A DNA stretch of 64,000 nt from the NCBI GenBank assembly GCA_965219415.1, contig OZ244742.1, forward strand, positions 608,001 through 672,000, read 5' to 3'. Shown piece after piece: positions 1-64,000 of the stretch; position 1 is the stretch's first letter; every line of letters starts with the position of its first letter. Source of the DNA: Candidatus Marinacidobacterales bacterium (GTDB lineage Bacteria; Acidobacteriota; Vicinamibacteria; Marinacidobacterales; DATDRI01). The notes under the pieces are model-generated. The model was given only the letters and a program-made list of their open reading frames with translations. It was not told the origin of the DNA and did no database searches. The translations under genes were made by a program, and so were the position numbers.

Positions 1-147
1 AACCATCCCAACGCCAACGCCAAGGCGCACCGGATCTTCGCCGATCGCACCTACGAGTACTTAGTAAAGGAGAACCTGCTCCGGAAGAAAAGCGCAGTGA
101 TTCAGTTCTCTCGTGCCAGGCCCAAGATACCGAGGCGATTCTCGTAG
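1..147 (+). CDS. partial CDS (3' end), possibly SGNH/GDSL hydrolase C-terminus
   Basis: Frame 1 reads NHPNANAKAHRIFADRTYEYL..., resembling the HPN..aH..iA motif of SGNH proteins; truncated by the window edge. Confidence 0.3.
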   Translation, partial: NHPNANAKAHRIFADRTYEYLVKENLLRKKSAVIQFSRARPKIPRRFS

Positions 148-1569
148 GCGACGGGGTTGCCCTCGAGATCCGACAGCGGCAGGGGCGGCGACTTCTTGTA
201 GGTCGCGAGCGTAACGACAACCAGGGTGAGCGCGGACAGCGCGGCGGCTATCAAGTCCGCCGGATAGTCGGACTGGACATAGGCGAAGACAATCCACGCT
301 GCCAATCCAACGACAATACTGGCAAGCGCCGCAGGGCCGTTGGCCTTCTTCCAATACAGGCCGGCTGTCAGAGGTGCGAACAGAGACACCAGCAATACGG
401 CCCAAGAGTTCACCATCAGCTCGTAGATATTCTGAAAGTAGAACGCGATCCCCAACGATAGAATCGCGATCGCTATAACCGTCCCGCGGATGAGTCGGAG
501 CAAGTCTCGCTCGCTTGCGTCCTTCTTGAGGAGCTTCACGACATTTTGGCCGAGAAGATACTGGCCGGTGCGAGAAGCGCGCTGTCGGCGGAGCTCATCA
601 GTGCAGAGAGCAACGCACCGACGAAAAGCGCCATCGCAATGGGTGTAGGTACTTCAAACCGAGTGCCGGCAAAATGAGCTCGGGATCGGCAATGTCCTTG
701 ATGACCGTTGCGCCCGCGATCCCGAGAGCGACGGGGATCAATCCGACCGTAAGGTACAGGAGACCAGACAAGTACGCGCTGTTCTGAGCGACCCTTTCGT
801 CCCTGGCACCCAGGGCGCGCTGAAAGAGATCTTGCGCCGGGATGCTCCCGAACCCAATAACGAGCCAGGCCTCGATGTACCAAGTCCAATCTTTGAACGT
901 GCGCTCGGGGAGAAATCGGAAATGCTCGCTACCCAACTGCGTCTCGACCGCACTCCAACCACCCGCATCCTGCAGAACTAGGGGTAGGAGGATGGCGAGC
1001 CCCACGATCAAGACGATCGCTTGAAAAAAATCTGTGATCGCCACCGCCCACATCCCACCCGCTATCGTGTAGGCAACCACGATGGCCGCTCCGACCGCGA
1101 GGGCAAGCGTGGTATCGATGCCGGTCAGCGTGTGCAGTATGTAGCCGAAGGCGACGAACTGCGCGCCCGTCCAACCCACGTACGCCGGTACAAGCGCCAC
1201 GCTAGCAAGAAACTCCGCCCGCGGGCCGTAACGGGTGCGGAAGAAATCGGCAACCGTTAGAAGCTTCATCCGGCGCAGAATGCGGACGTAAAACATGCCG
1301 GCGAGGAAAAGGCAGAGCCCGGCGCCGAAGGGATCTGCGATCGTGGCGAGCACTCCGCTTCCGTACGCCGTACCCGCCGCGCCCATGCACGTCCCGGCTC
1401 CGAACCAGGTCGCGAACAGAATAAAGGTGCAAAGCCATAAGGGTAGGCGGCGTCCGGCGACGATGAAATCGGCGCTATCCTTGACCCGCCGACCGACGAA
1501 CACGCCGACCGCCAGGAGCAGCACGAGGTAGGCGCCACAGCCTAGGAGAACGATCGTTTCGTCAGTCAA
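102..1569 (-). pseudogene. sodium:solute symporter family protein (choline-transporter-like), two frameshifts near 650 and 545
   Basis: DFIVAGRRLP, TWFGAGT, GGMWAVAITDFFQ and ALMSSADSALLA motifs spread over ORFs 598..1806, 536..889 and 102..539; probable TTG start at 1569. Confidence 0.8.
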
Positions 1570-1585
1570 GGAGTTCGGCTCGTCG

Positions 1586-1969
1586 CTACGGTTCCGGCGG
1601 AAGTTCCGTGGAATGCGCCAGCCACAGTTTCCAGCTGCCGTCCTTTTTTTGAAAGACGTCGGTGAAGCTTCCTCGGGAAACCAGCGTCTCACCGTTGGGC
1701 AGACGAACTTGCGCTCGCTGGATACCGACCGCCACTGCGATATTGTCCTGATCTTCGATGCGGATGGACTCGAAACCGATCTCTTCGATTGTGTAGGGAG
1801 CCTCAACGATGTTGTTGACGAACTCCTCCCTCGTCAGGCGTTCTCCACCCGATTGAAGGTGAACGAAGTCCTCGTCGAGGATGGCGTTTAGGGTTTCCGA
1901 GTTGCGGGAGGCGATGGCGCGGAGGATCTCTTCGCTAATGCGAAGAAGCCCTTCGGTCTCGCCCGTCAT
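1586..1969 (-). CDS. NTF2-like / DUF4440 protein
   Basis: 127 aa; LDEDFVHL..GERLTREEF and FTDVFQKKDGSWKL pattern. Confidence 0.75.
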   Translation of the reverse strand: MTGETEGLLRISEEILRAIASRNSETLNAILDEDFVHLQSGGERLTREEFVNNIVEAPYTIEEIGFESIRIEDQDNIAVAVGIQRAQVRLPNGETLVSRGSFTDVFQKKDGSWKLWLAHSTELPPEP

Positions 1970-1992
1970 AGGGGGGCCAGGCGGCTAAGAGG

Positions 1993-2038
1993 TTCGGGGA
2001 CAGGTTATTCAATTCGAGTTAAATAACCTGTCCCCGAA
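1993..2038. repeat. 17-bp perfect inverted repeat (REP-like hairpin)
   Basis: ttcggggacaggttatt (1993-2009) and aataacctgtccccgaa (2022-2038), intergenic. Confidence 0.75.
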
Positions 2039-2044
2039 TTCGAG

Positions 2045-2824
2045 CTAGAAGCCTGGGACCTTACCGGCCTTCTTGTAGCATTGGAAGATGATGTGCAGGC
2101 CAATGGCAATCATTACGAGCCAACCGATCCACCACGTCGATTCGGTGAGTCCGAGGTTGCCACCCGCAAAGTAGGTCGTGTGCTGCCCGATCATACCCCA
2201 CAGCAAGGGCAGTGACAGATACGTATTGTGCTTGGACCGAAGGCCTGCCAACTTCACGAGATCGCCGTCGGGCGCGTTACCCTCCTTGATGGCTCTGATG
2301 ATCTTCTGTTGGGCGGGCCAAATTCGGAACCAGACGTTGAACGCCATCATCGTTCCGAACATGGCACCCGTGTGGATCAGCGTGCCGCGATAGCTGAACC
2401 CGCCGACGTGCACGAAGAGATACACGACGATGGCCAGCAATATGTAAGAAACACCGAACGCGAGCCGCACGTTCTTGGCCAGCGACGTCTTCCACAAGAA
2501 GTCGTAGACGAACACCGCAAGAAACGTGACGACGATCATGATCGCAGCGCCGCTCGTCCAATCACCGGTGGTGGTGTTGTTGGTCATGTAGTAAACGAGC
2601 GCGAGGAGCAAGACACCGGTGATCCAGGTCCAGGCGGCTCCCCATCGGAACCAAAACAGGGCCCGCGGCATGAGCTCGGGAACCACGGTTTTCTTAGTTG
2701 CCCCGTCCAGCTTTGCCGCAAAGGGACCGTTGACCCAATTAAAGAAGTAAAGATGGCCGATCCAAATGATGCCGACGAAGACGTGCATCCATCGAAAGAT
2801 AGCTTCCAAAGCCGAGGAAACCAT
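2045..2824 (-). CDS. puuD: urate hydroxylase PuuD family membrane protein (no cytochrome c domain)
   Basis: RWMHVFVGIIWIGHLYFFN, GTMMAFNVWFRIWPAQQKI and RSKHNTYLSLP motifs; no CxxCH. Confidence 0.7.
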   Translation of the reverse strand: MVSSALEAIFRWMHVFVGIIWIGHLYFFNWVNGPFAAKLDGATKKTVVPELMPRALFWFRWGAAWTWITGVLLLALVYYMTNNTTTGDWTSGAAIMIVVTFLAVFVYDFLWKTSLAKNVRLAFGVSYILLAIVVYLFVHVGGFSYRGTLIHTGAMFGTMMAFNVWFRIWPAQQKIIRAIKEGNAPDGDLVKLAGLRSKHNTYLSLPLLWGMIGQHTTYFAGGNLGLTESTWWIGWLVMIAIGLHIIFQCYKKAGKVPGF

Positions 2825-2969
2825 ATTCGCCCCCTCCCATTCGTATGCGAACACGGCCGACTAGCAATTCCGCTGACCGCCGGCCTGTTGTTGGTTTGAA
2901 GCGCGAGCCTGTCAAGCGGCCGGAGTGTAACACCGCCCCCTGGGATTGTCTATACCGGCCGATTGTGCT

Positions 2970-4088
2970 CTAAACAGGAGGCTTGCTGTCTTCCCCGTAC
3001 CCGGTGAGCTCTACGTACCCTCGTCCCAGCTCTTCTCCGTCCGCCCCGCGAACCGTGACCGCCCCCTCCCAGTAATAGACGCCGCCGGGCAGAGCGCTCT
3101 TATTCTCTTGATCGGAAAATACCGGTTTCACGTCGAGCACCAGCTCCTCCCCCGGAACCGCGATGGTCCAGCGACTGGGATAAAGAGCCCCCGTGTCTTC
3201 GCTCTTCCAGGAATCCCCAATCCGGACGCTCCACTCGCCCGGAGCTAGGTATCGGGCTTCCCCTTCCTCACTAATCAGCGTGGCGTGACGAAAGTCGGCG
3301 GCTCCGTCTTCACGCCGCAGTACGTAGAGCATGACCTCGCGGCCGTCCTCAAGCTGAAGACTGAACCAGTCCCAACCGACCTGGTTTTCAGTAAGCTGTG
3401 ACGAAGAAAACTCCTTGTCCATCCAGCTCTCCCCGCGGACCTCGAAGCTCGCCCCATCGAGGCGGAGTGTCCCTTCCGTAGCCAGTCGGGTGAAGCTGTA
3501 GTAGAGACTCGCGGCTCCGGGCTCATTTCCCTTTCGACTGAAACCGTTGGGCCCTTGCAGCACCAAAGGCTTCGTGGGTTCCGTGCGCAATTCGAACGCG
3601 AAACCCTTTGCATCGTCGGCCATCGTGAAGTCGAACGACCGGCCGTTCCACCGAAGCGTCCACCTGTCGGCAGAGCCCACCGGGCCCCGCACCCAAGCCA
3701 CGAGTGGATTAGGAAACCGGCCGAACCCGCCGAGAAGAGCGACATCCCGATAGAGGAGCTCGCTGAAACGATGCTCTTTCCGGCCCAGATCGGTGATAGC
3801 GGCGTGTCCCATGATGAGGCCGTCGGTGGCCCAATTCGAATCAAGGGCAGGCCGCGCGGTCAGCAGACCGATCCGAAACAACGTGAATTGATAGCCGAAG
3901 CGGCGTTGCGGCTCGGACGTCGTGGCGAGGTGGCCCGTGAAGTACCACCATTCTGTGCGGTACTCCCGATGGGACCAGTGATCCCTCGGAAAAGACCAGG
4001 CGTAGTCAGACTCCGCAAACTTCCAGTCACTCGCGAACAGCAGAGTCGCCGCGACTAACGAAAGCAGGAACGGCAGACCAGCTCTCAA
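2970..4088 (-). CDS. AttH-like lipocalin/CrtC-domain secreted protein
   Basis: FPRDHWSH..YRTEWWYFTG, SLYYSFTRL, WMDKEFSS, GWDWFSLQL, YWEGAV, GYVELTGY; signal peptide; TTG start overlaps the upstream stop. Confidence 0.85.
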   Translation of the reverse strand: MRAGLPFLLSLVAATLLFASDWKFAESDYAWSFPRDHWSHREYRTEWWYFTGHLATTSEPQRRFGYQFTLFRIGLLTARPALDSNWATDGLIMGHAAITDLGRKEHRFSELLYRDVALLGGFGRFPNPLVAWVRGPVGSADRWTLRWNGRSFDFTMADDAKGFAFELRTEPTKPLVLQGPNGFSRKGNEPGAASLYYSFTRLATEGTLRLDGASFEVRGESWMDKEFSSSQLTENQVGWDWFSLQLEDGREVMLYVLRREDGAADFRHATLISEEGEARYLAPGEWSVRIGDSWKSEDTGALYPSRWTIAVPGEELVLDVKPVFSDQENKSALPGGVYYWEGAVTVRGADGEELGRGYVELTGYGEDSKPPV

Positions 4089-6616
4089 ATATCCTCTCTT
4101 CTCAGCTCGGTGGCCGGAGTTCGCGCCGCCCGCAGCGCCGGATAGAGACTGGCCGCGGCCGCGGCGACGAGGATGGCCGCCGCCTGGCTCAACAAGCTTT
4201 CCCACGGCCAATGGAGCGCGATGGTCCAGCCGAAGTACGTCCTGTTAATGATGAAAATCAAGATGAACGCCAAAAGCACGCCCCCGGCTCCGCCCAAGCC
4301 CAAAGCGTAGATGGCCATCCCCACTCCCTTTCCTAGGTATGTCCGAAAGATCTGGTGCCGCTCCGCACCGAGCGCGCGGTAGAGCGCTAGCTCCGAAACG
4401 CGTTCACGCGCCATGACGAGTAGGGTCAGCGTGATACCGCAGACCGCGATCAAAAGACTCATCGCCTGCAGTAACTGTGTGACCGCGAAGGTTTGGTCGA
4501 AAATGCTGAACACTTCTCTGCGGAGGAGCCGATTGCTCCGGATCTCGAGCGGCCGATCGGAGAAGCGAGCCATCAACCCATCGACAGCCTGCTCGGCGTC
4601 GATTCCAGGGTCGAGATAAAGAGCCAAGTTGCTGACTTCTCCCGCGCCGAAGTGTGCTTCCATCGTCGCGAGATCCATGAACGCCGAGCCTCCTTCGGTG
4701 CTGAAATCGTAGTAGACGCCGGCAATGGGAAACTCGACCTCATTGTTCTTTGTATAGAGTGCCAAATGGTCGCCGGTAGAGAGTCCGAACTTCCGTGACA
4801 AAGGCTCACTGATGATCACTGCCCCCTCTTCGCGAACTTCGCCGAGCGCCCGTCCTGGCTCGCCTTCGAGGAGGGAGAAACGGGCCTCGCTGAGCTCGAG
4901 CCCCATGTCGACGCCCTCGAGGGAGATGCGGCGGTCATCGGGATAGGCGGGGGGATAGACGAATAGCTGCCGGAGACGATCGATAGCCCGAACACCCGGG
5001 TGAGAAGCCAAATCCGAAACGAGTTGCCGGTCGAGCGTCGCTTCGATACGGCCGCGCGTCCAAGATTTGCTCGTAATGTAGATATCCGCGCGCAACGTGG
5101 AGTTCACCATGACCTCGAGCGTCTGTCTAAAGCTCCCGACCATCACCGTCACGCCGACCATCATGCACACCGCCACCGCGACCGCGGCAATGGCGAAGGG
5201 CGTCGTCTGCAGCTGTTGCCCGAGCCCTCTCAACCCAAACGCGAAACCGAAGCCCCCGCCTCGAATGTGCCGCGCGCCCTGCTGCACCAGCAACGGTGCG
5301 ATCAAAGGGATCGATAGAACGAGCGCCAGAGCCAAGACGAAACCGCCCGGGCGCCAACCTTCTCCGGCCAGCTGGTAGATCGCTCCGGCGCCGGCGAGAA
5401 GCACCAGACCGCCAAAGAAGAGCGGGAGCGTAGCAGCGCCTATCCGTTCGTGAAGTGTGAACGCCGCCAAGAGGGCACGCGTATCTTTGCGGCTGATGTC
5501 CAGGGCTGGGAAGATCGCCCCCAGGAAGGCTCCCGCGAGACCCACGAAAGTGGCCAATGGAAACAACCAGGCGGGGATCACCAGCGACTCGATCTGCTCG
5601 AGCAGATAGACGTTGGTCAACGTGGCGCTCACTTGGTCGACGTAGGTGACGGCCCCGGCGTAACCCAACGGGATCCCGAGTGCCACCCCGAGTAAGGCCA
5701 GGAAGGCTGTTTCCGCAAGAATCAGACCCAAGAGCTGGCCCCGCGTCGCGCCGAGCGAACGGAGCAATCCGAACCCCACCCTTCGCCGAACGAGCGACGC
5801 CTGCGTGCTCGCAAATACGAGAAAGGCGCCCACCAACAAGCTGATCAGACTCAGGGCAGTGAGATTGAGCCGGAAGGCGCTCAGCAGATTCGCCGCCTGG
5901 TTCTCGCGTTGTGCGGGCGTGAGAATACGCACCGACGGACCGAGTCTCTCTTTGAGCACCGCCGCGACCCGCTCCGGCTCCTCGCTTGCTGTCAGATCGA
6001 TCTGATGAATCTCCCCGACATTGCCGAACAGACTCTGCGCCTGCGCGATGTCCATCACCGCTAGCTTGCGGCTCGCCAGTGGGGTAGCCTTCTTGAAATC
6101 TACAAGGGCCCCGACACGGAGCTCCACCCGGCGCGATCCACTCACGACTTCGAAGCGGTCGCCCACTTTCCAACCTCTCTCCTCCGCGAAATCGGGTGAC
6201 ACCGCGATCCAGCCGCTCTCGCCCAGGGTTGCCGAAAGCTCGCCGGGCGGAGATTTCCACGGCAATTTCAAAGGCGCAAAGAGATCGAAGCCGAGCACGT
6301 CGAGGAAAACCTCTTCCGCTCCCGCGAGTGCTACCTCCAATCGAAAAAGAGGCCACGCGGCGCTGACACCCTTGGTGGATAGGACCGCCGGGTAGATTTC
6401 TTCAGAGAGCGACGGCGTCCGCCCCACGATGCTCAAATCCGCTTCTCCACTGATCGCACGGACGCTTCCCTTGAAGGTGCCCAGAGCGTTGAGGTTGATA
6501 ATTTGTATGGAAAGGACGGAGGCGACGCCCAGCGCGACGCCGAGGAGACTGAGCAGGAAGAGACTCCGCCCGCTGCGGAACTGCGCGAGCAGGTCCCGAA
6601 GGAAGTAGCGGATCAC
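4085..6616 (-). CDS. ABC transporter permease, duplicated FtsX/MacB domains (AttF/G-like)
   Basis: 843 aa; AFRLNLTALSLISLLVGAFL, IFDQTFAVT, INRTYFGWTI. Confidence 0.9.
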   Translation of the reverse strand: MIRYFLRDLLAQFRSGRSLFLLSLLGVALGVASVLSIQIINLNALGTFKGSVRAISGEADLSIVGRTPSLSEEIYPAVLSTKGVSAAWPLFRLEVALAGAEEVFLDVLGFDLFAPLKLPWKSPPGELSATLGESGWIAVSPDFAEERGWKVGDRFEVVSGSRRVELRVGALVDFKKATPLASRKLAVMDIAQAQSLFGNVGEIHQIDLTASEEPERVAAVLKERLGPSVRILTPAQRENQAANLLSAFRLNLTALSLISLLVGAFLVFASTQASLVRRRVGFGLLRSLGATRGQLLGLILAETAFLALLGVALGIPLGYAGAVTYVDQVSATLTNVYLLEQIESLVIPAWLFPLATFVGLAGAFLGAIFPALDISRKDTRALLAAFTLHERIGAATLPLFFGGLVLLAGAGAIYQLAGEGWRPGGFVLALALVLSIPLIAPLLVQQGARHIRGGGFGFAFGLRGLGQQLQTTPFAIAAVAVAVCMMVGVTVMVGSFRQTLEVMVNSTLRADIYITSKSWTRGRIEATLDRQLVSDLASHPGVRAIDRLRQLFVYPPAYPDDRRISLEGVDMGLELSEARFSLLEGEPGRALGEVREEGAVIISEPLSRKFGLSTGDHLALYTKNNEVEFPIAGVYYDFSTEGGSAFMDLATMEAHFGAGEVSNLALYLDPGIDAEQAVDGLMARFSDRPLEIRSNRLLRREVFSIFDQTFAVTQLLQAMSLLIAVCGITLTLLVMARERVSELALYRALGAERHQIFRTYLGKGVGMAIYALGLGGAGGVLLAFILIFIINRTYFGWTIALHWPWESLLSQAAAILVAAAAASLYPALRAARTPATELRREDI

Positions 6617-7296
6617 TCGAGAATGCCGCTGTGAAGCCGCCGGGTCTCGTCGGCGAGGGCGGCGAGCTCCAAGCTGTGAGTGACGTAGAGCAAGGTGCTC
6701 CGCTCATCCTCCACCAGGCGAACCAAGAGCTCCATGACCTTGAACGAATTCTCGTCGTCCAAGTTCCCCGTGGGCTCGTCCGCGAGAAGGAGTCGCGGAC
6801 GACGAAGCAGAGCCCGACAAATCGCCACCCTCTGCATCTCTCCCCCGCTCAGCTTCTGAGCGGGCTCTCCCGCTCGGTCGAGTAGATCGACACGTCGGAG
6901 AAGATCGCGTGCCCGAGCGTCGTTCTCGCTCGGAGAGTCGGCGGCGATCCAGCCCGGCAGCACGACGTTCTCCCAAACAGTGAGGTGCGGAAGGAGATGA
7001 AAGAATTGGAAAACCAGTCCGATCTTTTCCCGCCTGGTAAGCGTGCGCTCGCGCTCGGAGAGCTCGGCCAAGTTGCGCCCGAGGCACAGCACCTCACCTG
7101 CGGTCGGAACATCGATACCTGCCGCCAGATGAAGTAACGTCGACTTTCCGCTTCCGCTCCGGCCGATGATCGCGACCTTCTTCCCCGCCGGCACCTGAAT
7201 GGAGACGTTTTGAAGCGCGTGAAGGACCGTACCGCTCGCTTGCTGGTAGGTTTTCGAGACGTTTTGAAGGACCAGCGCGGGGTAATCGTTATTCAT
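6613..7296 (-). CDS. ABC transporter ATP-binding protein (LolD/AttE-like)
   Basis: GRSGSGKS, LSGGEMQRVA, LLADEPTGNLD; start at 7296 or 7332. Confidence 0.92.
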   Translation of the reverse strand: MNNDYPALVLQNVSKTYQQASGTVLHALQNVSIQVPAGKKVAIIGRSGSGKSTLLHLAAGIDVPTAGEVLCLGRNLAELSERERTLTRREKIGLVFQFFHLLPHLTVWENVVLPGWIAADSPSENDARARDLLRRVDLLDRAGEPAQKLSGGEMQRVAICRALLRRPRLLLADEPTGNLDDENSFKVMELLVRLVEDERSTLLYVTHSLELAALADETRRLHSGILE

Positions 7297-7312
7297 GAAG
7301 GCGGGATCGTTC

Positions 7313-8338
7313 TCACCGAGGGAGCTTGCCATTTCGCGCTGCGACGACCTGTGCCATCACCGCCAGGGCGATCTCCTCCGGCGTTCTGGAACCTATGTCG
7401 AGACCGATGGGAGCCCAGAGCCGGCTGATTTCCACTTTGGACAGTCCGGCCGCGGATAATCGCTTCCGCCGTTTCTCCTGAGTCTTTCGACTACCGAGCG
7501 CTCCAACGTAAAAGGCTTTGCTTCGGAGCGCGGTTTGCAACGCCGGATCGTCCAGCTTCGGATCGTGAGTCAGCGTCGCCACCGCGGTCGAGCGGTTCAG
7601 CCCGATCTCTTCGAGCGCTTCCGACGGCCATTCGGAGATGAGGCGATCGGCGTGCGGAAATCTTTCGTCGTTGCCGAAGACGTCACGAGGATCGACGACC
7701 ACCGTACGGTAACCGAGCGCCTTGGCGAGAGAAGTGAGCCCGATCGCGATATGGACTCCTCCGACCGCGACCATGGTGGGCGGTGGCAGAATGACGTCGA
7801 TGAAGGTCTCGGTGTCGCCCTGTCGGAACCGACGTGGAACCCCCTCGGAAAGCGCGGTCTCAGCCTCCCCGATCACCGTCTCATCGATCACATCCGCAGG
7901 AGCACCGACGACCGTCCCGTCTTCCTCGAGCATGATGGTGTGACCGGTCGCGGCTCCATCTACGATGGTGACTGACGCAATGGCACGATCCTCCTCGAGC
8001 GACTCTTTGATTCGCTGATGCGTTTCGTTTTTAAGAACAGCCACGAAGACTTCGATCTTGCCGCCACACGCCAAGCCAACTTCCCAAGCCATCTCATCAC
8101 TGACGCCGAAGTGCAACAGGCGCGGTTTGCCACTCTTCAATACTTCCGTGCCCGCCTCGACCACCGCCGCCTCGACGCAACCACCGCTTACCGAGCCCGC
8201 AATGCGGGCATCCGACGTCATGGCCATTTTGGCCCCTACTCCGCGCGGCGCGGATCCCCATGTCTGGATCACCGTGGCCAACGCCACTGGCTGCCCCTCG
8301 GCCCTCCAGCGCTCGATATCTTCTAGAACGTCGAACAT
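7313..8338 (-). CDS. XdhC/CoxI family Moco chaperone
   Basis: TWGSAPRGVGA, GSVSGGCVE, GLACGG, THDPKLDD, YVGALGSR, PIGLDIG..TPEEIA. Confidence 0.92.
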   Translation of the reverse strand: MFDVLEDIERWRAEGQPVALATVIQTWGSAPRGVGAKMAMTSDARIAGSVSGGCVEAAVVEAGTEVLKSGKPRLLHFGVSDEMAWEVGLACGGKIEVFVAVLKNETHQRIKESLEEDRAIASVTIVDGAATGHTIMLEEDGTVVGAPADVIDETVIGEAETALSEGVPRRFRQGDTETFIDVILPPPTMVAVGGVHIAIGLTSLAKALGYRTVVVDPRDVFGNDERFPHADRLISEWPSEALEEIGLNRSTAVATLTHDPKLDDPALQTALRSKAFYVGALGSRKTQEKRRKRLSAAGLSKVEISRLWAPIGLDIGSRTPEEIALAVMAQVVAARNGKLPR

Positions 8339-8343
8339 AGGCC

Positions 8344-9573
8344 TCAGCCTACCTTTCTCCGAAGCGAACGACGTCTCGGAGCCTTCCTCCGATCCAAGTT
8401 CGCGAGATGTAGTGCCAGCTCTTCCAAACTGGTCAAGTTATGCACCGGCAGAAAGTCGTCTACATAGGGTAGCGCCGCCTGCATGCCACGCGTCAACGGT
8501 TCGTACTCTGGCGAGCCCAGCAACGGGTTGAGCCAAACCAATCGGTAGCAACTTCGTGAAAGCCTTCCCATTTCTCTCTTGAGCAGCTCCGGATCGCCCC
8601 GATCCCACCCGTCACTGATGAGGAGCACGACCGCGCCGCTCCCCAAGACCCGCCGTGCCCATGTGAAATTGAAATCCTTGAGCGCCTGCCCGATTCTGGT
8701 GCCACCCGACCAATCGCGGACCGACTGCGAGACCTCGCCGAGCGCCCGTTCGATTTCTCGCTCCCTCATCTCTCGGCTGATACACGTCAGTCGAGTACCG
8801 AAAAGGAATGCCTCCACTCTCTGATCGAGTCCTCGCGTGAGGCTGTAGATGAAGTGGAGCAGCAAACGCGTGTACCGCTCCATCGAGCCACTGATGTCTG
8901 CCAAGACGACCAGCGGACGCGGTTTGAACCGAGGCTCCCGTCGTGCCCACTCGACGAACTCTCCACCCCGCTTGAGACTTAGCCGAATCGTCCGCCTCAA
9001 GTCGAGCCGATTCCCAGGCCCCGGCCTTTGACGCCGAGTGCGTCGCTCTCCCAGTTGCCAGATGAGCTCAGACATGAGGCGCTTGATGTTTTCCAACTCT
9101 TCTCCGGATAGATCGGCGAAGTCTCGCTGCCTCAAGACCTCCTGCACACCGTAGGTACGGGTGGTCTCCAAAATCGGGGGCGCATCGTCCGCCGCTCCTT
9201 CACCCTCGTCTTCGTCCGCTTTATGCAACGGCCGCGATGCAACGAGCGGGCGACGACGCGTCTTCTTTACGCCCAGACTCAACTCCACAGTCTTCCACTC
9301 GTCCACCGACTTCTGCCAAAACATCTCGAAGGCCTCGTCGAAGAGTTGGAGGTCCTCTCGTCGATGCACTAAGAGGCTTCGCGCCGCGTGGTAGAAATCG
9401 TCGCGCCGGGCGATGTCGATGTGTTCTAAGGCGTGCACGAGATCCATCATCCGTCCCGGATTGACGTCCAAGCCGAGCCCGCGCAGCAAGCGGCCAAACA
9501 GAATCAGATTGTGAAAGAAGTTGCTCGCCTGAGGCGGGTCTTCCAGTGTTGATGGCGGAATCGATGACACCAT
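8344..9573 (-). CDS. coxE: CoxE-like VWA domain protein
   Basis: DISGSMERY MIDAS motif, WSGGTRIG, ISDGWDRG, WLNPLL. Confidence 0.88.
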   Translation of the reverse strand: MVSSIPPSTLEDPPQASNFFHNLILFGRLLRGLGLDVNPGRMMDLVHALEHIDIARRDDFYHAARSLLVHRREDLQLFDEAFEMFWQKSVDEWKTVELSLGVKKTRRRPLVASRPLHKADEDEGEGAADDAPPILETTRTYGVQEVLRQRDFADLSGEELENIKRLMSELIWQLGERRTRRQRPGPGNRLDLRRTIRLSLKRGGEFVEWARREPRFKPRPLVVLADISGSMERYTRLLLHFIYSLTRGLDQRVEAFLFGTRLTCISREMREREIERALGEVSQSVRDWSGGTRIGQALKDFNFTWARRVLGSGAVVLLISDGWDRGDPELLKREMGRLSRSCYRLVWLNPLLGSPEYEPLTRGMQAALPYVDDFLPVHNLTSLEELALHLANLDRRKAPRRRSLRRKVG

Positions 9574-9592
9574 CGATAGACCTCGGGGCGCG

Positions 9593-10480
9593 CTAGCCAG
9601 TAGCCCGGACGCGGTCCAAAATCGCGTGCGCGTTCTCACCGCTGATCTTCTCTACGTCATCCTGGTACTTGAGTATGACGCCCAGAGTTTCCTCCACGAC
9701 ACTTTCGTCGAGTGCCTTCTGATCGAGCGCGATCAGCGCCTCGGTCCAGTCGAGGGTCTCCGCCACGCCCGGGAACTTGTAAAGATCGGCTCGACGCACC
9801 TCTTGAATGAAATGTGTCACTTGGCGGGCGAGCTGATCCGGTGCATCGGGCAGCTTGGCGCGCACGATCTCGAGCTCCTTTTCGAACGACGGGTAGTCGA
9901 TCCAGAAGTAGAAGCAGCGACGCTTGAGCGCGTCGTGGACCTCTCTGGTGCGGTTGGAGGTGACCGTCACAATCGGGCGATGCGTCGCGGTGATGGTCCC
10001 GATCTCGGGGATAGTGATCTGGTAATCAGAGAGAATCTCAAGCAGGAACGCTTCGAACTCCTCGTCGCCGCGATCGACCTCGTCGACGAGCAGCACCGGG
10101 GCCTTGTCTTGCGAATGGTCGATGGCCCGCAGAAGCGGTCTCTTCAACAGAAACTCGGGACCAAAGAGCTCTGCCTCGTCGGTCTTTTCCTTTCGGGACT
10201 CTGCCAACCGGATGTGCATCATCTGCCGAGAGTAGTTCCACTCGTAGATGGCATGATGCACGTCCAGGCCCTCGTAGCACTGAAGCCGGATGAGCTCGGT
10301 ATCGAGAAGCCGAGCCACCACCTTGGCCACTTCGGTCTTTCCCACGCCCGCCTCGCCCTCCAAAAAAAGTGGGCGCCCGAGCTTGAGGGACAGGTAAATC
10401 GCGGTCGCCAAGCCGCGATCGGCTACATAGAGATGCTCACGGAGGCTGGCTTGAAGATCGTCAATGGATTGAATGTTCAA
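9593..10480 (-). CDS. coxD: CoxD-like MoxR AAA+ ATPase
   Basis: LEGEAGVGKTE, RLQCYEGLD, DEVDR, TSNRTREVHDALKRRC, PGVAETLDW. Confidence 0.9.
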   Translation of the reverse strand: MNIQSIDDLQASLREHLYVADRGLATAIYLSLKLGRPLFLEGEAGVGKTEVAKVVARLLDTELIRLQCYEGLDVHHAIYEWNYSRQMMHIRLAESRKEKTDEAELFGPEFLLKRPLLRAIDHSQDKAPVLLVDEVDRGDEEFEAFLLEILSDYQITIPEIGTITATHRPIVTVTSNRTREVHDALKRRCFYFWIDYPSFEKELEIVRAKLPDAPDQLARQVTHFIQEVRRADLYKFPGVAETLDWTEALIALDQKALDESVVEETLGVILKYQDDVEKISGENAHAILDRVRATG

Positions 10481-10574
10481 GTTCGTCGTCTTCCTTGGGT
10501 GCCCCAGAATAGACGTTCCCCCCGAGACAAATCAAGGCAGGGAGTGAAGCCGAGGGAAAGGTCGATTGGTTTCT

Positions 10575-11447
10575 CTATTTCTTACGTTTCGCCTTGGCCG
10601 CTGCCGCGCTGAGCGCTCGCTCGGACATCACCGTCGCAAGGTGAGCACGATACTCCCCCGAGGCGTACGAGTCGCTGAGCGGTTCGCCGATGGCATCCGA
10701 CACCGTTGCCGCGGCCTGCGCGATGGCCTGTGCGCTCGGTGCCTGCCCGACTAAGCGCTTCTCGGCAGCCGAGATCACTACCGGATTGGGCGTCGCACCT
10801 CCGATGACCAGCCTTACCTTGGAACACACGCCCTTCTTGACAGTCACGACAGCGGCGACGCCGATCACCGCAAAGCTCGACGCGGGATTACGGTGCTTCA
10901 GATAAACGCCTGCCGTCCCGGATTTCATCGCTGGCACTTGAATCCCGGTCAAGACCTCGGCGGGCTTGAGGGCGGTCGTGAAAAAGTCTTTGAAGAACTT
11001 TTCCGCCGAAATCTGGCGCTTTCCTCTGGAACCGGTGGCGATGAGCTTCCCTCCGAGGGCCACGATAACGGTCGGGAGGTCCGAGGCCGGATCGGCGTGC
11101 GCGAGGCTACCGCCAATCGTTCCTCGATTGCGAACTTGCGAATCTCCGATCTGCGCAGCTGCCTCGGCGAGAACTGGACAAGCTTTGCGCAGCTGTTTCG
11201 ATGACGCGATGGTCGCGTGAGTCGTCATCGCACCCAGCTGGACGGACCTCGCCGACGCCTTGACCCCCGACAGGCCCTTGATCCGGCCGATGTCGATAAG
11301 GGCGGACGGTGCGCTCAACCGAAGCTTCATCGCCGGCAGGAGGCTGTGTCCACCCGCCAGGATCTTCGCGTCCTTGTATTTGCGGAGAAGCTGCACGGCC
11401 TGTTTCAAGTTCTTTGGACGGTAGTAGTCGAAACTTGCGGCGTACAT
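10575..11447 (-). CDS. coxM: form II CODH-like / xanthine dehydrogenase family FAD subunit
   Basis: LAGGHSLLPAMKLRL, QVRNRGTIGGSLAHADPASD. Confidence 0.88.
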   Translation of the reverse strand: MYAASFDYYRPKNLKQAVQLLRKYKDAKILAGGHSLLPAMKLRLSAPSALIDIGRIKGLSGVKASARSVQLGAMTTHATIASSKQLRKACPVLAEAAAQIGDSQVRNRGTIGGSLAHADPASDLPTVIVALGGKLIATGSRGKRQISAEKFFKDFFTTALKPAEVLTGIQVPAMKSGTAGVYLKHRNPASSFAVIGVAAVVTVKKGVCSKVRLVIGGATPNPVVISAAEKRLVGQAPSAQAIAQAAATVSDAIGEPLSDSYASGEYRAHLATVMSERALSAAAAKAKRKK

Positions 11448-11474
11448 CTCTATATCTCCCTTCCTAAGCCTAGC

Positions 11475-13844
11475 CTAAGCCGTTTCCTGTAACTTGCGGG
11501 CCGACTCCATGGCTCGCCAGACTCGCTCCGGGGTGAGCGGCATATCGATGTGCTTGATACCGAGTGGCGCCAAGGCGTCCAGCACCGCATTGGCGATGGT
11601 GACGGTCGCGGCAATCGTACCCATCTCGCCGACTCCCTTGACGCCGAGAGGATTGTGCGGGGACGGCGTCTCGATGCGGTCGATTTCGAACTTAGGAAAC
11701 AACGCGGCGCGCGGCACCGCGTACTCCGTCAGCGAACCGGTGAGCAGCTGCCCGTCTTCGTCGTAGATGCCGTGCTCCCACAGAGCCTGCCCAACGCCCT
11801 GCACGATACCGCCTTGGATTTGCCCTTCGACGATGGTCGGATTGATGACGTTGCCCACGTCGTCGACGGCGTAGTACTCCTGTACCGTCACCTCGCCAGT
11901 GTCGGGATCGACCTCGATTTGAGCAACATGTGCGCTGTTGGGAAACGTAAAGTTGGCGGGATCGTAAAAGGAGGTTTCCTCCAAACCGGGCTCCATTCCC
12001 TCGGGAAGGCTGTGGCCGGTGTAAGCGGCGAACGCCACCTCCCCGAACTGTTTCGATTTGTCGGGCGAGCCCTTGACATAGATTTTACCCGAATCCTGAT
12101 CGTAGACGATGTCCTCTTCCGCCGCCTCGAGCAGGTGAGCCGTAAGCTTGATGACTTTGGCCCGGATCTTCTCCGCGCTACGAACGAGAGCACTGCCGCC
12201 TACCGCGGCGCTCCGACTCCCGTAAGTGCCCATACCGAACGAGATGCGTCCGGTATCCCCGTGAACGACTTCGACGTCTTCCATGCCAACTCCGAGCTGG
12301 TCGGCGACGACCTGCGCGAACGTCGTCTCATGTCCCTGGCCGTGGGCATGTGAGCCGGTGAAGACAGTAACCTTGCCGGTAGGGTGTACGCGGATCGCTC
12401 CCGATTCCCAAAGACCCACGGCAAGTCCGAGCGAGCCAGCGACTGCCGAAGGGGCAGGACCGCTCGCTTCGATGCAGCTGCTCAGACCGACGCCAACGAG
12501 CCGACCTTCCCGGCGTGCCTTTTCTTGTGACTTCCGCAGTCCGTGATAGTTCGAAAGCTTGACTGCGGTATCGAGGAGCTTCTCGTAGTTACCGCTGTCA
12601 TAGAGGAAGGCGACGGGGGTTTGGTAGGGTTGTTCCGCGGACGGGATCAAATTCTTGCGACGGATCTCCAGAGGATCCATCCCCAAGTCGCGCGCCGCCA
12701 CGTCGACCAACCGCTCGAGCAGATAAGACATCTCGGGCCTGCCCGCTCCCCGATAGGCGTCGGTGGGAACGGTGTTGGTATACGTCCCCCATACTGTACC
12801 GTAGAGGCCCTTGACCTTATAGATGCCAGACAATAGCGGCAAGTAAAGAGCGGTCGGAATGAGCGACCCGAGCGTCGACATGTAGGCGCCCATGGCGGCC
12901 CAAGTCGAAACCCGGATACCGGTGACGGTACCGTCGTTCTTGAGGGCCATCTTGGCGGACGTCACGTGATCGCGGCCTTGCGCATCGGTTACGTAGGACT
13001 CGCTACGCGTACAAACCCACTTCGCCGGGCGATTCAGTTTCCTCGCCACCCAGGTAGTTATGATGTCCTCCGGGTAGTGCGGGATCTTGCTCCCGAACCC
13101 GCCCCCCACGTCCGGTGAAATCACCCGGAGCTTCTGCTCGGGAATATCCATCGTAAAGGCACTCATCAACAGACGGACCAGGTGAGGATTCTGGCTGGAG
13201 AGCCAGAGGGTCATCTCCTCGGTCGCGGGATTCCACTGAGCTACGATGGCGCGAGGCTCCATCGCGTTGGGGATCAGCCTTTGATTGACGAGATCCAAGT
13301 CGACAACGTGTTCGGCTCCGGCAAAGGCAGCCTCGCAGGCCTCCTTGTCCCCGAGGGACCACTCGAAAGCGGTATTACCGGGTACGTCTTTGTGAAGCCG
13401 CGGCGCGTTCTTCTCGGTCGCCCCACGAGGATCGACCACCGCCGGCAGCGGTTCGTAGTCCACTTTGATTAGCTCAAGTGCGTCGTTGGCGATGTTAGGA
13501 TCTTCCGCAGCCACCACCGCGACGCCATCTCCGACGTGACGGACCTTATCGACCGCCAGCGCGTGGTGGGTCGGCACTTTGATATCGGGCACGTTGAAGC
13601 CGCAGGGTAACGGGTTACAACCACCGTCGATGAGATCCTGGCCGGTGAACACTCCCACCACCCCTTCGAGCGCTTTGGCTTTCTTGACATTGATCTTGTT
13701 GATCTTCGCGTGCCCATAGGGACTGCGCTTGACGGCCAGGTGAACCATGTTCGGCAATGAGATATTCGCGACGTAACTCCCTTTGCCTTGGATGAACCGA
13801 GGGTCCTCGACTCGCTTGATGCGCTTGCCGACGTGCTTGGCCAT
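11475..13844 (-). CDS. coxL: form II CoxL-like molybdopterin-binding large subunit
   Basis: True start [16 protein letters not shown] (TGATG overlap with coxS); GGGFGSK; active-site AYRGAGRPE (form II); KGVGE. Confidence 0.9.
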   Translation of the reverse strand: MAKHVGKRIKRVEDPRFIQGKGSYVANISLPNMVHLAVKRSPYGHAKINKINVKKAKALEGVVGVFTGQDLIDGGCNPLPCGFNVPDIKVPTHHALAVDKVRHVGDGVAVVAAEDPNIANDALELIKVDYEPLPAVVDPRGATEKNAPRLHKDVPGNTAFEWSLGDKEACEAAFAGAEHVVDLDLVNQRLIPNAMEPRAIVAQWNPATEEMTLWLSSQNPHLVRLLMSAFTMDIPEQKLRVISPDVGGGFGSKIPHYPEDIITTWVARKLNRPAKWVCTRSESYVTDAQGRDHVTSAKMALKNDGTVTGIRVSTWAAMGAYMSTLGSLIPTALYLPLLSGIYKVKGLYGTVWGTYTNTVPTDAYRGAGRPEMSYLLERLVDVAARDLGMDPLEIRRKNLIPSAEQPYQTPVAFLYDSGNYEKLLDTAVKLSNYHGLRKSQEKARREGRLVGVGLSSCIEASGPAPSAVAGSLGLAVGLWESGAIRVHPTGKVTVFTGSHAHGQGHETTFAQVVADQLGVGMEDVEVVHGDTGRISFGMGTYGSRSAAVGGSALVRSAEKIRAKVIKLTAHLLEAAEEDIVYDQDSGKIYVKGSPDKSKQFGEVAFAAYTGHSLPEGMEPGLEETSFYDPANFTFPNSAHVAQIEVDPDTGEVTVQEYYAVDDVGNVINPTIVEGQIQGGIVQGVGQALWEHGIYDEDGQLLTGSLTEYAVPRAALFPKFEIDRIETPSPHNPLGVKGVGEMGTIAATVTIANAVLDALAPLGIKHIDMPLTPERVWRAMESARKLQETA

Positions 13845-14320
13845 CACGCGCCTCCCTTTCCACCGACCGCCGCCGAGGCAATCGACTGGACGATCTTCTG
13901 ATAGCCGGTACAGCGACACACGTTGCCTTCCAGGCCGACCCGGATGTCTTTTTCGCTTGCCTTCGGGTTGCGCCTGAGGATCTCGAGCGCAGTCATGATC
14001 ATTCCGGGAGTGCAGAAGCCACATTGCAGGCCGTGGTGCTCCCAAAACGCCTCTTGTAAAGGATGAAGCTTGCCGTTGGTCGCGAGCCCCTCGATGGTGG
14101 TGACGTCGCTACCGTCCGCTTGTAGTGCAAGCACCGTGCAAGACTTTACCGCCATACCGTCCATCAGCACCGTACAGGAGCCGCACTGGCTGGTGTCGCA
14201 ACCGACGTTGGTGCCGGTCAGCCCGAGCACCTCCCGTAGGTAGTGGACGAGAAGCATGCGTGGCTCGACCTCGTGAGCGCGCTCCGCGCCATTTACTTTG
14301 ATGGATAGCGCTTCCTTCAT
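13844..14320 (-). CDS. coxS: (2Fe-2S) small subunit, form II cluster
   Basis: [24 protein letters not shown]. Confidence 0.92.
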
Positions 14321-14484
14321 TATGAGTGCCTCCGCTGTGAATGAGTTCGAGCCACCGCGAGAAGGGTCTCGCCCGCCCGGGGTTACCGAAGGCGCCTTAC
14401 TGACTCCCGTCTAACGACGTGGGGGAGCTTGGGGAACCCCTCAGAGCGACGAAGCTCTTGCGGCTGGCACGTTTGGCGCCGTTG

Positions 14485-14512
14485 AGACTACTACAAATGA
14501 GGCGTGTGTCAA
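14485..14512 (-). promoter_or_regulatory. candidate sigma70 promoter for the form II cox operon
   Basis: Minus strand TTGACA-N16-TAGTCT, about 165 nt upstream of the coxS start. Confidence 0.4.
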
Positions 14513-14663
14513 CCGTTTCCGCCCGCGTGCAACGACTTTTCCGTCCCATCCATAAATTAATGTCCGGCGTTCGGCGCGGAGGGCTCGTATCGGGCGCTGG
14601 TTGTTCCCGGCGCACCAATCTGCCCGCCTTGACTTCCATTCGCCCCTTGCTAGACTCAAATTC

Positions 14664-15393
14664 ATGCATCCCACGGGTTCCTGCTTGCTCACACTCCCGC
14701 TTCTCTCTCTTTTGACGGCGTCTGGCACAGCCGTTCAATCGAGCACGGCCGCGGTAGCAGCCTGCGCCGCCAATGACTTCGTCGCCTGTGTAGAACTATC
14801 GCACATGTATCGCTTGGGGAAAGTAAGCGGTTGGATCGACCTCGGGAGCGCTGCCGATGCATGGCAGAAGGGTGCCAAATCGGGCGGCATTCCGATCGAG
14901 ACTCGACGAATGCAGTGTGACGAGGCGGATGCCGTGGCGTGCTACGTCCTGGCCCACGCGTATCTCTCCGGTTGGGGCATCGGTAAGGACGACAAGATGG
15001 CGTTCAGGTATGCCGAACGTTCTTGCGAGCTAGGATCTGCGCTGGGATGTTTTCAGACAGGCGTGCAGTACAACCACGGCCTCGGCGTGCCCCCGTGATT
15101 CGAAAAAGGCGGCGGAACCCCTCAGTCAAGCGTGCGACGCCGGAGATGGCCAGTCCTGTGGAATGCTGGCCTCGAAGTACGAGAAAGGTCGGGACTTCCC
15201 TCTCGATTTCGACCGCGCGGCGGCCCTTCACCAGAAGGGGTGCGCCGCTCGCGATGCCAATTCGTGCTACCAAGCTGGCTTGCGTTTCGCAATGGGGAAG
15301 GGCAAGGACCTACCGAAGGCGATCGAGTTTTTCCAGAAAGCCTGCGACGTGAAATGGGAGTCAGGTTGCGCTGCACTCAAGGGAAAGTGGTGA
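14664..15393 (+). pseudogene. secreted Sel1-like repeat protein, one frameshift in a C run near 15092
   Basis: Signal peptide plus Sel1 repeats (AC..LG..Y..G.G) continuing from ORF 14601..15098 into 15163..15393. Confidence 0.75.
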
Positions 15394-15479
15394 TCGACGC
15401 CAATCAGCTACGGCTGGCCATCGAGAAAAACCCACGAACTACGGAGAATCGAGCTCCACAACCTCCCGCATGCGCGGTG

Positions 15480-15718
15480 CCGCGGCTTTCGGACCTAAGC
15501 AATCGTCCCCGGCGAGAAACTGCGTGTCGCGATGCCACACACCGTCTCACTCGTCTTCGGGTTGCTCGAAAAAGAACTGAGTGCCGCGAAACAGAGGTTC
15601 CTGACCGGACACGGCTCGCAGAATTGAGAGGGGCCGCTCGTCTGCGATGAGCTCGAGGAGATCGATCAGGTCGTTCTCGCTACCTCGGAAGTAGGGGGCT
15701 CGGTGAGGGAAGGCCATG
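15480..15718 (-). pseudogene. degraded fragment of a phytanoyl-CoA dioxygenase (PhyH)-like gene
   Basis: Minus strand gives LLELIADE..., PLFRGTQFFFEQP and WHRDTQF (HxD motif) across frames; no intact ORF. Confidence 0.45.
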
Positions 15719-15772
15719 TTAGTGGGTCGTGACTTTATCGAAAAAAGGACTTGCCAACGGCGCGGCGATTTG

Positions 15773-15796
15773 TTAGTTATTTAGCTAAATGACTAA
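15773..15796. promoter_or_regulatory. 24-bp palindromic operator, probably for the adjacent ArsR regulator
   Basis: TTAGTTATTTAG|CTAAATGACTAA (one mismatch), downstream of TTGCCA at 15751 and just before the RBS (aaggag) of 15811. Confidence 0.65.
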
Positions 15797-15810
15797 TTAA
15801 GGAGACTGTC

Positions 15811-16140
15811 ATGTCCAAACCAATAACCGTCATCGCCACGTATCGAGTGAAGAAGGGGGAGGAGGACGCCTTCCGGGGGCACCTCGCAAAGCACTGGCCC
15901 ACCCTCCGAGAGCACGATCTCGCAACCGACGCCCCGCCTCTCATCCTTAGTGGGGAGGACGAAGGCCAGGAGCCTTTTTACGTGGAGGTATTCGCCTGGC
16001 GGGATCAGGCAGCGGTCGACACCGCCCACCAGCTTCCCGAGGTCATGGCGATATGGGAGCCCATGGGTAAACATTGCGCCGACAGAGGTGGGCGGCCGTC
16101 CGTGGAGTTTCCGCATGTCGAACGGGTCGAGCTCCGCTAG
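15811..16140 (+). CDS. ABM/Dabb-like small protein
   Basis: 109 aa; VIATYRVKKGEEDAF, YVEVFAW..AAVDTAH..PEVMAIWEPM; good RBS. Confidence 0.65.
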   Translation: MSKPITVIATYRVKKGEEDAFRGHLAKHWPTLREHDLATDAPPLILSGEDEGQEPFYVEVFAWRDQAAVDTAHQLPEVMAIWEPMGKHCADRGGRPSVEFPHVERVELR

Positions 16141-16477
16141 AACCGCAAACGAACGGCTCGCCGATACCGATGCGGTCTTCCGAGCCCTGGCACACCAGTC
16201 TCGACGGCACATCTTGCTGGTACTGAGGTTTCGTGGCGGCGAGATGACGGCCGGAGAGATCGCCCAGCGCTTCTCTTGTCGCTGGCCGACGACCACGCGG
16301 CACCTGCGTGAGCTCGAGGGCGCGGGGCTGGTCGATGTCGAACGCCGTGGGCGAGAACGCATCTACCATCTGAACGAGCGGAGATTACAATCGGTGACCG
16401 GGGAATGGCTCGATTGGTTTGGCGCCGGTGCACCTCCGAAGAAGCGCCGAACCCAAGCGGCGCGAAAGAAGAAGTAG
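16115..16477 (+). CDS. ArsR/SmtB family transcriptional regulator
   Basis: VFRALAHQSRRHIL, MTAGEIA..F, TTRHLRELEGAGLV, RGRERIY. Confidence 0.9.
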   Translation: MSNGSSSARTANERLADTDAVFRALAHQSRRHILLVLRFRGGEMTAGEIAQRFSCRWPTTTRHLRELEGAGLVDVERRGRERIYHLNERRLQSVTGEWLDWFGAGAPPKKRRTQAARKKK

Positions 16478-16561
16478 CAATGGCTACCGATGCTTCCGCC
16501 ACCAAGTGTTCCTATACTGTACTGATTCACAAGTGATACAGAACTGAAAGAGGTGATTGGC

Positions 16562-16930
16562 ATGAACAGAATACGGTACATCGTCAATGACGTCGACAAG
16601 GCAGTTGAGTTTTATACATCAAATTTGGATTTTCGGTTAGAAAAACAATTTGGACCAGCAATAGCTATCTTAGAACGAGATGGCCTACAGCTACTGGTCT
16701 CCGGTCCCAAGGCTTCAGCCTCAAGGCCAATGCCTGACGGATCTAAACCCCCACCAGGAGGATGGTCTCGATTCCTAATTAACGTTGATGATATTGAATC
16801 TGTTGTTTCCCGACTTAAACAAAACGGTGTGCAGTTTAAGAACGATATTATAGAAGGTCCGGGAGGCAAACAGATTCTTTGCCTCGATCCGTCAGAAAAT
16901 GTAGTGGAGCTCTTCCAGCCGGCTCAATAG
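16562..16930 (+). CDS. VOC (glyoxalase/bleomycin resistance) family protein
   Basis: RYIVNDVDKAVEFY, PGGWSRF, GPGGKQIL..DPSENVVELF; AT-rich relative to neighbours. Confidence 0.9.
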   Translation: MNRIRYIVNDVDKAVEFYTSNLDFRLEKQFGPAIAILERDGLQLLVSGPKASASRPMPDGSKPPPGGWSRFLINVDDIESVVSRLKQNGVQFKNDIIEGPGGKQILCLDPSENVVELFQPAQ

Positions 16931-17224
16931 GTATTCTTGCCACATATTCCCGAAGGTCAGCTGGGGACGATAGGAAACATTGGCGGGGTCGCTCCACCTC
17001 GGTCGCGTAAAGTGGCGACTAAGACGAGAAGGCACGCGGACGGAGTAACCCTCCGCTGCTGGGAGTATGTCCGCTACGATCGCGACGCGCAGATTCGACA
17101 TGCGCGCTTGATGACGCGGGGTTCACCTTCATCGCGGGACGCAACTAGGAGCTTACGACTGGTTTGACACCGAGGCACCACCGAAGAAGCGCCGGACACA
17201 GCCAGCCCGAAAGAAGAAATAGCG

Positions 17225-17575
17225 TTGACCACAGAAAAGCAAGTTGTTACAAAGTTACGAAAGTTCTGCCTCCCTCTTCCCGAGGTGCGAGAGACCAAGA
17301 CCTTCGGTCACCCCACGTTTCAAGCGGGCAAGAAGACCTTCGCCGTCGTCGAGGAGTATCACGGCGATCTAACGATCTGTTTCAAAGCCACCCGTGCCGA
17401 ACAACACCGGCTATGTACGCACGCGCGCTTTTTCGTGGCTCCGTACGTCGGCAAACATGGATGGACTTTCTTGAAGGTGGGCGGCAAAGCCGATTGGACC
17501 GAAGTCGAGCGGCTGGTCGTGGCAAGCTACCGCCACGTGGCGCTTAAGCGGATGCTCGCGGCGCTCGATGGATGA
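17225..17575 (+). CDS. MmcQ/YjbR family DNA-binding protein
   Basis: LRKFCLPLPEV.E..TFGHPTF, FFVAPYVGKHGW, DWTEV..LV..SYRHVA. Confidence 0.85.
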   Translation: MTTEKQVVTKLRKFCLPLPEVRETKTFGHPTFQAGKKTFAVVEEYHGDLTICFKATRAEQHRLCTHARFFVAPYVGKHGWTFLKVGGKADWTEVERLVVASYRHVALKRMLAALDG

Positions 17576-17809
17576 GGATTTCGCAGATTCTCCGAATGAC
17601 GGACCGCAGTCTTGCTGGATCGTAAGTCTTTATTTATCAATAGGTTATTGTTGGCTTAAAAGCCAGCTCCCTGTCTCCGGCCATCCCATGTTCTAGTTAA
17701 ACCCATTTTGTTTCAAATATTTACATCGCACGAAGAGTCTTGACTTACACCTAGTCTGCCCTATCTTGGGAAGGACCGTTTGGGGTGATCGAGAAGCCTT
17801 TGCCCCTGC

Positions 17810-17929
17810 CCAGTTTTCGACGACGAGTCGCAAACCCAACTGCACGTAGAAGGCACACGAGCCCTTTACATCTTGGACTCGGAGTGTGACGTGGCCGATC
17901 GCCGCCTTGGGTCTGTCTCCTTCACCCAT
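17810..17929 (-). pseudogene. truncated VOC family gene (N-terminus only)
   Basis: MGEGDRPKAAIGHVTLRVQDVKGSCAFYVQLGLR, then loss of similarity. Confidence 0.55.
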
Positions 17930-18102
17930 TGCCGTCCTAGAGTCCAAAATACTTCCCCCACCCGAATGTCGCTCGCAGCACCTCGCCCTCGATCTGGTTG
18001 TCGGCAACCCACGTCGACAATTCGGGCCGCATATCGGTCATCTCTTTACCCCACTATCCGGCACTTCGACCAGGCGGTTGCCTCAGTCGGCGGCCCGACA
18101 CA

Positions 18103-18477
18103 TCACTGTTCGGAGCAGTGCTCCGCGTAGTGCTCCGACCCCAGAAAGTGCAAAGAAACGTACGGCTCATCACCCAGCACCCAGCTATCGTGTCCGGGTG
18201 GGACGTAGAAGACGTCTCCGGGCTTCACTTCCATTTCGGTTCCGTCGTCCATTGCGATCATGGCACGACCCGATACCACCATGCAGACATGCTCGATCTT
18301 GCAGCTCTTTTCGCCGACCGACGGGCCCACGTGCTCGGACCACTTCCAGCCCGGCGCATAGCTGGCACGCCCCACCGTCGTACCGCCCGTCGAGAGGAGC
18401 TCGAACTTCCCCTTCGAAAAAATGCGGCTACCGTCCGGGGAATCGAAACGTTTGACTGTCATCTTCACGAGAGACAC
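18103..18477 (-). CDS. cupin domain protein
   Basis: PGWKWSEHVGP, C..EH, PGDVFYVPPGHDSWV.GDEPYVSLHF. Confidence 0.85.
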   Translation of the reverse strand: MSLVKMTVKRFDSPDGSRIFSKGKFELLSTGGTTVGRASYAPGWKWSEHVGPSVGEKSCKIEHVCMVVSGRAMIAMDDGTEMEVKPGDVFYVPPGHDSWVLGDEPYVSLHFLGSEHYAEHCSEQ

Positions 18478-18564
18478 CCCCTACCCGAGATTTATCGCAC
18501 CGAGGCACGGTACGCAAGCCGGTCTGCCATCGCCTAGAATGGACAGTCTCAGAAGGAGGACTTA

Positions 18565-19980
18565 TTGACGCCACGAGCTAACCGGACAGGTTGTGCAGCA
18601 GCCACGTTCGTTTTGATGATTTCCTCATCGTCCATCGCACCCGCTGGGAGCACGCAGGCAAAAGAGCTCCACCGCCTGGCTCGAGAAGTCTTGTCGGAGT
18701 TGGTGGCCATACGCACCGTGGCTGGAACAGGCAACAGCCTGAGAGCAGCCGAAACCCTGGCGAGTCGATTGCGGGACGCCGGCTTCCCGACCGACGACGT
18801 CCGGACCGTCGGGCCAGCAGGTAGCCCAGGGAATCTAGTCGTGCGCTGGCGAGGAAACCAATCCGCTCGTCGTCCGCTACTTCTTCTTGCCCATCTCGAC
18901 GTCGTCGACGCGCTGCGCGAGGACTGGTCGATGGATCCGTTTGCGCTGACCGAGCGGGACGGATTTCTCTATGGTCGAGGTACCACCGACAACAAGGCCG
19001 GCGTCGCCACACTGGTGGCGAGCTTCATTCACCTCAGGCAAGAAGGATTCGTTCCGAATCGCGAGGTGATCATGGTGATTACGGGGGACGAGGAAACGAC
19101 GCAGAACGGAATCCGTTGGCTCATGGAACCGCCCCAGGGCCTAGCGAACGCCGAGCTCGCGTTGAATACCGATGCAGGCTTCGGCGATCTCGAGAACGGA
19201 AGGCGGGTAAGGCTCTCTCTTCAAGCAAGCGAGAAAGTGTATTTGAGCTTTCAGCTCGAGGTCAGCAACAAGGGAGGCCATAGCTCGCGCCCCACCGAAG
19301 ACAACGCCATCTATCGACTTGCGAAAGGTTTGACCCGCCTCGCCGAGCATAGATTCCCGGTAGTGCTCAATGAAGTGACGAGGGCGTTCTTCCAGAAGTC
19401 TGCCGAGCGGGCGTCGGACCCGGAGATGAACGATATGAGAGCCATCCTGCACCTGCCTCTCGATCCAGCGGCCGTTGCCCGGTTATCCACGTCCCCCTAC
19501 TACAACGCCATGCTGCGGACGACGTGCGTGGCCACGATGGTATCGGCGGGACACGCCGAGAACGCGTTGCCCCAAACTGCGCGAGCGGTTGTGAACTGCC
19601 GCATACTCCCCGGCGAGTCGGTCGACAAAGTCGAACAGGTACTGAGAGGCGTGGTGGCCGATGAGGAGATCGTGATTACGCGCATCGGTAAGGCGACGCC
19701 TAGCCCACCGTCACCTCTCTCGAAAAGGACCGTTGAGACCATCGAGCGCCTCGCCGCCAAGCACTTCCCGGGGGTTCCCGTGGTTCCGGTCATGTCGACT
19801 GGGGCCACCGATGGGATGTATGTTCGAAAAGCAGGCGTATTCACTTATGGAACCGGGGCCATCTTCGAAGACCCCAACGATGAGCGGGCCCATGGCCAGG
19901 ACGAGAGGGTCGCCGTGGATGCCTTCCATACCGCCATAGACTATTGGTACGACTTGATTAAGGCGTTCTCGTCGGAGTGA
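18565..19980 (+). CDS. M20/M25/M40 family metallopeptidase, secreted
   Basis: LLAHLDVV, YGRGTTDNK, GDEE, GGHSSRP, GHAENALP, GATDG, AHGQDER. Confidence 0.92.
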   Translation: MTPRANRTGCAAATFVLMISSSSIAPAGSTQAKELHRLAREVLSELVAIRTVAGTGNSLRAAETLASRLRDAGFPTDDVRTVGPAGSPGNLVVRWRGNQSARRPLLLLAHLDVVDALREDWSMDPFALTERDGFLYGRGTTDNKAGVATLVASFIHLRQEGFVPNREVIMVITGDEETTQNGIRWLMEPPQGLANAELALNTDAGFGDLENGRRVRLSLQASEKVYLSFQLEVSNKGGHSSRPTEDNAIYRLAKGLTRLAEHRFPVVLNEVTRAFFQKSAERASDPEMNDMRAILHLPLDPAAVARLSTSPYYNAMLRTTCVATMVSAGHAENALPQTARAVVNCRILPGESVDKVEQVLRGVVADEEIVITRIGKATPSPPSPLSKRTVETIERLAAKHFPGVPVVPVMSTGATDGMYVRKAGVFTYGTGAIFEDPNDERAHGQDERVAVDAFHTAIDYWYDLIKAFSSE

Positions 19981-20054
19981 CAGGAATTGCTCAAATTTGA
20001 CCTTTGAACCGCCCCGGGTTTCCCGGAGACTCCACCTCTTGAGAGGATGGAGTC

Positions 20055-20371
20055 ATGACAAGACGAAGGAGGTATTCACCGGAGGTAAAAGAGCGCGCAG
20101 TGGGGATGGTTATCGACCAGCAGGCTGAGCAGGAATCTCAGTGGTCAGCGATCTCATCGATTGCGTCGAAGATTGACTGTACGCGGGAAACGCTACGCAC
20201 GTGGGTGCGTCGAGCAGAGCGTGATGCTGGGAAACGAGCGGGACTGACGACGGACGAGGGTCAGCGGCTGAAGGAGCTTGAGCGAGAGAACCGTGAGCTA
20301 AAGGGGGCGAACGAGATCCTTCTCAAGGCGTCGGCGTTTTTCGCCCAGGCGGAGCTCGACCGCCGACCGAG

Positions 20372-20375
<4 letters not shown>
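20055..20375 (+). CDS. IS3 transposase OrfA
   Basis: YSPEVKERAV, ETLRTWVRRAE, LKELERENREL, ASAFFAQAELDRR. Confidence 0.9.
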
Positions 20376-21291
<916 letters not shown>

Positions 21292-21419
21292 AACAGTCTC
21301 CGGAAAACCCGAGGCGGTTCACCTTTTCAATCAAGTTGAATTTGGTTAATATCTTGGATTCAGGGGAGGTTCGGCCGAGGTTGGCCACGCAAAGAATAGA
21401 ACAAAAAGGAGATCGTGAG

Positions 21420-22704
21420 ATGGCGGAAGAGCAGACTGTTCAGCAGACTGGCGCGACAGCGACCGCGGAACCCTATCGAATCGACGTGAAGCTCCATGAC
21501 ATTCTGACGGATCCACAAGCCAAAGAGGTGTCGCAGCCGGCTTCTCCTGGTCAGAAACTACCGGAGCCGGTCTACCCTCAGCGAGCCTATTCGGACGAGT
21601 CCGATCCCACCAAGACCGAGTACCAGAGGACGAACGCCATGCGGACGTGGCACTCGTGGGGCAAGTCATACTTTGCGTCGCGCTCGCCCAAGAACCGCAA
21701 GGAGCTCCGCCCCATCATCGCGTACTTGTTCACCGATTATAAGTGCAACCTGGATTGCCATTACTGCTGGGCATACAACAACGCCTTCAAAGGAATGACG
21801 GAAGAGACCGCCCGACACTCCATCGACTGGCTCGAGTCCATTGGCAATCGGGTGCTCGCTTTGATGGGTGGTGAGCCTCTCCTGCGGCCGGACTTCGTTC
21901 ACAAGGTCACGGACTACGCCGCGAAGAAAGGTTTCTTCGTGTACCTGCCGACCAACGGCCGCTTGATGCGCCCCGAGGTCATCGACAGGGTGGATGATGC
22001 CGGGTTGGCCGCCATCAATCTAGCCATCGATAGCGTGGCCGTGAAGCCCTCGCTACCCAAGGCGCTCGATCCCATACGCGACCACTTCGACTATATGCTG
22101 AAGCGGCAGCACCGTTACGGCTACACGGTCGCGATCAACACCAACATCTGCCGTAACAACATGGATGACGTCGTCAAGCTGACGCACATCGCCGAGGAGC
22201 ACAATATTTCGATTGACTTCCACATCAACGAGGCTCCCATGATCCAGCAAGACCACTTCAAGCATCTCGAAGTGAACGAAACCTATCTGCGGCCGGAAGA
22301 CTACGAGAAGGTAGACGACTTGCTCGATTGGATCATCGAAAGGCAACAAGGGCGGCCAGAGGATCGTGAACCCGCTCTCGCATCTCCGAGAGATGAAGAA
22401 CCTCATGCGGGGTGAAGTGAAGCAGCGCTGGAACTGCCGCGCCGGCCACAACATGCTGATCTTTCGAACGGAGGGAATGCTCGCACCTTGCTTCCCGATG
22501 TACTCCGCCAGCCACGACTGGGGTACAGTGGGGAATCACAAATTCGATCACCAGCAGCTCGACGAGATGAAAGAGGAGTGCACGAAGCGCTGCTTATCCA
22601 CTTGCAACTACATATTAGGGTTTTGCTACAACACACGGCGTGTTCTTTGGTGGGCCACGAAGCAAGCCATGCGTGGCTTCAAAGGTGTGAGCGGCAGCTT
22701 CTAG
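21420..22704 (+). pseudogene. radical SAM protein with C-terminal Cys-rich (Twitch/SPASM-like) domain, one frameshift near 22350
   Basis: CNLDCHYC, MGGEPLLR, TNG; continues in ORF 22366..22704 with CRAG..APCF..CTKRCLSTC. Confidence 0.8.
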
Positions 22705-22721
22705 CTTATCCCGCTCTCGGT

Positions 22722-22754
22722 GCCCGGGTCACTGGTTGTGGCCCGGGCTTTTTT
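22722..22754 (+). terminator. intrinsic terminator after the radical SAM gene
   Basis: gcccgggtcac-tggtt-gtggcccgggc hairpin followed by T6. Confidence 0.75.
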
Positions 22755-22757
22755 ATT

Positions 22758-24141
22758 GGGTCTACGCGGATTCGTGTGGGTTGAAAACTGCATTTCTGGG
22801 TAATGGCGGAAGGAAAGCCGCCACGATCTTCAGCTTGAGATATTCCTCGTCGCGATAGCCGTAGGCGCGTCGTTGCAGAACACGGATTTTGTTGTTGACC
22901 CCTTCAACTAGGCCGAGACTGACTTTGTTCTCCGGATGACAGTAGGAGGCGATACCATCCCAATGGGACTCAATCATACCGGCGAACTTCTGGTACGGAT
23001 GCAGGCGTTGCCATTTGAGGCTGTCTTTCCAACGGGTGAAAAAGGCGCGAGCGCCGCGTTCGGTGCGGTAATCCCAGAGTTGCCCGAAGGCCTCCTTCAA
23101 AATATAGGCGGTGTTCAGGCGCCGGTTGGCCTGGAGCAACTTTTTGAGTGCGCGGCGACCGTCTAGGCTCAGGTTCTCCCGCCGGGAAAGCAAAGTGTAA
23201 CGCTGCCCCTTGATGTACGACCGGTCCTTGCCGCTGAGGCGTTTGTACTCACCGCGCCGGACCTCATCGAGGGCCTTTGACAGATGACGCATGATATGAA
23301 ACTTGTCGAAGATGATCCGCGCATTAGGCGCGTTGTGAATCACCGAGTTCCGGAAGGGCTTCCACATATCCATGGCGGCCAGCTTGATACGGGCGCTTTT
23401 CTTTCCGCCCAGCGCCTTGAAGAACAAATCGATGTCGGTTTCTTTACGACCCTCACCGCCCACCCAGATGGGACGCGCCCGCTCCAGGTCGCTGACAATG
23501 ACGCGATAGTTATGTCCCTTGCGGATGGAGATCTCATCGACACCGATGGCCCGAGGCGCCGGTAGCCCCGCCCGGTCGACCTGCTCTTGCATGTAGAGCG
23601 TATCCAGAGCCTTCACCGTACCGTGGTGCAGACGTTCCATCTCGGCCACCGCCTTGTTCGGCATATCCCGGCACAGCTTGCCCACATGCGTCGCAAAACG
23701 CTGGGTGTAGCGCGAGTTGTTCGCCAGCCAGTCTAGGTGTTCTACATGCACACCGCCGCACCCAGAACAGTTGACGCGCCAACGCTCGTATTCCAGATAG
23801 ATCCGCCAGCCTGCCAACGACAGGTCGCGGACCCGGCACACTTGCTTGTCATAGCGCCCCCGGCACCGTTGCCCACAGTAAGAGCACACAGCTGTTTTTT
23901 TCGCCTCTTGAGCTGGATGACGCGGGCGTATCGGTCACCGAATAGACCCTTCAATCCGGCACCAACCACGAAACCTGGCAGCGCAAACAGCGAGCGGATC
24001 GACTGGGAATTTTTCACTCGGTTAGCCTATCCTAAAAATGGACCACTTTTCAGCACCTGATGAAGTACTCGATACCTTTTCCACACAATGAGTTACACTG
24101 TTTTTCCGTCAGAACTTACCCACACGAATCCGCGTAAACCC
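22758..24141 (-). mobile_element. ISL3 family insertion sequence, copy 1 (1384 bp)
   Basis: Terminal IR gggtctacgcggattcgtgtggg / cccacacgaatccgcgtaaaccc; flanks tttttatt and gttttatt (7/8 match). Confidence 0.95.
22762..24017 (-). CDS. ISL3 transposase, probably expressed via a frameshift at an A7 run
   Basis: Zn finger CSYC..CSGC, IGVDE, AMDMW, FDKFHI, EGVNNKIRVLQRRAYGYRD; N-terminal 41 aa lie in an upstream frame. Confidence 0.88.
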
Positions 24142-24148
24142 GTTTTAT

Positions 24149-24690
24149 TTACCCTGCCGAGGCTTCCTCGCGCTCCCTAGCGAAGGCAGGCTGCTCCAAG
24201 CCGTGTAGAATTAATGCGCCCCGATAGAAACACCACAACCCCAGCATTTGGATCAGGTGGTATAGGTCGTTGTAGTTGAAGTGCTGGTGAATGGAGACCT
24301 TGGTAACCATGAGCGCGATGCCAATCGCGCTCACGAGGATTCCCTTTCTGAGCCAGCTGATACCGACTTTGCGATGCTCTTGGTCGTCGGTCCTGCCCGG
24401 AGCGCCGAACGCAGCCCCGCGATGAACATCAATACCGAACCGGTACCGATGGACCATACCGTGATCGTCCAGACGATGGCCCAGTTCGCTTCGCCGAGAT
24501 AAAGGCGAAAACCGTGCGATGTCCCGCCGGCTAGCGCGGCCAGTGCCGCAACCAGAAACGCAATAACCCAGAGACCGACCGAGCCCTTCCCCGCCGCTCG
24601 GGATTTTCGCAATAGAGATATCGCCAAGAAGGCGCTCTGCCCCGCCAGCATGTAGTCCGTGATAAGGGTCATGGGCTCGGTGATGTGCAT
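24149..24690 (-). pseudogene. membrane protein (DUF6962-like), one frameshift
   Basis: EPMTLITDY, AALAGGTSHGF, then HFNYNDLYHLIQM in a second frame. Confidence 0.65.
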
Positions 24691-24695
24691 GTTGG

Positions 24696-25607
24696 TCAGT
24701 CAGCCGATTGAGTCTGAGACTTACGGCGACGCCTCCACAGCTTGCGGCTTCCCCAGAAGGCGAACAGGCCCGCTACGGCAAGAGGCACGAGGGTTCCAGT
24801 TAGCGCAATGAGCTCGGCGACAGTGAGAACGAAGTTCTCTCCCGACCGAGCGAAGGATCTCCAAAGCGTTCGGAAGACGCCGCCCCCCTGAACTACAGGA
24901 CCGGGTTCGCGCACGTTGATGGTGATCGTAGAGTAAGCGATCTGGTTGTCCCAGAGCCTCTTCCGTCCCTCCATCGCGTCGATATCTGTTCGGACACGGG
25001 CCAGCTCCCGCTCCGCCGCCAGAAGGTCGGCGAGCTTATTGGCTGGACGCTTCAGAAGCTCCACCAGCCGCTCCTCGAGCTCCTTTTGGTTGCGCATCCG
25101 CACCTCGAGATCAAAGTACTGGTCGGTGATGTCGTTTGCGGAAATAGAGACGTGCTCCACTTTGCCGAGTTTCTTGAGCTCTTCGAGGGCTTGGTCCAAC
25201 TGCTCCGAGGGAACTCGACAAGTGATAGTGCCTGACTTGGTCGCGTACTGGTCCTGACTCAACGATTCGTTCGTTACGTATCCATTCGCGGAATCCACGA
25301 GGGCTTTGATATCGGTCAATGCCTCTTCGACAGAAGAGACCTCCAAGTTCAGAAACCCGTTGCGGATGATCTTCCGCTTGTCCCCAACCGGGGCGGGTGT
25401 GGCTGGTGGCTGAGTCTGCTGCAACCTGGGTGACTCCGCCGCGACCTTCGCCGCCACCATGCCGAAACGACCGGGGGTCGGGGCGGCGGGTACGACCGAC
25501 CCCACCATGACCTGCTCCGCCATCTCTTCTTCCATTGGCGCGTCGGCGCGGTCGACACAAGACACGCCAACGCCGACCATCAGCGCCACGCACAAGAGTT
25601 TCGTCAT
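24696..25607 (-). CDS. DUF4349 domain lipoprotein
   Basis: Lipobox VSC; RKIIRNG.L.LEV, DITDQYFDLEVR, C-terminal TM helix. Confidence 0.85.
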   Translation of the reverse strand: MTKLLCVALMVGVGVSCVDRADAPMEEEMAEQVMVGSVVPAAPTPGRFGMVAAKVAAESPRLQQTQPPATPAPVGDKRKIIRNGFLNLEVSSVEEALTDIKALVDSANGYVTNESLSQDQYATKSGTITCRVPSEQLDQALEELKKLGKVEHVSISANDITDQYFDLEVRMRNQKELEERLVELLKRPANKLADLLAAERELARVRTDIDAMEGRKRLWDNQIAYSTITINVREPGPVVQGGGVFRTLWRSFARSGENFVLTVAELIALTGTLVPLAVAGLFAFWGSRKLWRRRRKSQTQSAD

Positions 25608-25706
25608 CACCGCCTCCCTGCTAAGCATACAGCTTTCCTGGCGGAAAATTCCGGGGATGAGAGATCCACTCTCCCAGCCCGTCTCCGTCCGCGTAGTGTC
25701 TAAGGA

Positions 25707-25741
25707 CTTCGGCGGGTCCGCCGAAGCTCTAGCGAAGGCGG
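25707..25741. repeat. REP-like palindromic element
   Basis: cttcggcgg-gt-ccgccgaag hairpin overlapping ccgcc..aggcgg, intergenic. Confidence 0.55.
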
Positions 25742-25775
25742 AAGGGAGAGGGATTATGGGACGAAGAAACCATCA

Positions 25776-26261
25776 TTACACGGCTTCGGCTCGATAATCC
25801 TCGTGCTGGGCAGCACTCGCCGCCACCGGGACCTTCATAACCTGCCAACAATGCGGGCACGCTACCGGTGCATCGGTGGTTCTTTCGCCTGGTTGCGCGG
25901 CATAGACAACGACAAAGCTCTTGCCGCACTTGGTGCATTGATGTTGATCGCGAGTACCCGAACCTGAAGGCGCCGCCGCGGCCAGTGAGGGAGAGTTGGC
26001 TTCCGGCTCGATGTCGGCCCGCGGCTTGGTGAGCGCTTCAACGAGAGCGTTTTGAAGGCTAATCTCGGGTGCCGTCAACGTCAGCCCTTTGTATTTGGGC
26101 TCCGGCCCGTCGATCGTCACCGACCACTCAGCACCTAGTTTGACGAGAGAGACGCTCCAGGGACCGGCTTCAGCGCGATTCCCGATCGCCTTTCTGACCG
26201 TGCGATCTACTTGTGACTTTTCATCGGCCGCGCAGCCGGCAATGAGAACCTGCAGCCCCAA
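25776..26261 (-). CDS. hypothetical protein with C-terminal zinc ribbon
   Basis: CTKC..CPHC at the C-terminus; ggaggg RBS. Confidence 0.6.
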   Translation of the reverse strand: MGLQVLIAGCAADEKSQVDRTVRKAIGNRAEAGPWSVSLVKLGAEWSVTIDGPEPKYKGLTLTAPEISLQNALVEALTKPRADIEPEANSPSLAAAAPSGSGTRDQHQCTKCGKSFVVVYAAQPGERTTDAPVACPHCWQVMKVPVAASAAQHEDYRAEAV

Positions 26262-26497
26262 TCCTTCCCTCCTTGGTCCGCCTGATCGTATCGCAATTCG
26301 CTTTGTTCGGACGACCGGTTAGCATGGGCTCCGGAGCGCAAATCTCTTGCCACATCGCCCAACCGGCCCTTGCAGACTGCCATTACCATCAGATCAAAAG
26401 CAATTCTTGTGGTAAAAAAGTAGACAACCCGATCAAGAATCCAACGTCGAACTGGCCTGGCGCCCGGCTGCATTCGCCAAGGCCTAGCCGAATAAAA

Positions 26498-27225
26498 ATG
26501 ATCCGACTATTGCCTGCGCTGGTCCTCATTTTCAAGGTGTGGCTCGTGGCCGACTCCATAAAGCGTCGCGAGGCCTGCTACTGGCCTTGGATCATCTTCT
26601 TTGTGCCATTTGGTGGCGTGGTCTATTTTTCCTTGTGAAAATCGATGACTATAATTTAGCACGGATCGGGGATATCTTTCGAAGGCCACCGTCGGTGGAA
26701 GACCTGCGCTACCACTTTCAGCAAACCCCCAGCTCGGCTAACCGCGTCACCCTCGCCCAGGGGCTCTACCACCAGGGTAACTATGAAGAAGCGGCTGAAC
26801 ACTTTACGGGGGCGCTGCGGCAGGAGCCGCAAGATCCCGAAGCTCTCTACGGTTCGGGGTTAACCGCAATTGCTCGAAAGGAATACGAGCATGCGGCCGA
26901 GCGCCTCAACACGCTACTCGAAATCGACAAGACCTACCGACAGTATGCCGTTTGGCCACCATTCGCTCACGCCCTCTTCGAAGATGGACGTCAGGAGGAA
27001 TGCCTGGGGTTTCTGAAGAGGCTGGTGGAGGCAAATCCCCGCATGCAGCACAAGGTTCTTCTTGCTGAGTATCTAGAAAAAGCCGGCCAGCCCGCCGAGG
27101 CGCGTGATGTCTTGAATGCAGCGCTCGCCGAGCATGAACGTTCACCGCGGTTTCTGAGGAGGCGCAACTTCCGCCGTGCGATGCAGGCCAAGGGCATGCT
27201 CAAGGCTCTTGGTAAGCCAGCCTAA
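26498..27225 (+). pseudogene. TPR protein with N-terminal membrane anchor, one frameshift in a T6 run near 26630
   Basis: YWPWIIFFVPFGGVVYF continuing into ..TPSSANRVTLAQGL..YEEA TPR helices. Confidence 0.75.
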
Positions 27226-28004
27226 GAGGGCGGATCGGACTCCTCGGGCTCGGGCAGGCATTCGACCCATTCCCCCTCGGTTCCCAGTCGCTCGGCCCAG
27301 ACATACCAATACTCGCCGTCATAAGACCAGTAGCCTGGCTCGACGTCGAAGCCTTTATAAGAAGTCGCCCCCCGGCATTTCCGCGACTGGTAGCATCCAC
27401 TTCGATCGTCCGGCACACGAAGAACCTGCCGCAACCCTTTTCTCCTTTTCGTGAAGTTGGGGCCACACTTCCTCCCTAGCTCCTCGCGTGCAGTATCCTC
27501 GGGATCCTCGACGTCCGCCGGTGCAGCTTCCTCGGATGACGCTGAGCAAGGACATCGATAGCCCCGCAACTTTTTCAGATTCGCTAGCCTGCTCTCATGT
27601 GTGGAATTCGGGTCGCCATAGCCATTGTCCAAGAGAAAATAGGTCAATGAGTTGAGACCATGGGTCAGTGAGATCAAGTTGGGCCGCGGATCGCAGCTCA
27701 CACAGCGACGCTCGCCATCCGGAGTGTTGCGTTCGATAATGCCATCGATACCCTGCGTGACGCTCTCCAAGATCTTCTCGATCTTCCGGCAGGTATTCAG
27801 ATTGGAGACTCCTAGACAATCAGCGACGGTTAACGAAAGGCTGAAGGCTTGTTCCAATTGCCGTCTCTTTTCGACGACGGTCTCGTACTCACCACACGAA
27901 GGACAACTCTGTCCGAAAACGGAAGGAGCTGTTAATACGACGATCGCTACAAGTGCGACGAGTCTAGCAGGGACCTCGACAACGGTGTCTCTTTTCAATG
28001 TCAT
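27222..28004 (-). CDS. secreted cysteine-rich hypothetical protein
   Basis: 260 aa, signal peptide, 12 Cys, C-terminal PGYWSYDGEYWYVW; aggag RBS. Confidence 0.65.
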   Translation of the reverse strand: MTLKRDTVVEVPARLVALVAIVVLTAPSVFGQSCPSCGEYETVVEKRRQLEQAFSLSLTVADCLGVSNLNTCRKIEKILESVTQGIDGIIERNTPDGERRCVSCDPRPNLISLTHGLNSLTYFLLDNGYGDPNSTHESRLANLKKLRGYRCPCSASSEEAAPADVEDPEDTAREELGRKCGPNFTKRRKGLRQVLRVPDDRSGCYQSRKCRGATSYKGFDVEPGYWSYDGEYWYVWAERLGTEGEWVECLPEPEESDPPS

Positions 28005-28013
28005 CTCCTCTGC

Positions 28014-29036
28014 TCAGTCGATGCGGCTACGCGGCAGCGGTCGCTCCGGCACGTCCTCCAAGAGTCCACCGTGTCCCATGGCAACGATATCCGCGCGCGT
28101 CAAACGGTCCCCGACCAGGAGTCGGGGAAGCACCCAATCCACGACGTTGACCTTCCTGCTCCTGGCGCAGCCTGGCGCACCCAGCACCGGCACATCACCA
28201 ATATAGCCCAGCATCAGAAGGTTGCCCGGATCCACCGGGGCGCCGACACACTCTACTCGCCCGCCGGCACGCTCTAGCGCACGCGGCATAATGTCTCCCA
28301 CATCCATGATCGCAGTCTCTCCCGCAAGGAGGATCAGAAGGACGCCGGCATCTCGCTGTCGTTCGATCACCGAAGCCAGCACAGACTCTCCGGAATCATC
28401 GTCCAACGTGACGTAGTCGCGTTTCGCAATGTGAGAGCCTAGGCTCCGCACCCTTTCCTCCAACGGAGAGAAGTGTTCGAAGAGCTTGTCGCGAACCGAC
28501 GGCGATCCCGAAAGGATCATCCCCACCGAGCGTGACAGGAGCTCGTCCACACGGATGAGAGGTTCTCCCTCGGTGGCGATCGCCTCGGCGCGCACGACGA
28601 TCGGTTCCGGTACCGCGTAGGGAATGACTTTGATGGTGGCCACTGCCTGACCGCGGCCCACCGCGGTGTGAGTATCGAGCGCAGCGAGCGTGACGCCTTG
28701 ACACTCGTTTAGACGGACCAGCCGACCGGTGTTCACACGAAACAACCCCTGGGTGGTAGCTAGAACGTTGACCCGACCGGTGGCGGAGCCCAAGAGTCGA
28801 AGACCATCACCCTGCGCCGCCTCTGCAACGCGACGCGCCGCCACATCCTCACCCACGTCACCGGGCTCGAGCTCGGCCACGTACGCAACGGTCCGCCCCA
28901 TCTCACGGAGCACCGCTACGTGCTCCACACTGAGAGCTTTTCCCTTCCGGAGCAACCGCCGGCCATCGCGACCGGCGACGTTGTGTCCCAGAATCTTGCC
29001 TTCGGCCCTTTCCAAAGGAACAGGACCGAACTTCAT
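28014..29036 (-). CDS. molybdopterin-binding (MoeA/MogA-like) protein
   Basis: MKFGPVPL..AEG.IL.H, ATGRVN, ATIKVIPYAV, PVDPGNLLMLG, PGCARS, DWVLPRL, MGHGGLL. Confidence 0.88.
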   Translation of the reverse strand: MKFGPVPLERAEGKILGHNVAGRDGRRLLRKGKALSVEHVAVLREMGRTVAYVAELEPGDVGEDVAARRVAEAAQGDGLRLLGSATGRVNVLATTQGLFRVNTGRLVRLNECQGVTLAALDTHTAVGRGQAVATIKVIPYAVPEPIVVRAEAIATEGEPLIRVDELLSRSVGMILSGSPSVRDKLFEHFSPLEERVRSLGSHIAKRDYVTLDDDSGESVLASVIERQRDAGVLLILLAGETAIMDVGDIMPRALERAGGRVECVGAPVDPGNLLMLGYIGDVPVLGAPGCARSRKVNVVDWVLPRLLVGDRLTRADIVAMGHGGLLEDVPERPLPRSRID

Positions 29037-29476
29037 TTTTCGAGTTTCTTTTTAACGCAAGTGAAGAACTGAGCGGTCAGTTTTTGGGTAACGGGTTTCA
29101 TGAGTCGTGCGGCAAGGCTCGCGATGGTCCCCAGCACCTTCACCTCTGCCGACCACTCCAGATCGGTAGAATCGTCGGCACCATCGGTCAACTGCATTTC
29201 GCTGGTGACGTCGATGGAGCTTCCTGGCGCCGTGCCATTCATTTTCATTTTCGCTCGGTTGGGGGCATCCAGCTCTACCCATTCCACATCGGTATTCATC
29301 TTGATCTTGACCGTACCGAGGCCCAACGCTCCAAGCGCGCGGAATTTCTTGTTCGGAGTAACGATCTCGATGGACTCGAGCCCGGGCATACACTGGCCCA
29401 CAGCCTGGGCATCGGTTAGAAAAGCCCAAACCTCCGCGCGTGACTGCGTGATGTTGACCTTTCCATCGAAATGCAT
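29033..29476 (-). CDS. coxG: CO dehydrogenase accessory protein CoxG (SRPBCC)
   Basis: VWAFLTD..VGQCMPG, V.G.IASLAARL; adjacent to the form I cluster. Confidence 0.85.
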   Translation of the reverse strand: MHFDGKVNITQSRAEVWAFLTDAQAVGQCMPGLESIEIVTPNKKFRALGALGLGTVKIKMNTDVEWVELDAPNRAKMKMNGTAPGSSIDVTSEMQLTDGADDSTDLEWSAEVKVLGTIASLAARLMKPVTQKLTAQFFTCVKKKLEK

Positions 29477-29479
29477 CGG

Positions 29480-30517
29480 CTATCGCTTCACCAAGTAGGT
29501 CTTTGGTTCCCTATCGAAGGATCGCTTACAACCGGAGCAACAGAAATAATAGACCTGGCCAGCATGATCGGAGAGATGTTGCGCTGACTCCACCTCCACG
29601 GCCATGCCGCAAACCGGATCTGTGGCTTCGGTCAGTTCCGGTGCGCGAGAAGAGGCCTCGGCATCGGTATGAGGGGCAGCCGGCTCGACGCCCATCCCTG
29701 GGATTAGGCGGCGGCGACGAATCAAAACCAGCTCCGCAAGTATGCTGACCGCGATCTCGGGTGGCGACGAAGCGCCGAGATCGATCCCCGCAGGATACTT
29801 GAGCTCCTCTAGGCGTTCCTCGGGAACACGTGCCTGGCGGAGGTCGTGTAGTACGGATTCGGCTCTCTTGCTGCTAGCGACCAATGACACATAGGCGGCC
29901 TTGGTGGCGAGAGCACCTTCCAGCGCTTCCTCATCGTAGTTGCCATGACTGGCAACTACGATCGCCGTATCGCGACCGATCCGAAGCTTAGAGAAATCGA
30001 GGTCGGTCACGATGCGATCGGCACGAGCAAATCGTTGGGGCTCCGCTTCCGGCGACATGACGGTGACCTCGTACACCATGTCCTTGCCGAGATTGACCAG
30101 GGCCTCGACAATCGGGAGATGTCCGACCGCTATGAGGTGCGGTTTGGGCAGGTGTGGCTCGAGATAGATTTCCAAGGTACCTCCGCTGACGCACGTCAGC
30201 GCCACTTCGACGACACCCTCTTTAGGTCCACTCCCCAGTTGCTCCGGCGGACAGAGTCGCACCAGCCTCGGTTGACCGTCTTCGATCGCCTTGCGCGCCT
30301 CTCGAACGACGGTCGGCTCGGCACAACTTCCTCCCACCCAGCCAACCAACGTTCCATCGTCGGTGACGATCGCCTTCGCCCCCGGCTTCGCGGACGTCGG
30401 ACGTTCGGCGCGAACTACGGTCGCGATGACAAAGGACTTTCCCCTTTCCTTCAGGAGCCTCGCCGCTTCTATGTAATCTCCTAGCAATTTATTCCTCCAA
30501 GGCGACGCCCTTTTCAT
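29480..30517 (-). CDS. XdhC/CoxF family protein with C-terminal YHS domain
   Basis: PTSAKPGAKA, GWVGGSCAEP, CVSGGTLEIY, C-terminal DPVCGM..YYFCCSGC; start uncertain. Confidence 0.88.
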   Translation of the reverse strand: MKRASPWRNKLLGDYIEAARLLKERGKSFVIATVVRAERPTSAKPGAKAIVTDDGTLVGWVGGSCAEPTVVREARKAIEDGQPRLVRLCPPEQLGSGPKEGVVEVALTCVSGGTLEIYLEPHLPKPHLIAVGHLPIVEALVNLGKDMVYEVTVMSPEAEPQRFARADRIVTDLDFSKLRIGRDTAIVVASHGNYDEEALEGALATKAAYVSLVASSKRAESVLHDLRQARVPEERLEELKYPAGIDLGASSPPEIAVSILAELVLIRRRRLIPGMGVEPAAPHTDAEASSRAPELTEATDPVCGMAVEVESAQHLSDHAGQVYYFCCSGCKRSFDREPKTYLVKR

Positions 30518-32837
30518 TCAACGCCGCCCATACCTTGGCTGGAGTGATGGGAATATCGATGTTCCTGATTCCGAGATGCCACAGAGCATCGATCACCGCG
30601 TTGGCGATGGCCGGAGGGGCTCCAACGGTCGCCGACTCTCCGACTCCTTTGGCGCCGATCGGATGGTGCGGCGAAGGAGTAACCGTCTCGCCGGTCTCCC
30701 ACTTCGGGGTCTCGACTGCGGTGGGAATTAGATAGTCCATGAACGTACCGCCGTGCACGTTGCCGTCTTCATCGTAGGAGATTTCTTCCAGCAGTGCGGG
30801 CGCCAGCCCCATCGTGAGACCCCCATGGATCTGTCCTTCGACGATCATCGGGTTGATGCGAACGCCGCAGTCGTCCACCGCTACGAAGCGCCGCACCTTC
30901 ACCTCTCCAGTACCCCGATCGATGTCCACCACACAGACGTAGGACCCGAAAGGATAGGTCAGGTTGGGAGGATCGTAGTAAGAGACGGCTTCCAATCCTC
31001 CCTCTACTCCCTGGGGGAAGTTGGTGTATGCGGCGAACGTGATCTCTTGGATCGTCTTTGCGCGATCCGGCGAGCCCTTCACGTAGAACTTGCCCTTCTC
31101 CCAGACCAGGTCGTCTTCCGAGGCTTCGAGCAAGTGAGCCGCGATTTTCTTCGCTTTCTCACGAACCTTCCGTGCCGCCATGGCGCCCGCCGCACCGGCG
31201 GTAGGCGTACTGCGACTTGCGTAGGTGCCCAAGCCGTAAGGAGCCGTATCGGTATCTCCCTCTTCGACCTGGATGTCCTCGGGCGGCATTCCGAGCTCCT
31301 CGGCGATGATCTGCGCGTAGGTGGTCTCGTGTCCCTGCCCCTGCGACTTCGTACCGAAGCGCGCGATGGCCTTTCCCGTCGGGTGTAATCGGAGCTCACA
31401 GGAGTCAAACATCTTGAGGCCGAGAATGTCGAACTGCTTGGAAGGTCCGGCACCGACGATCTCCGTGAACGAAGAGATCCCGATGCCCATGAGCTCGCCC
31501 TTCTTCCGTTTCTCCGCCTGCTCCTTGCGCAGCTCCTTATAGCCAATCATGTCCACGGCCTTCTGGAGCGCCTTCCCATAGTCCCCGCTGTCGTACTCCC
31601 ACCCGAGCGCGGACTTGTAGGGGAACTGCTCCTTCTTGATGAAGTTCTTCATGCGGAATTCGACCGGATCTATCTTTAACTCATGGGCCATGATGTCGGC
31701 CATACGCTCGATGGCGTGGACCGCCTCCGTTACTCGGAAGGAGCACCGATAGGCGATGCCTCCGGGTGGCTTGTTGGTGTAGACACCGTCGACCTCCACG
31801 AAAGCGTTCTTGAAGTCGTAAGAGCCCGTGCAGATGTGAAAGAGGCCGGCGGGAAACTTCGACGGCTGCGCGGCGGCATCGCTATAGCCATGATCGGCGA
31901 TCGTTTTCATACGAACGGAAGTCAATGTACCATCCTTTTTCGCCGCCACCGACGCCTTGATGTGATAGTCGCGCCCGAAAGAGTCGGCCTGCAGATTCTC
32001 TGAGCGATCCTCGATCCACTTGATCGGTTTTCCGGTTACGACCGAGGCCGCCACCGCGACGATATAGCCAGGATAGGCCGGAACCTTGCCGCCGAAGCCT
32101 CCCCCGATGTCCGGAGAGATCACGCGGATCTTGTGCTCGACCAACCCCAGATGCCCCGCAATGAGTGCCACCACTGTGCGAATAGCGTGTGGCGCTTGGC
32201 TGGTCATATATAGGGTCAACCTTCCTTCCACGTTGTCCCAGCTCGCTACACAGCCGCAGGTCTCGATGGAAGCTGGGTGGATCCTGGGTATATAGAAGTC
32301 TTCCTCCACGGTGATGTCGGCACCCTTCAAGTCCTTTTCCGTAGCCTCTTTGTCGCCGGTCTCCCAATGCCAGATGTGGTTGCTCTCTTTCTCCTCGCGG
32401 ACTTTGGTGGCCCCGGGTTCCAACGCCTTGAATGGATCCACCACCACCGGAAGCGGCTCGTAGTCCACCTCCACGGCCGCGACGCCGTCGGCAGCCGCAT
32501 AGCGACTCGTGGCCACCACCGCTGCTACCTCTTGCGCTTGGTACTTGACGGTATCGAGGGGCAGGACCATTTGCTGATCGTTCGACAGCGTCGGCATCCA
32601 CGCAAGCCCATAGCCATCCAGCGTCTTTCCGGTGATAACCACAGCGACGCCAGGAGTCTTGAGTGCCTTCTCGTCATTGATGCTCTTGATCTTCGCGTGA
32701 GCGTAGGGACTGCGCACGATGTCGAGATATAACATCCGCGGCAGCTTGATATCGTCAATGTAGCGCCCCTTCCCGCGGATGAAACGGGGGTCTTCCTTTC
32801 GCTTGACCGAATGGCCGAGACCTCTCACTTCGCTCAT
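30489..32837 (-). CDS. coxL: aerobic CO dehydrogenase large subunit, form I
   Basis: Diagnostic [13 protein letters not shown] motif; HPASIETCG; [14 protein letters not shown]; M-S-L gene order. Confidence 0.95.
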
Positions 32838-33304
32838 GATTTCTTCTCCGCGGCGTACTGCACCGCCTTAACAATATTCATATAGCCTGTACAGCGGCAG
32901 AGGTTGCCCGAGATGCCCCACCGGATCTCGTCCTCGGTCGGATTCGGGTTCTTCTCCAGCAGAGCACTCGTGCACATCATCATTCCTGGCGTGCAAAAAC
33001 CGCATTGCAGACCGTGCTCTTCCATGAATCCCTCTTGAATGGGATGGAGGTCACCGTTAGTGGCAAGCCCTTCGACCGTCTTGATCTCGCGGCCATCGGC
33101 CTGGACGGCGAGAACCGTGCAGCTCTTCACGGGTATCCCATCCAACAAAATGGTGCAGGCACCGCACGACGTGGTGTCACAACCGATGTGCGTGCCGGTG
33201 AGCTCGATGACTTCCCGGATCAAGTGAACAAGAAGCAGGCGCGGCTCGACATCGGCTTCGTGAGCCTCGCCGTTCACCGTCACTTTGATGTGATGGGTAC
33301 TCAT
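32834..33304 (-). CDS. coxS: CO dehydrogenase small (2Fe-2S) subunit
   Basis: [27 protein letters not shown]. Confidence 0.93.
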
Positions 33305-34173
33305 GCCGCACCTCCCCGGGCCCGCTCCACCGCCTTGCGAAGCGTTCGCACTGTAAACGTCTTTACCAATGAGCGTTTATATTCTTCCGAACCTCGGTGA
33401 TCGGCAATGGGCTCCGCGGCCTCCGATGCCAGTTGGGCCGCCTTTTTTATGTTGGCTTCGCTCGGCTCTTGGCCGGTAAGGGCTTCCTCCGCGGCCGTCG
33501 CTTTGATGGGCGTCAAGCCGACGTTGGTAAGCCCGATGCCGACCGAAGCGCACTTGCCATTGTCGAGCGTTATCTGTGCGGCGACCGCCGCCGTCGCATA
33601 GTCTCCGACCTTCCGCTCCAGTTTCATGTAAGCGCCGCCACTCCCCTTCTTGGGTGAGGGAATACGGATCTCGCTCAAGATCTCGTCGTGCGCCAGCGCA
33701 GTTTGGAACGCGTCTTCGAAGAATTCTGTGATCGCGATCTCGCGCTCGCCCTTTGGACCGGTCGCGACGATCCGGGCGCCGTAAGCCAGCATCGTGGCCG
33801 GGTGATCGTTCGCCGGATCGGCATGGGCGAGGTTGCCCGCCACCGTCGCCATGTTACGAACGAGAGGGTCGGCGACGACCCGTGCCGTATCCGCAAGAAG
33901 AGGATATTTCTTCTGTACAACGTCGGAGACCTCCAGATCGGATTCTCGGGTGAGTGCGCCGATCTTCAACCAATCTCCGTCCTCACGGATGTAGCTCAAC
34001 CCATCCACCCGGTTGATGTCCACGAGCAATGCCGGGGTGGCGAGCCGAAACTTCACCATCGGGAGCAGACTATGTCCGCCTGACAGGATTTTGGCCTCAC
34101 GGTTTTTTCCCAAAAGCGCCACCGCTTCGGAAAGCGTTTTCGGTGCCGCGTAGTCAAAGGGAGGGGGGATCAT
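33301..34173 (-). CDS. coxM: CO dehydrogenase medium (FAD) subunit
   Basis: [45 protein letters not shown]. Confidence 0.93.
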
Positions 34174-34537
34174 GGAAGGCCTCCTTCAATTAATTGGAGC
34201 GGTATCTCCGGACGTTGGTGTGTGCAAATTGCCGGTGGGGCGCCGTGATGGACGAAACACCGAGTTGCAACGAGTCGACGTGGCCAGGCGTCGGGGAAAC
34301 CGGTGGCGATGAGAGTACGAGTTCGAATCATGTCTAGCCGGCTCCAAGCCGCGGGTTTGAAACGGCTTGATTCATTTCCTGCACCGGCTGACCGGTATGC
34401 GCTCGATTGGTCCGCCGGAGTGGACGCCAACACACCAGGTTGCACAAAGTGGCCCGGCCACGCGCCTGGTACGAGCGCGAACTTACCCCTGGGGGTTCCA
34501 CAAAGTCAAGTAGATTGCTGTCAATATGCCCCCTAAA

Positions 34538-34856
34538 GCATCCGACCATTACCTATCGGGGAAAGTTCATAGATCGCATCGGCCAGAACGAGTTCAAGGT
34601 CAAGGGCGCCTTGGTGATTAAAGGCATCACGCGCGAGGTGGAGATGAACGTGAGACACCTTGGACAATGGCCGACGCCGTGGTGGGAGGGCGGTAAAGAC
34701 CTAGGGCCCAAGATACGGGCCGGGTTCGTCGCGGATACCGTTATCAACCGACACAACTTCGGGATCAGTTGGAACGGGGATCTCGAAAATGGTGGGGTGG
34801 TCGTCGGTAGCGACGTCCTGATCCGAGTCGATGCGGAAGCTATTCGCGACGACTGA
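34538..34856 (+). pseudogene. YceI family protein, C-terminal fragment
   Basis: HPTITY..L.IKGITREV..RAGF..INRHNFGISWN..GGVVVG; N-terminal half not recognisable. Confidence 0.65.
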
Positions 34857-35475
34857 TCAATCGTCATCACCATTCTTCGGCCACATCGCGTGTACCCGCT
34901 GGTAGTCTTCGGGGGTATCGATGTCCGGAGGAAGCTCGATGTCCATCTCTACCCGCCGCACCCGTTCCGGAGATTCTTCGATGAGCTTCCAGATCGCTTT
35001 GTCCCCATGAAGCCCTCGGAGATCCTCGAACGCCGGACGCGCGAAGACAAAGGGATGGCCCAATTTTTCGCGGTAAGACGTGACCGACGCCCAGGGCCGG
35101 TACGCACGCCAGTCCTTCGCGACCTGGTCGATGATCGCGGTCCCGACGCCGGGCTGATCGCCCAGAACAAGCATGACCGCAGCACACTCACCTAGGGCGT
35201 CCAAACCAGCGAGAAGAGACGAAGCACAGCCTGAACGATAGGCTCGATTGTCCACCACCGCGGCGCGCCCGAAATCCACCGCATCCTTCAATTCATCCGC
35301 GGGAACGATCCAGAACAACAACGACTCGGTCTACGCCGGAGGCGTTCACGTTTTGCACAACGTGGCCGAGAAGCGTGGTATCTCCAAAAGGAAGTAGTTG
35401 CTTAGGCGACCCGAAGCGCGTCGACTCTCCTGCCGCCATGACCAGCCCAACGATTTCGCGCGATGACTCGGACAC
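34857..35475 (-). pseudogene. mocA: MocA-like molybdenum cofactor cytidylyltransferase, one frameshift near 35315
   Basis: MAAGESTRFGSPKQLL, LGDQP, GHPFVF, GDK, DIDTPEDY across two frames. Confidence 0.75.
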
Positions 35476-35595
35476 GTCCCTGTATAACCGATCAACGGAC
35501 GAGATCTCTACTCGCCCACCGGATGCGCTTGACTCGGGTGGGCGGATCTATAAGGTTGACCCATTCCAGGGAACTCATGAAGAAGGGAGATCACC

Positions 35596-36639
35596 GTGAG
35601 CAAAGCGAGTCGATCGAAATGGACACGGCGGGGCGTTTTGGGAACACTCGTAGGCACCGCCGCCTCGGTAACCGCGGCACCGCGATTCCGTTCCGGGCCC
35701 GCACGAGCCCCCGACAGTGCGATCCGCGACCAAGGCATGCAGGTCGTGATCACCGGCTCGGGCTCGGCACTCATCGACCCGAAGCGGGGCGGTGCTAGCC
35801 AAGCGGTTCTCGTCGACGGCACCATCCTGCTGTTCGACTGCGGCCGAAGAGCCATGGACAATCTGGCGGCGGCCGGCATCAATCCGGTCGATGTGGATTA
35901 CGTTTTCTTCACGCACCTTCATTTCGACCACATCGCCACCTACGGCTACTTCGTCGTTTCGTCTTGGATTGCGGGCCGGCGAGGCGCGTTCAAGGTTTTC
36001 GGACCTCCGGGCACCAAGGCGATGTCCGACGGAGCCCTCTACGGCATGCATCAGATGGACGTGGAGTTCGTGAAAAAGAGAGTGCGCGATCCGGTTCCGA
36101 TGCAGGCCGAACCAGAGCCTCCGGTCGAGGTGAGCCACGTATCCGCTGGTGCAGTCGTCGAAACGGACAAGTTCAAAGTGACGGCTGCCTTGACTCCGCA
36201 CTTAACCTCGATGGGCAAGGAAAGCTACGCTTATCGCATCGACTCGAGCTACGGATCGGTAGTCATCAGCGGGGACACCGGACCCGCCGACAGCGTCATC
36301 GAGCTCGCGAAAGGTGCCGATATGCTGATCCACGAATGCACGTTCGCGCCCGATGGGATGACGGTGGGCGGAAGTTTCAACTCCCGCAAGAAGCCGAGCA
36401 CCGGCCATACCGCACCGAGTGAGCTCGGCGAGCTCGCTCAAGAAGCGGGCGTCAAGAAAGTGGTCGCCACACACGTGGGACCTTTCACCAGTGGAGAGGC
36501 GGCCATCGAGATGTCCAGACAGTATTTCGGTGAGCCGGTGGGACCGGAGATTTGGATGGAGCTGACCCATCAGATCCGCGCGAACTTCGATGGACCAGTC
36601 ATTCTCGCCGAAGACGGGATGGTCCTCGATATCGGCTGA
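35596..36639 (+). CDS. Tat-exported MBL-fold hydrolase (RNase Z/AtsA-like)
   Basis: TRRGVL Tat motif; THLHFDH, ISGDT, LIHE, GHT. Confidence 0.85.
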   Translation: MSKASRSKWTRRGVLGTLVGTAASVTAAPRFRSGPARAPDSAIRDQGMQVVITGSGSALIDPKRGGASQAVLVDGTILLFDCGRRAMDNLAAAGINPVDVDYVFFTHLHFDHIATYGYFVVSSWIAGRRGAFKVFGPPGTKAMSDGALYGMHQMDVEFVKKRVRDPVPMQAEPEPPVEVSHVSAGAVVETDKFKVTAALTPHLTSMGKESYAYRIDSSYGSVVISGDTGPADSVIELAKGADMLIHECTFAPDGMTVGGSFNSRKKPSTGHTAPSELGELAQEAGVKKVVATHVGPFTSGEAAIEMSRQYFGEPVGPEIWMELTHQIRANFDGPVILAEDGMVLDIG

Positions 36640-36640
36640 A

Positions 36641-38322
36641 ATGATGGGCATCGGATTGAAGAGGGTCTTGCTAATCGGGTATTGGACCGGCTTCGTGATC
36701 TCCTGCGAGACCGCAACGACCGACGCCCCCGATCTCGTGCTACACAACGGGAAGATCGTGACCCTCGACCGGGCGTTCCAGATCGCTGAGGCGCTCGCCA
36801 TTAAGGACGATAAGATCGTCGCGGTGGGCGGGAACGATAGCATCACCGCCCTCGCTGGTTCGGAGACGAGGCTCATCGACTTGGAGGACAGGACCGTCGC
36901 TCCCGGCTTCGCCGACAATCACTACCACAACATCGGGGGCGGTCCCGGCGTGGATCTCTCTTCCACGCGCAGTCTCGGTGATGTCTTGGAGGCCATCGCC
37001 GAGCGCGCCAGGGAAACGCCGGAAGGTGAAGTCATCTCCACCGACGGCGATTGGCACGAAGGGCAGCTTCGAAAGCAGCGGCTTCCCTACCGGGACGAGC
37101 TGGACGAAGCCGCACCCCACCATCCAGCGGTGGTCGTGCGAGGCGGGCACGAGTACATTCTCAATAGCGCGGCGCTAGCCAAGTGGGCCATCGACGAGAC
37201 GACGAAAGTCCCCGATGGCGGAAGCATCGGCCGGTACGATGACGGTCGCTTGAACGGAGAGCTGGTCGACCGGGCGAAGCGTTTCGTCAAGCTTCTCCCT
37301 CAGGCGTCGGTCGGCGTCAGCTACCGACTAGATGGCCTCGTTTCCGAGCATCGACGTTTGAACGAGGTCGGTCTCACCAGCATTCGCTATGCCAGCGGGA
37401 ACAAGGAGCTTTACGACGCGCTCGCGGAACTCAAGCGCCGTGGAGATTTGACGCTACGGGTGAACGTCCTATTTCGGCTCCAGGCCCTCGATCGATCCGG
37501 CTCGTTTGGACGACGTCATAGCTGCTTGGGGCGTCGGTCCCGACGAAGGTGACGAATGGCTGAAGGTCGGCGGAATCAAGCTCGGAGTTAGACGGTGGCT
37601 TCGAAGGTGGATGGATACGCGATCCGTACGAGGAGCCCTGGGGAGAAAACGGGACTTATGACGGCCTTCAAACGTTTCCCAACGAGAGCTATATCGACTT
37701 GGTGCGCGCCCTCAATCAGCGTGGCTGGCGGGTGGCCACGCACGCGGTAGGTGATGCCGCCATCGACTTGGTGCTAGACGCCTACCAGAAAGCCAACGAG
37801 GATCGGAGCATCGGCGAGCGACGCTGGGTCATCGAGCACGGCTTCATCGTGCAGCAAGACCAGTTCCCGCGCATCAAGGAGCTCGGTTTCGTCGTCTCGG
37901 GCCAGCATCATCTTTACGTCGCCGGCCCCAGCTTGGTGAAATACTGGGGAGCCGAGCGAGCCCGGAGCGTGACACCCTTGCGCGCCTACCTGGATGCGGA
38001 AATTCCCGTTTCTCTCGGATCCGACTCGCCGGTGGTCCCTTATCCCCCGCTTGGGGTCCTCTATCACTTCATCACTCGAGATACGATCAGCGCCGGCGTG
38101 ATGGGCGAAGACCAAAGGCTCACTCGAGAAGAGGCGCTCCGAGCGATGAGCCTCGGCTATGCCCACTTGACGTTCGGAGACGAGCACCAAGGCTCCATCG
38201 AGCCGGGAAAGCTCGCCGATCTCGTCGTCCTGTCAGAGGACATCCTCGACTGCTCACCGGAGCGAATACGCGATATGGAAGTAGCGATGACCATCCTGGG
38301 AGGAAAAATCGTCTATCAGTAG
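36641..38322 (+). pseudogene. amidohydrolase 3 (YtcJ-like), frameshifts near 37490-37590
   Basis: PGFADNHYH, HAVGDAAID, IEHG, GSDSP, GSIEPGKLADLVVL. Confidence 0.8.
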
Positions 38323-38339
38323 TAACCACATCAATTGAC

Positions 38340-39313
38340 CCTTGTGCGGGCGCGAGCTAGAAAACGGCTCGGGGTGCGGCGCCGTCCTTCGTTGCGAGTT
38401 GCACGGCAGCACGAAGGGGCGGCGTTTCTTGAACTCTGTCCGGAAAGAGTGGAAACGACGGCTTCGGTTCACGAGCCCGGTCGGCGGAACGTCTGTACCG
38501 CTCCATCTTGTCTTTGCCGTAGTCCATCTCCGCCATGTAGTGTCGGCATCTTCGAGGCTCTTTCTCGGATTTTCGACTTTGCCGAGGCGCCTGGCCTCGA
38601 GCCGTTCGAGTTTCTCCGTTACGGACGCTTCGAGGATGGAAGCGAGGTCGGCACCCGGCATGAGCGCCGCGAGCCGTTGGAGCTTGTCGTGAAGCTCGGC
38701 GCTCGCGGTGAACTGCACTTTGTAGCGCGAAGGCGCCAGCGGCTCCACGACCGGCGGCTTGTCGGCGACTTCGGGAGCCGGGGCGAGGGCGGGATTACTC
38801 TTTCCGGACAGAGTACTTTCGGCGCCTGACGTACGGTGTTCGCTTGCCGGATTCTGTCTCTGCTTCGGAAGCTTCCGGATGGAGGGCGAGACATCCGGTT
38901 TCGGCGCAATCTCCGCCACCAGCACCAGGAGCTCACGCTTGGTCTTGTGGGTTGCTCGAGCCAGAAGCTCCTCGCAATTGGTGTCGGTAAGATGCGGCGC
39001 CAGCACCGCGATGCCGCTCAAGTGAAGACGCCCATCGTCGAGCATCGTCAGCAGCGCTGGATGTTGGCGCGACCCACGTGCGGCGGCTATGCGTAGGCAG
39101 GCTTCTGCCTCGGACAAGTGCAACACGTCGACGCAATATTTAAACATCGATGACGAAGCTTCACGGGCATACAGTCGGCGTGCATCGACTTCAGCTATGC
39201 GCAACGAGAACCGACTCGACACGCCGCGACTGTTTCAAAACGTTCGACAGTCGGCCAAGAAGCTGGTCATCCGATAGTCGGGAAAGCGATTTCAATTCGT
39301 CTTTTTTGTTCAT
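38340..39313 (-). pseudogene. DUF222-like/HNH selfish-element remnant, HNH core missing
   Basis: LSDDQLL, IAEVDARRLYAREASSSMF.YC, VEPLAPSRYKVQFTAS; frameshifts near 39205 and 38540. Confidence 0.7.
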
Positions 39314-39506
39314 GCGCCTGTTATAGCATGGACTTTTTTGACGCTCTGTGCTCGCGCGTGCTCAACGCAAACGCGTTGAGACACTCTCGAAGTCTATCTA
39401 AGCAAACGAGCGTGACGGTCGTTTCTTTATCGCGCGTACAGGCCTACTCCAGATCGTATCTGCGGTATTTTTCATATCGCGGCGAATAAGCTGTCAAGAA
39501 AAAACT

Positions 39507-40890
39507 GGGTCTACGCGGATTCGTGTGGGTTGAAAACTGCATTTCTGGGTAATGGCGGAAGGAAAGCCGCCACGATCTTCAGCTTGAGATATTCCTCGTC
39601 GCGATAGCCGTAGGCGCGTCGTTGCAGAACACGGATTTTGTTGTTGACCCCTTCAACTAGGCCGAGACTGACTTTGTTCTCCGGATGACAGTAGGAGGCG
39701 ATACCATCCCAATGGGACTCAATCATACCGGCGAACTTCTGGTACGGATGCAGGCGTTGCCATTTGAGGCTGTCTTTCCAACGAGTGAAAAAGGCGCGAG
39801 CGCCGCGTTCGGTGCGGTAATCCCAGAGTTGCCCGAAGGCCTCCTTCAAAATATAGGCGGTGTTCAGGCGCCGGTTGGCCTGGAGCAACTTTTTGAGTGC
39901 GCGGCGACCGTCTAGGCTCAGGTTCTCCCGCCGGGAAAGCAAAGTGTAACGCTGCCCCTTGATGTACGACCGGTCCTTGCCGCTGAGGCGTTTGTACTCA
40001 CCGCGCCGGACCTCATCGAGGGCCTTTGACAGATGACGCATGATATGAAACTTGTCGAAGATGATCCGCGCATTAGGCGCGTTGTGAATCACCGAGTTCC
40101 GGAAGGGCTTCCACATATCCATGGCGGCCAGCTTGATACGGGCGCTTTTCTTTCCGCCCAGCGCCTTGAAGAACAAATCGATGTCGGTTTCTTTACGACC
40201 CTCACCGCCCACCCAGATGGGACGCGCCCGCTCCAGGTCGCTGACAATGACGCGATAGTTATGTCCCTTGCGGATGGAGATCTCATCGACACCGATGGCC
40301 CGAGGCGCCGGTAGCCCCGCCCGGTCGACCTGCTCTTGCATGTAGAGCGTATCCAGAGCCTTCACCGTACCGTGGTGCAGACGTTCCATCTCGGCCACCG
40401 CCTTGTTCGGCATATCCCGGCGCAGCTTGCCCACATGCGTCGCAAAACGCTGGGTGTAGCGCGAGTTGTTCGCCAGCCAGTCTAGGTGTTCTACATGCAC
40501 ACCGCCGCACCCAGAACAGTTGACGCGCCAACGCTCGTATTCCAGATAGATCCGCCAGCCTGCCAACGACAGGTCGCGGACCCGGCACACTTGCTTGTCA
40601 TAGCGCCCCCGGCACCGTTGCCCACAGTAAGAGCACACAGCTGTTTTTTTCGCCTCTTGAGCTGGATGACACGGGCGTATCGGTCACCGAATAGACCCTT
40701 CAATCCGGCACCAACCACGAAACCTGGCAGCGCAAACAGCGAGCGGATCGACTGGGAATTTTTCACTCGGTTAGCCTATCCTAAAAATGGACCACTTTTC
40801 AGCACCTGATGAAGTACTCGATACCTTTTCCACACAATGAGTTACACTGTTTTTCCGTCAGAACTTACCCACACGAATCCGCGTAAACCC
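39507..40890 (-). mobile_element. ISL3 family insertion sequence, copy 2 (1384 bp)
   Basis: Same IRs as copy 1; perfect 8-bp target duplication AAAAAACT (39499-39506 and 40891-40898); three substitutions noticed versus copy 1. Confidence 0.96.
39511..40766 (-). CDS. ISL3 transposase (A7 frameshift as in copy 1)
   Basis: Protein identical to copy 1 except one C>R change (GKLRRD). Confidence 0.88.
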
Positions 40891-41082
40891 AAAAAACTGA
40901 ATTATTTTTCTCGGCGATCTTTATTCTTGCAGAGCCGCGCACTGCGCCCGGGCGGATCGGATGCCGAATTTGGCCATGAGACGCCGAATCTGATGGATGG
41001 AGTGCTCTTTTGGGCCATGGACGGATCGCGGTGACGACAGACCAACGTCACTGCAATCCGCGTAGCCTCCGGGCGGCTCGAC

Positions 41083-42159
41083 CTACTCGAAGAGCGTCAT
41101 TTGATCCCCTGGGCGGGCCGGCACGCGGAATCGGGCGACTTCGAGGGGTGCTGGCTTGTTGTCCAGACCGAACCGGCGTCGCGCAACTTCGAACCTACGC
41201 TCGAGCAACTCGGCGTACTGCCCGGTGCCTCGCATGCGCGTGCCGAACTGGGGATCGTAGAGCTTGCCTTCTCGAGCTCCGCGGATGAGATTCAGTACGT
41301 GAGACGCCTTCGTCGGATAGTGGGTCTCGAGCCATTCCGTGAAGAGCTCCTTCACTTCTAACGGGAGCCGGATCAATATGTAACCCGCCGAGCTGGCTCC
41401 GGCACCGGCCGCGGATTTCAGGATGCTTTCCATCTCCGAGTCGTTGAGGCCGGGGATCATCGGCGAGGCGAGGACACCTACCGGCACGCCGGCCTCCGCG
41501 AGGCCACGCATCGCTTCGAGCCGACGCTCTGGTGTTGGAGCGCGTGGCTCCATACGCCGAGCAAGCTCCCGATCATGTGTGGTGATCGAGACCATGACGT
41601 TGACCAGGTTATCTGCCGCGAGCGCACGCAACAGATCCAGATCTCGGAGCACGAGGTTGGATTTGGTGACAATAACCACGGGATGATGGAATTCGTTCAT
41701 GACTTCGAGAATCGAGCGAGTTATTCTCAACTCTCTCTCCACCGGCTGATACGGATCGGTGTTGGCACCCAAGGCGATCACCTGAGGCCGATATCCCCGC
41801 TTGGCGAGCTGCTCCCGCAATCTTGCCGCCGCTTCAGGCTTCGAGAAGATTCGGCTTTCGAAGTCCAGCCCCGGCGACAAGCCGAGGTAAGCGTGCGTCG
41901 GACGCGCGAAACAATAAATGCAGCCGTGCTCACAACCCTTGTACGGATTGATGGAGAGGTCGAACGGTACGTCGGGCGAGTCGTTTCGGGTGATGACAGT
42001 TCGGCTTTTCTCGGGAGTCACCGTCGTTGCGATCGGCGTCGGTTCCCAATCGAGCCCTTGCCAGCCGTCATCGAACGCCTCGGATCGATATGGCTCGAAC
42101 CGGCCTTCTTGATTGCTGACGGCGCCCCGCCCACGCGGAGGCGGCTTGGTTTTGCTCAC
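41083..42159 (-). CDS. PA0069 family (SplB-like) radical SAM protein
   Basis: RGRGAVSN, NDSPDVPFDLSINPYKGCEHGCIYCFARPTH, TDPYQPVE, MEPRA. Confidence 0.92.
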   Translation of the reverse strand: MSKTKPPPRGRGAVSNQEGRFEPYRSEAFDDGWQGLDWEPTPIATTVTPEKSRTVITRNDSPDVPFDLSINPYKGCEHGCIYCFARPTHAYLGLSPGLDFESRIFSKPEAAARLREQLAKRGYRPQVIALGANTDPYQPVERELRITRSILEVMNEFHHPVVIVTKSNLVLRDLDLLRALAADNLVNVMVSITTHDRELARRMEPRAPTPERRLEAMRGLAEAGVPVGVLASPMIPGLNDSEMESILKSAAGAGASSAGYILIRLPLEVKELFTEWLETHYPTKASHVLNLIRGAREGKLYDPQFGTRMRGTGQYAELLERRFEVARRRFGLDNKPAPLEVARFRVPARPGDQMTLFE

Positions 42160-42196
42160 CGTCTGCTATTCTACACCGCAGAAGAAAGACATAAGG

Positions 42197-43099
42197 ATGG
42201 CGGATTTCGACGTTCTCGGACTCGGCGTATGCGTGAGGGACGTCACCGTCTTGCTCGACACCTTTCCGACGCCCGATGAGAAGTACCGAGCCAAGGGATT
42301 CTTTGAATCGAGCGGTGGGCCCGTACCGACCGCCTTGGTGGCGCTCGCGCGTCTCGGTCGCCGCGTTTCATTCCGCGGCGTCGTGGGCGACGATGTGGTG
42401 GGCGAGTTCATCATCGACGATCTTCGCCGCGAGGGGGTGGACGTTTCTGGGGTCGTCCGCAAGAAGGACCTTCCGTCTCCGAGCAGCGTGATCCTTGTCG
42501 AGGGCGGGCGGCGAACTATATTCGAAGGTTGGCAAGCGGATCTCTCACTGTCGTCCGCTGACGTGCAGCTAGAATCCTGTCGCGTTCTGCTGGTGGATGC
42601 TCGTTTGCCCGAAATCCAAATCGATTGGGCAACGCGTGCGCGTCGTGCCGGCGCGACTGTCGTCTTGGATTGCGGTCACCCCCGGCCAGGTGTCGAGGAT
42701 ATCTTGGGACTCACCGACGTCGCGATCTTGTCCCACACATACCCGCGCGCAGTTGAGGGCGAAGGCTACGATGCCGCCAAGTTCCTGGCCGACCTCCAGT
42801 CTCGCCTCTCAAAGGATGGTCGACATATTGCTGGGCTCACGCTGGGACCCGAGGGCTGCGTGATTAGGGCTCCGGGCACGTCAATACTTTGGATTCCGGG
42901 CCACAAGGTCGAAGCCATGGACTCGACCGGGGCTGGCGACGTATTCCACGGTGCGTACATCCATTCACTGCTAGCAACGGACGCTCCGGACGTGGCGGCA
43001 CGATTTGCTAATGCGGCCGCCGCCCTCAAATGCCAAGGCATGACCGGACGAGCACCCATCCCTTCCGAAAAAGAGATCCGTGATTTCGCAGGGATTTAG
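42197..43099 (+). CDS. PfkB family carbohydrate kinase
   Basis: GGPVPTA, TLGPEG, DSTGAGDVFHGA, ANAAAALKC. Confidence 0.9.
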   Translation: MADFDVLGLGVCVRDVTVLLDTFPTPDEKYRAKGFFESSGGPVPTALVALARLGRRVSFRGVVGDDVVGEFIIDDLRREGVDVSGVVRKKDLPSPSSVILVEGGRRTIFEGWQADLSLSSADVQLESCRVLLVDARLPEIQIDWATRARRAGATVVLDCGHPRPGVEDILGLTDVAILSHTYPRAVEGEGYDAAKFLADLQSRLSKDGRHIAGLTLGPEGCVIRAPGTSILWIPGHKVEAMDSTGAGDVFHGAYIHSLLATDAPDVAARFANAAAALKCQGMTGRAPIPSEKEIRDFAGI

Positions 43100-43182
43100 A
43101 AGACGTTCCACCCAAGGAAGCGTTCCCTCGTCAACCTTTCCACGCTCGAACTCTGCGCAAGCTAAACTGGAACATCTTGCCC

Positions 43183-44451
43183 ATGTGGAAGACAGTCCGC
43201 GGTTCCCTGCTCCTTTGGACAGCCGTCGCCGTTACCGCCCCGGCCGGGGTGCGGCCGAATACTTCTACTGACGGTGATTGGAATCAGTGGAGAGGACCCC
43301 ATCGCACCGGCGTAGTCGCTAGCGTGACGCCGCAGGATTGGCCGGAGCAGTTCGAGCTCGTTTGGACCAAGAAGGTTGGCGAGGGCATGTCGGGGCCGGT
43401 GGTGGCCGGTGACACCCTCTTTCTCCACGCTCGCCGAGGAGTTTTCGGGAAGTCGTTGCCGCCTACGAACTGGGAACCGGCAAGCGACTCTGGAGCGATA
43501 ACTACGACGCACCCTACGATCCGATCTACGAAGCGGCCTCTCACGGTCGGGGACCGTTCTCGACTCCGGCGATAGCCGACGGTCGTTTGTTCACCCTTGG
43601 TACCACCGGCATCCTCACCGCCTATGACCACGAGTCGGGCAGACGCGTTTGGCAACGTCGCTCGGGGGCGGGGTTTCAAACGCCTTTTCCCGAATATGGC
43701 ATCGCCGCTTCGCCACTCATCGTCGGGGAACGATGCATCGTGCAGGCCGGGGGTTTGCGCGGCGGTGGCCTCATCGCGTTCGATGTAAGTACCGGAGAGC
43801 CGGAGTGGCGTTGGGATGGCGACGGTCCGGGCTACGCATCGCCGATTTTGGTTTCATTCGACGGCGTCCCACAGGTGTGACTCAGACCCAATTGAACGTC
43901 GTTGCGCTCACCCCAGAAGATGGCCGCCTCTTGTGGAAATTTCCTATCGGGCAGGCGGTAACAACAACATCGTGACTCCGGTTGTCTCCCGGGATCTGTT
44001 GATACTGTCCGGGTATCAGATGGGAATAGAAGCGAGGCGGATCGAGCGATCAAACGGGCGTTGGACCACCGAACGGATCTGGCACCAACCCCAATTGTGG
44101 ATGTTCCTCAGTACGCCGGTCATCGTGCGCGATCGGCTGTACGGCTATTCGGATACCAAGAGAGGACGCTTCTTTTGCTTGGACTCGCGGAGCGGTGAGA
44201 TCGTCTGGACGAGCCCTGGACGGCAAGCCGGGCACGCGAGCTTGATCGGCACCCCAAAGGCTGTCCTGGCACTCAAGGAATCGGGCGAGCTCCTCATATT
44301 CCAAACCGGCGTCAGAGAGCTCGAGGTGTTGGCCGATTACACGGTCGCCGACGGGGAGACTTGGGCCTACCCGGCCCTGGTCGATGGACGACTCATCATC
44401 GTCAAAGGCACGGACAGTTTGAACGCATGGAGCGTCCCTTCCGTCGGTTAA
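43183..44451 (+). pseudogene. PQQ-like/BamB beta-propeller protein, several frameshifts
   Basis: WNQWRGPHRTG, STPAIADG, YGIAASPL, GYASPI, TWAYPAL over three or more frames. Confidence 0.8.
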
Positions 44452-44492
44452 CCTCGCCTTCCCCACTTCAAGGCCAACCGACACCTCCAGAA

Positions 44493-46695
44493 TCAATCCG
44501 TGCGCGGCAGCACGTACACGCCGCCTTCGTCATAGACGAGCTGCCATTCGGAGTAACTCTTTAGTTTGTTGCTCAGGACGAGATTGCTCAGCGGTATCTG
44601 CATCAGGCGCTCGAGCGTTCGCTGCAACTCGCGAGCTCCCAAGGTCTCGCTGTAGCCGCACTTCGCGATAAAGGCCTCGGCTTCGGGCGTGACCGTCAAG
44701 CGAACCCCGTGCTGCTCTTGAACCTTTTCGCTCATGGCGCGAATCCAAGGTCGTAAGATCCGCAAGGCGTGTTGCTCTTCGAGCGGGCGGAAGACGATGA
44801 CTTCGTCGAGCCGGTTCCAAAGCTCCGGGCGGAACCACTGTTGCGCCTGCTCCAAGATCGCTTTCTCCTGGATCGCGCCGTCCTCGCCTCCCCCGAAGCC
44901 GAGCGGCTCTTTATCGGTCGTCGTACCCAAGTTGGACGTCATTACGAACACGGTGTGGCGGGCGTCCGCTTTCCGCCCCCTACTATCGGTCAAGCGTCCC
45001 TCGTCGAAGACCTAAAGAAACAGATCCAAGATCCGTGAATGAGCCTTTTCGATCTCGTCGAGGAGCACTACGGAATAAGGCTTGCGATTCAGCCTGGAAG
45101 TGAGCTGGCCTCCCTCGTCGTGACCTACATAGCCCGGCGGGGCGCCGATAAGCTTCGAAACGCTGTGCTCCTCCATGTACTCCGACATATCGAAGCGGAC
45201 CAGCTCGGATGAGCTCCCAAAAAGGAACTCCGCAAGAAGACGGGCCTGAAGGAGCACGCCTTCTCGATCTCGATCAGTTTCTCGGGGAACAGCTGGTTGG
45301 ACAGGATCATGCCATTCACCGCGTCGCACAGCGGATTCGGTTGGCGCATTCGGGGATCAAGACGAGGCGAGGGCCCATCTCCGTTTTTCCGACCCCGGTG
45401 GGACCCAGGAAGAGAAACACCGCCATCGGCGCTTTCTAAACCCTCTAGAAAAGCGCTCGGGCGGTACGCCCCGCTTATCGGCCAGCACATGGGCGACCGC
45501 CTCCTCGGTGACGTCGCCGCATACCGCGGACCCGGAGACTGAGGTCGAACCGCCGCCTTGCTCCGGCGCCATCCAGAATACGCACCTGGTGGTGAACCTC
45601 CCACTTCGCTTTCAAGCCCTGAAGAATCTCCAGCGTTTCTTCGCGGGTCGGCTCCCCCACCAACACCTTCTCGAACCTCCGTTCCATCGCCGGATCGGAT
45701 TCGATGTGACGACTGTATTCCTCTGGCGTCGTGGCGCCGATGCAACGGAGCTCCCCGCGAGATAGAGCCGGCTTCAGCATGTTGGCGGCATCGAGGCCTT
45801 GGTCCTCAGAGCGTCCCGCAACCATTACGGTGTGGAGCTCATCGATGAAGATCACCAGCTTGGGATCCTTCCTCGCTCGCGCCAAGATGCTAGAGAGTCT
45901 TTTTTCGAACTCGCCGCGATATTTGGTGCCCGCAAGCAAATTCCCTATGTTGATCTCCCAGATGCGCAACCCATCTAGGACCGCCTTGTCCTTGCCGGCT
46001 GCGGCACGCATTGCCAGCCCTTCCACGATCGCGGTCTTCCCCACACCCTCCTCGCCAACGAGCACCGGATAGTTCTTCGATTCACGTGCTAGCGTTTGAA
46101 GAAGTTGGAGGAGCTCGTCACGTCGTCCGACGACCGGCCCTAGCTTCCCCTCCGCCGCCAGCCGTGTGAGATCTCTCCCGAACCGCTCCAGCGTGGAGCT
46201 CGACCCTTCGCCCTTGTTGATCGCGTCGAGATTCATTCTCAAGAGCTCCTCGCGAAGCAGCTTTGGAACCACGTGACTTCGTTCCAGAACCTTTCGGATG
46301 GCGGGGTCGGGATCCTCCAAGAGAGCAACCATGAGCGCGAGCGAGGAGGCAGGAGCTCCGGCGACCTCCTTTGCTTTCTGGAAAGCCTTTTTGCAGTCGA
46401 CGTTTCGGCTGATGGGACTTCCGTCGTTTGGGGTGTCGCCCGTGCCCAGGAACGACCGAACCCTACTCCGCGCCTTGGTGGGATCGAGCTTCACGCGCTC
46501 GAGCACCCCGCCGAGAATCCCGACCTCGGTAGAAATTGCATCGACGTCCGCGGTTTCGCTATCGTCGACGATCTTGCCGAGACTCAGCAATCCGATAAAG
46601 AGATGGGCCGGCTCGATCTTGGCGTGTTTCCCCCCCGCGGCTTCCGCGGCTGCGATCTTCCACACCATGGAGGCGCCGGGCGTGAGCCGCTTCAA
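44493..46695 (-). pseudogene. ClpB/ClpC-type AAA+ ATPase with internal deletion, inversion and stop
   Basis: GEEGVGKT, YRGEFE, FIDELH, IGATT; second domain [30 protein letters not shown]. Confidence 0.85.
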
Positions 46696-47164
46696 ACCGC
46701 CCCCGCCTGGGTAGTCCCCTCGCCTGCCACTCCCGTTGCCGGACTCTCTCCCAAGACCTTGAGGACTTGCAACTGAAAGCCGTTTGACCGACCAGGCTTT
46801 ATAGGCCCGGACCCAGTGGTTTCGGCCGCCGAGCCGGGTGCTGGCGAGGGGGCAGCGGCGGAGACTTGGCCCAGCGAGAGGAGTGCGGATTCGTCGCCTA
46901 CGTTGCGCACCGGCCCGCAGAAAGGGCACGCGGGCGCACGTTCGAACACTTTTCTCCCGCAAGGGCGACAAAATAACGAGCATCGGTTCGCTTCAGGAAA
47001 TGCTTTATAAATATGATACGACCCGAAGGCTGGAAAGAAAAGTGCCCGCCAGCGGGGGCTTTTGGGGCTGCGCGGTCTTTCTTGGAGGGGTCAGTCAGTT
47101 CCGTCACGGGCCTCGGTCCATGCTCGCAACGCTGCGGTTACTTGTTCGGGGCTGAATCATCACG

Positions 47165-49131
47165 CTACATAGCGCGAGCGATGGCTTCTCGCGCGGCACG
47201 GCCACCCTCGGTGATCCCGTTCGACCACGCCTGAACGCCGGTCAGCTCCGAGTGACCGAAGGAGATCCTGCCGTATCCCTTCCGCACCACTTCCCGGGCC
47301 GGTGGGTTGCCGTTCTGCCCGAAGTAGAACCCCGGTTGGGGCGAGACATAAGCGTGCCCCCATCGGTTGAGGATGATACCGGCAATGTCTTCGCGCGGAT
47401 CGAACCCTTGCTCTCCAAAGAGGCGCACCAGCCGCTTTCGGACCTCGAGCTCGAATTCCCGATACGACTTAGAAAGAAGGTCGGTGCGGCTCAGCGCAAT
47501 CTGTGTTTCGATCCGCTTGCCCGCGTGACCCACGAACGGAACATAGAAGGTCAAGATGGCGGGTTTTGAGGGATCGAGAGGCTGCGTGGCACCCTCCACG
47601 ATCATCGGCTGGCGAATGTTGGCGAACCATCCGAAGCCTTCGAACCAACGAGCTGCAGAGATTCCGAGCCGCTCCATGAAACGCCAGTTCCGAAGAGCAA
47701 CGTTCACGATCAACATGGGTGCGTGGTGGAAACTGAGGTAGGCCTTTTGGATCTCCGGCGGCATGTCGGCGAGTACGTAGCGTGCGATCCAACCACCCGC
47801 CGCGACGACGGCAGCCTTGGCTCTCACCCGGAAGAGCTTGCTCCCCTTCGAGTACGTCACTAAAACTTCCTTGGCCGTCTCGGGTGGTCCATCGTGCTCC
47901 ATGCGCACCACCGTGGCACCGAGGCGGATCCTCATGCGATTCTCAGGAGAATCCAGAGCATCAAAGTTCGTCGCACCGAACGCGACTTCGTGGAAACTCC
48001 GGTCTCCCTCAATGGCTTGGGGTAGTGCCGATTTCACGAGATGACGCAACATCGCGGCGTTGCCACCCGGGAAGCTCACGAAGGAACGGTCCTGGTAATA
48101 CCGCCGCCGGGCGGGAGGAATGAACGCTCCCATCCCCGGCATTTGGAGCCGATAGGCCCCGTGGGCCGAGACGACGTCGCCGCTCACTCCGAATGACGCT
48201 GCGGCGAAGTAGGGATCGATGTAGTCGTAGAGCACTTGAGGCGATACACCGAGCTCCTTAACCAGGAAATCCTGATACGTCATCGTGTCCAGCCAGCGTT
48301 CCCAACCCTCACTCGGCACGGTCGGCTTCGCGCGATCGAAAAGGACAGCGTTCATGTCATTCCGGAGACCTTCCGGTACCGGTGTCCCCTCGAACCCTTC
48401 CCTGTGCGCATCGATAAGCCATTTCGCACTGCCGTCGTCCTGGCCGTAGAAATATCGAATCGACGCTCGTTCCGGCCACTTCATCATCGGGCCGAAATTG
48501 TCGCTCGCGAATCGGATGGCTTTGTTGGTACCAGAGAGTTCCTGGTACGAGAACTCCACTGGGCAAATCGAGCTCGTCCCAAACTTCGGGAACGAATCCC
48601 GCCTCTCGAGCGAGCGGATCGGGACCGATGAAGGAGTTGGATCCTTGCGGCCCATACAAATGGTATCCGTCGACGAGGATCTCGTTTTGCTTCGCCTCGC
48701 CACCGAACATCTCGTGATTCTCGAGCACCAAGCATGAGCCGCGTGTCGTTTCTCGCTCGAAGGTATAGGCGGCTCCGAAACCGGAAAATCCCCCGCCGAC
48801 AACGACGAGTTCGTACTCCTCGCCCACGTCGACCGCCGTTTCCGGAATCGAATTGCCGGTCCCTCACGATGTGAGCCGCATTAACGACCTCGTGGGTATT
48901 CCCATTGGAACGGGCGTAGTCTCCGATGCCGCCGGGTCCGGTCCAGTCGGGACCCAAGAGCTCCGGTGAAGGTGGAGAAGGTTCCTGTTTCGCACTCCTA
49001 CAGGCAGGGGCGTTCATAGCAAGAAGAGCCGTGCCCGAACCCACGAGAGTCGAACCCAAGAAGTCCCGACGGGTAATTCGACAGTCCAGCCCTAGCTCTT
49101 TTTCGTCACGACTCCAACGACTCTTCTTCAC
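47165..49131 (-). pseudogene. Tat-exported FAD oxidoreductase (spermidine dehydrogenase SpdH-like), two frameshifts
   Basis: ITRRDFL, VVVGGGFSG, FGGEAKQNE, FPGGN, LNRWGHAY, GRISFGHSEL. Confidence 0.8.
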
Positions 49132-50888
49132 TCCGTCGTCGACTCCCGACGCCTGGCTCGGCTGGATTGTGGCACCTCGACCTTTTGGCGTCCAGCACGA
49201 GGCTCACCAAGCAACTCTAGCCTTATCAACGCGGGAGGGATCTGCCCCGAGTGCAGAAGCTTGTCGTAAAACTCCTTCGGTTTCTCCGGCACGCCGAAAC
49301 GCTCGTAGTCGTCGTCGCGAATTTCTTCAATCTCCATCATGCCTATGAGGTACCCCAGGACCATCGTCGGCATCCTGACGTACATGCCCACCTCCAGCTC
49401 GGCCGCGAAGCGCTCGAAACGAACCTTGTCCGCGAGGAGATCGACGCCCTCCTCGAAGCTCATTTGGCCGGTGTGCATGCCGGAATCGATGATGACACGC
49501 GCCGCTCGCCAAAGTCGGTTCCTGAGCACGGTGAGTCGTACGTCGTCGCCCTGGAGAAACCCGAGATCCCACATGAGTTGCTCCGTGTAGAGACCCCACC
49601 CCTCTCCGAAGATGGACTCGCGCACGACACCGCGCAGCACGCGCGGGTTCTCGTTCGCCTTTAGGGCGGCGACATGATGGCCGGGATAGGCCTCGTGAAC
49701 CGCGATGATGGGCACCCAAGAGAAGTGGTGGGATCTCAAGCGCTGCTGCTGCTGCTCGGGACTCATCGAATCGTCGATGGGCGTCAGGATCAGCCTGCCG
49801 CGCAAGTGATCATCGAAGGGGCTCACCGAGCTGAAAGTGCCGAACGGAGAGGAGCGTCGCATGGCTTCGGGTGTGTCCTCCACGACGACGGTTTCTCCTT
49901 CCGGAAGGGTGACGGCTTCGTTCTCGATGAGAAACTTCTGGGCCGCATCTAGTTGAGTCCGGTAGGCATCCTTTATCTGGTCGGCGGACGGATGGTCGTC
50001 CTTTAGGGATTCGTAGACCTCCACCCAGTGCTTTCCGGGATCGATGCGCTCCGCAACCTCTTGGAGCTCCACCTCGATTTCCTCGAAGGCCTTGAGTCCT
50101 CGTTCGTGGATGGATTCGGCATCGTCCTCTAGGAACCAACGATGCTCGAGAAGGTAGCTGTAGGCCTCGGCTCCCAGCCCCCAGCTCCCCGTCGACCGAG
50201 CCAGCAAGTCTTCCTTCAAGAAAGACTCATAGCCTCGCAGCGATGCAACCGCCTTGGCCGCGACCTCTTTCAGCCCCTCATCGCCGCTCTCGGTTGCGAG
50301 CTCAGCGATCTCTTGCTCCAGAAAACGGATCGTCCCCGTCGTCTGAAACATGGCCGCATTCGTGAACCGTTCCGGGGGATTCTTGAGGTTCTTTTGCCCC
50401 TCGGCCACCATTCCGGGCAACGCTTCGAGCCAACGGATCAGGCGCCCCACCCTTTCCTCCGGCGCAAGCGAATCCATCCCAAAGATTCTGGAAATGGACT
50501 GAAACGGGACGTAGGCGGTGGGATCGTTCTCCCAGGGCCTTCGCGCCTCGGCCTCGTAGATGGCAGAGTCCAGCTGACTGATAAGAAGGAGGCGATCGAT
50601 CCTCTGCTCCGGTGAAAGCCCGGTCGGATCGACGCCGCGGACCTCGGCCAAAAGCCCCCGCTTTTCGTCGATCCGCTGAGCAAACCCTTCCGTCGACAAA
50701 TCTGGAGAAGATGGATTATCTGCTCCTCGCCACTGGTAATCACTCCGTTTCATGCTGACGTACTGCTCGACCAGTGCGTCCAGCGCCGCCGGGCCTTCGG
50801 GCACCGATTCCCCGACCGGCTGACAGGCTCCGGCTGCCAGTGAAACGGCACACGCCATCGCAACGAGTGTCCTCTCATTCATGCGCAT
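49128..50888 (-). CDS. DUF885 family lipoprotein
   Basis: Lipobox AGAC; HEAYPGHH, EGWGLY.E, WRAARVIID.GMH. Confidence 0.88.
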   Translation of the reverse strand: MRMNERTLVAMACAVSLAAGACQPVGESVPEGPAALDALVEQYVSMKRSDYQWRGADNPSSPDLSTEGFAQRIDEKRGLLAEVRGVDPTGLSPEQRIDRLLLISQLDSAIYEAEARRPWENDPTAYVPFQSISRIFGMDSLAPEERVGRLIRWLEALPGMVAEGQKNLKNPPERFTNAAMFQTTGTIRFLEQEIAELATESGDEGLKEVAAKAVASLRGYESFLKEDLLARSTGSWGLGAEAYSYLLEHRWFLEDDAESIHERGLKAFEEIEVELQEVAERIDPGKHWVEVYESLKDDHPSADQIKDAYRTQLDAAQKFLIENEAVTLPEGETVVVEDTPEAMRRSSPFGTFSSVSPFDDHLRGRLILTPIDDSMSPEQQQQRLRSHHFSWVPIIAVHEAYPGHHVAALKANENPRVLRGVVRESIFGEGWGLYTEQLMWDLGFLQGDDVRLTVLRNRLWRAARVIIDSGMHTGQMSFEEGVDLLADKVRFERFAAELEVGMYVRMPTMVLGYLIGMMEIEEIRDDDYERFGVPEKPKEFYDKLLHSGQIPPALIRLELLGEPRAGRQKVEVPQSSRARRRESTTE

Positions 50889-51002
50889 ATCTGTCCCCTT
50901 CCGACGGGGCGGATTCTATGTTGGTGCCCCGGGATGGGCAAATGAAATGCCGGCGGGAAAAGTTTGCGCTTCACGAGCAAATGAGTACAGTTGGTCGCTG
51001 CG

Positions 51003-51835
51003 ATGATGCTCAAGTACTCCGTCGCCTTCCTACTGTTTTGCGCTCCTCTGGCTTGGGCCCAAGGTAAGAATGACAAGGAAGAGGTGAAACCCGAGGACGT
51101 CAAAAGATTCCTCGATCCCACGGTCATGATCAACAGCTTCGACTACTCGTTCACCGCCAATTTCATACCGTCCGACATTCACGCTTACTCGCACACCGTG
51201 TCGCCGTTTTGGGCGGTGAACCGATGGACCGGATTCTGGGCGGAGATCCCGTACCGAGATTTCAACGCCTCCGACGGTGGAGGAACCTCAGGTGTCGGAG
51301 ACGTCGTGCTGGGATGGGGAGCGGTAACGCACGAGAACCTCGAGCGCCGTCTCACCACCTCAGCGGTGTCGTTCGAAGCCATCGCCCCCACCGGAAGCTT
51401 GAGGAAGCAAACTGGCTCCGGAGCCTGGGTGCTAGCTCCCGCCGCTGCATTAGCCTTCAACCCCACCGATGTGTTTCCAGTTTATGTCACTGGGCGTTAT
51501 TTGCACTCGGTCGGAACGCCCGAGCCCATAGAACGCAACGGCGAGATGCCCGAAAAGGTTGACGGTGCCGATCTTCGCGTTCGCTCCTTGGAGCTCGCAA
51601 TCACCACCGTGCACATCTTGCCCAAGGGTTTTTTCGTATCGGCTATCCCGAGCTTCGTCTACAATTTCAATCAAGATTTCAACCTCTTCTCCTTGGGAGT
51701 GGGGGCGGACGCGCACTCAACAGGAGCTTCCTTGTCAGTGGGGGCTACGTCCATCATGTAGTCGGCCGGGAAACGTTCAACCAGGCCTTCACCGTGCAAT
51801 TGAGCTTCATATTCGGCGAACGGAAAGACAAGTAA
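51003..51835 (+). pseudogene. secreted/outer-membrane beta-barrel-like protein, one frameshift in a G run near 51705
   Basis: Signal peptide; SGVGD, APTG; shifted frame ends AFTVQLSFIFGERKDK*. Confidence 0.55.
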
Positions 51836-51887
51836 CGACGAACGTTGACACGCCATCGCCCGCGTGGTACAAGGGCATTCGAGGACC

Positions 51888-54800
51888 ATGGCCAGCGATC
51901 TATCCCGGCGACGTTTCCTTCAAACCAGTACCGCTACCCTTCTCACCACCGCCTTTGGCTTCGACCTCCGCCCTGCTGCCGCCGCCGCGCGTGAGCTGAA
52001 GATCGCGCGCACCACCCAAACCACGAGTGTTTGTCCATATTGCGCGGTCGGCTGTAGTGTCGTGATCCATACGCTCGGGGATCGAGCGAAGAACGTCAAG
52101 CCGACGGTCGTTCACATCGAGGGCGATACCGCCAGCCCCATCAATCGAGGAACCCTCTGCTCCAAGGGAATCTCTCTCAAGGAATTCGTCGTCAACGATA
52201 GACGCCTCACGCGGCCGCTCTATCGAGCCCCGGGCTCGTCGGAGTGGCAGACCATCCCGTGGGAAGACGCCATCGAGCGCATGGCGCGCCGAATCAAGGA
52301 CACCCGCGACGCTGGCTTCGAGGAGAAAGACGCTGCCGGCCGCACGGTGAATCGTCTGGAGAACATCGCTCTCATCGGTGGCTGCACCGACACCAACGAG
52401 ATCAACTACCTCCTCGGGAAGTTCCGCTTCGGTCTCGGTATCGTCACCTACGAGAATCAGGCCCGTCTCTGACACGGCCCCACGGTGGCCAGTCTGGCCG
52501 CCACATTCGGCCGGGGGGCCATGACCAACGGCTGGACGGATGTCGCCAATGCGGACGTGGTGCTGGTCATGGGCGGCAACCCAGCCGAGAACCATCCCGT
52601 GGGCTTTCGTTTCGTCATGGAAGCCAAGCGGCGTAGAAAAGCGAAGCTGGTCTGCATCGATCCCCGTTTCAATCGCACAGCCGCCGTGTCCGATGCCTAC
52701 GTGCCGATTCGCGCCGGCACCGACATTGCGTTTCTCGGTGGACTGATTCACTACGCGCTCGACAACGGGCTCTACCACGAGGACTACGTCAAGCTTCACA
52801 CCAATGCGCCCTTCATCGTGAAAGACGGTTTCTCGTTCGAGGATGGGTACTTCTCGGGATGGGACGCAGAGAAAAGGTCCTACGACAAATCCACTTGGGA
52901 GTACGAGAACGATGCTCGCGGCCACGCGAGAGTCGACCGGAGTCTCGAGCACCCTCGGTCCGTGTTTCAGCTCCTGAAAAAACACTACGCCCGCTATACG
53001 CCTGAAACGGTTGCCTCGGTCTGCGGTTGTTCGGCAGAAGAATTTCAAAAGGCGGCGGAGATCATCTGCTCCACCGGTCGCGCCGGGCGCTCGGGTACGA
53101 TTCTCTACGCCCTCGGATGGACGCAGCACAGCCACTCGGTGCAGCTCATCCATGGCGCGGCGATGCTTCAGCTCTTACTGGGCAATGTCGGAATGCCGGG
53201 CGGTGGTGTCAACGCGCAACGTGGGCATTCCAACATCCAAGGCGCGACCGATATGGGCGCGTGGGACATGTTGCCCGGCTATCTCAAGGTTCCTCGCGCC
53301 GAGTGGACTTCCCTCGCGGCCTACAATCAGGCGAACTCCCCTCGTGCGAAACGTCCGAAGTCGCTCAACTATTGGGCGAACACGCCCAAGTTCCTCGTGA
53401 GCCTGCTCAAGGCCTACTACGGGAAAGCGGCGACATCCAGGAACGAATACGGCTACCAGTACCTCCCCAAGATTGGAGAAGGGGCGAACTATAGCTGGGG
53501 GCACTTCTTCAATCGGATGGCGGTTGGCGAGATCGAGGGCATGATCGCCTTCGGCATGAATCCGGTGGCGAACGGTCCTAACTCGCCGAAGATGATCGAC
53601 GCTTTGGAAAAATTGAAATGGCTCATCGTCGTTGAGAACTTCGACACCGAAACGTCGTCTTTCTGGAACGCCAAGAAGCTTGCGGAAAAGAACTACCCGT
53701 CCGCGAAGAACCCCGACGACATCGAGACGGAAGTGTTTTTGCTCCCCGCTTCCTGCTTCGCTGAAAAAGACGGGACGTTCGTGAACTCGTCCCGCTGGCT
53801 CCAGTGGAAAAACGCCGCTCTCCCCCCGCCCGGAGAAGCACGGAACGACCAGGAGATCATCGCGCGGCTTTTCCTCGCCATCCGAAAGCTCTATGAGACC
53901 GAAGGAGGCATAGCACCCGATCCCGTCCTCTCCGTCGCCTGGGACTACGCCAACCCGACTTCCCCCGATCTCACGGAAGTGGCAAGAGAGATCAACGGAA
54001 GTGAGGTCGCGAGTGGTCGCCAGGTGTCGGGCTTCGGTGCGCTCCGCGACGACGGCTCCACGCTTTGCGGCAACTGGCTCTATTCCGGCTCCTTCCCCGA
54101 AGCCGGAAACCAGATGGCGCGCCGTGGCCAAGAAGATCCCACCGGGCTCGGGCTCTACGCGAATTGGAGCTGGAGCTGGCCCGCCAACCGCCGCATCCTT
54201 TATAACCGCGCCTCCGCCGACGAAAAGGGCAAGCCTTGGGATCCGACGCGAGCACCTATCCGTTGGGCCGATGGCCGCTGGGTGGGCGATGTGCCCGACT
54301 ACAAGGCCGACGGCCCGCCCGAGAGCCTGGGCTCCTTCATCATGCTCCCTGAAGGTGTTGCTAAGTTGTTCGCATCTGATTTTGTCGAGGGACCCTTCCC
54401 CGAACATTATGAGCCGGCGGAGTCGCCGGTCGAGAACCCGATGCATCCCGAGGTGAGCTCGAACCCCATGGCTACCGTGCTGAGCGGGGAGCTCGATTCG
54501 ATGGGATCCGCCGACGAGTTCCCTTACGTCGCGCTCACCTATCGCTTGACCGAGCACTTTCATTATTGGACGAAGCACGTGAGCTCGAGCTCCCAGCTTC
54601 AACCGACTTTTTTCGTCGAGGTGCCAGCAGATCTCGCACGCGACAAGGGAATCGACAACGGCGACCTCGTACGGGTCAGCTCTGCACGCGGATCCGTTGA
54701 AGGCCCGGCCATGGTGACTAAACGTATACGCACACTGCAGGTCAACGGACGAGCGATCTATCAGATCGGGCTACCCATTCATTGGGGTTTCGTCGGCAAG

Positions 54801-54902
54801 GTCAAAGGGCCCCTGGTGAACAATCTCACGCCCTCGGTTTTCGATCCCAATTCGGGGACTCCGGAGTACAAGGGGTTCCTGGTCAACATGGAAAAGGTCT
54901 AG
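51888..54902 (+). CDS. fdnG: formate dehydrogenase-N alpha subunit, selenocysteine-containing
   Basis: Tat SRRRFL; CPYCAVGC; NQARL-TGA(52470)-HGPTVASLA in frame; RGHSNIQG; TYRLTEH; TPEYK. Confidence 0.95.
52470..52502 (+). promoter_or_regulatory. bacterial SECIS element
   Basis: TGA CACGGCCCCAC followed by the GGTGGCC-AGTCT-GGCCGCC hairpin, the same layout as fdnG SECIS. Confidence 0.85.
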
Positions 54903-54909
54903 AAGAAAT

Positions 54910-55713
54910 ATGGCGCACACCGTCGCAAAACTGATCGACACCACGACGTGTATCGGGTGCAAAGCGTGTGAAGCGGCGTGTCAGGAGTGGAACGACAACG
55001 GGTTCGCCATGGGCACGTTCGACGGCACCTACCAGACGATGCCCGACCTTCAGTATGACTTCTGGAACGTGATCAAGTTCAACGAGTTCGAGACCGATGA
55101 CGACGGTGGTCTCAATTGGTTGATGGCGAAATATCAGTGCATGCACTGCGTCGAGCCTGGCTGCCTCGAGGCTTGTCCGGCGCCGGGAGCCATATTCCGG
55201 CTTGAGAACGGCATCGTCGACTTCGACCACGACAAATGTATCGGCTGCGGCTATTGCATCACCGGCTGCCCGTTCGATGTTCCTCGCCTCAGTCCCATCA
55301 CCAAGAAGGTTTACAAGTGCACTCTCTGCTCAGACCGCACATCGGTCGGGCTCGAGCCGGCGTGTATCAAGGCGTGTCCCACCAACTGCCTCACCTTCGG
55401 AACTCGAGAAGACTTGGTACAGATCGCCGAAACTCGAGCCGAGGAGCTGCAGGCCGATGGCGCGCAGAACGCCGGCGTCTACAATCCCGCCGGCGTTGGC
55501 GGGACGCACGTCCTTTACGTTTTGAAAGACGCCACGCAGCCCGAGCGGTATGGCCTGCCCAAGGACCCAACGATCCCGTTGACCGTGAAGTTATGGAAGG
55601 GACCGGTGAAGTGGATCGGAAGCCTGATGTTCATCGGCGCCATCCTGGGCGCATTCCTTCATTACTTGCGTTTCGGACCGAGGACCTACAGCGATGAGCC
55701 CTCCTCAGAGTGA
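54910..55713 (+). CDS. fdnH: formate dehydrogenase Fe-S beta subunit
   Basis: CIGCKAC, CMHC..PGC, CIGCGYC, CTLC; C-terminal TM anchor. Confidence 0.93.
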   Translation: MAHTVAKLIDTTTCIGCKACEAACQEWNDNGFAMGTFDGTYQTMPDLQYDFWNVIKFNEFETDDDGGLNWLMAKYQCMHCVEPGCLEACPAPGAIFRLENGIVDFDHDKCIGCGYCITGCPFDVPRLSPITKKVYKCTLCSDRTSVGLEPACIKACPTNCLTFGTREDLVQIAETRAEELQADGAQNAGVYNPAGVGGTHVLYVLKDATQPERYGLPKDPTIPLTVKLWKGPVKWIGSLMFIGAILGAFLHYLRFGPRTYSDEPSSE

Positions 55714-56320
55714 CGTCAGGATCCCTCGTTTCTCGCTAGGCGAGAGGGTCGCCCACTGGACCACCGCTCTGAGCTTCCTCTATCTCGCTCTCACGGGCCT
55801 GGCGCTATGGACGCCTCATCTTTACTGGTTAGCCGTCGTCTTCGGAGGCGGAGAAGCCATCCGATGGGGGCATCCTTGGGCGGGTGTCCTTTTCGTCACC
55901 TCTCTGGCCACGATGTTCGTCAATTGGTCACGCCAGATGAGGCTCGATAAAGACGACAAGATGTGGCTCAAGAAAATGCGGCAGTACATCGAGCACGATG
56001 AATCGGACCTGCCGGAGCCAGGTCGGTTCAACGCGGGCCAAAAGATGCTCTTTTGGGTCCAGACTTCCGCCGCCGTTCTGCTACTTGCTAGCGGCCTCGT
56101 ACTTTGGTTTCCAGAACAAACGTCCCGATCGCTGAGGCTCGCGGCCATACTCATCCATCCTGCCACCGCCGTCATCTCCATCAGCGGCATCATCGTTCAC
56201 ATCTATATGGCGACTGCCGCCGTTCCGGAGGCTTTTCGCGGCATGATTCAGGGCTGGGTACGACCCGGCTGGGCCGCCTCCCACCACCCCAAGTGGTATC
56301 GGGAGATCTCGAAGCGCTGA
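55694..56320 (+). CDS. fdnI: formate dehydrogenase cytochrome b gamma subunit
   Basis: ERVAHW, HPWAG, GRFNAGQK, VHIYM, WAASHHPKWY. Confidence 0.93.
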   Translation: MSPPQSDVRIPRFSLGERVAHWTTALSFLYLALTGLALWTPHLYWLAVVFGGGEAIRWGHPWAGVLFVTSLATMFVNWSRQMRLDKDDKMWLKKMRQYIEHDESDLPEPGRFNAGQKMLFWVQTSAAVLLLASGLVLWFPEQTSRSLRLAAILIHPATAVISISGIIVHIYMATAAVPEAFRGMIQGWVRPGWAASHHPKWYREISKR

Positions 56321-57024
56321 CCGATTTCTCCGAACGCGCGAAGAGAGCGCGCCTTCTAGCCGCACGCTTCCCTGCCGCTCGGGGAGCCCTCGAGTTCGTG
56401 GCCGAGCTGAGTGCTTTCCAGCAAACGGTCGACCCTGAGTCGCCGGCTGACTCACGAGACGGGCTGGTTCGGTTGGTTCGGCGGAGCGGCCCACCCCCGC
56501 TCAGGGAAGAAGCCGAGAGATTGGACCAAGCGAGCTGCGCGAAGGCCATACAAAACTATCTCGATCGGCGCGACCTGAGCTCTCCGCGCAGTTTTTTCGC
56601 ACGTGTGCTGCTGCAGCCCCGTTGGTTAGCAGCGACACCGTCTTCCAAAACGCCGGTTGTCGCGTCGCGGTCCTGCCCTCGATGTGGACATCCTCCACAA
56701 GTCGCATGTCTCAGACCAGAAGGTCATGGATCGGCGCTTTCGCTAGTCTGTTCGTTGTGCCTTGGAGAATGGACTTTTCCTCGCGGCGTATGTCCGGGGT
56801 GCGGTGTCGCCGATGATAAGAAGCTCGCTTATTACTCCGCCGAGGAGATTGGCCACATCCGTGTTCAGGTCTGCGACTCCTGCAAGACCTACATCCATAC
56901 CGTCGACCTCGCTAAGGATGCGGAAGCGATCCCAGATATTGACGAGATCGCCGCCTTGCCGCTCGACGTCTGGGCGCACGAAAAGGATTGTCAGAAAGTT
57001 CACGCTAATCTGGTAGGCATATAG
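56317..57024 (+). CDS. fdhE: formate dehydrogenase maturation protein FdhE
   Basis: CPRCG, CSLC..W.FPR..CPGC, CDSCKTY, DEIAALPLD; start uncertain (CTG overlapping the fdnI stop). Confidence 0.88.
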   Translation: MTDFSERAKRARLLAARFPAARGALEFVAELSAFQQTVDPESPADSRDGLVRLVRRSGPPPLREEAERLDQASCAKAIQNYLDRRDLSSPRSFFARVLLQPRWLAATPSSKTPVVASRSCPRCGHPPQVACLRPEGHGSALSLVCSLCLGEWTFPRGVCPGCGVADDKKLAYYSAEEIGHIRVQVCDSCKTYIHTVDLAKDAEAIPDIDEIAALPLDVWAHEKDCQKVHANLVGI

Positions 57025-57110
57025 CATCCTCTCGTCCGGACGAGCAAGGCCGCCGGCTGAGGCCGGCCCTATCAGGCGAGAAACTACCTGAGCTGATAAA
57101 AGGGTTGTCG

Positions 57111-57271
57111 GTGAAGGCCCCGGCAGCTAAACCCCGTAGCACCACTGGTGCACTAATGCCCCAGGACGAGCTTGGGTCCGATCCGGCTCCCTATCATTGG
57201 CGAGGCTTTGAACGGAAGCACTCCCCAGGGTCAGAATCCTAACAATCGCCATCTCGGGCCGGAGCCTTCAC
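57111..57271 (+). ncRNA. candidate bridge/seek RNA of the IS110 element
   Basis: 13/14-bp closing stem (57111-57124 with 57258-57271) enclosing segments that match the target flank and the donor junction. Confidence 0.7.
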
Positions 57272-57297
57272 TCACAAAAATACATGTGAGGTCAGTG

Positions 57298-58686
57298 ATG
57301 CACAAGCGCGTGAAAAAGAGTGGTAGGAAGTCGAAGAATCTGTCGCCGCAATCGCTGCCGGTGACAAGGTCGAAGGTAGCAGGCATCGATATTGGCAGTC
57401 GTGAGCATTGGGTATGTGGGCCGGCCTTGTCGGACGGTAAAGTGAACGTGCGGGTGTTTTCCCCAACGACACCGTCTTTGAATCAAATGGGGGATTGGCT
57501 CATCGAGCAAGGAGTCGAATCGGTTGCGATGGAAAGCACCTACGTCTATTGGATTCCGATTTATGAGTTGCTTGAATCGCGGGGTCTTGAAGTGGTGCTG
57601 GTAAATGCTCGACAGTTAAAAAACGTCCCCGGGCGTAAAACCGATATGCATGACTGTCAGTGGCTGCAGCTGTTACACAGCTGTGGTCTGTTGCGAGGCT
57701 CGTTTCGTCCTGGTGAGTCGATCTGCCGCCTACGCTCGCTTCACCGACAGCGTTGCAGCCTCATCGAGCAGTGTAGTCGAGCTATTCAATGGATACAGAA
57801 ATCTCTGGACCAAATGAACGTTCAGGTCCATCGTGCAGTGACCGACATTACCGGCGTCACAGGCATGCTCATCGTGCGCGCCATCGTTGATGGTGAGCGT
57901 GACCCGTCAAAGCTGGCTGCATTTCGTGACCAACGCTGCAAGAAGAGCGAAGAGGAGATCGCCGAGCATCTTACCGGCACTTGGCGTGACGAGCATCTTT
58001 TCAACCTCGCATCGGCTCTGCGTCTCTACGATGCGCTACAAGCCGAAGTCGAACTGTTCGACCAGCGTATCCTTGAAGTGCTCATCGAACTCCAGCCGCC
58101 ACAACGCAGACACCACAACGTGCCAGCTCATCCAAATCCGCAAAAACGATACGACATGCAGCATCGGGGCGAGAGCGAACTGCGCAACGAGCTGTGGCGT
58201 TTTGCTGGATGCGACCTCACCAGGATCGACGGAATCAGTCCAACCACCGCCGCCATTGTCCTCACCGAGATCGGATTCGACCTCTCTGATTTCCCTTTCG
58301 AAAAATTCTTCGTCTCATGGCTACATCTCGCCCCACGTCGCCCTATCTCCGGCGGTAAACAACTCTCCAAACGCCGCAACGGCACCGGCTCCAATCGCAT
58401 CGCCGGTGCCTTACGTATGGCCGCTGTATCTCTCTCCCGCTCCAAGACCGCCCTAGGCGCTTACTATCGCCGCACTGCTCGCCGTAAAGATGGCAAAACC
58501 GCCGTCTTTGCTACAGCACGCAAGCTCGCCCAGCTCGTCTTCCGCATGCTCAAATATGGCCACGATTACATCGATATCGGCGAACGCGCCTTCGAAGACC
58601 GTTTTCGCCAAAACCACATCAACGGTTTACAAAAGGCAGCCGAAGCTCTCGGATACACCCTCACTCCCCAGGCTTCCGGAGGGTAG
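57298..58686 (+). CDS. IS110 family recombinase/transposase
   Basis: AGIDIG, AMEST, GRKTD.HD (DEDD RuvC fold), ISGGK (catalytic Ser region), ATARKLA. Confidence 0.93.
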   Translation: MHKRVKKSGRKSKNLSPQSLPVTRSKVAGIDIGSREHWVCGPALSDGKVNVRVFSPTTPSLNQMGDWLIEQGVESVAMESTYVYWIPIYELLESRGLEVVLVNARQLKNVPGRKTDMHDCQWLQLLHSCGLLRGSFRPGESICRLRSLHRQRCSLIEQCSRAIQWIQKSLDQMNVQVHRAVTDITGVTGMLIVRAIVDGERDPSKLAAFRDQRCKKSEEEIAEHLTGTWRDEHLFNLASALRLYDALQAEVELFDQRILEVLIELQPPQRRHHNVPAHPNPQKRYDMQHRGESELRNELWRFAGCDLTRIDGISPTTAAIVLTEIGFDLSDFPFEKFFVSWLHLAPRRPISGGKQLSKRRNGTGSNRIAGALRMAAVSLSRSKTALGAYYRRTARRKDGKTAVFATARKLAQLVFRMLKYGHDYIDIGERAFEDRFRQNHINGLQKAAEALGYTLTPQASGG

Positions 58687-58711
58687 TTTCGGGTCAGGTG
58701 CGACTCTAGGG

Positions 58712-59493
58712 CTACCGAATATCGGTCAAATTCGGTGCTGGCGGATTGGGGTACTTTAGGAGCGACTCCTTGTACTGGTTGAACATCGAAGCAGATCCAA
58801 AAGAGCAGGTCAACGTCGCCCACTTGAACGGTTGGGTGGTCGCCCCGTACCTTCAGCTGGTTCGTCATCGTTCCGGGGACGGAAAACAAGTTGCAGCGAG
58901 ATGAGGTGACACTCGGCGAGATGTTCGACCACGCTGGCTACAACACCACCTACATCGGCAAGTGGCACCTCGACGCAGACGAAGACAGCCAGCCCTAAAA
59001 CCAGGGGTTCGAGCAGTGGCTCGTCGGGTTCTCCGGGACCACGGACGTGGTGCTGTACTCCACGAAGATGGCGGAGTTGGGTGCTCCGAAGACGCTGCGG
59101 GACTCGCTGCAGTACTCGATCATCGAGGCGAGGGGACGGCACGAAATGTTGAAGGTGCGTCCCTACGACCTGGAGTAGCGAGAGACCAAGGCGGATGGAG
59201 TAGCGGCCGGTCATCAGCCCGGCGCGGCTCGGTGTGCAGCCCGGCTCGACGAGGAACTAGGTGAAGCGCATCCCCTCCGCCGCGAGTTGGTCGATTCGCG
59301 GGGTTCGCATATCACCGCGGGTGCCTCCGTTGTAGGACGATACATCGCCGTAGCCGAGGTTATCGGCAAGCATGAGGACGACGTTGGGTTTGTCCTTCTG
59401 CGCCGACGCCGGCGCAAGATTCAGGAGGAGTATGGTCGCGGTGACGGCAAGAAATCTCGTCGACTCTCGCATGTCCATGTTTTCAACCCTCAC
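58712..59493 (-). pseudogene. arylsulfatase, disrupted by nonsense codons, deletion and internal inversion
   Basis: PNVVLMLADNLGYGD, TPRID, CTPSRAGLMTGRY on minus; IGKWHL segment on plus; C-terminal KYPNPPAPNLT on minus. Confidence 0.85.
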
Positions 59494-60322
59494 TCTCTCG
59501 ACACGAGCAGGATCTCCCGGTCGCCAAGGGACTGGATCGGACGGTTGTTGCGATGGAGATGCGATGTGAGTGCCGCCATCTGCTCCGGCGAGATTTGGTG
59601 CTTCTCAGCAGCCACAATCCATTCCACGCTCTCGGAGCAGGGCGGCGTAGTGAGTGAACCCCGGTAGCGGTAATAGCTTCCGGGTGGCGGCTGAAGCTCG
59701 GTGATGTCGATCCGCGAGGCTTCGAAGTGACGCGTGTCGCCGGAGCCCGACGGCAAGGCATCGATCAACGAATCCCAGGCTGGGTCGTGCTTGCCCTCCT
59801 CGACCAGCGAACCGATGACCGCCAGCTTGCCGTCCGCGGACTTATGGACCACGTGCACTTCGAGCGGCGCATGCTCGCCGTTGATCGTGTGCTCGGAAGG
59901 AGCGTGGAAATGATACTGGACGAGCTGGTAGTGCTCGTCATCGAGGTCTTAGCGTTGCGGGAACGTCGCTCATTACCTGGATTGTGTGGCCGTTATCGAT
60001 GAGGTCCAAGACCTGGGCCCGCTGCTGGAGCGTGATCACCTCTTGGCCTAGCCTCCGCGCGAGCGCGGCGCCTTCGACTGCCCTCGCCCCCACGAGGTCA
60101 ATCGGCGATTGCTCGGCCCCTTCCCCGCACGCGTTGAATTCGGGGCTCAGGTCTGCCCAGTGTGGGGGGCTACTCTCCCCACTCGTACCCCCGGTGAATT
60201 TCATGCGGTTCCGCGTCGTGGTTTGCCGCCTGCTCGTGCGCACCCTGGCCACAGGCGGCGAGAGCCACGAGACCCAAGCAAAGCCACAAACCGCTCTTTA
60301 CAGATCCTTCGACATCTCTCAT
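59490..60322 (-). pseudogene. alpha carbonic anhydrase lipoprotein, frameshifted
   Basis: LAAC lipobox, QSPIDL, NGHTIQV, QYHFHAPSEH, E.H.VH, YRGSLTTPPCSE, NNRP.Q over three frames. Confidence 0.85.
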
Positions 60323-60349
60323 CTTCTCTTCATCCTCAAGCTAGCACTA

Positions 60350-60583
60350 TCAGCGTTGGAACATCGTCAGCTCCCAGGCATCCGTCACCTCGTTGTGCTG
60401 CAAGATGTAAACAGCGCCGTCGTTACCCCTTAACTTGAAATAGGAGTGATCGGGAGCGAGCCAACGATCGACAACCTCCACCACCTCGACCTCACGCTCA
60501 CCGAGGAAGAACCTCCTCGGCGTCTCCTCTCCACGATGCCCCGCGTAACACTCGACACGGACCGCTAAGTCGGGTTCGCTCAT
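60350..60583 (-). CDS. small conserved hypothetical protein (DUF6504-like)
   Basis: VECYAGHRGEETPRRF..V..VVDRW..PDHSYFK..YIL..WEL. Confidence 0.7.
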   Translation of the reverse strand: MSEPDLAVRVECYAGHRGEETPRRFFLGEREVEVVEVVDRWLAPDHSYFKLRGNDGAVYILQHNEVTDAWELTMFQR

Positions 60584-60590
60584 TTCCCGG

Positions 60591-60614
60591 TCAGGCTATC
60601 AGGCTGTCAGGCGC
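60591..60614. repeat. 3x 8-bp tandem repeat TCAGGC(TA/TG/GC)
   Basis: tcaggcta tcaggctg tcaggcgc. Confidence 0.5.
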
Positions 60615-62613
60615 GCTTAATCAATATTCCCGTGCGATCATCCGCCGCCGGCGCCCCGTGCGTGAACTCCTCGACGGCTTCTCGGATGTGCCGCATGATC
60701 TCCGACGCTGCGGCTTTTTTGTGTTTCCGTATCAATTCCAAGGTGCGCTCGACATCGAACTCTTCATCGTTGGGGTCGGTCGACTCATAGATGCCGTCCG
60801 AGAAAACCACGTAGATGTCTCCTGGTTCCATCTCCCACTTCACCGGTGTGGTGCCGGTGAGGGCAGGCATCAGACCCAACGGAATCGAGTCCGCCTCGGT
60901 CACGCTAAACTCGTCGCTGGCGGCGCGATAGTGAACGAGTGGTCCTTGTCCCGCGCTAAAGGTGGTCAAGGACTTGGAGTTTGGATCGAGGGCACCTAGC
61001 CAGGCAGTGATGAAGCGGCCAGGAGGCAGGTCTTGGCATAACTGTTCGTTCATTAGCCCTGCGATCGCGACGAGATCGCGGGACATCCGCACCGCCACGC
61101 GCAGCATCGCCCGCACTTGCGTCACCGATAGCGCGGGACCGATACCATGACCGGTCGCGTCGGCGAGGAGCAGCACCGCGCGACTCGCTTGTCCTTCGGT
61201 CAAGATAATCTCATCACTCAGTGCAGCGCCGCCCATTCCAATGACATCGTAGGTGTCGCCGCCGGTCTCGTCGGCCGGTTCACTCCACGCGTCGAGGTCG
61301 AAACCCGGCAGAAGCGGAAGAGTCGTCGGGAAGGTGTTTTGCTGGATACGCCGAGCCAGTCTCAGATCGTCTTCGATCTTGAGCAATGACTGGAGCCCCT
61401 TGCGCATGGTGTCGTGGGATTTAGCCAGCCGATGGACTTCACGAACCGGAGTCACGATCGGTTCGCCTGGCTCGAGATCGCCCCGGCTCATACGCTCGCT
61501 TTCGTGGACCAGTGCCTCGATCGGTTCGCTGTAGCGATTCGCCAGCACGACCACTCGAGCAATGCCTAAGGCGAGCATGAAAAGCGTTATCGCCACGATT
61601 CCCATCCGTTGTTTCTGCACTTCACCGACCAAATCCGCCTCCGGCACAGCCACACCTATGAGCAACCGTCGTCCGCCACCGAGCTCGAAAGGACGAACTT
61701 GGCCCCACCATGCTTCCCCATCGCTGACGACGCGTACCGCCTGACCCCTCTGATCCTGCGGGGCGTCCAGAGCCTCCGATAGATCCCGCGCCACGGGTGT
61801 GTCGAGCTCGGCCGGCCTCTTGAGCAGGTCCTCTTCGAAATCCTCGGCGTCGTCATAGCGCCCACCGCCGGGGAGCCCGATGAGGCGTCCGTCCTCGCTC
61901 AGCACGAAGGCGCGTCCGCCCGTCAGCACATCGATCTTGGTGGTGAAGCGCGAGATGTCAGTAAGCAACACGTCAAGAGCCACGACGCGAAGCTCGTCCT
62001 CTCCCTGCGGGAACGCTAACGATGTCGTGATGCCCGGCTCTTTGGTGGTGAAGAAAGTGTAGGGCTCGGTCCAATGTATGTTGCCGCGCTGACTGGCCGC
62101 TCCTTGAAACCAGGGTCTCTCTCGAGGATCGTAATCGAGCAGCTCCTCTGAGATCGCCGGCTCGGTGTCGGCGGTCCAGCGTCGCCAGTGTGCCTGCCCA
62201 CCCGATGTGCCGACGCGGACTTGTCGGCCGATCCAAAGATCACCGACGCGTAGCAGCATATTCTCGCGACCCGCATCATTGGCCACCATAGCCGAGGTGA
62301 CCCAGGGATACTGCCGCATCATCGGTTCCAGCAGCTGATCGATGGCGGCGGGGTTGTCGAGATCGAGCAAACCGGCCTCACTCCACTGCCGAAGATAGAA
62401 GAGCTGCTGCGTCACCGGATCGAAGAACCCGTCGAGCTGCGCGTCGACGCGTTCGACCGTCTGCTCGATGAGCGACTGTGAGAACCGGCGCACCGCCCGT
62501 TGGCTCCCCATGTAAGTGAGGGCGAGGATCGCTCCCCCGAGCAAGAGCACGATCAGCACGAGATTGCCGAGCAAACTACGCCGGATGGGAACGGTACGAG
62601 CCATATTCCGCAT
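60607..62613 (-). CDS. membrane sensor phosphatase: Cache + HAMP + SpoIIE/PP2C
   Basis: YDPRERPWF, WTEPYTFFTT, TGGDTYD, ADATGHG, FSDGIYE, DDRT. Confidence 0.9.
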   Translation of the reverse strand: MRNMARTVPIRRSLLGNLVLIVLLLGGAILALTYMGSQRAVRRFSQSLIEQTVERVDAQLDGFFDPVTQQLFYLRQWSEAGLLDLDNPAAIDQLLEPMMRQYPWVTSAMVANDAGRENMLLRVGDLWIGRQVRVGTSGGQAHWRRWTADTEPAISEELLDYDPRERPWFQGAASQRGNIHWTEPYTFFTTKEPGITTSLAFPQGEDELRVVALDVLLTDISRFTTKIDVLTGGRAFVLSEDGRLIGLPGGGRYDDAEDFEEDLLKRPAELDTPVARDLSEALDAPQDQRGQAVRVVSDGEAWWGQVRPFELGGGRRLLIGVAVPEADLVGEVQKQRMGIVAITLFMLALGIARVVVLANRYSEPIEALVHESERMSRGDLEPGEPIVTPVREVHRLAKSHDTMRKGLQSLLKIEDDLRLARRIQQNTFPTTLPLLPGFDLDAWSEPADETGGDTYDVIGMGGAALSDEIILTEGQASRAVLLLADATGHGIGPALSVTQVRAMLRVAVRMSRDLVAIAGLMNEQLCQDLPPGRFITAWLGALDPNSKSLTTFSAGQGPLVHYRAASDEFSVTEADSIPLGLMPALTGTTPVKWEMEPGDIYVVFSDGIYESTDPNDEEFDVERTLELIRKHKKAAASEIMRHIREAVEEFTHGAPAADDRTGILIKRA

Positions 62614-62719
62614 GGAGTCTAATGGAGTCTAATAGAAGGGCGGGTGACTTCATAGGCCTTCCTTGAATCCCGACCGCTTTGAGCATAGATTTACCTCCAA
62701 AGCGTTGATTTCGCGAGAT

Positions 62720-63559
62720 ATGACAAGTTATCTGCAGCCCACTGAACTATCCCAAGCCCTCGAGGCGTTGAGCGCCGAAAAGCGCTTGATCATTGCCGGC
62801 GGAACCGATTTCTATCCCGCACGCGTCGGCAAACCGCTGGATGAGAACGTCCTCGATATCACTGCGATCTCGGCGCTCCGAGCAATAGAGGAGAGGGACG
62901 AGCGTTACTACCTGGGCTCCCTCACCACCTGGACCGACCTCCTGCGAAAGCCCCTTCCCCCTTGGTTCGATGGCCTCAAACTCGCGGCGCGTGAGATCGG
63001 CGGCGTTCAAATCCAGAATGCAGGCACCATCTGCGGCAACATCTGCAATGCTTCTCCGGCGGCCGATGGCGTTCCCAACCTCATGACGCTCGAAGCCGAA
63101 GTCCAGATCGCTTCGGCTCGGGGCGAACGCTCCGTACCGATCGAAGCCTTCATTACCGGCAATCGCGGGACGGTGCTCGAACCACACGAGCTCGTCACCG
63201 GCCTGACGATTCCGACACCGACACGACCCGCGCGGGCGCACTTTCTCAAGCTGGGCACTCGCAAGTATCTCGTCATCTCGAGCGTCATGGTCTCCGCGGT
63301 GGTTGAGATCGAGTCGGAAGCGGTGGCCGCCGCCCGCATTGCCGTCGGTTCGTGCTCCGTGGTGGCCCGAAGACTGGGGGAGCTCGAGCGCGAGCTGGTA
63401 GGCCGAGCACTCGATGCGACGTTCGGCGAAATTGTTCGTGCCGATCACCTGTCTTCACTATCCCCCATCGACGACGTGCGCGCGACCGCTGCATACCGAA
63501 ACGACGCGGCGCTTACTCTCGTTCGACGAACTCTCAACGAGCTCGGGGACGCTCGATGA
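62720..63559 (+). CDS. xanthine dehydrogenase family FAD subunit
   Basis: IAGGTDFYP, IQNAGTICGNICNASPAADG, FLKLGTRKYLVIS, PIDDVRA. Confidence 0.9.
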   Translation: MTSYLQPTELSQALEALSAEKRLIIAGGTDFYPARVGKPLDENVLDITAISALRAIEERDERYYLGSLTTWTDLLRKPLPPWFDGLKLAAREIGGVQIQNAGTICGNICNASPAADGVPNLMTLEAEVQIASARGERSVPIEAFITGNRGTVLEPHELVTGLTIPTPTRPARAHFLKLGTRKYLVISSVMVSAVVEIESEAVAAARIAVGSCSVVARRLGELERELVGRALDATFGEIVRADHLSSLSPIDDVRATAAYRNDAALTLVRRTLNELGDAR

Positions 63560-64000
63560 AGAGCAAATCGCCTGCGATCTCCCTCACGGTGAACGGCCGC
63601 GCCGCTACCGTGAACGCCAATCCCATTCAGCGGCTGGTCTATGTTTTGAGGGACGAGCTCGGACTGACAGGGACGAAGATCGGTTGCGACGCAGGAGACT
63701 GTGGCGCCTGCACCGTCCTTTTGGACGACGAACAGGTCTGCTCTTGTCTGGTTCCGGTCGGGCAGACGGCGGGTCGCCGGGTGGTGACCGTCGAGGGGCT
63801 CGCCGAAAACGGCCGTTTGAGTCTGCTTCAAGAGTCCTTCCACCGGCACGGAGCGGCGCAATGCGGCATCTGCACACCCGGCATGCTGATGGCCGCTGCC
63901 GATCTGCTGCGCCGAAAATCCAACCCGTCGAAACTGGAAGTCGAAGATGCTCTCGGTGGCGTGCTCTGCCGCTGCACGGGTTACCAGAAGATCGTGGAAG
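63556..64000 (+). CDS. (2Fe-2S) domain of a xanthine dehydrogenase family protein (partial, runs off the window)
   Basis: MKSKSP..GTKIGCDAGDCGACTV, QCGICTPG, LCRCTGY; ATGA overlap with the upstream gene. Confidence 0.88.
   Translation, partial: MKSKSPAISLTVNGRAATVNANPIQRLVYVLRDELGLTGTKIGCDAGDCGACTVLLDDEQVCSCLVPVGQTAGRRVVTVEGLAENGRLSLLQESFHRHGAAQCGICTPGMLMAAADLLRRKSNPSKLEVEDALGGVLCRCTGYQKIVE

Follow-up and report, generated by a model that had tools for sequence, protein, structure and literature searches.

A probable bridge-RNA element of the IS110 family with two parallel candidate guides

Bridge recombinases are under engineering as programmable DNA-insertion tools and, to our knowledge, almost all knowledge of their mechanism derives from IS621 and a handful of relatives. 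According to the available text of the two IS621 reports (PMC11208160, PMC11208158), this element encodes a DEDD and Ser recombinase and holds its RNA in a long left end. The target loop comes first in the RNA and the donor loop second, and the left guides, which contain a 2-nt core, are in top-strand sense. The element is without terminal inverted repeats, and the duplication is limited to the shared core. The element described here is like IS621 in each of these respects. In the part of a preprint that is available (bioRxiv 10.64898/2026.03.19.712850), the IS621 bridge RNA is described as starting with a 5' stem-loop and as the product of a junction promoter.

The present element lies in a window of 64,000 nucleotides (the whole stretch of DNA that was analysed), and its features are collected in Table 1. 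It is very probably an intact bridge-RNA IS110 element with an RNA of about 160 nt in a left end of 253 nt, the function being assigned from covariation. Its boundaries, the covariation of the RNA structure and the covariation between guides and DNA were established by the comparisons described here.

Table 1. Coordinates of the element, its RNA and the DNA sites discussed in the text (positions in the window).
Feature	Position	Strand	Remark
Insertion sequence, IS110 family	57045–58697	+	1,653 bp; copy comparison, empty sites
IS110-family recombinase gene, 462 aa	57298–58686	+	PF01548, PF02371, NF033542
Target DNA arm CTCGTCC, complementary to left target	57031–57037	+	hairpin/palindrome; outside the element
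Left target (LT) GGACGAG, incl. core AG (57043–44)	57038–57044	+	last target bases before the element
Left donor (LD) GGGTCAG, incl. core AG	58691–58697	+	ends with the element's final base
GC-rich hairpin, arms GCCGGC/GCCGGC, loop TGAG (57058–61)	57048–57068	+	start of left end
Left-end sub-terminal site CCCTATCA	57067–57074	+	putative DNA partner of RNA segment 57189–96
Left sub-terminal inverted repeat GAAACTACC	57080–57088	+	reverse complement of 58682–90
Right sub-terminal inverted repeat GGTAGTTTC	58682–58690	+	overlaps recombinase stop codon
Structured RNA core, probable bridge RNA, 161 nt	57111–57271	+	covariation in 39 families
P1	57111–24/57258–71	+	13/14-bp closing stem
P2	57131–34/57174–77	+	consensus structure
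Candidate right-target guide CACC	57140–57143	+	target loop 5' side; antisense to core G + GTG
Pt	57147–51/57158–61	+	target-loop hairpin
Putative left-target guide GGACGAG	57164–57170	+	target loop 3' side; same sense as left target
P3	57178–81/57254–57	+	consensus structure
P4	57185–87/57248–50	+	consensus structure
Donor-loop 5' strand CCCTATCA, guide-like	57189–57196	+	matches left-end site 57067–74, same sense
Pd	57199–208/57216–25	+	donor-loop hairpin
Putative left-donor guide GGGTCAG	57228–57234	+	donor loop 3' side

An earlier, sequence-only reading of this DNA had placed the element in the IS110 family, and the recombinase confirms this. The N-terminal DEDD RuvC-like domain (PF01548) covers residues 28–173 (E = 1.8e-21), the C-terminal Transposase_20 domain (PF02371) covers residues 307–391, and the NCBIfam model NF033542 reaches 248.1 bits against a curated cut-off of 140. 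The motifs GIDIG (D31) and TDMHD are readable in the translation. The best PDB match is IS621 (8wt6, E = 2.4e-9), in which the catalytic-serine stretch RRYESG aligns with RRPIS351G of the recombinase and a serine stands opposite S351; from the numbering of the IS621 paper and a 2-residue tag offset, this serine is presumably S241. Relatives were collected at 78 loci (recombinases of 29–94% amino-acid identity over the best segment), on contigs labelled Acidobacteriota, Myxococcota, Verrucomicrobiota, Gemmatimonadota and others. The covariation set comprises 39 families with recombinases of 51–94% amino-acid identity. The loci L060, L072, L027, L096, L098, L100 and L102, with an aberrant left end or with 41–48% protein identity and poor alignment, stand outside all family counts. 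Of the 39 aligned families, 35 entered the comparison of guides with left flanks and right ends; L033, L058, L077 and L105 dropped out for want of a usable right end. Single-copy families had their right end set by rule (GTTTC + 7 nt, the last two being AG) and not by independent observation. Permutation p-values treat the families as independent and, because the families share kinship, overstate that independence.

Several structural claims of the sequence-only reading stand. It had proposed a structured RNA in the left end, inside a closing stem of 13/14 bp around four strings, and these were found as claimed: CCCTATCA at 57189–96, GCAC at 57218–21, GGGTCAG at 57228–34 and TCGCC at 57246–50 are enclosed by P1, which has a single C.A mismatch (57119/57263). 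Across the 39 families, 92.8% of the cells of the structure are paired and compensatory changes on both sides occur in 23 of the 38 pairs. None of 500 shuffles reaches the observed values, and slid controls are paired at 34–56%. The RNAalifold consensus is a structured RNA with two internal loops in the long non-coding left end, and the target loop precedes the donor loop in the 5'–3' direction, as had been supposed. The consensus structure is absent from the single-sequence fold of 57067–57300, which was no better than shuffles (z -1.16), and an Rfam (release 15) scan of 56500–59300 at E <= 1 returned no matches. In the proposed arrangement, the bridge RNA would form a three-way fold of P1, P2 and P3 upstream of the gene for the DEDD/Ser recombinase. 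Its two internal loops would be homologous, each with a hairpin that ends in CCCC, then A, then a 7-nt guide (N5 + YAG). Two parallel guides of the form CCCC-A-N5-YAG are supported in 35 families.

Both of these guides follow the DNA from family to family. At its five variable positions, 57164–68 matches the left flank in 26/34, 29/34, 31/34, 35/35 and 33/35 families (z 5.7–8.2). In the donor loop, 57228–32 matches the right end in 32/35, 35/35, 34/35, 34/35 and 34/35 (z 5.6–7.5), and GGGTCAG, already named as the left-donor guide, is upheld in that role with matches in 32–35 of 35 families per position. One family of the 35 runs contrary to the donor guide, L021, where the right end reads GGGCAAG (the same as its own left target) and the donor guide GGGTCAG. 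Since 57164–70 has the sense of the left target, it would pair with the bottom strand. The target-loop guide would thus stand for the left target, and the second-loop guide repeats the element's final 7 nt. Recombination would then join ...GGACG-AG/GTG... of the target with ...GGGTC-AG/CAAGG... of the joined ends at the shared AG core, because the two 7-nt guides carry target and end sequence.

For the right side of the target, the target loop has CACC at the end of its 5' strand, which may serve as an antisense guide for the core G and for at most 3 nt of right-flank sequence. This short candidate right-target guide is less firmly supported. At RT+1, 33 of 59 sites pair against 14.5 +/- 4.5 expected (p = 2e-4), and with one site per family 13/33 pair against 8.4 expected (p = 0.046); six rows in which an adjacent copy's left end takes the place of the right flank were set aside. 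Positions +2 and +3 are individually non-significant. Right flanks in the same genome begin with GT in 7/8 cases, and L021, an 87%-identical relative, has AATC at the position of CACC and ATT as its right flank. Counting CACC, the guides span 57140–57234 and do not fall within the 62 nt originally proposed.

The left target of the window element and its subfamily is the 3' arm of a predicted target hairpin, CTCGTCC/GGACGAG. Upstream of the left target, CTCGTCC or CTTGTCC occurs at 4/7 left junctions of the same genome, and in the relatives L021 and L033 the palindrome is altered in step (CTTGCCC/GGGCAAG). Within the set of families, palindromic targets are confined to this subfamily; the others have TTTC-like bases there.

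On the 5' strand of the donor loop, the segment CCCTATCA had been taken as the left-target guide; it does covary with DNA, but with the left-end site 57067–74 and not with the target. Each of six variable positions matches in 34–37 of 39 families (shuffled means 15.6–29.9), and the total is 266 matches, whereas permutation gave 203 +/- 5.2 and never more than 226 in 5,000 runs. A pairwise MAFFT comparison of 57036–83 with 57162–209 gave an ungapped alignment and was uninformative. The RNA segment repeats the site in the same sense, and the site lies just beyond the GC hairpin. In 39/39 families a hairpin of four or more pairs (median 6) stands at the start of the left end; since its energy is not clearly below that of mononucleotide shuffles (median z -1.0; 7/39 below -2), it rests on its constant position, not on its energy.

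The site and the segment together are read here as the donor's putative right-hand recognition element. For a canonical antisense right-donor guide, no RNA column reached the threshold against RD+2 to +12 in 35 families, a column scan against the left end's initial 12 nt and the 27 nt upstream of GAAAC gave no consistent right-donor guide, and none was seen by eye in the variable nucleotides that follow AATCC. The sole match to the start of the left end is the base next to the target guide on its 3' side, which is the same as RD+1 in 30/35 families.

The main rival to a donor role is that 57189–96 is not a DNA guide and its identity with the left-end site has another cause: both copies could be RNA within a longer transcript beginning at the left end and be bound in the same protein pocket, or each could repeat a single protein-binding motif. 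The flanks of both copies are alike (GG..ATCATTCA..GGYGA), and the GC hairpin could itself be RNA, comparable to the 5' stem-loop and junction promoter of IS621 in the available part of the same preprint (bioRxiv 10.64898/2026.03.19.712850). RNA-library depth also peaks in bin 57032–57097 of run X3, the runs X1–X3 covering small shares of the stretch and being interpreted only in the covered parts. The left-end site, however, occurs as 21 distinct 7-mers and the RNA segment equals its own site at 7/7 positions in 20/39 families, which is more than a shared protein motif should allow. RNA–RNA pairing within one transcript is excluded because there is no same-strand complementary partner: an antisense copy of 57189–95 had no hits in 35/35 elements including +/-60-nt flanks. 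On balance we consider this rival unlikely.

It is possible, though rather doubtful, that both donor-loop guides read one DNA strand, the 3' guide at the right end and the 5' strand at the bottom strand 18–30 nt inside the left end. The GC hairpin may then extrude and fold the left arm back, as a built-in U-turn, with the bottom strand in the place of the IS621 top strand. In the alternative arrangement, which would serve excision, the segment and the adjoining target guide may together be colinear with the integrated left junction and read it; the RNA order of target guide and segment is the DNA order of left target and site. If true, one-strand donor recognition would be a mode that does not appear in the available parts of the texts on IS621, ISPpu10, ISEc21 and the IS1111 elements.

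The boundaries were obtained from copies of the element. There are 10 copies or fragments in the same genome (98.9–100% identity), one of which, C1:1519759-1521427(-), matches the window element without a difference along its full 1,653 bp. Seven copies whose left flanks are unrelated have a common sequence from about 57036; left flanks diverge upstream of CCGGACGAG, which is present at 6/7 left junctions, and right flanks diverge after CAG(GT), all 8 right junctions diverging past 58697. The 46-mer 57030–57075 occurs 7 times in the genome (<=8 substitutions), with the element behind every one. Uninterrupted paralogous sites that correspond to the flanks of two copies read ...CCGGACGAG/G(A/T)GTGG...; the empty paralogue of copy c7 is GGACGAG/G(A)GTGG. 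In a relative's genome (G008), an empty palindromic site is the uninterrupted counterpart of the insertion site of L021. In the same-genus genome G001, the fdhE-like gene is similar (80% identity) up to its stop codon and not beyond, and no empty site could be read there. The shared sequence from 57036, the constant association of the 46-mer with the element and the empty paralogues together place the left end at 57045 and make CCCTATCAG element sequence. Together, the 10 copies or fragments, the two empty sites of the same genome and the one of the relative's genome put the insertion point after GGACGAG.

Across families, the boundaries follow one rule: the left flank ends in YAG, and the element ends in GTTTC-N5-AG before the right flank begins. 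This holds in 11 multi-copy genomes, and in families with several copies the right end is GTTTC + 7 nt. The left target and the right end alike finish in AG, a shared 2-nt core without further duplication. The sub-terminal inverted repeats noticed earlier (GAAACTACC at 57080–88, GGTAGTTTC at 58682–90) are real; they measure 9 bp here, of which a 5-bp core is conserved across the family (GAAAC in the left repeat), and leave a left terminal extension of 35 nt and a right one of 7 nt. The right end is only 11 nt past the recombinase stop codon. The circle junction would be ...GGGTCAG/CAAGG..., in extended form ...TTTCGGGTCAG/CAAGGCCGCC....

Could the 7 nt that precede 57045 themselves be element sequence, with a left end near 57036, a GT core, and 57164–70 as an internal repeat or right-donor guide? 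The copies in this genome do share CCGGACGAG on the left (6/7 junctions), and most have GT on the right. However, these 7–8 nt vary within genomes despite identical left ends (CGGGTCAG, CAGGTCAG and CTGGTCAG in one genome), uninterrupted paralogues have GGACGAG without the element, as G008 has GGGCAAG, and the c8 paralogue is without GT at the junction. A left end near 57036 is thus very improbable.

Equally improbable is a 5' leader that controls expression of the recombinase while the protein picks the site. The RNA lies directly upstream of the ORF, which has a GAGG ribosome-binding site at 57289–92; such a leader would leave unexplained why, in 35 families, two loop segments agree position by position with the left flank and with the right end, and the recombinase belongs to a protein family that is experimentally RNA-guided according to the available parts of PMC11208160 and PMC11187229. 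For the bridge-RNA reading, a 156-nt metatranscriptome contig covers 57098–57253 at 100% identity, and a DNase-treated metatranscriptome of another study has contigs over 57079–57269 and 57141–57269 at about 93%. These do not prove transcription, since DNA can occur in RNA libraries and they are contigs, not reads. A promoter and terminator scan of 56950–57350 found neither, including no sigma-70-like promoter. A -10-like box, GATAAA/TAAAAG, was seen by eye at 57095–102, with TAGAAT in several relatives. In the bridge-RNA reading, we infer that the RNA is produced and bound by the recombinase, and that its pairing directs recombination.

The remaining parts of the sequence-only reading, an element at about 57073–58697 with a CAG core, the target CCCTATCAGGTGCG and the guides CCCTATCA, GCAC, GGGTCAG and TCGCC, fit TCAG at both proposed ends, the existence of the four strings and a left repeat that, by symmetry with GTTTC + 7 nt, would point near 57072/73 on the bottom strand; yet as a whole they are hardly credible, because 57036/57045–57072 travels with 7 copies that differ in their flanks, is always accompanied by the element and is missing (from 57045) at the empty paralogous sites. 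Its right end, 58697, is correct and its left end is not. Excision of 57073–58697 therefore does not rebuild CCCTATCAGGTGCG, and the junction TTCGGGTCAGGCGAG gives way to the one predicted above. Within 57081–57297 (20,000 mononucleotide shuffles), chance occurrence has P = 0.004 for CCCTATCA and 0.014 for GGGTCAG, against 0.24 for TCGCC and 0.72 for GCAC, which occurs 3 times there. GCAC, the supposed right-target guide, is the 3' strand of hairpin Pd, and TCGCC, the supposed right-donor guide, is the 3' strand of P4; both are paired scaffold and constant where the DNA changes. The pairing of TCGCC with left-end GGCGA was rejected, as L032 and L046 alter the left-end bases yet keep TCGCC. Guide covariation, suggested as a check, was thus found for GGGTCAG, for CCCTATCA with the sub-terminal site, and not for TCGCC.

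These data point to a new architecture variant of bridge-RNA IS110 elements. A literature search found no published description of the architecture; the supplementary covariance models and tables of Durrant et al. on ISfinder elements may already include the RNA family. It would be a second natural architecture, with two parallel 7-nt guide modules behind a fixed CCCC-A lead and about 30 guide/target pairs reprogrammed by nature. The guide order is reversed although the RNA is upstream, and donor recognition seems to involve a sub-terminal site past a hairpin. Exact ends are now given for an element without terminal repeats, whose ends are easily misplaced in annotation, as happened here. If the pairing rules hold, the design space would be wider (another core, another split of specificity between the sides, gating by target structure), and they would bear on the relationship of IS110- and IS1111-type elements.

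Compared with IS621, as far as the available text describes it, the core is AG instead of CT, the inverted repeat is 9 bp instead of 2–3 bp, and the recombinase has 462 aa instead of 326 (328 residues in the 8wt6 chain). [quoted passage not shown] No antisense right-donor guide was detected beside the core, in place of which a same-sense segment matches the sub-terminal left-end site beyond the GC hairpin. Read on the opposite DNA strand, the geometry of the target loop and the core (CT) would become IS621-like. ISPpu10, in the available part of its report (bioRxiv 10.64898/2026.03.19.712850), is similar in that the left target is the arm of a stem-loop formed with adjoining upstream target DNA. 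There the hairpin requirement was tested experimentally, whereas here the pattern is seen in 7 insertion sites, and the RNA architecture differs from that of ISPpu10 as it does from that of IS621.

With the IS1111 seekRNAs (ISEc11, ISPa11, ISKpn4), as given in the available part of PMC11187229, the element shares sub-terminal inverted repeats with short terminal extensions and a top-strand match 5' of the bottom-strand match in the RNA. Their repeats are 11–13 bp long and extended by 7 and 3 bp, against 9 bp (5-bp core) with 35 and 7 nt here, and their transposases are 330–350 aa long, against 462 aa. Their RNA lies downstream of tnp, in ISPa11 as well, whereas it is upstream here, so the description of the element as ISPa11-like was mistaken; downstream RNA and 11–13 bp repeats with 7/3-bp extensions, which mark the IS1111 group, are absent from the window element. 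ISEc21, an IS110-family element with an upstream seekRNA in the same available text (PMC11187229), resembles it in the upstream non-coding region and the linear short target, but its top-strand match lies 3' of the bottom-strand match, which is the opposite of the order found here.

The protein and the general logic of the element are those of the IS110 bridge systems. The recombinase carries the PF01548 and PF02371 domains and scores 248 bits against NF033542 ('IS110 family RNA-guided transposase'; cut-off 140), which bears out the assignment to IS110 in the sequence-only reading. Its closest solved structure is the IS621 transposase 8wt6 (E = 2.4e-9), and in this alignment S351 stands opposite the serine of RRYESG in IS621. 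A back-translated search with one genome per species yielded 78 related loci, on contigs labelled Acidobacteriota, Myxococcota, Verrucomicrobiota, Gemmatimonadota, Rokuibacteriota, Chloroflexota and others, their recombinases being 29-94% identical in amino acids (best segment). Alignment A2 covers the left ends for 39 non-redundant families (51-94% identity); left flank, right end and right flank were extracted for 35 of them. In single-copy families, the right end was taken as GTTTC plus 7 nt that end in AG, a rule derived from the multi-copy families.

Features of the element and its surroundings (window positions)
Feature	Position	Remark
FdhE-like ORF	56104-57024	
Left target	57038-44	GGACGAG
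Element	57045-58697	
Left-end site	57067-74	same sense as second-loop segment
Sub-terminal inverted repeats	57080-88 and 58682-90	9 bp
Closing stem P1	57111-24 with 57258-71	13/14 bp; C.A mismatch 57119/57263
Putative right-target guide	57140-43	CACC
Target guide	57164-70 (variable bases 57164-68)	
Base after target guide	57171	
Second-loop segment	57189-96	CCCTATCA
3' strand of Pd	57218-21	GCAC
Donor guide	57228-32	within GGGTCAG (57228-34)
3' strand of P4	57246-50	TCGCC
Recombinase ORF	57298-58686	462 aa

Taken alone, the copies in the window's own genome suggested that the left end is at 57036 and the core GT. The sequence common to seven copies begins at about 57036, their upstream DNA being unrelated, CCGGACGAG stands immediately before CAAGGCC in six of the seven left junctions, and the 46-mer 57030-75 occurs seven times in the genome, with the element behind every occurrence. 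Eight right junctions part ways after ...TTTCGGGTCAG, the next bases being GT in seven. This reading was overturned by three sources. In 11 other genomes with several copies of related elements, the 7-8 nt preceding the conserved left end differ between copies within a genome and always end in YAG, and the right end is GTTTC + N5 + AG throughout. Uninterrupted flank paralogues exist for two own-genome copies; one (c8) has 85% identity, and the other (c7) joins ...TCCGGACGAG to GAGTGGTTTTGG..., where the occupied site reads ...CCGGACGAG, element, GTGTGGTTTTGG... Finally, L021, an 87%-identical element in genome G008, has an empty palindromic site elsewhere in G008 (...AAAATCTTGCCCGGGCAAG joined to ATTTTGTC...). 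The element therefore has the limits given in the table, and GGACGAG belongs to the target DNA, with AG as shared core. The target named in the sequence-only reading, CCCTATCAG, thus lies 22 nt inside the element, since the left end is 57045, and its CAG-centred core gives way to AG at junctions and empty sites; the sub-terminal inverted repeats that it described are real. Head-to-tail tandems in public contigs of six relatives (L032, L070, L084, L087, L043 and L045), where the right end abuts the next copy's left end, resemble a circle junction that has become part of the chromosome for good. The element lies 20 nt past the stop codon of the FdhE-like ORF, right behind which similarity to a same-genus genome (G001) stops, so that the insertion marks a synteny break.

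The RNA structure was derived with RNAalifold and in a hand-completed version, six helices being common to both. P1 encloses, as had been noted, all four strings proposed as guides (CCCTATCA, GCAC, GGGTCAG and TCGCC). Helix P2 encloses a first internal loop with the inner hairpin Pt, and P3 and P4 a second with the inner hairpin Pd. The two loops are alike, each with a 5' strand ending ...C-AYUGG, a hairpin with a 3' strand ending CCCC, an A, and seven bases N5-YAG. Across the 39 families, both partners changed in 23 of 38 pairs, and pairing holds in 92.8% of cells. On five structure measures, no shuffle out of 500 came up to the observed value, and pairing falls to 34-56% when partners are slid by 1-3 columns. 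The P1 mismatch arises from a C at 57119 where relatives have U; some contigs of two RNA-library runs (X3, X4) have T. A 156-nt contig in one metatranscriptome is identical to 57098-57253, and in a second study a DNase-treated metatranscriptome includes contigs over 57079-57269 and 57141-57269 at about 93% identity. These contigs fit a discrete RNA but are no proof of it.

The five variable bases of the target guide equal left-flank bases -7 to -3 in 26/34, 29/34, 31/34, 35/35 and 33/35 families, respectively (z 5.7-8.2 against shuffled pairings; 35 families, which are related). Likewise, the donor guide equals right-end bases -7 to -3 in 32/35, 35/35, 34/35, 34/35 and 34/35 (z 5.6-7.5 against shuffled pairings, again of related families), which upholds GGGTCAG as the left-donor guide. 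Since these matches are same-sense, both guides would pair with the bottom strand. The contrary family is L021 (G008:C2:713644-715307), the sole full copy in its genome, where the right end GTTTC-GGGCAAG equals its own left target and the donor guide is GGGTCAG; the picture resembles a duplication of 4-7 bp from the target, or a conversion. The base after the target guide is the left end's first base in 30 of 35 families, a match that may resemble a 'handshake' with the product. In the same comparison of RNA columns with flanks and ends, six other isolated column pairs passed the threshold and were taken as noise, except 57192, which lies in the second-loop segment. The putative right-target guide CACC, made up of the four bases directly preceding AYUGG in the first loop, is antisense to the core G + GTG; L021 has AAUC at this position and the right flank ATT. 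Position +1 pairs at 33 of 59 distinct insertion sites (33 families) against 14.5 +/- 4.5 expected, with p = 2e-4 by permuting families, the relatedness of which makes permutation p-values optimistic. With one site per family, 13 of 33 pair (p = 0.046), and +1 to +3 summed give p = 0.007. Such a guide would be short, and the pairing supports it moderately.

The 5' strand of the second loop, CCCTATCA, had been proposed as the left-target guide. It is indeed a conserved, covarying segment, but what it matches is the left-end site, which is donor. At each of six variable positions, 34-37 of 39 families match, against 15.6-29.9 for shuffled pairings; matches total 266, where 5,000 permutations of these related families gave 203 +/- 5.2 and at most 226. 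Segment and site agree at 7/7 in 20 families, and there are 21 distinct site 7-mers. Judged by the alignment, this match, the strongest of the sequence-only reading, is real and conserved and seems to address the donor rather than the target. Within the left end, the site is found 18-30 nt inward, directly behind a GC hairpin found in 39/39 families, the folding energy of which is not clearly better than that of shuffles. No antisense copy of the segment was found anywhere in 35/35 elements, nor, as an antisense right-donor guide, any RNA column antisense to the left end's first bases in the 35 families. Speculatively, the strand sense would be accounted for if the DNA folded back at the GC hairpin, or if the integrated left junction were read colinearly. 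Two copies with different left flanks start in the loop of this hairpin (TGAG; G000 C3:615904-617543(-) and C3:2134851-2136493(-), G000 being the window's own genome; window equivalent 57057/57058), and in one of them the adjoining sequence is a diverged right end from a related element, in inverted orientation. Perhaps this is a sign that the hairpin takes shape in DNA and acts as a site of breakage or recombination.

Of the remaining strings, GCAC had been proposed as right-target and TCGCC as right-donor guide. Both are helix strands that stay constant where their supposed DNA partners vary; covariation in relatives was found for the donor guide and CCCTATCA and not for these. In 20,000 shuffles of 57081-57297, the chance of at least one occurrence was 0.004 for CCCTATCA, 0.014 for GGGTCAG, 0.24 for TCGCC and 0.72 for GCAC, which occurs three times there.

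Left targets in the element's subfamily form the 3' arm of a palindrome, which is CTCGTCC/GGACGAG here and CTTGCCC/GGGCAAG in L021 and L033. For ISPpu10, bioRxiv 10.64898/2026.03.19.712850 reports experiments in which activity is boosted by a stem-loop in the target, one arm of which is the left target. As GGACGAGGT occurs 171 times in the genome and CCGGACGAGGT 12 times, some further determinant beyond the left-target word must restrict insertion. The L049-L057 family, from two Terriglobia-type genomes, inserts into heptamer-repeat arrays (CAGTGGT/CAGTGAT), and its target guide AAGGTCAG fits the repeat unit.

Ten copies or fragments, 98.9-100% identical, occur in the window's own genome, which comprises 8.05 Mb in 3 contigs. 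Three are full-length, one of which (C1:1519759-1521427, minus strand) matches the window copy without a difference across all 1,653 bp; three are 5'-truncated and one is 3'-truncated. Two copies at different sites (G000 C1:1979163-1980589(+) and C2:268019-269452(-)) lack window 57228-57459 (232 bp), which takes out the donor guide and the recombinase N-terminus. For one of the two, paralogous DNA shows a clean empty site, so this derivative seems to have been mobilised in trans. Another copy consists of two halves in opposite orientation about 7 kb apart (G000 C1:538473-539117(-) and C1:546006-547044(+)), overlapping at window 57667-57674, which suggests an inversion with its breakpoint within the element. 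A copy truncated at 57179 is followed on the right (G000 C1:170691 onward) by the beginning of a further repeat family, which has at least 8 genome copies and is probably a different mobile element.

A literature search found no published description of this architecture; the supplements of PMC11208160 may already model the RNA family. According to PMC11187229, the RNA of ISPa11, which had been taken as a model, and of other IS1111 elements lies downstream; their repeats measure 11-13 bp and their extensions 7 and 3 bp, and in these respects the element is unlike them. The element shares with IS1111 seekRNAs (PMC11187229) a top-strand guide 5' of the bottom-strand guide, which sets it apart from IS621 and ISEc21. 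It also differs from these two in its AG core, in specificity that lies mostly in the 3'-side guides, and in its right-donor solution. In IS621, the left guides pair with the bottom strand (PMC11208160), and both guides of the element would likewise read that strand; the second-loop segment has a polarity unlike that of the IS621 right-donor guide. If the opposite DNA strand is read instead, target-loop geometry and core (CT) turn IS621-like, whereas the segment does not, since it and the other donor guide read one and the same strand.
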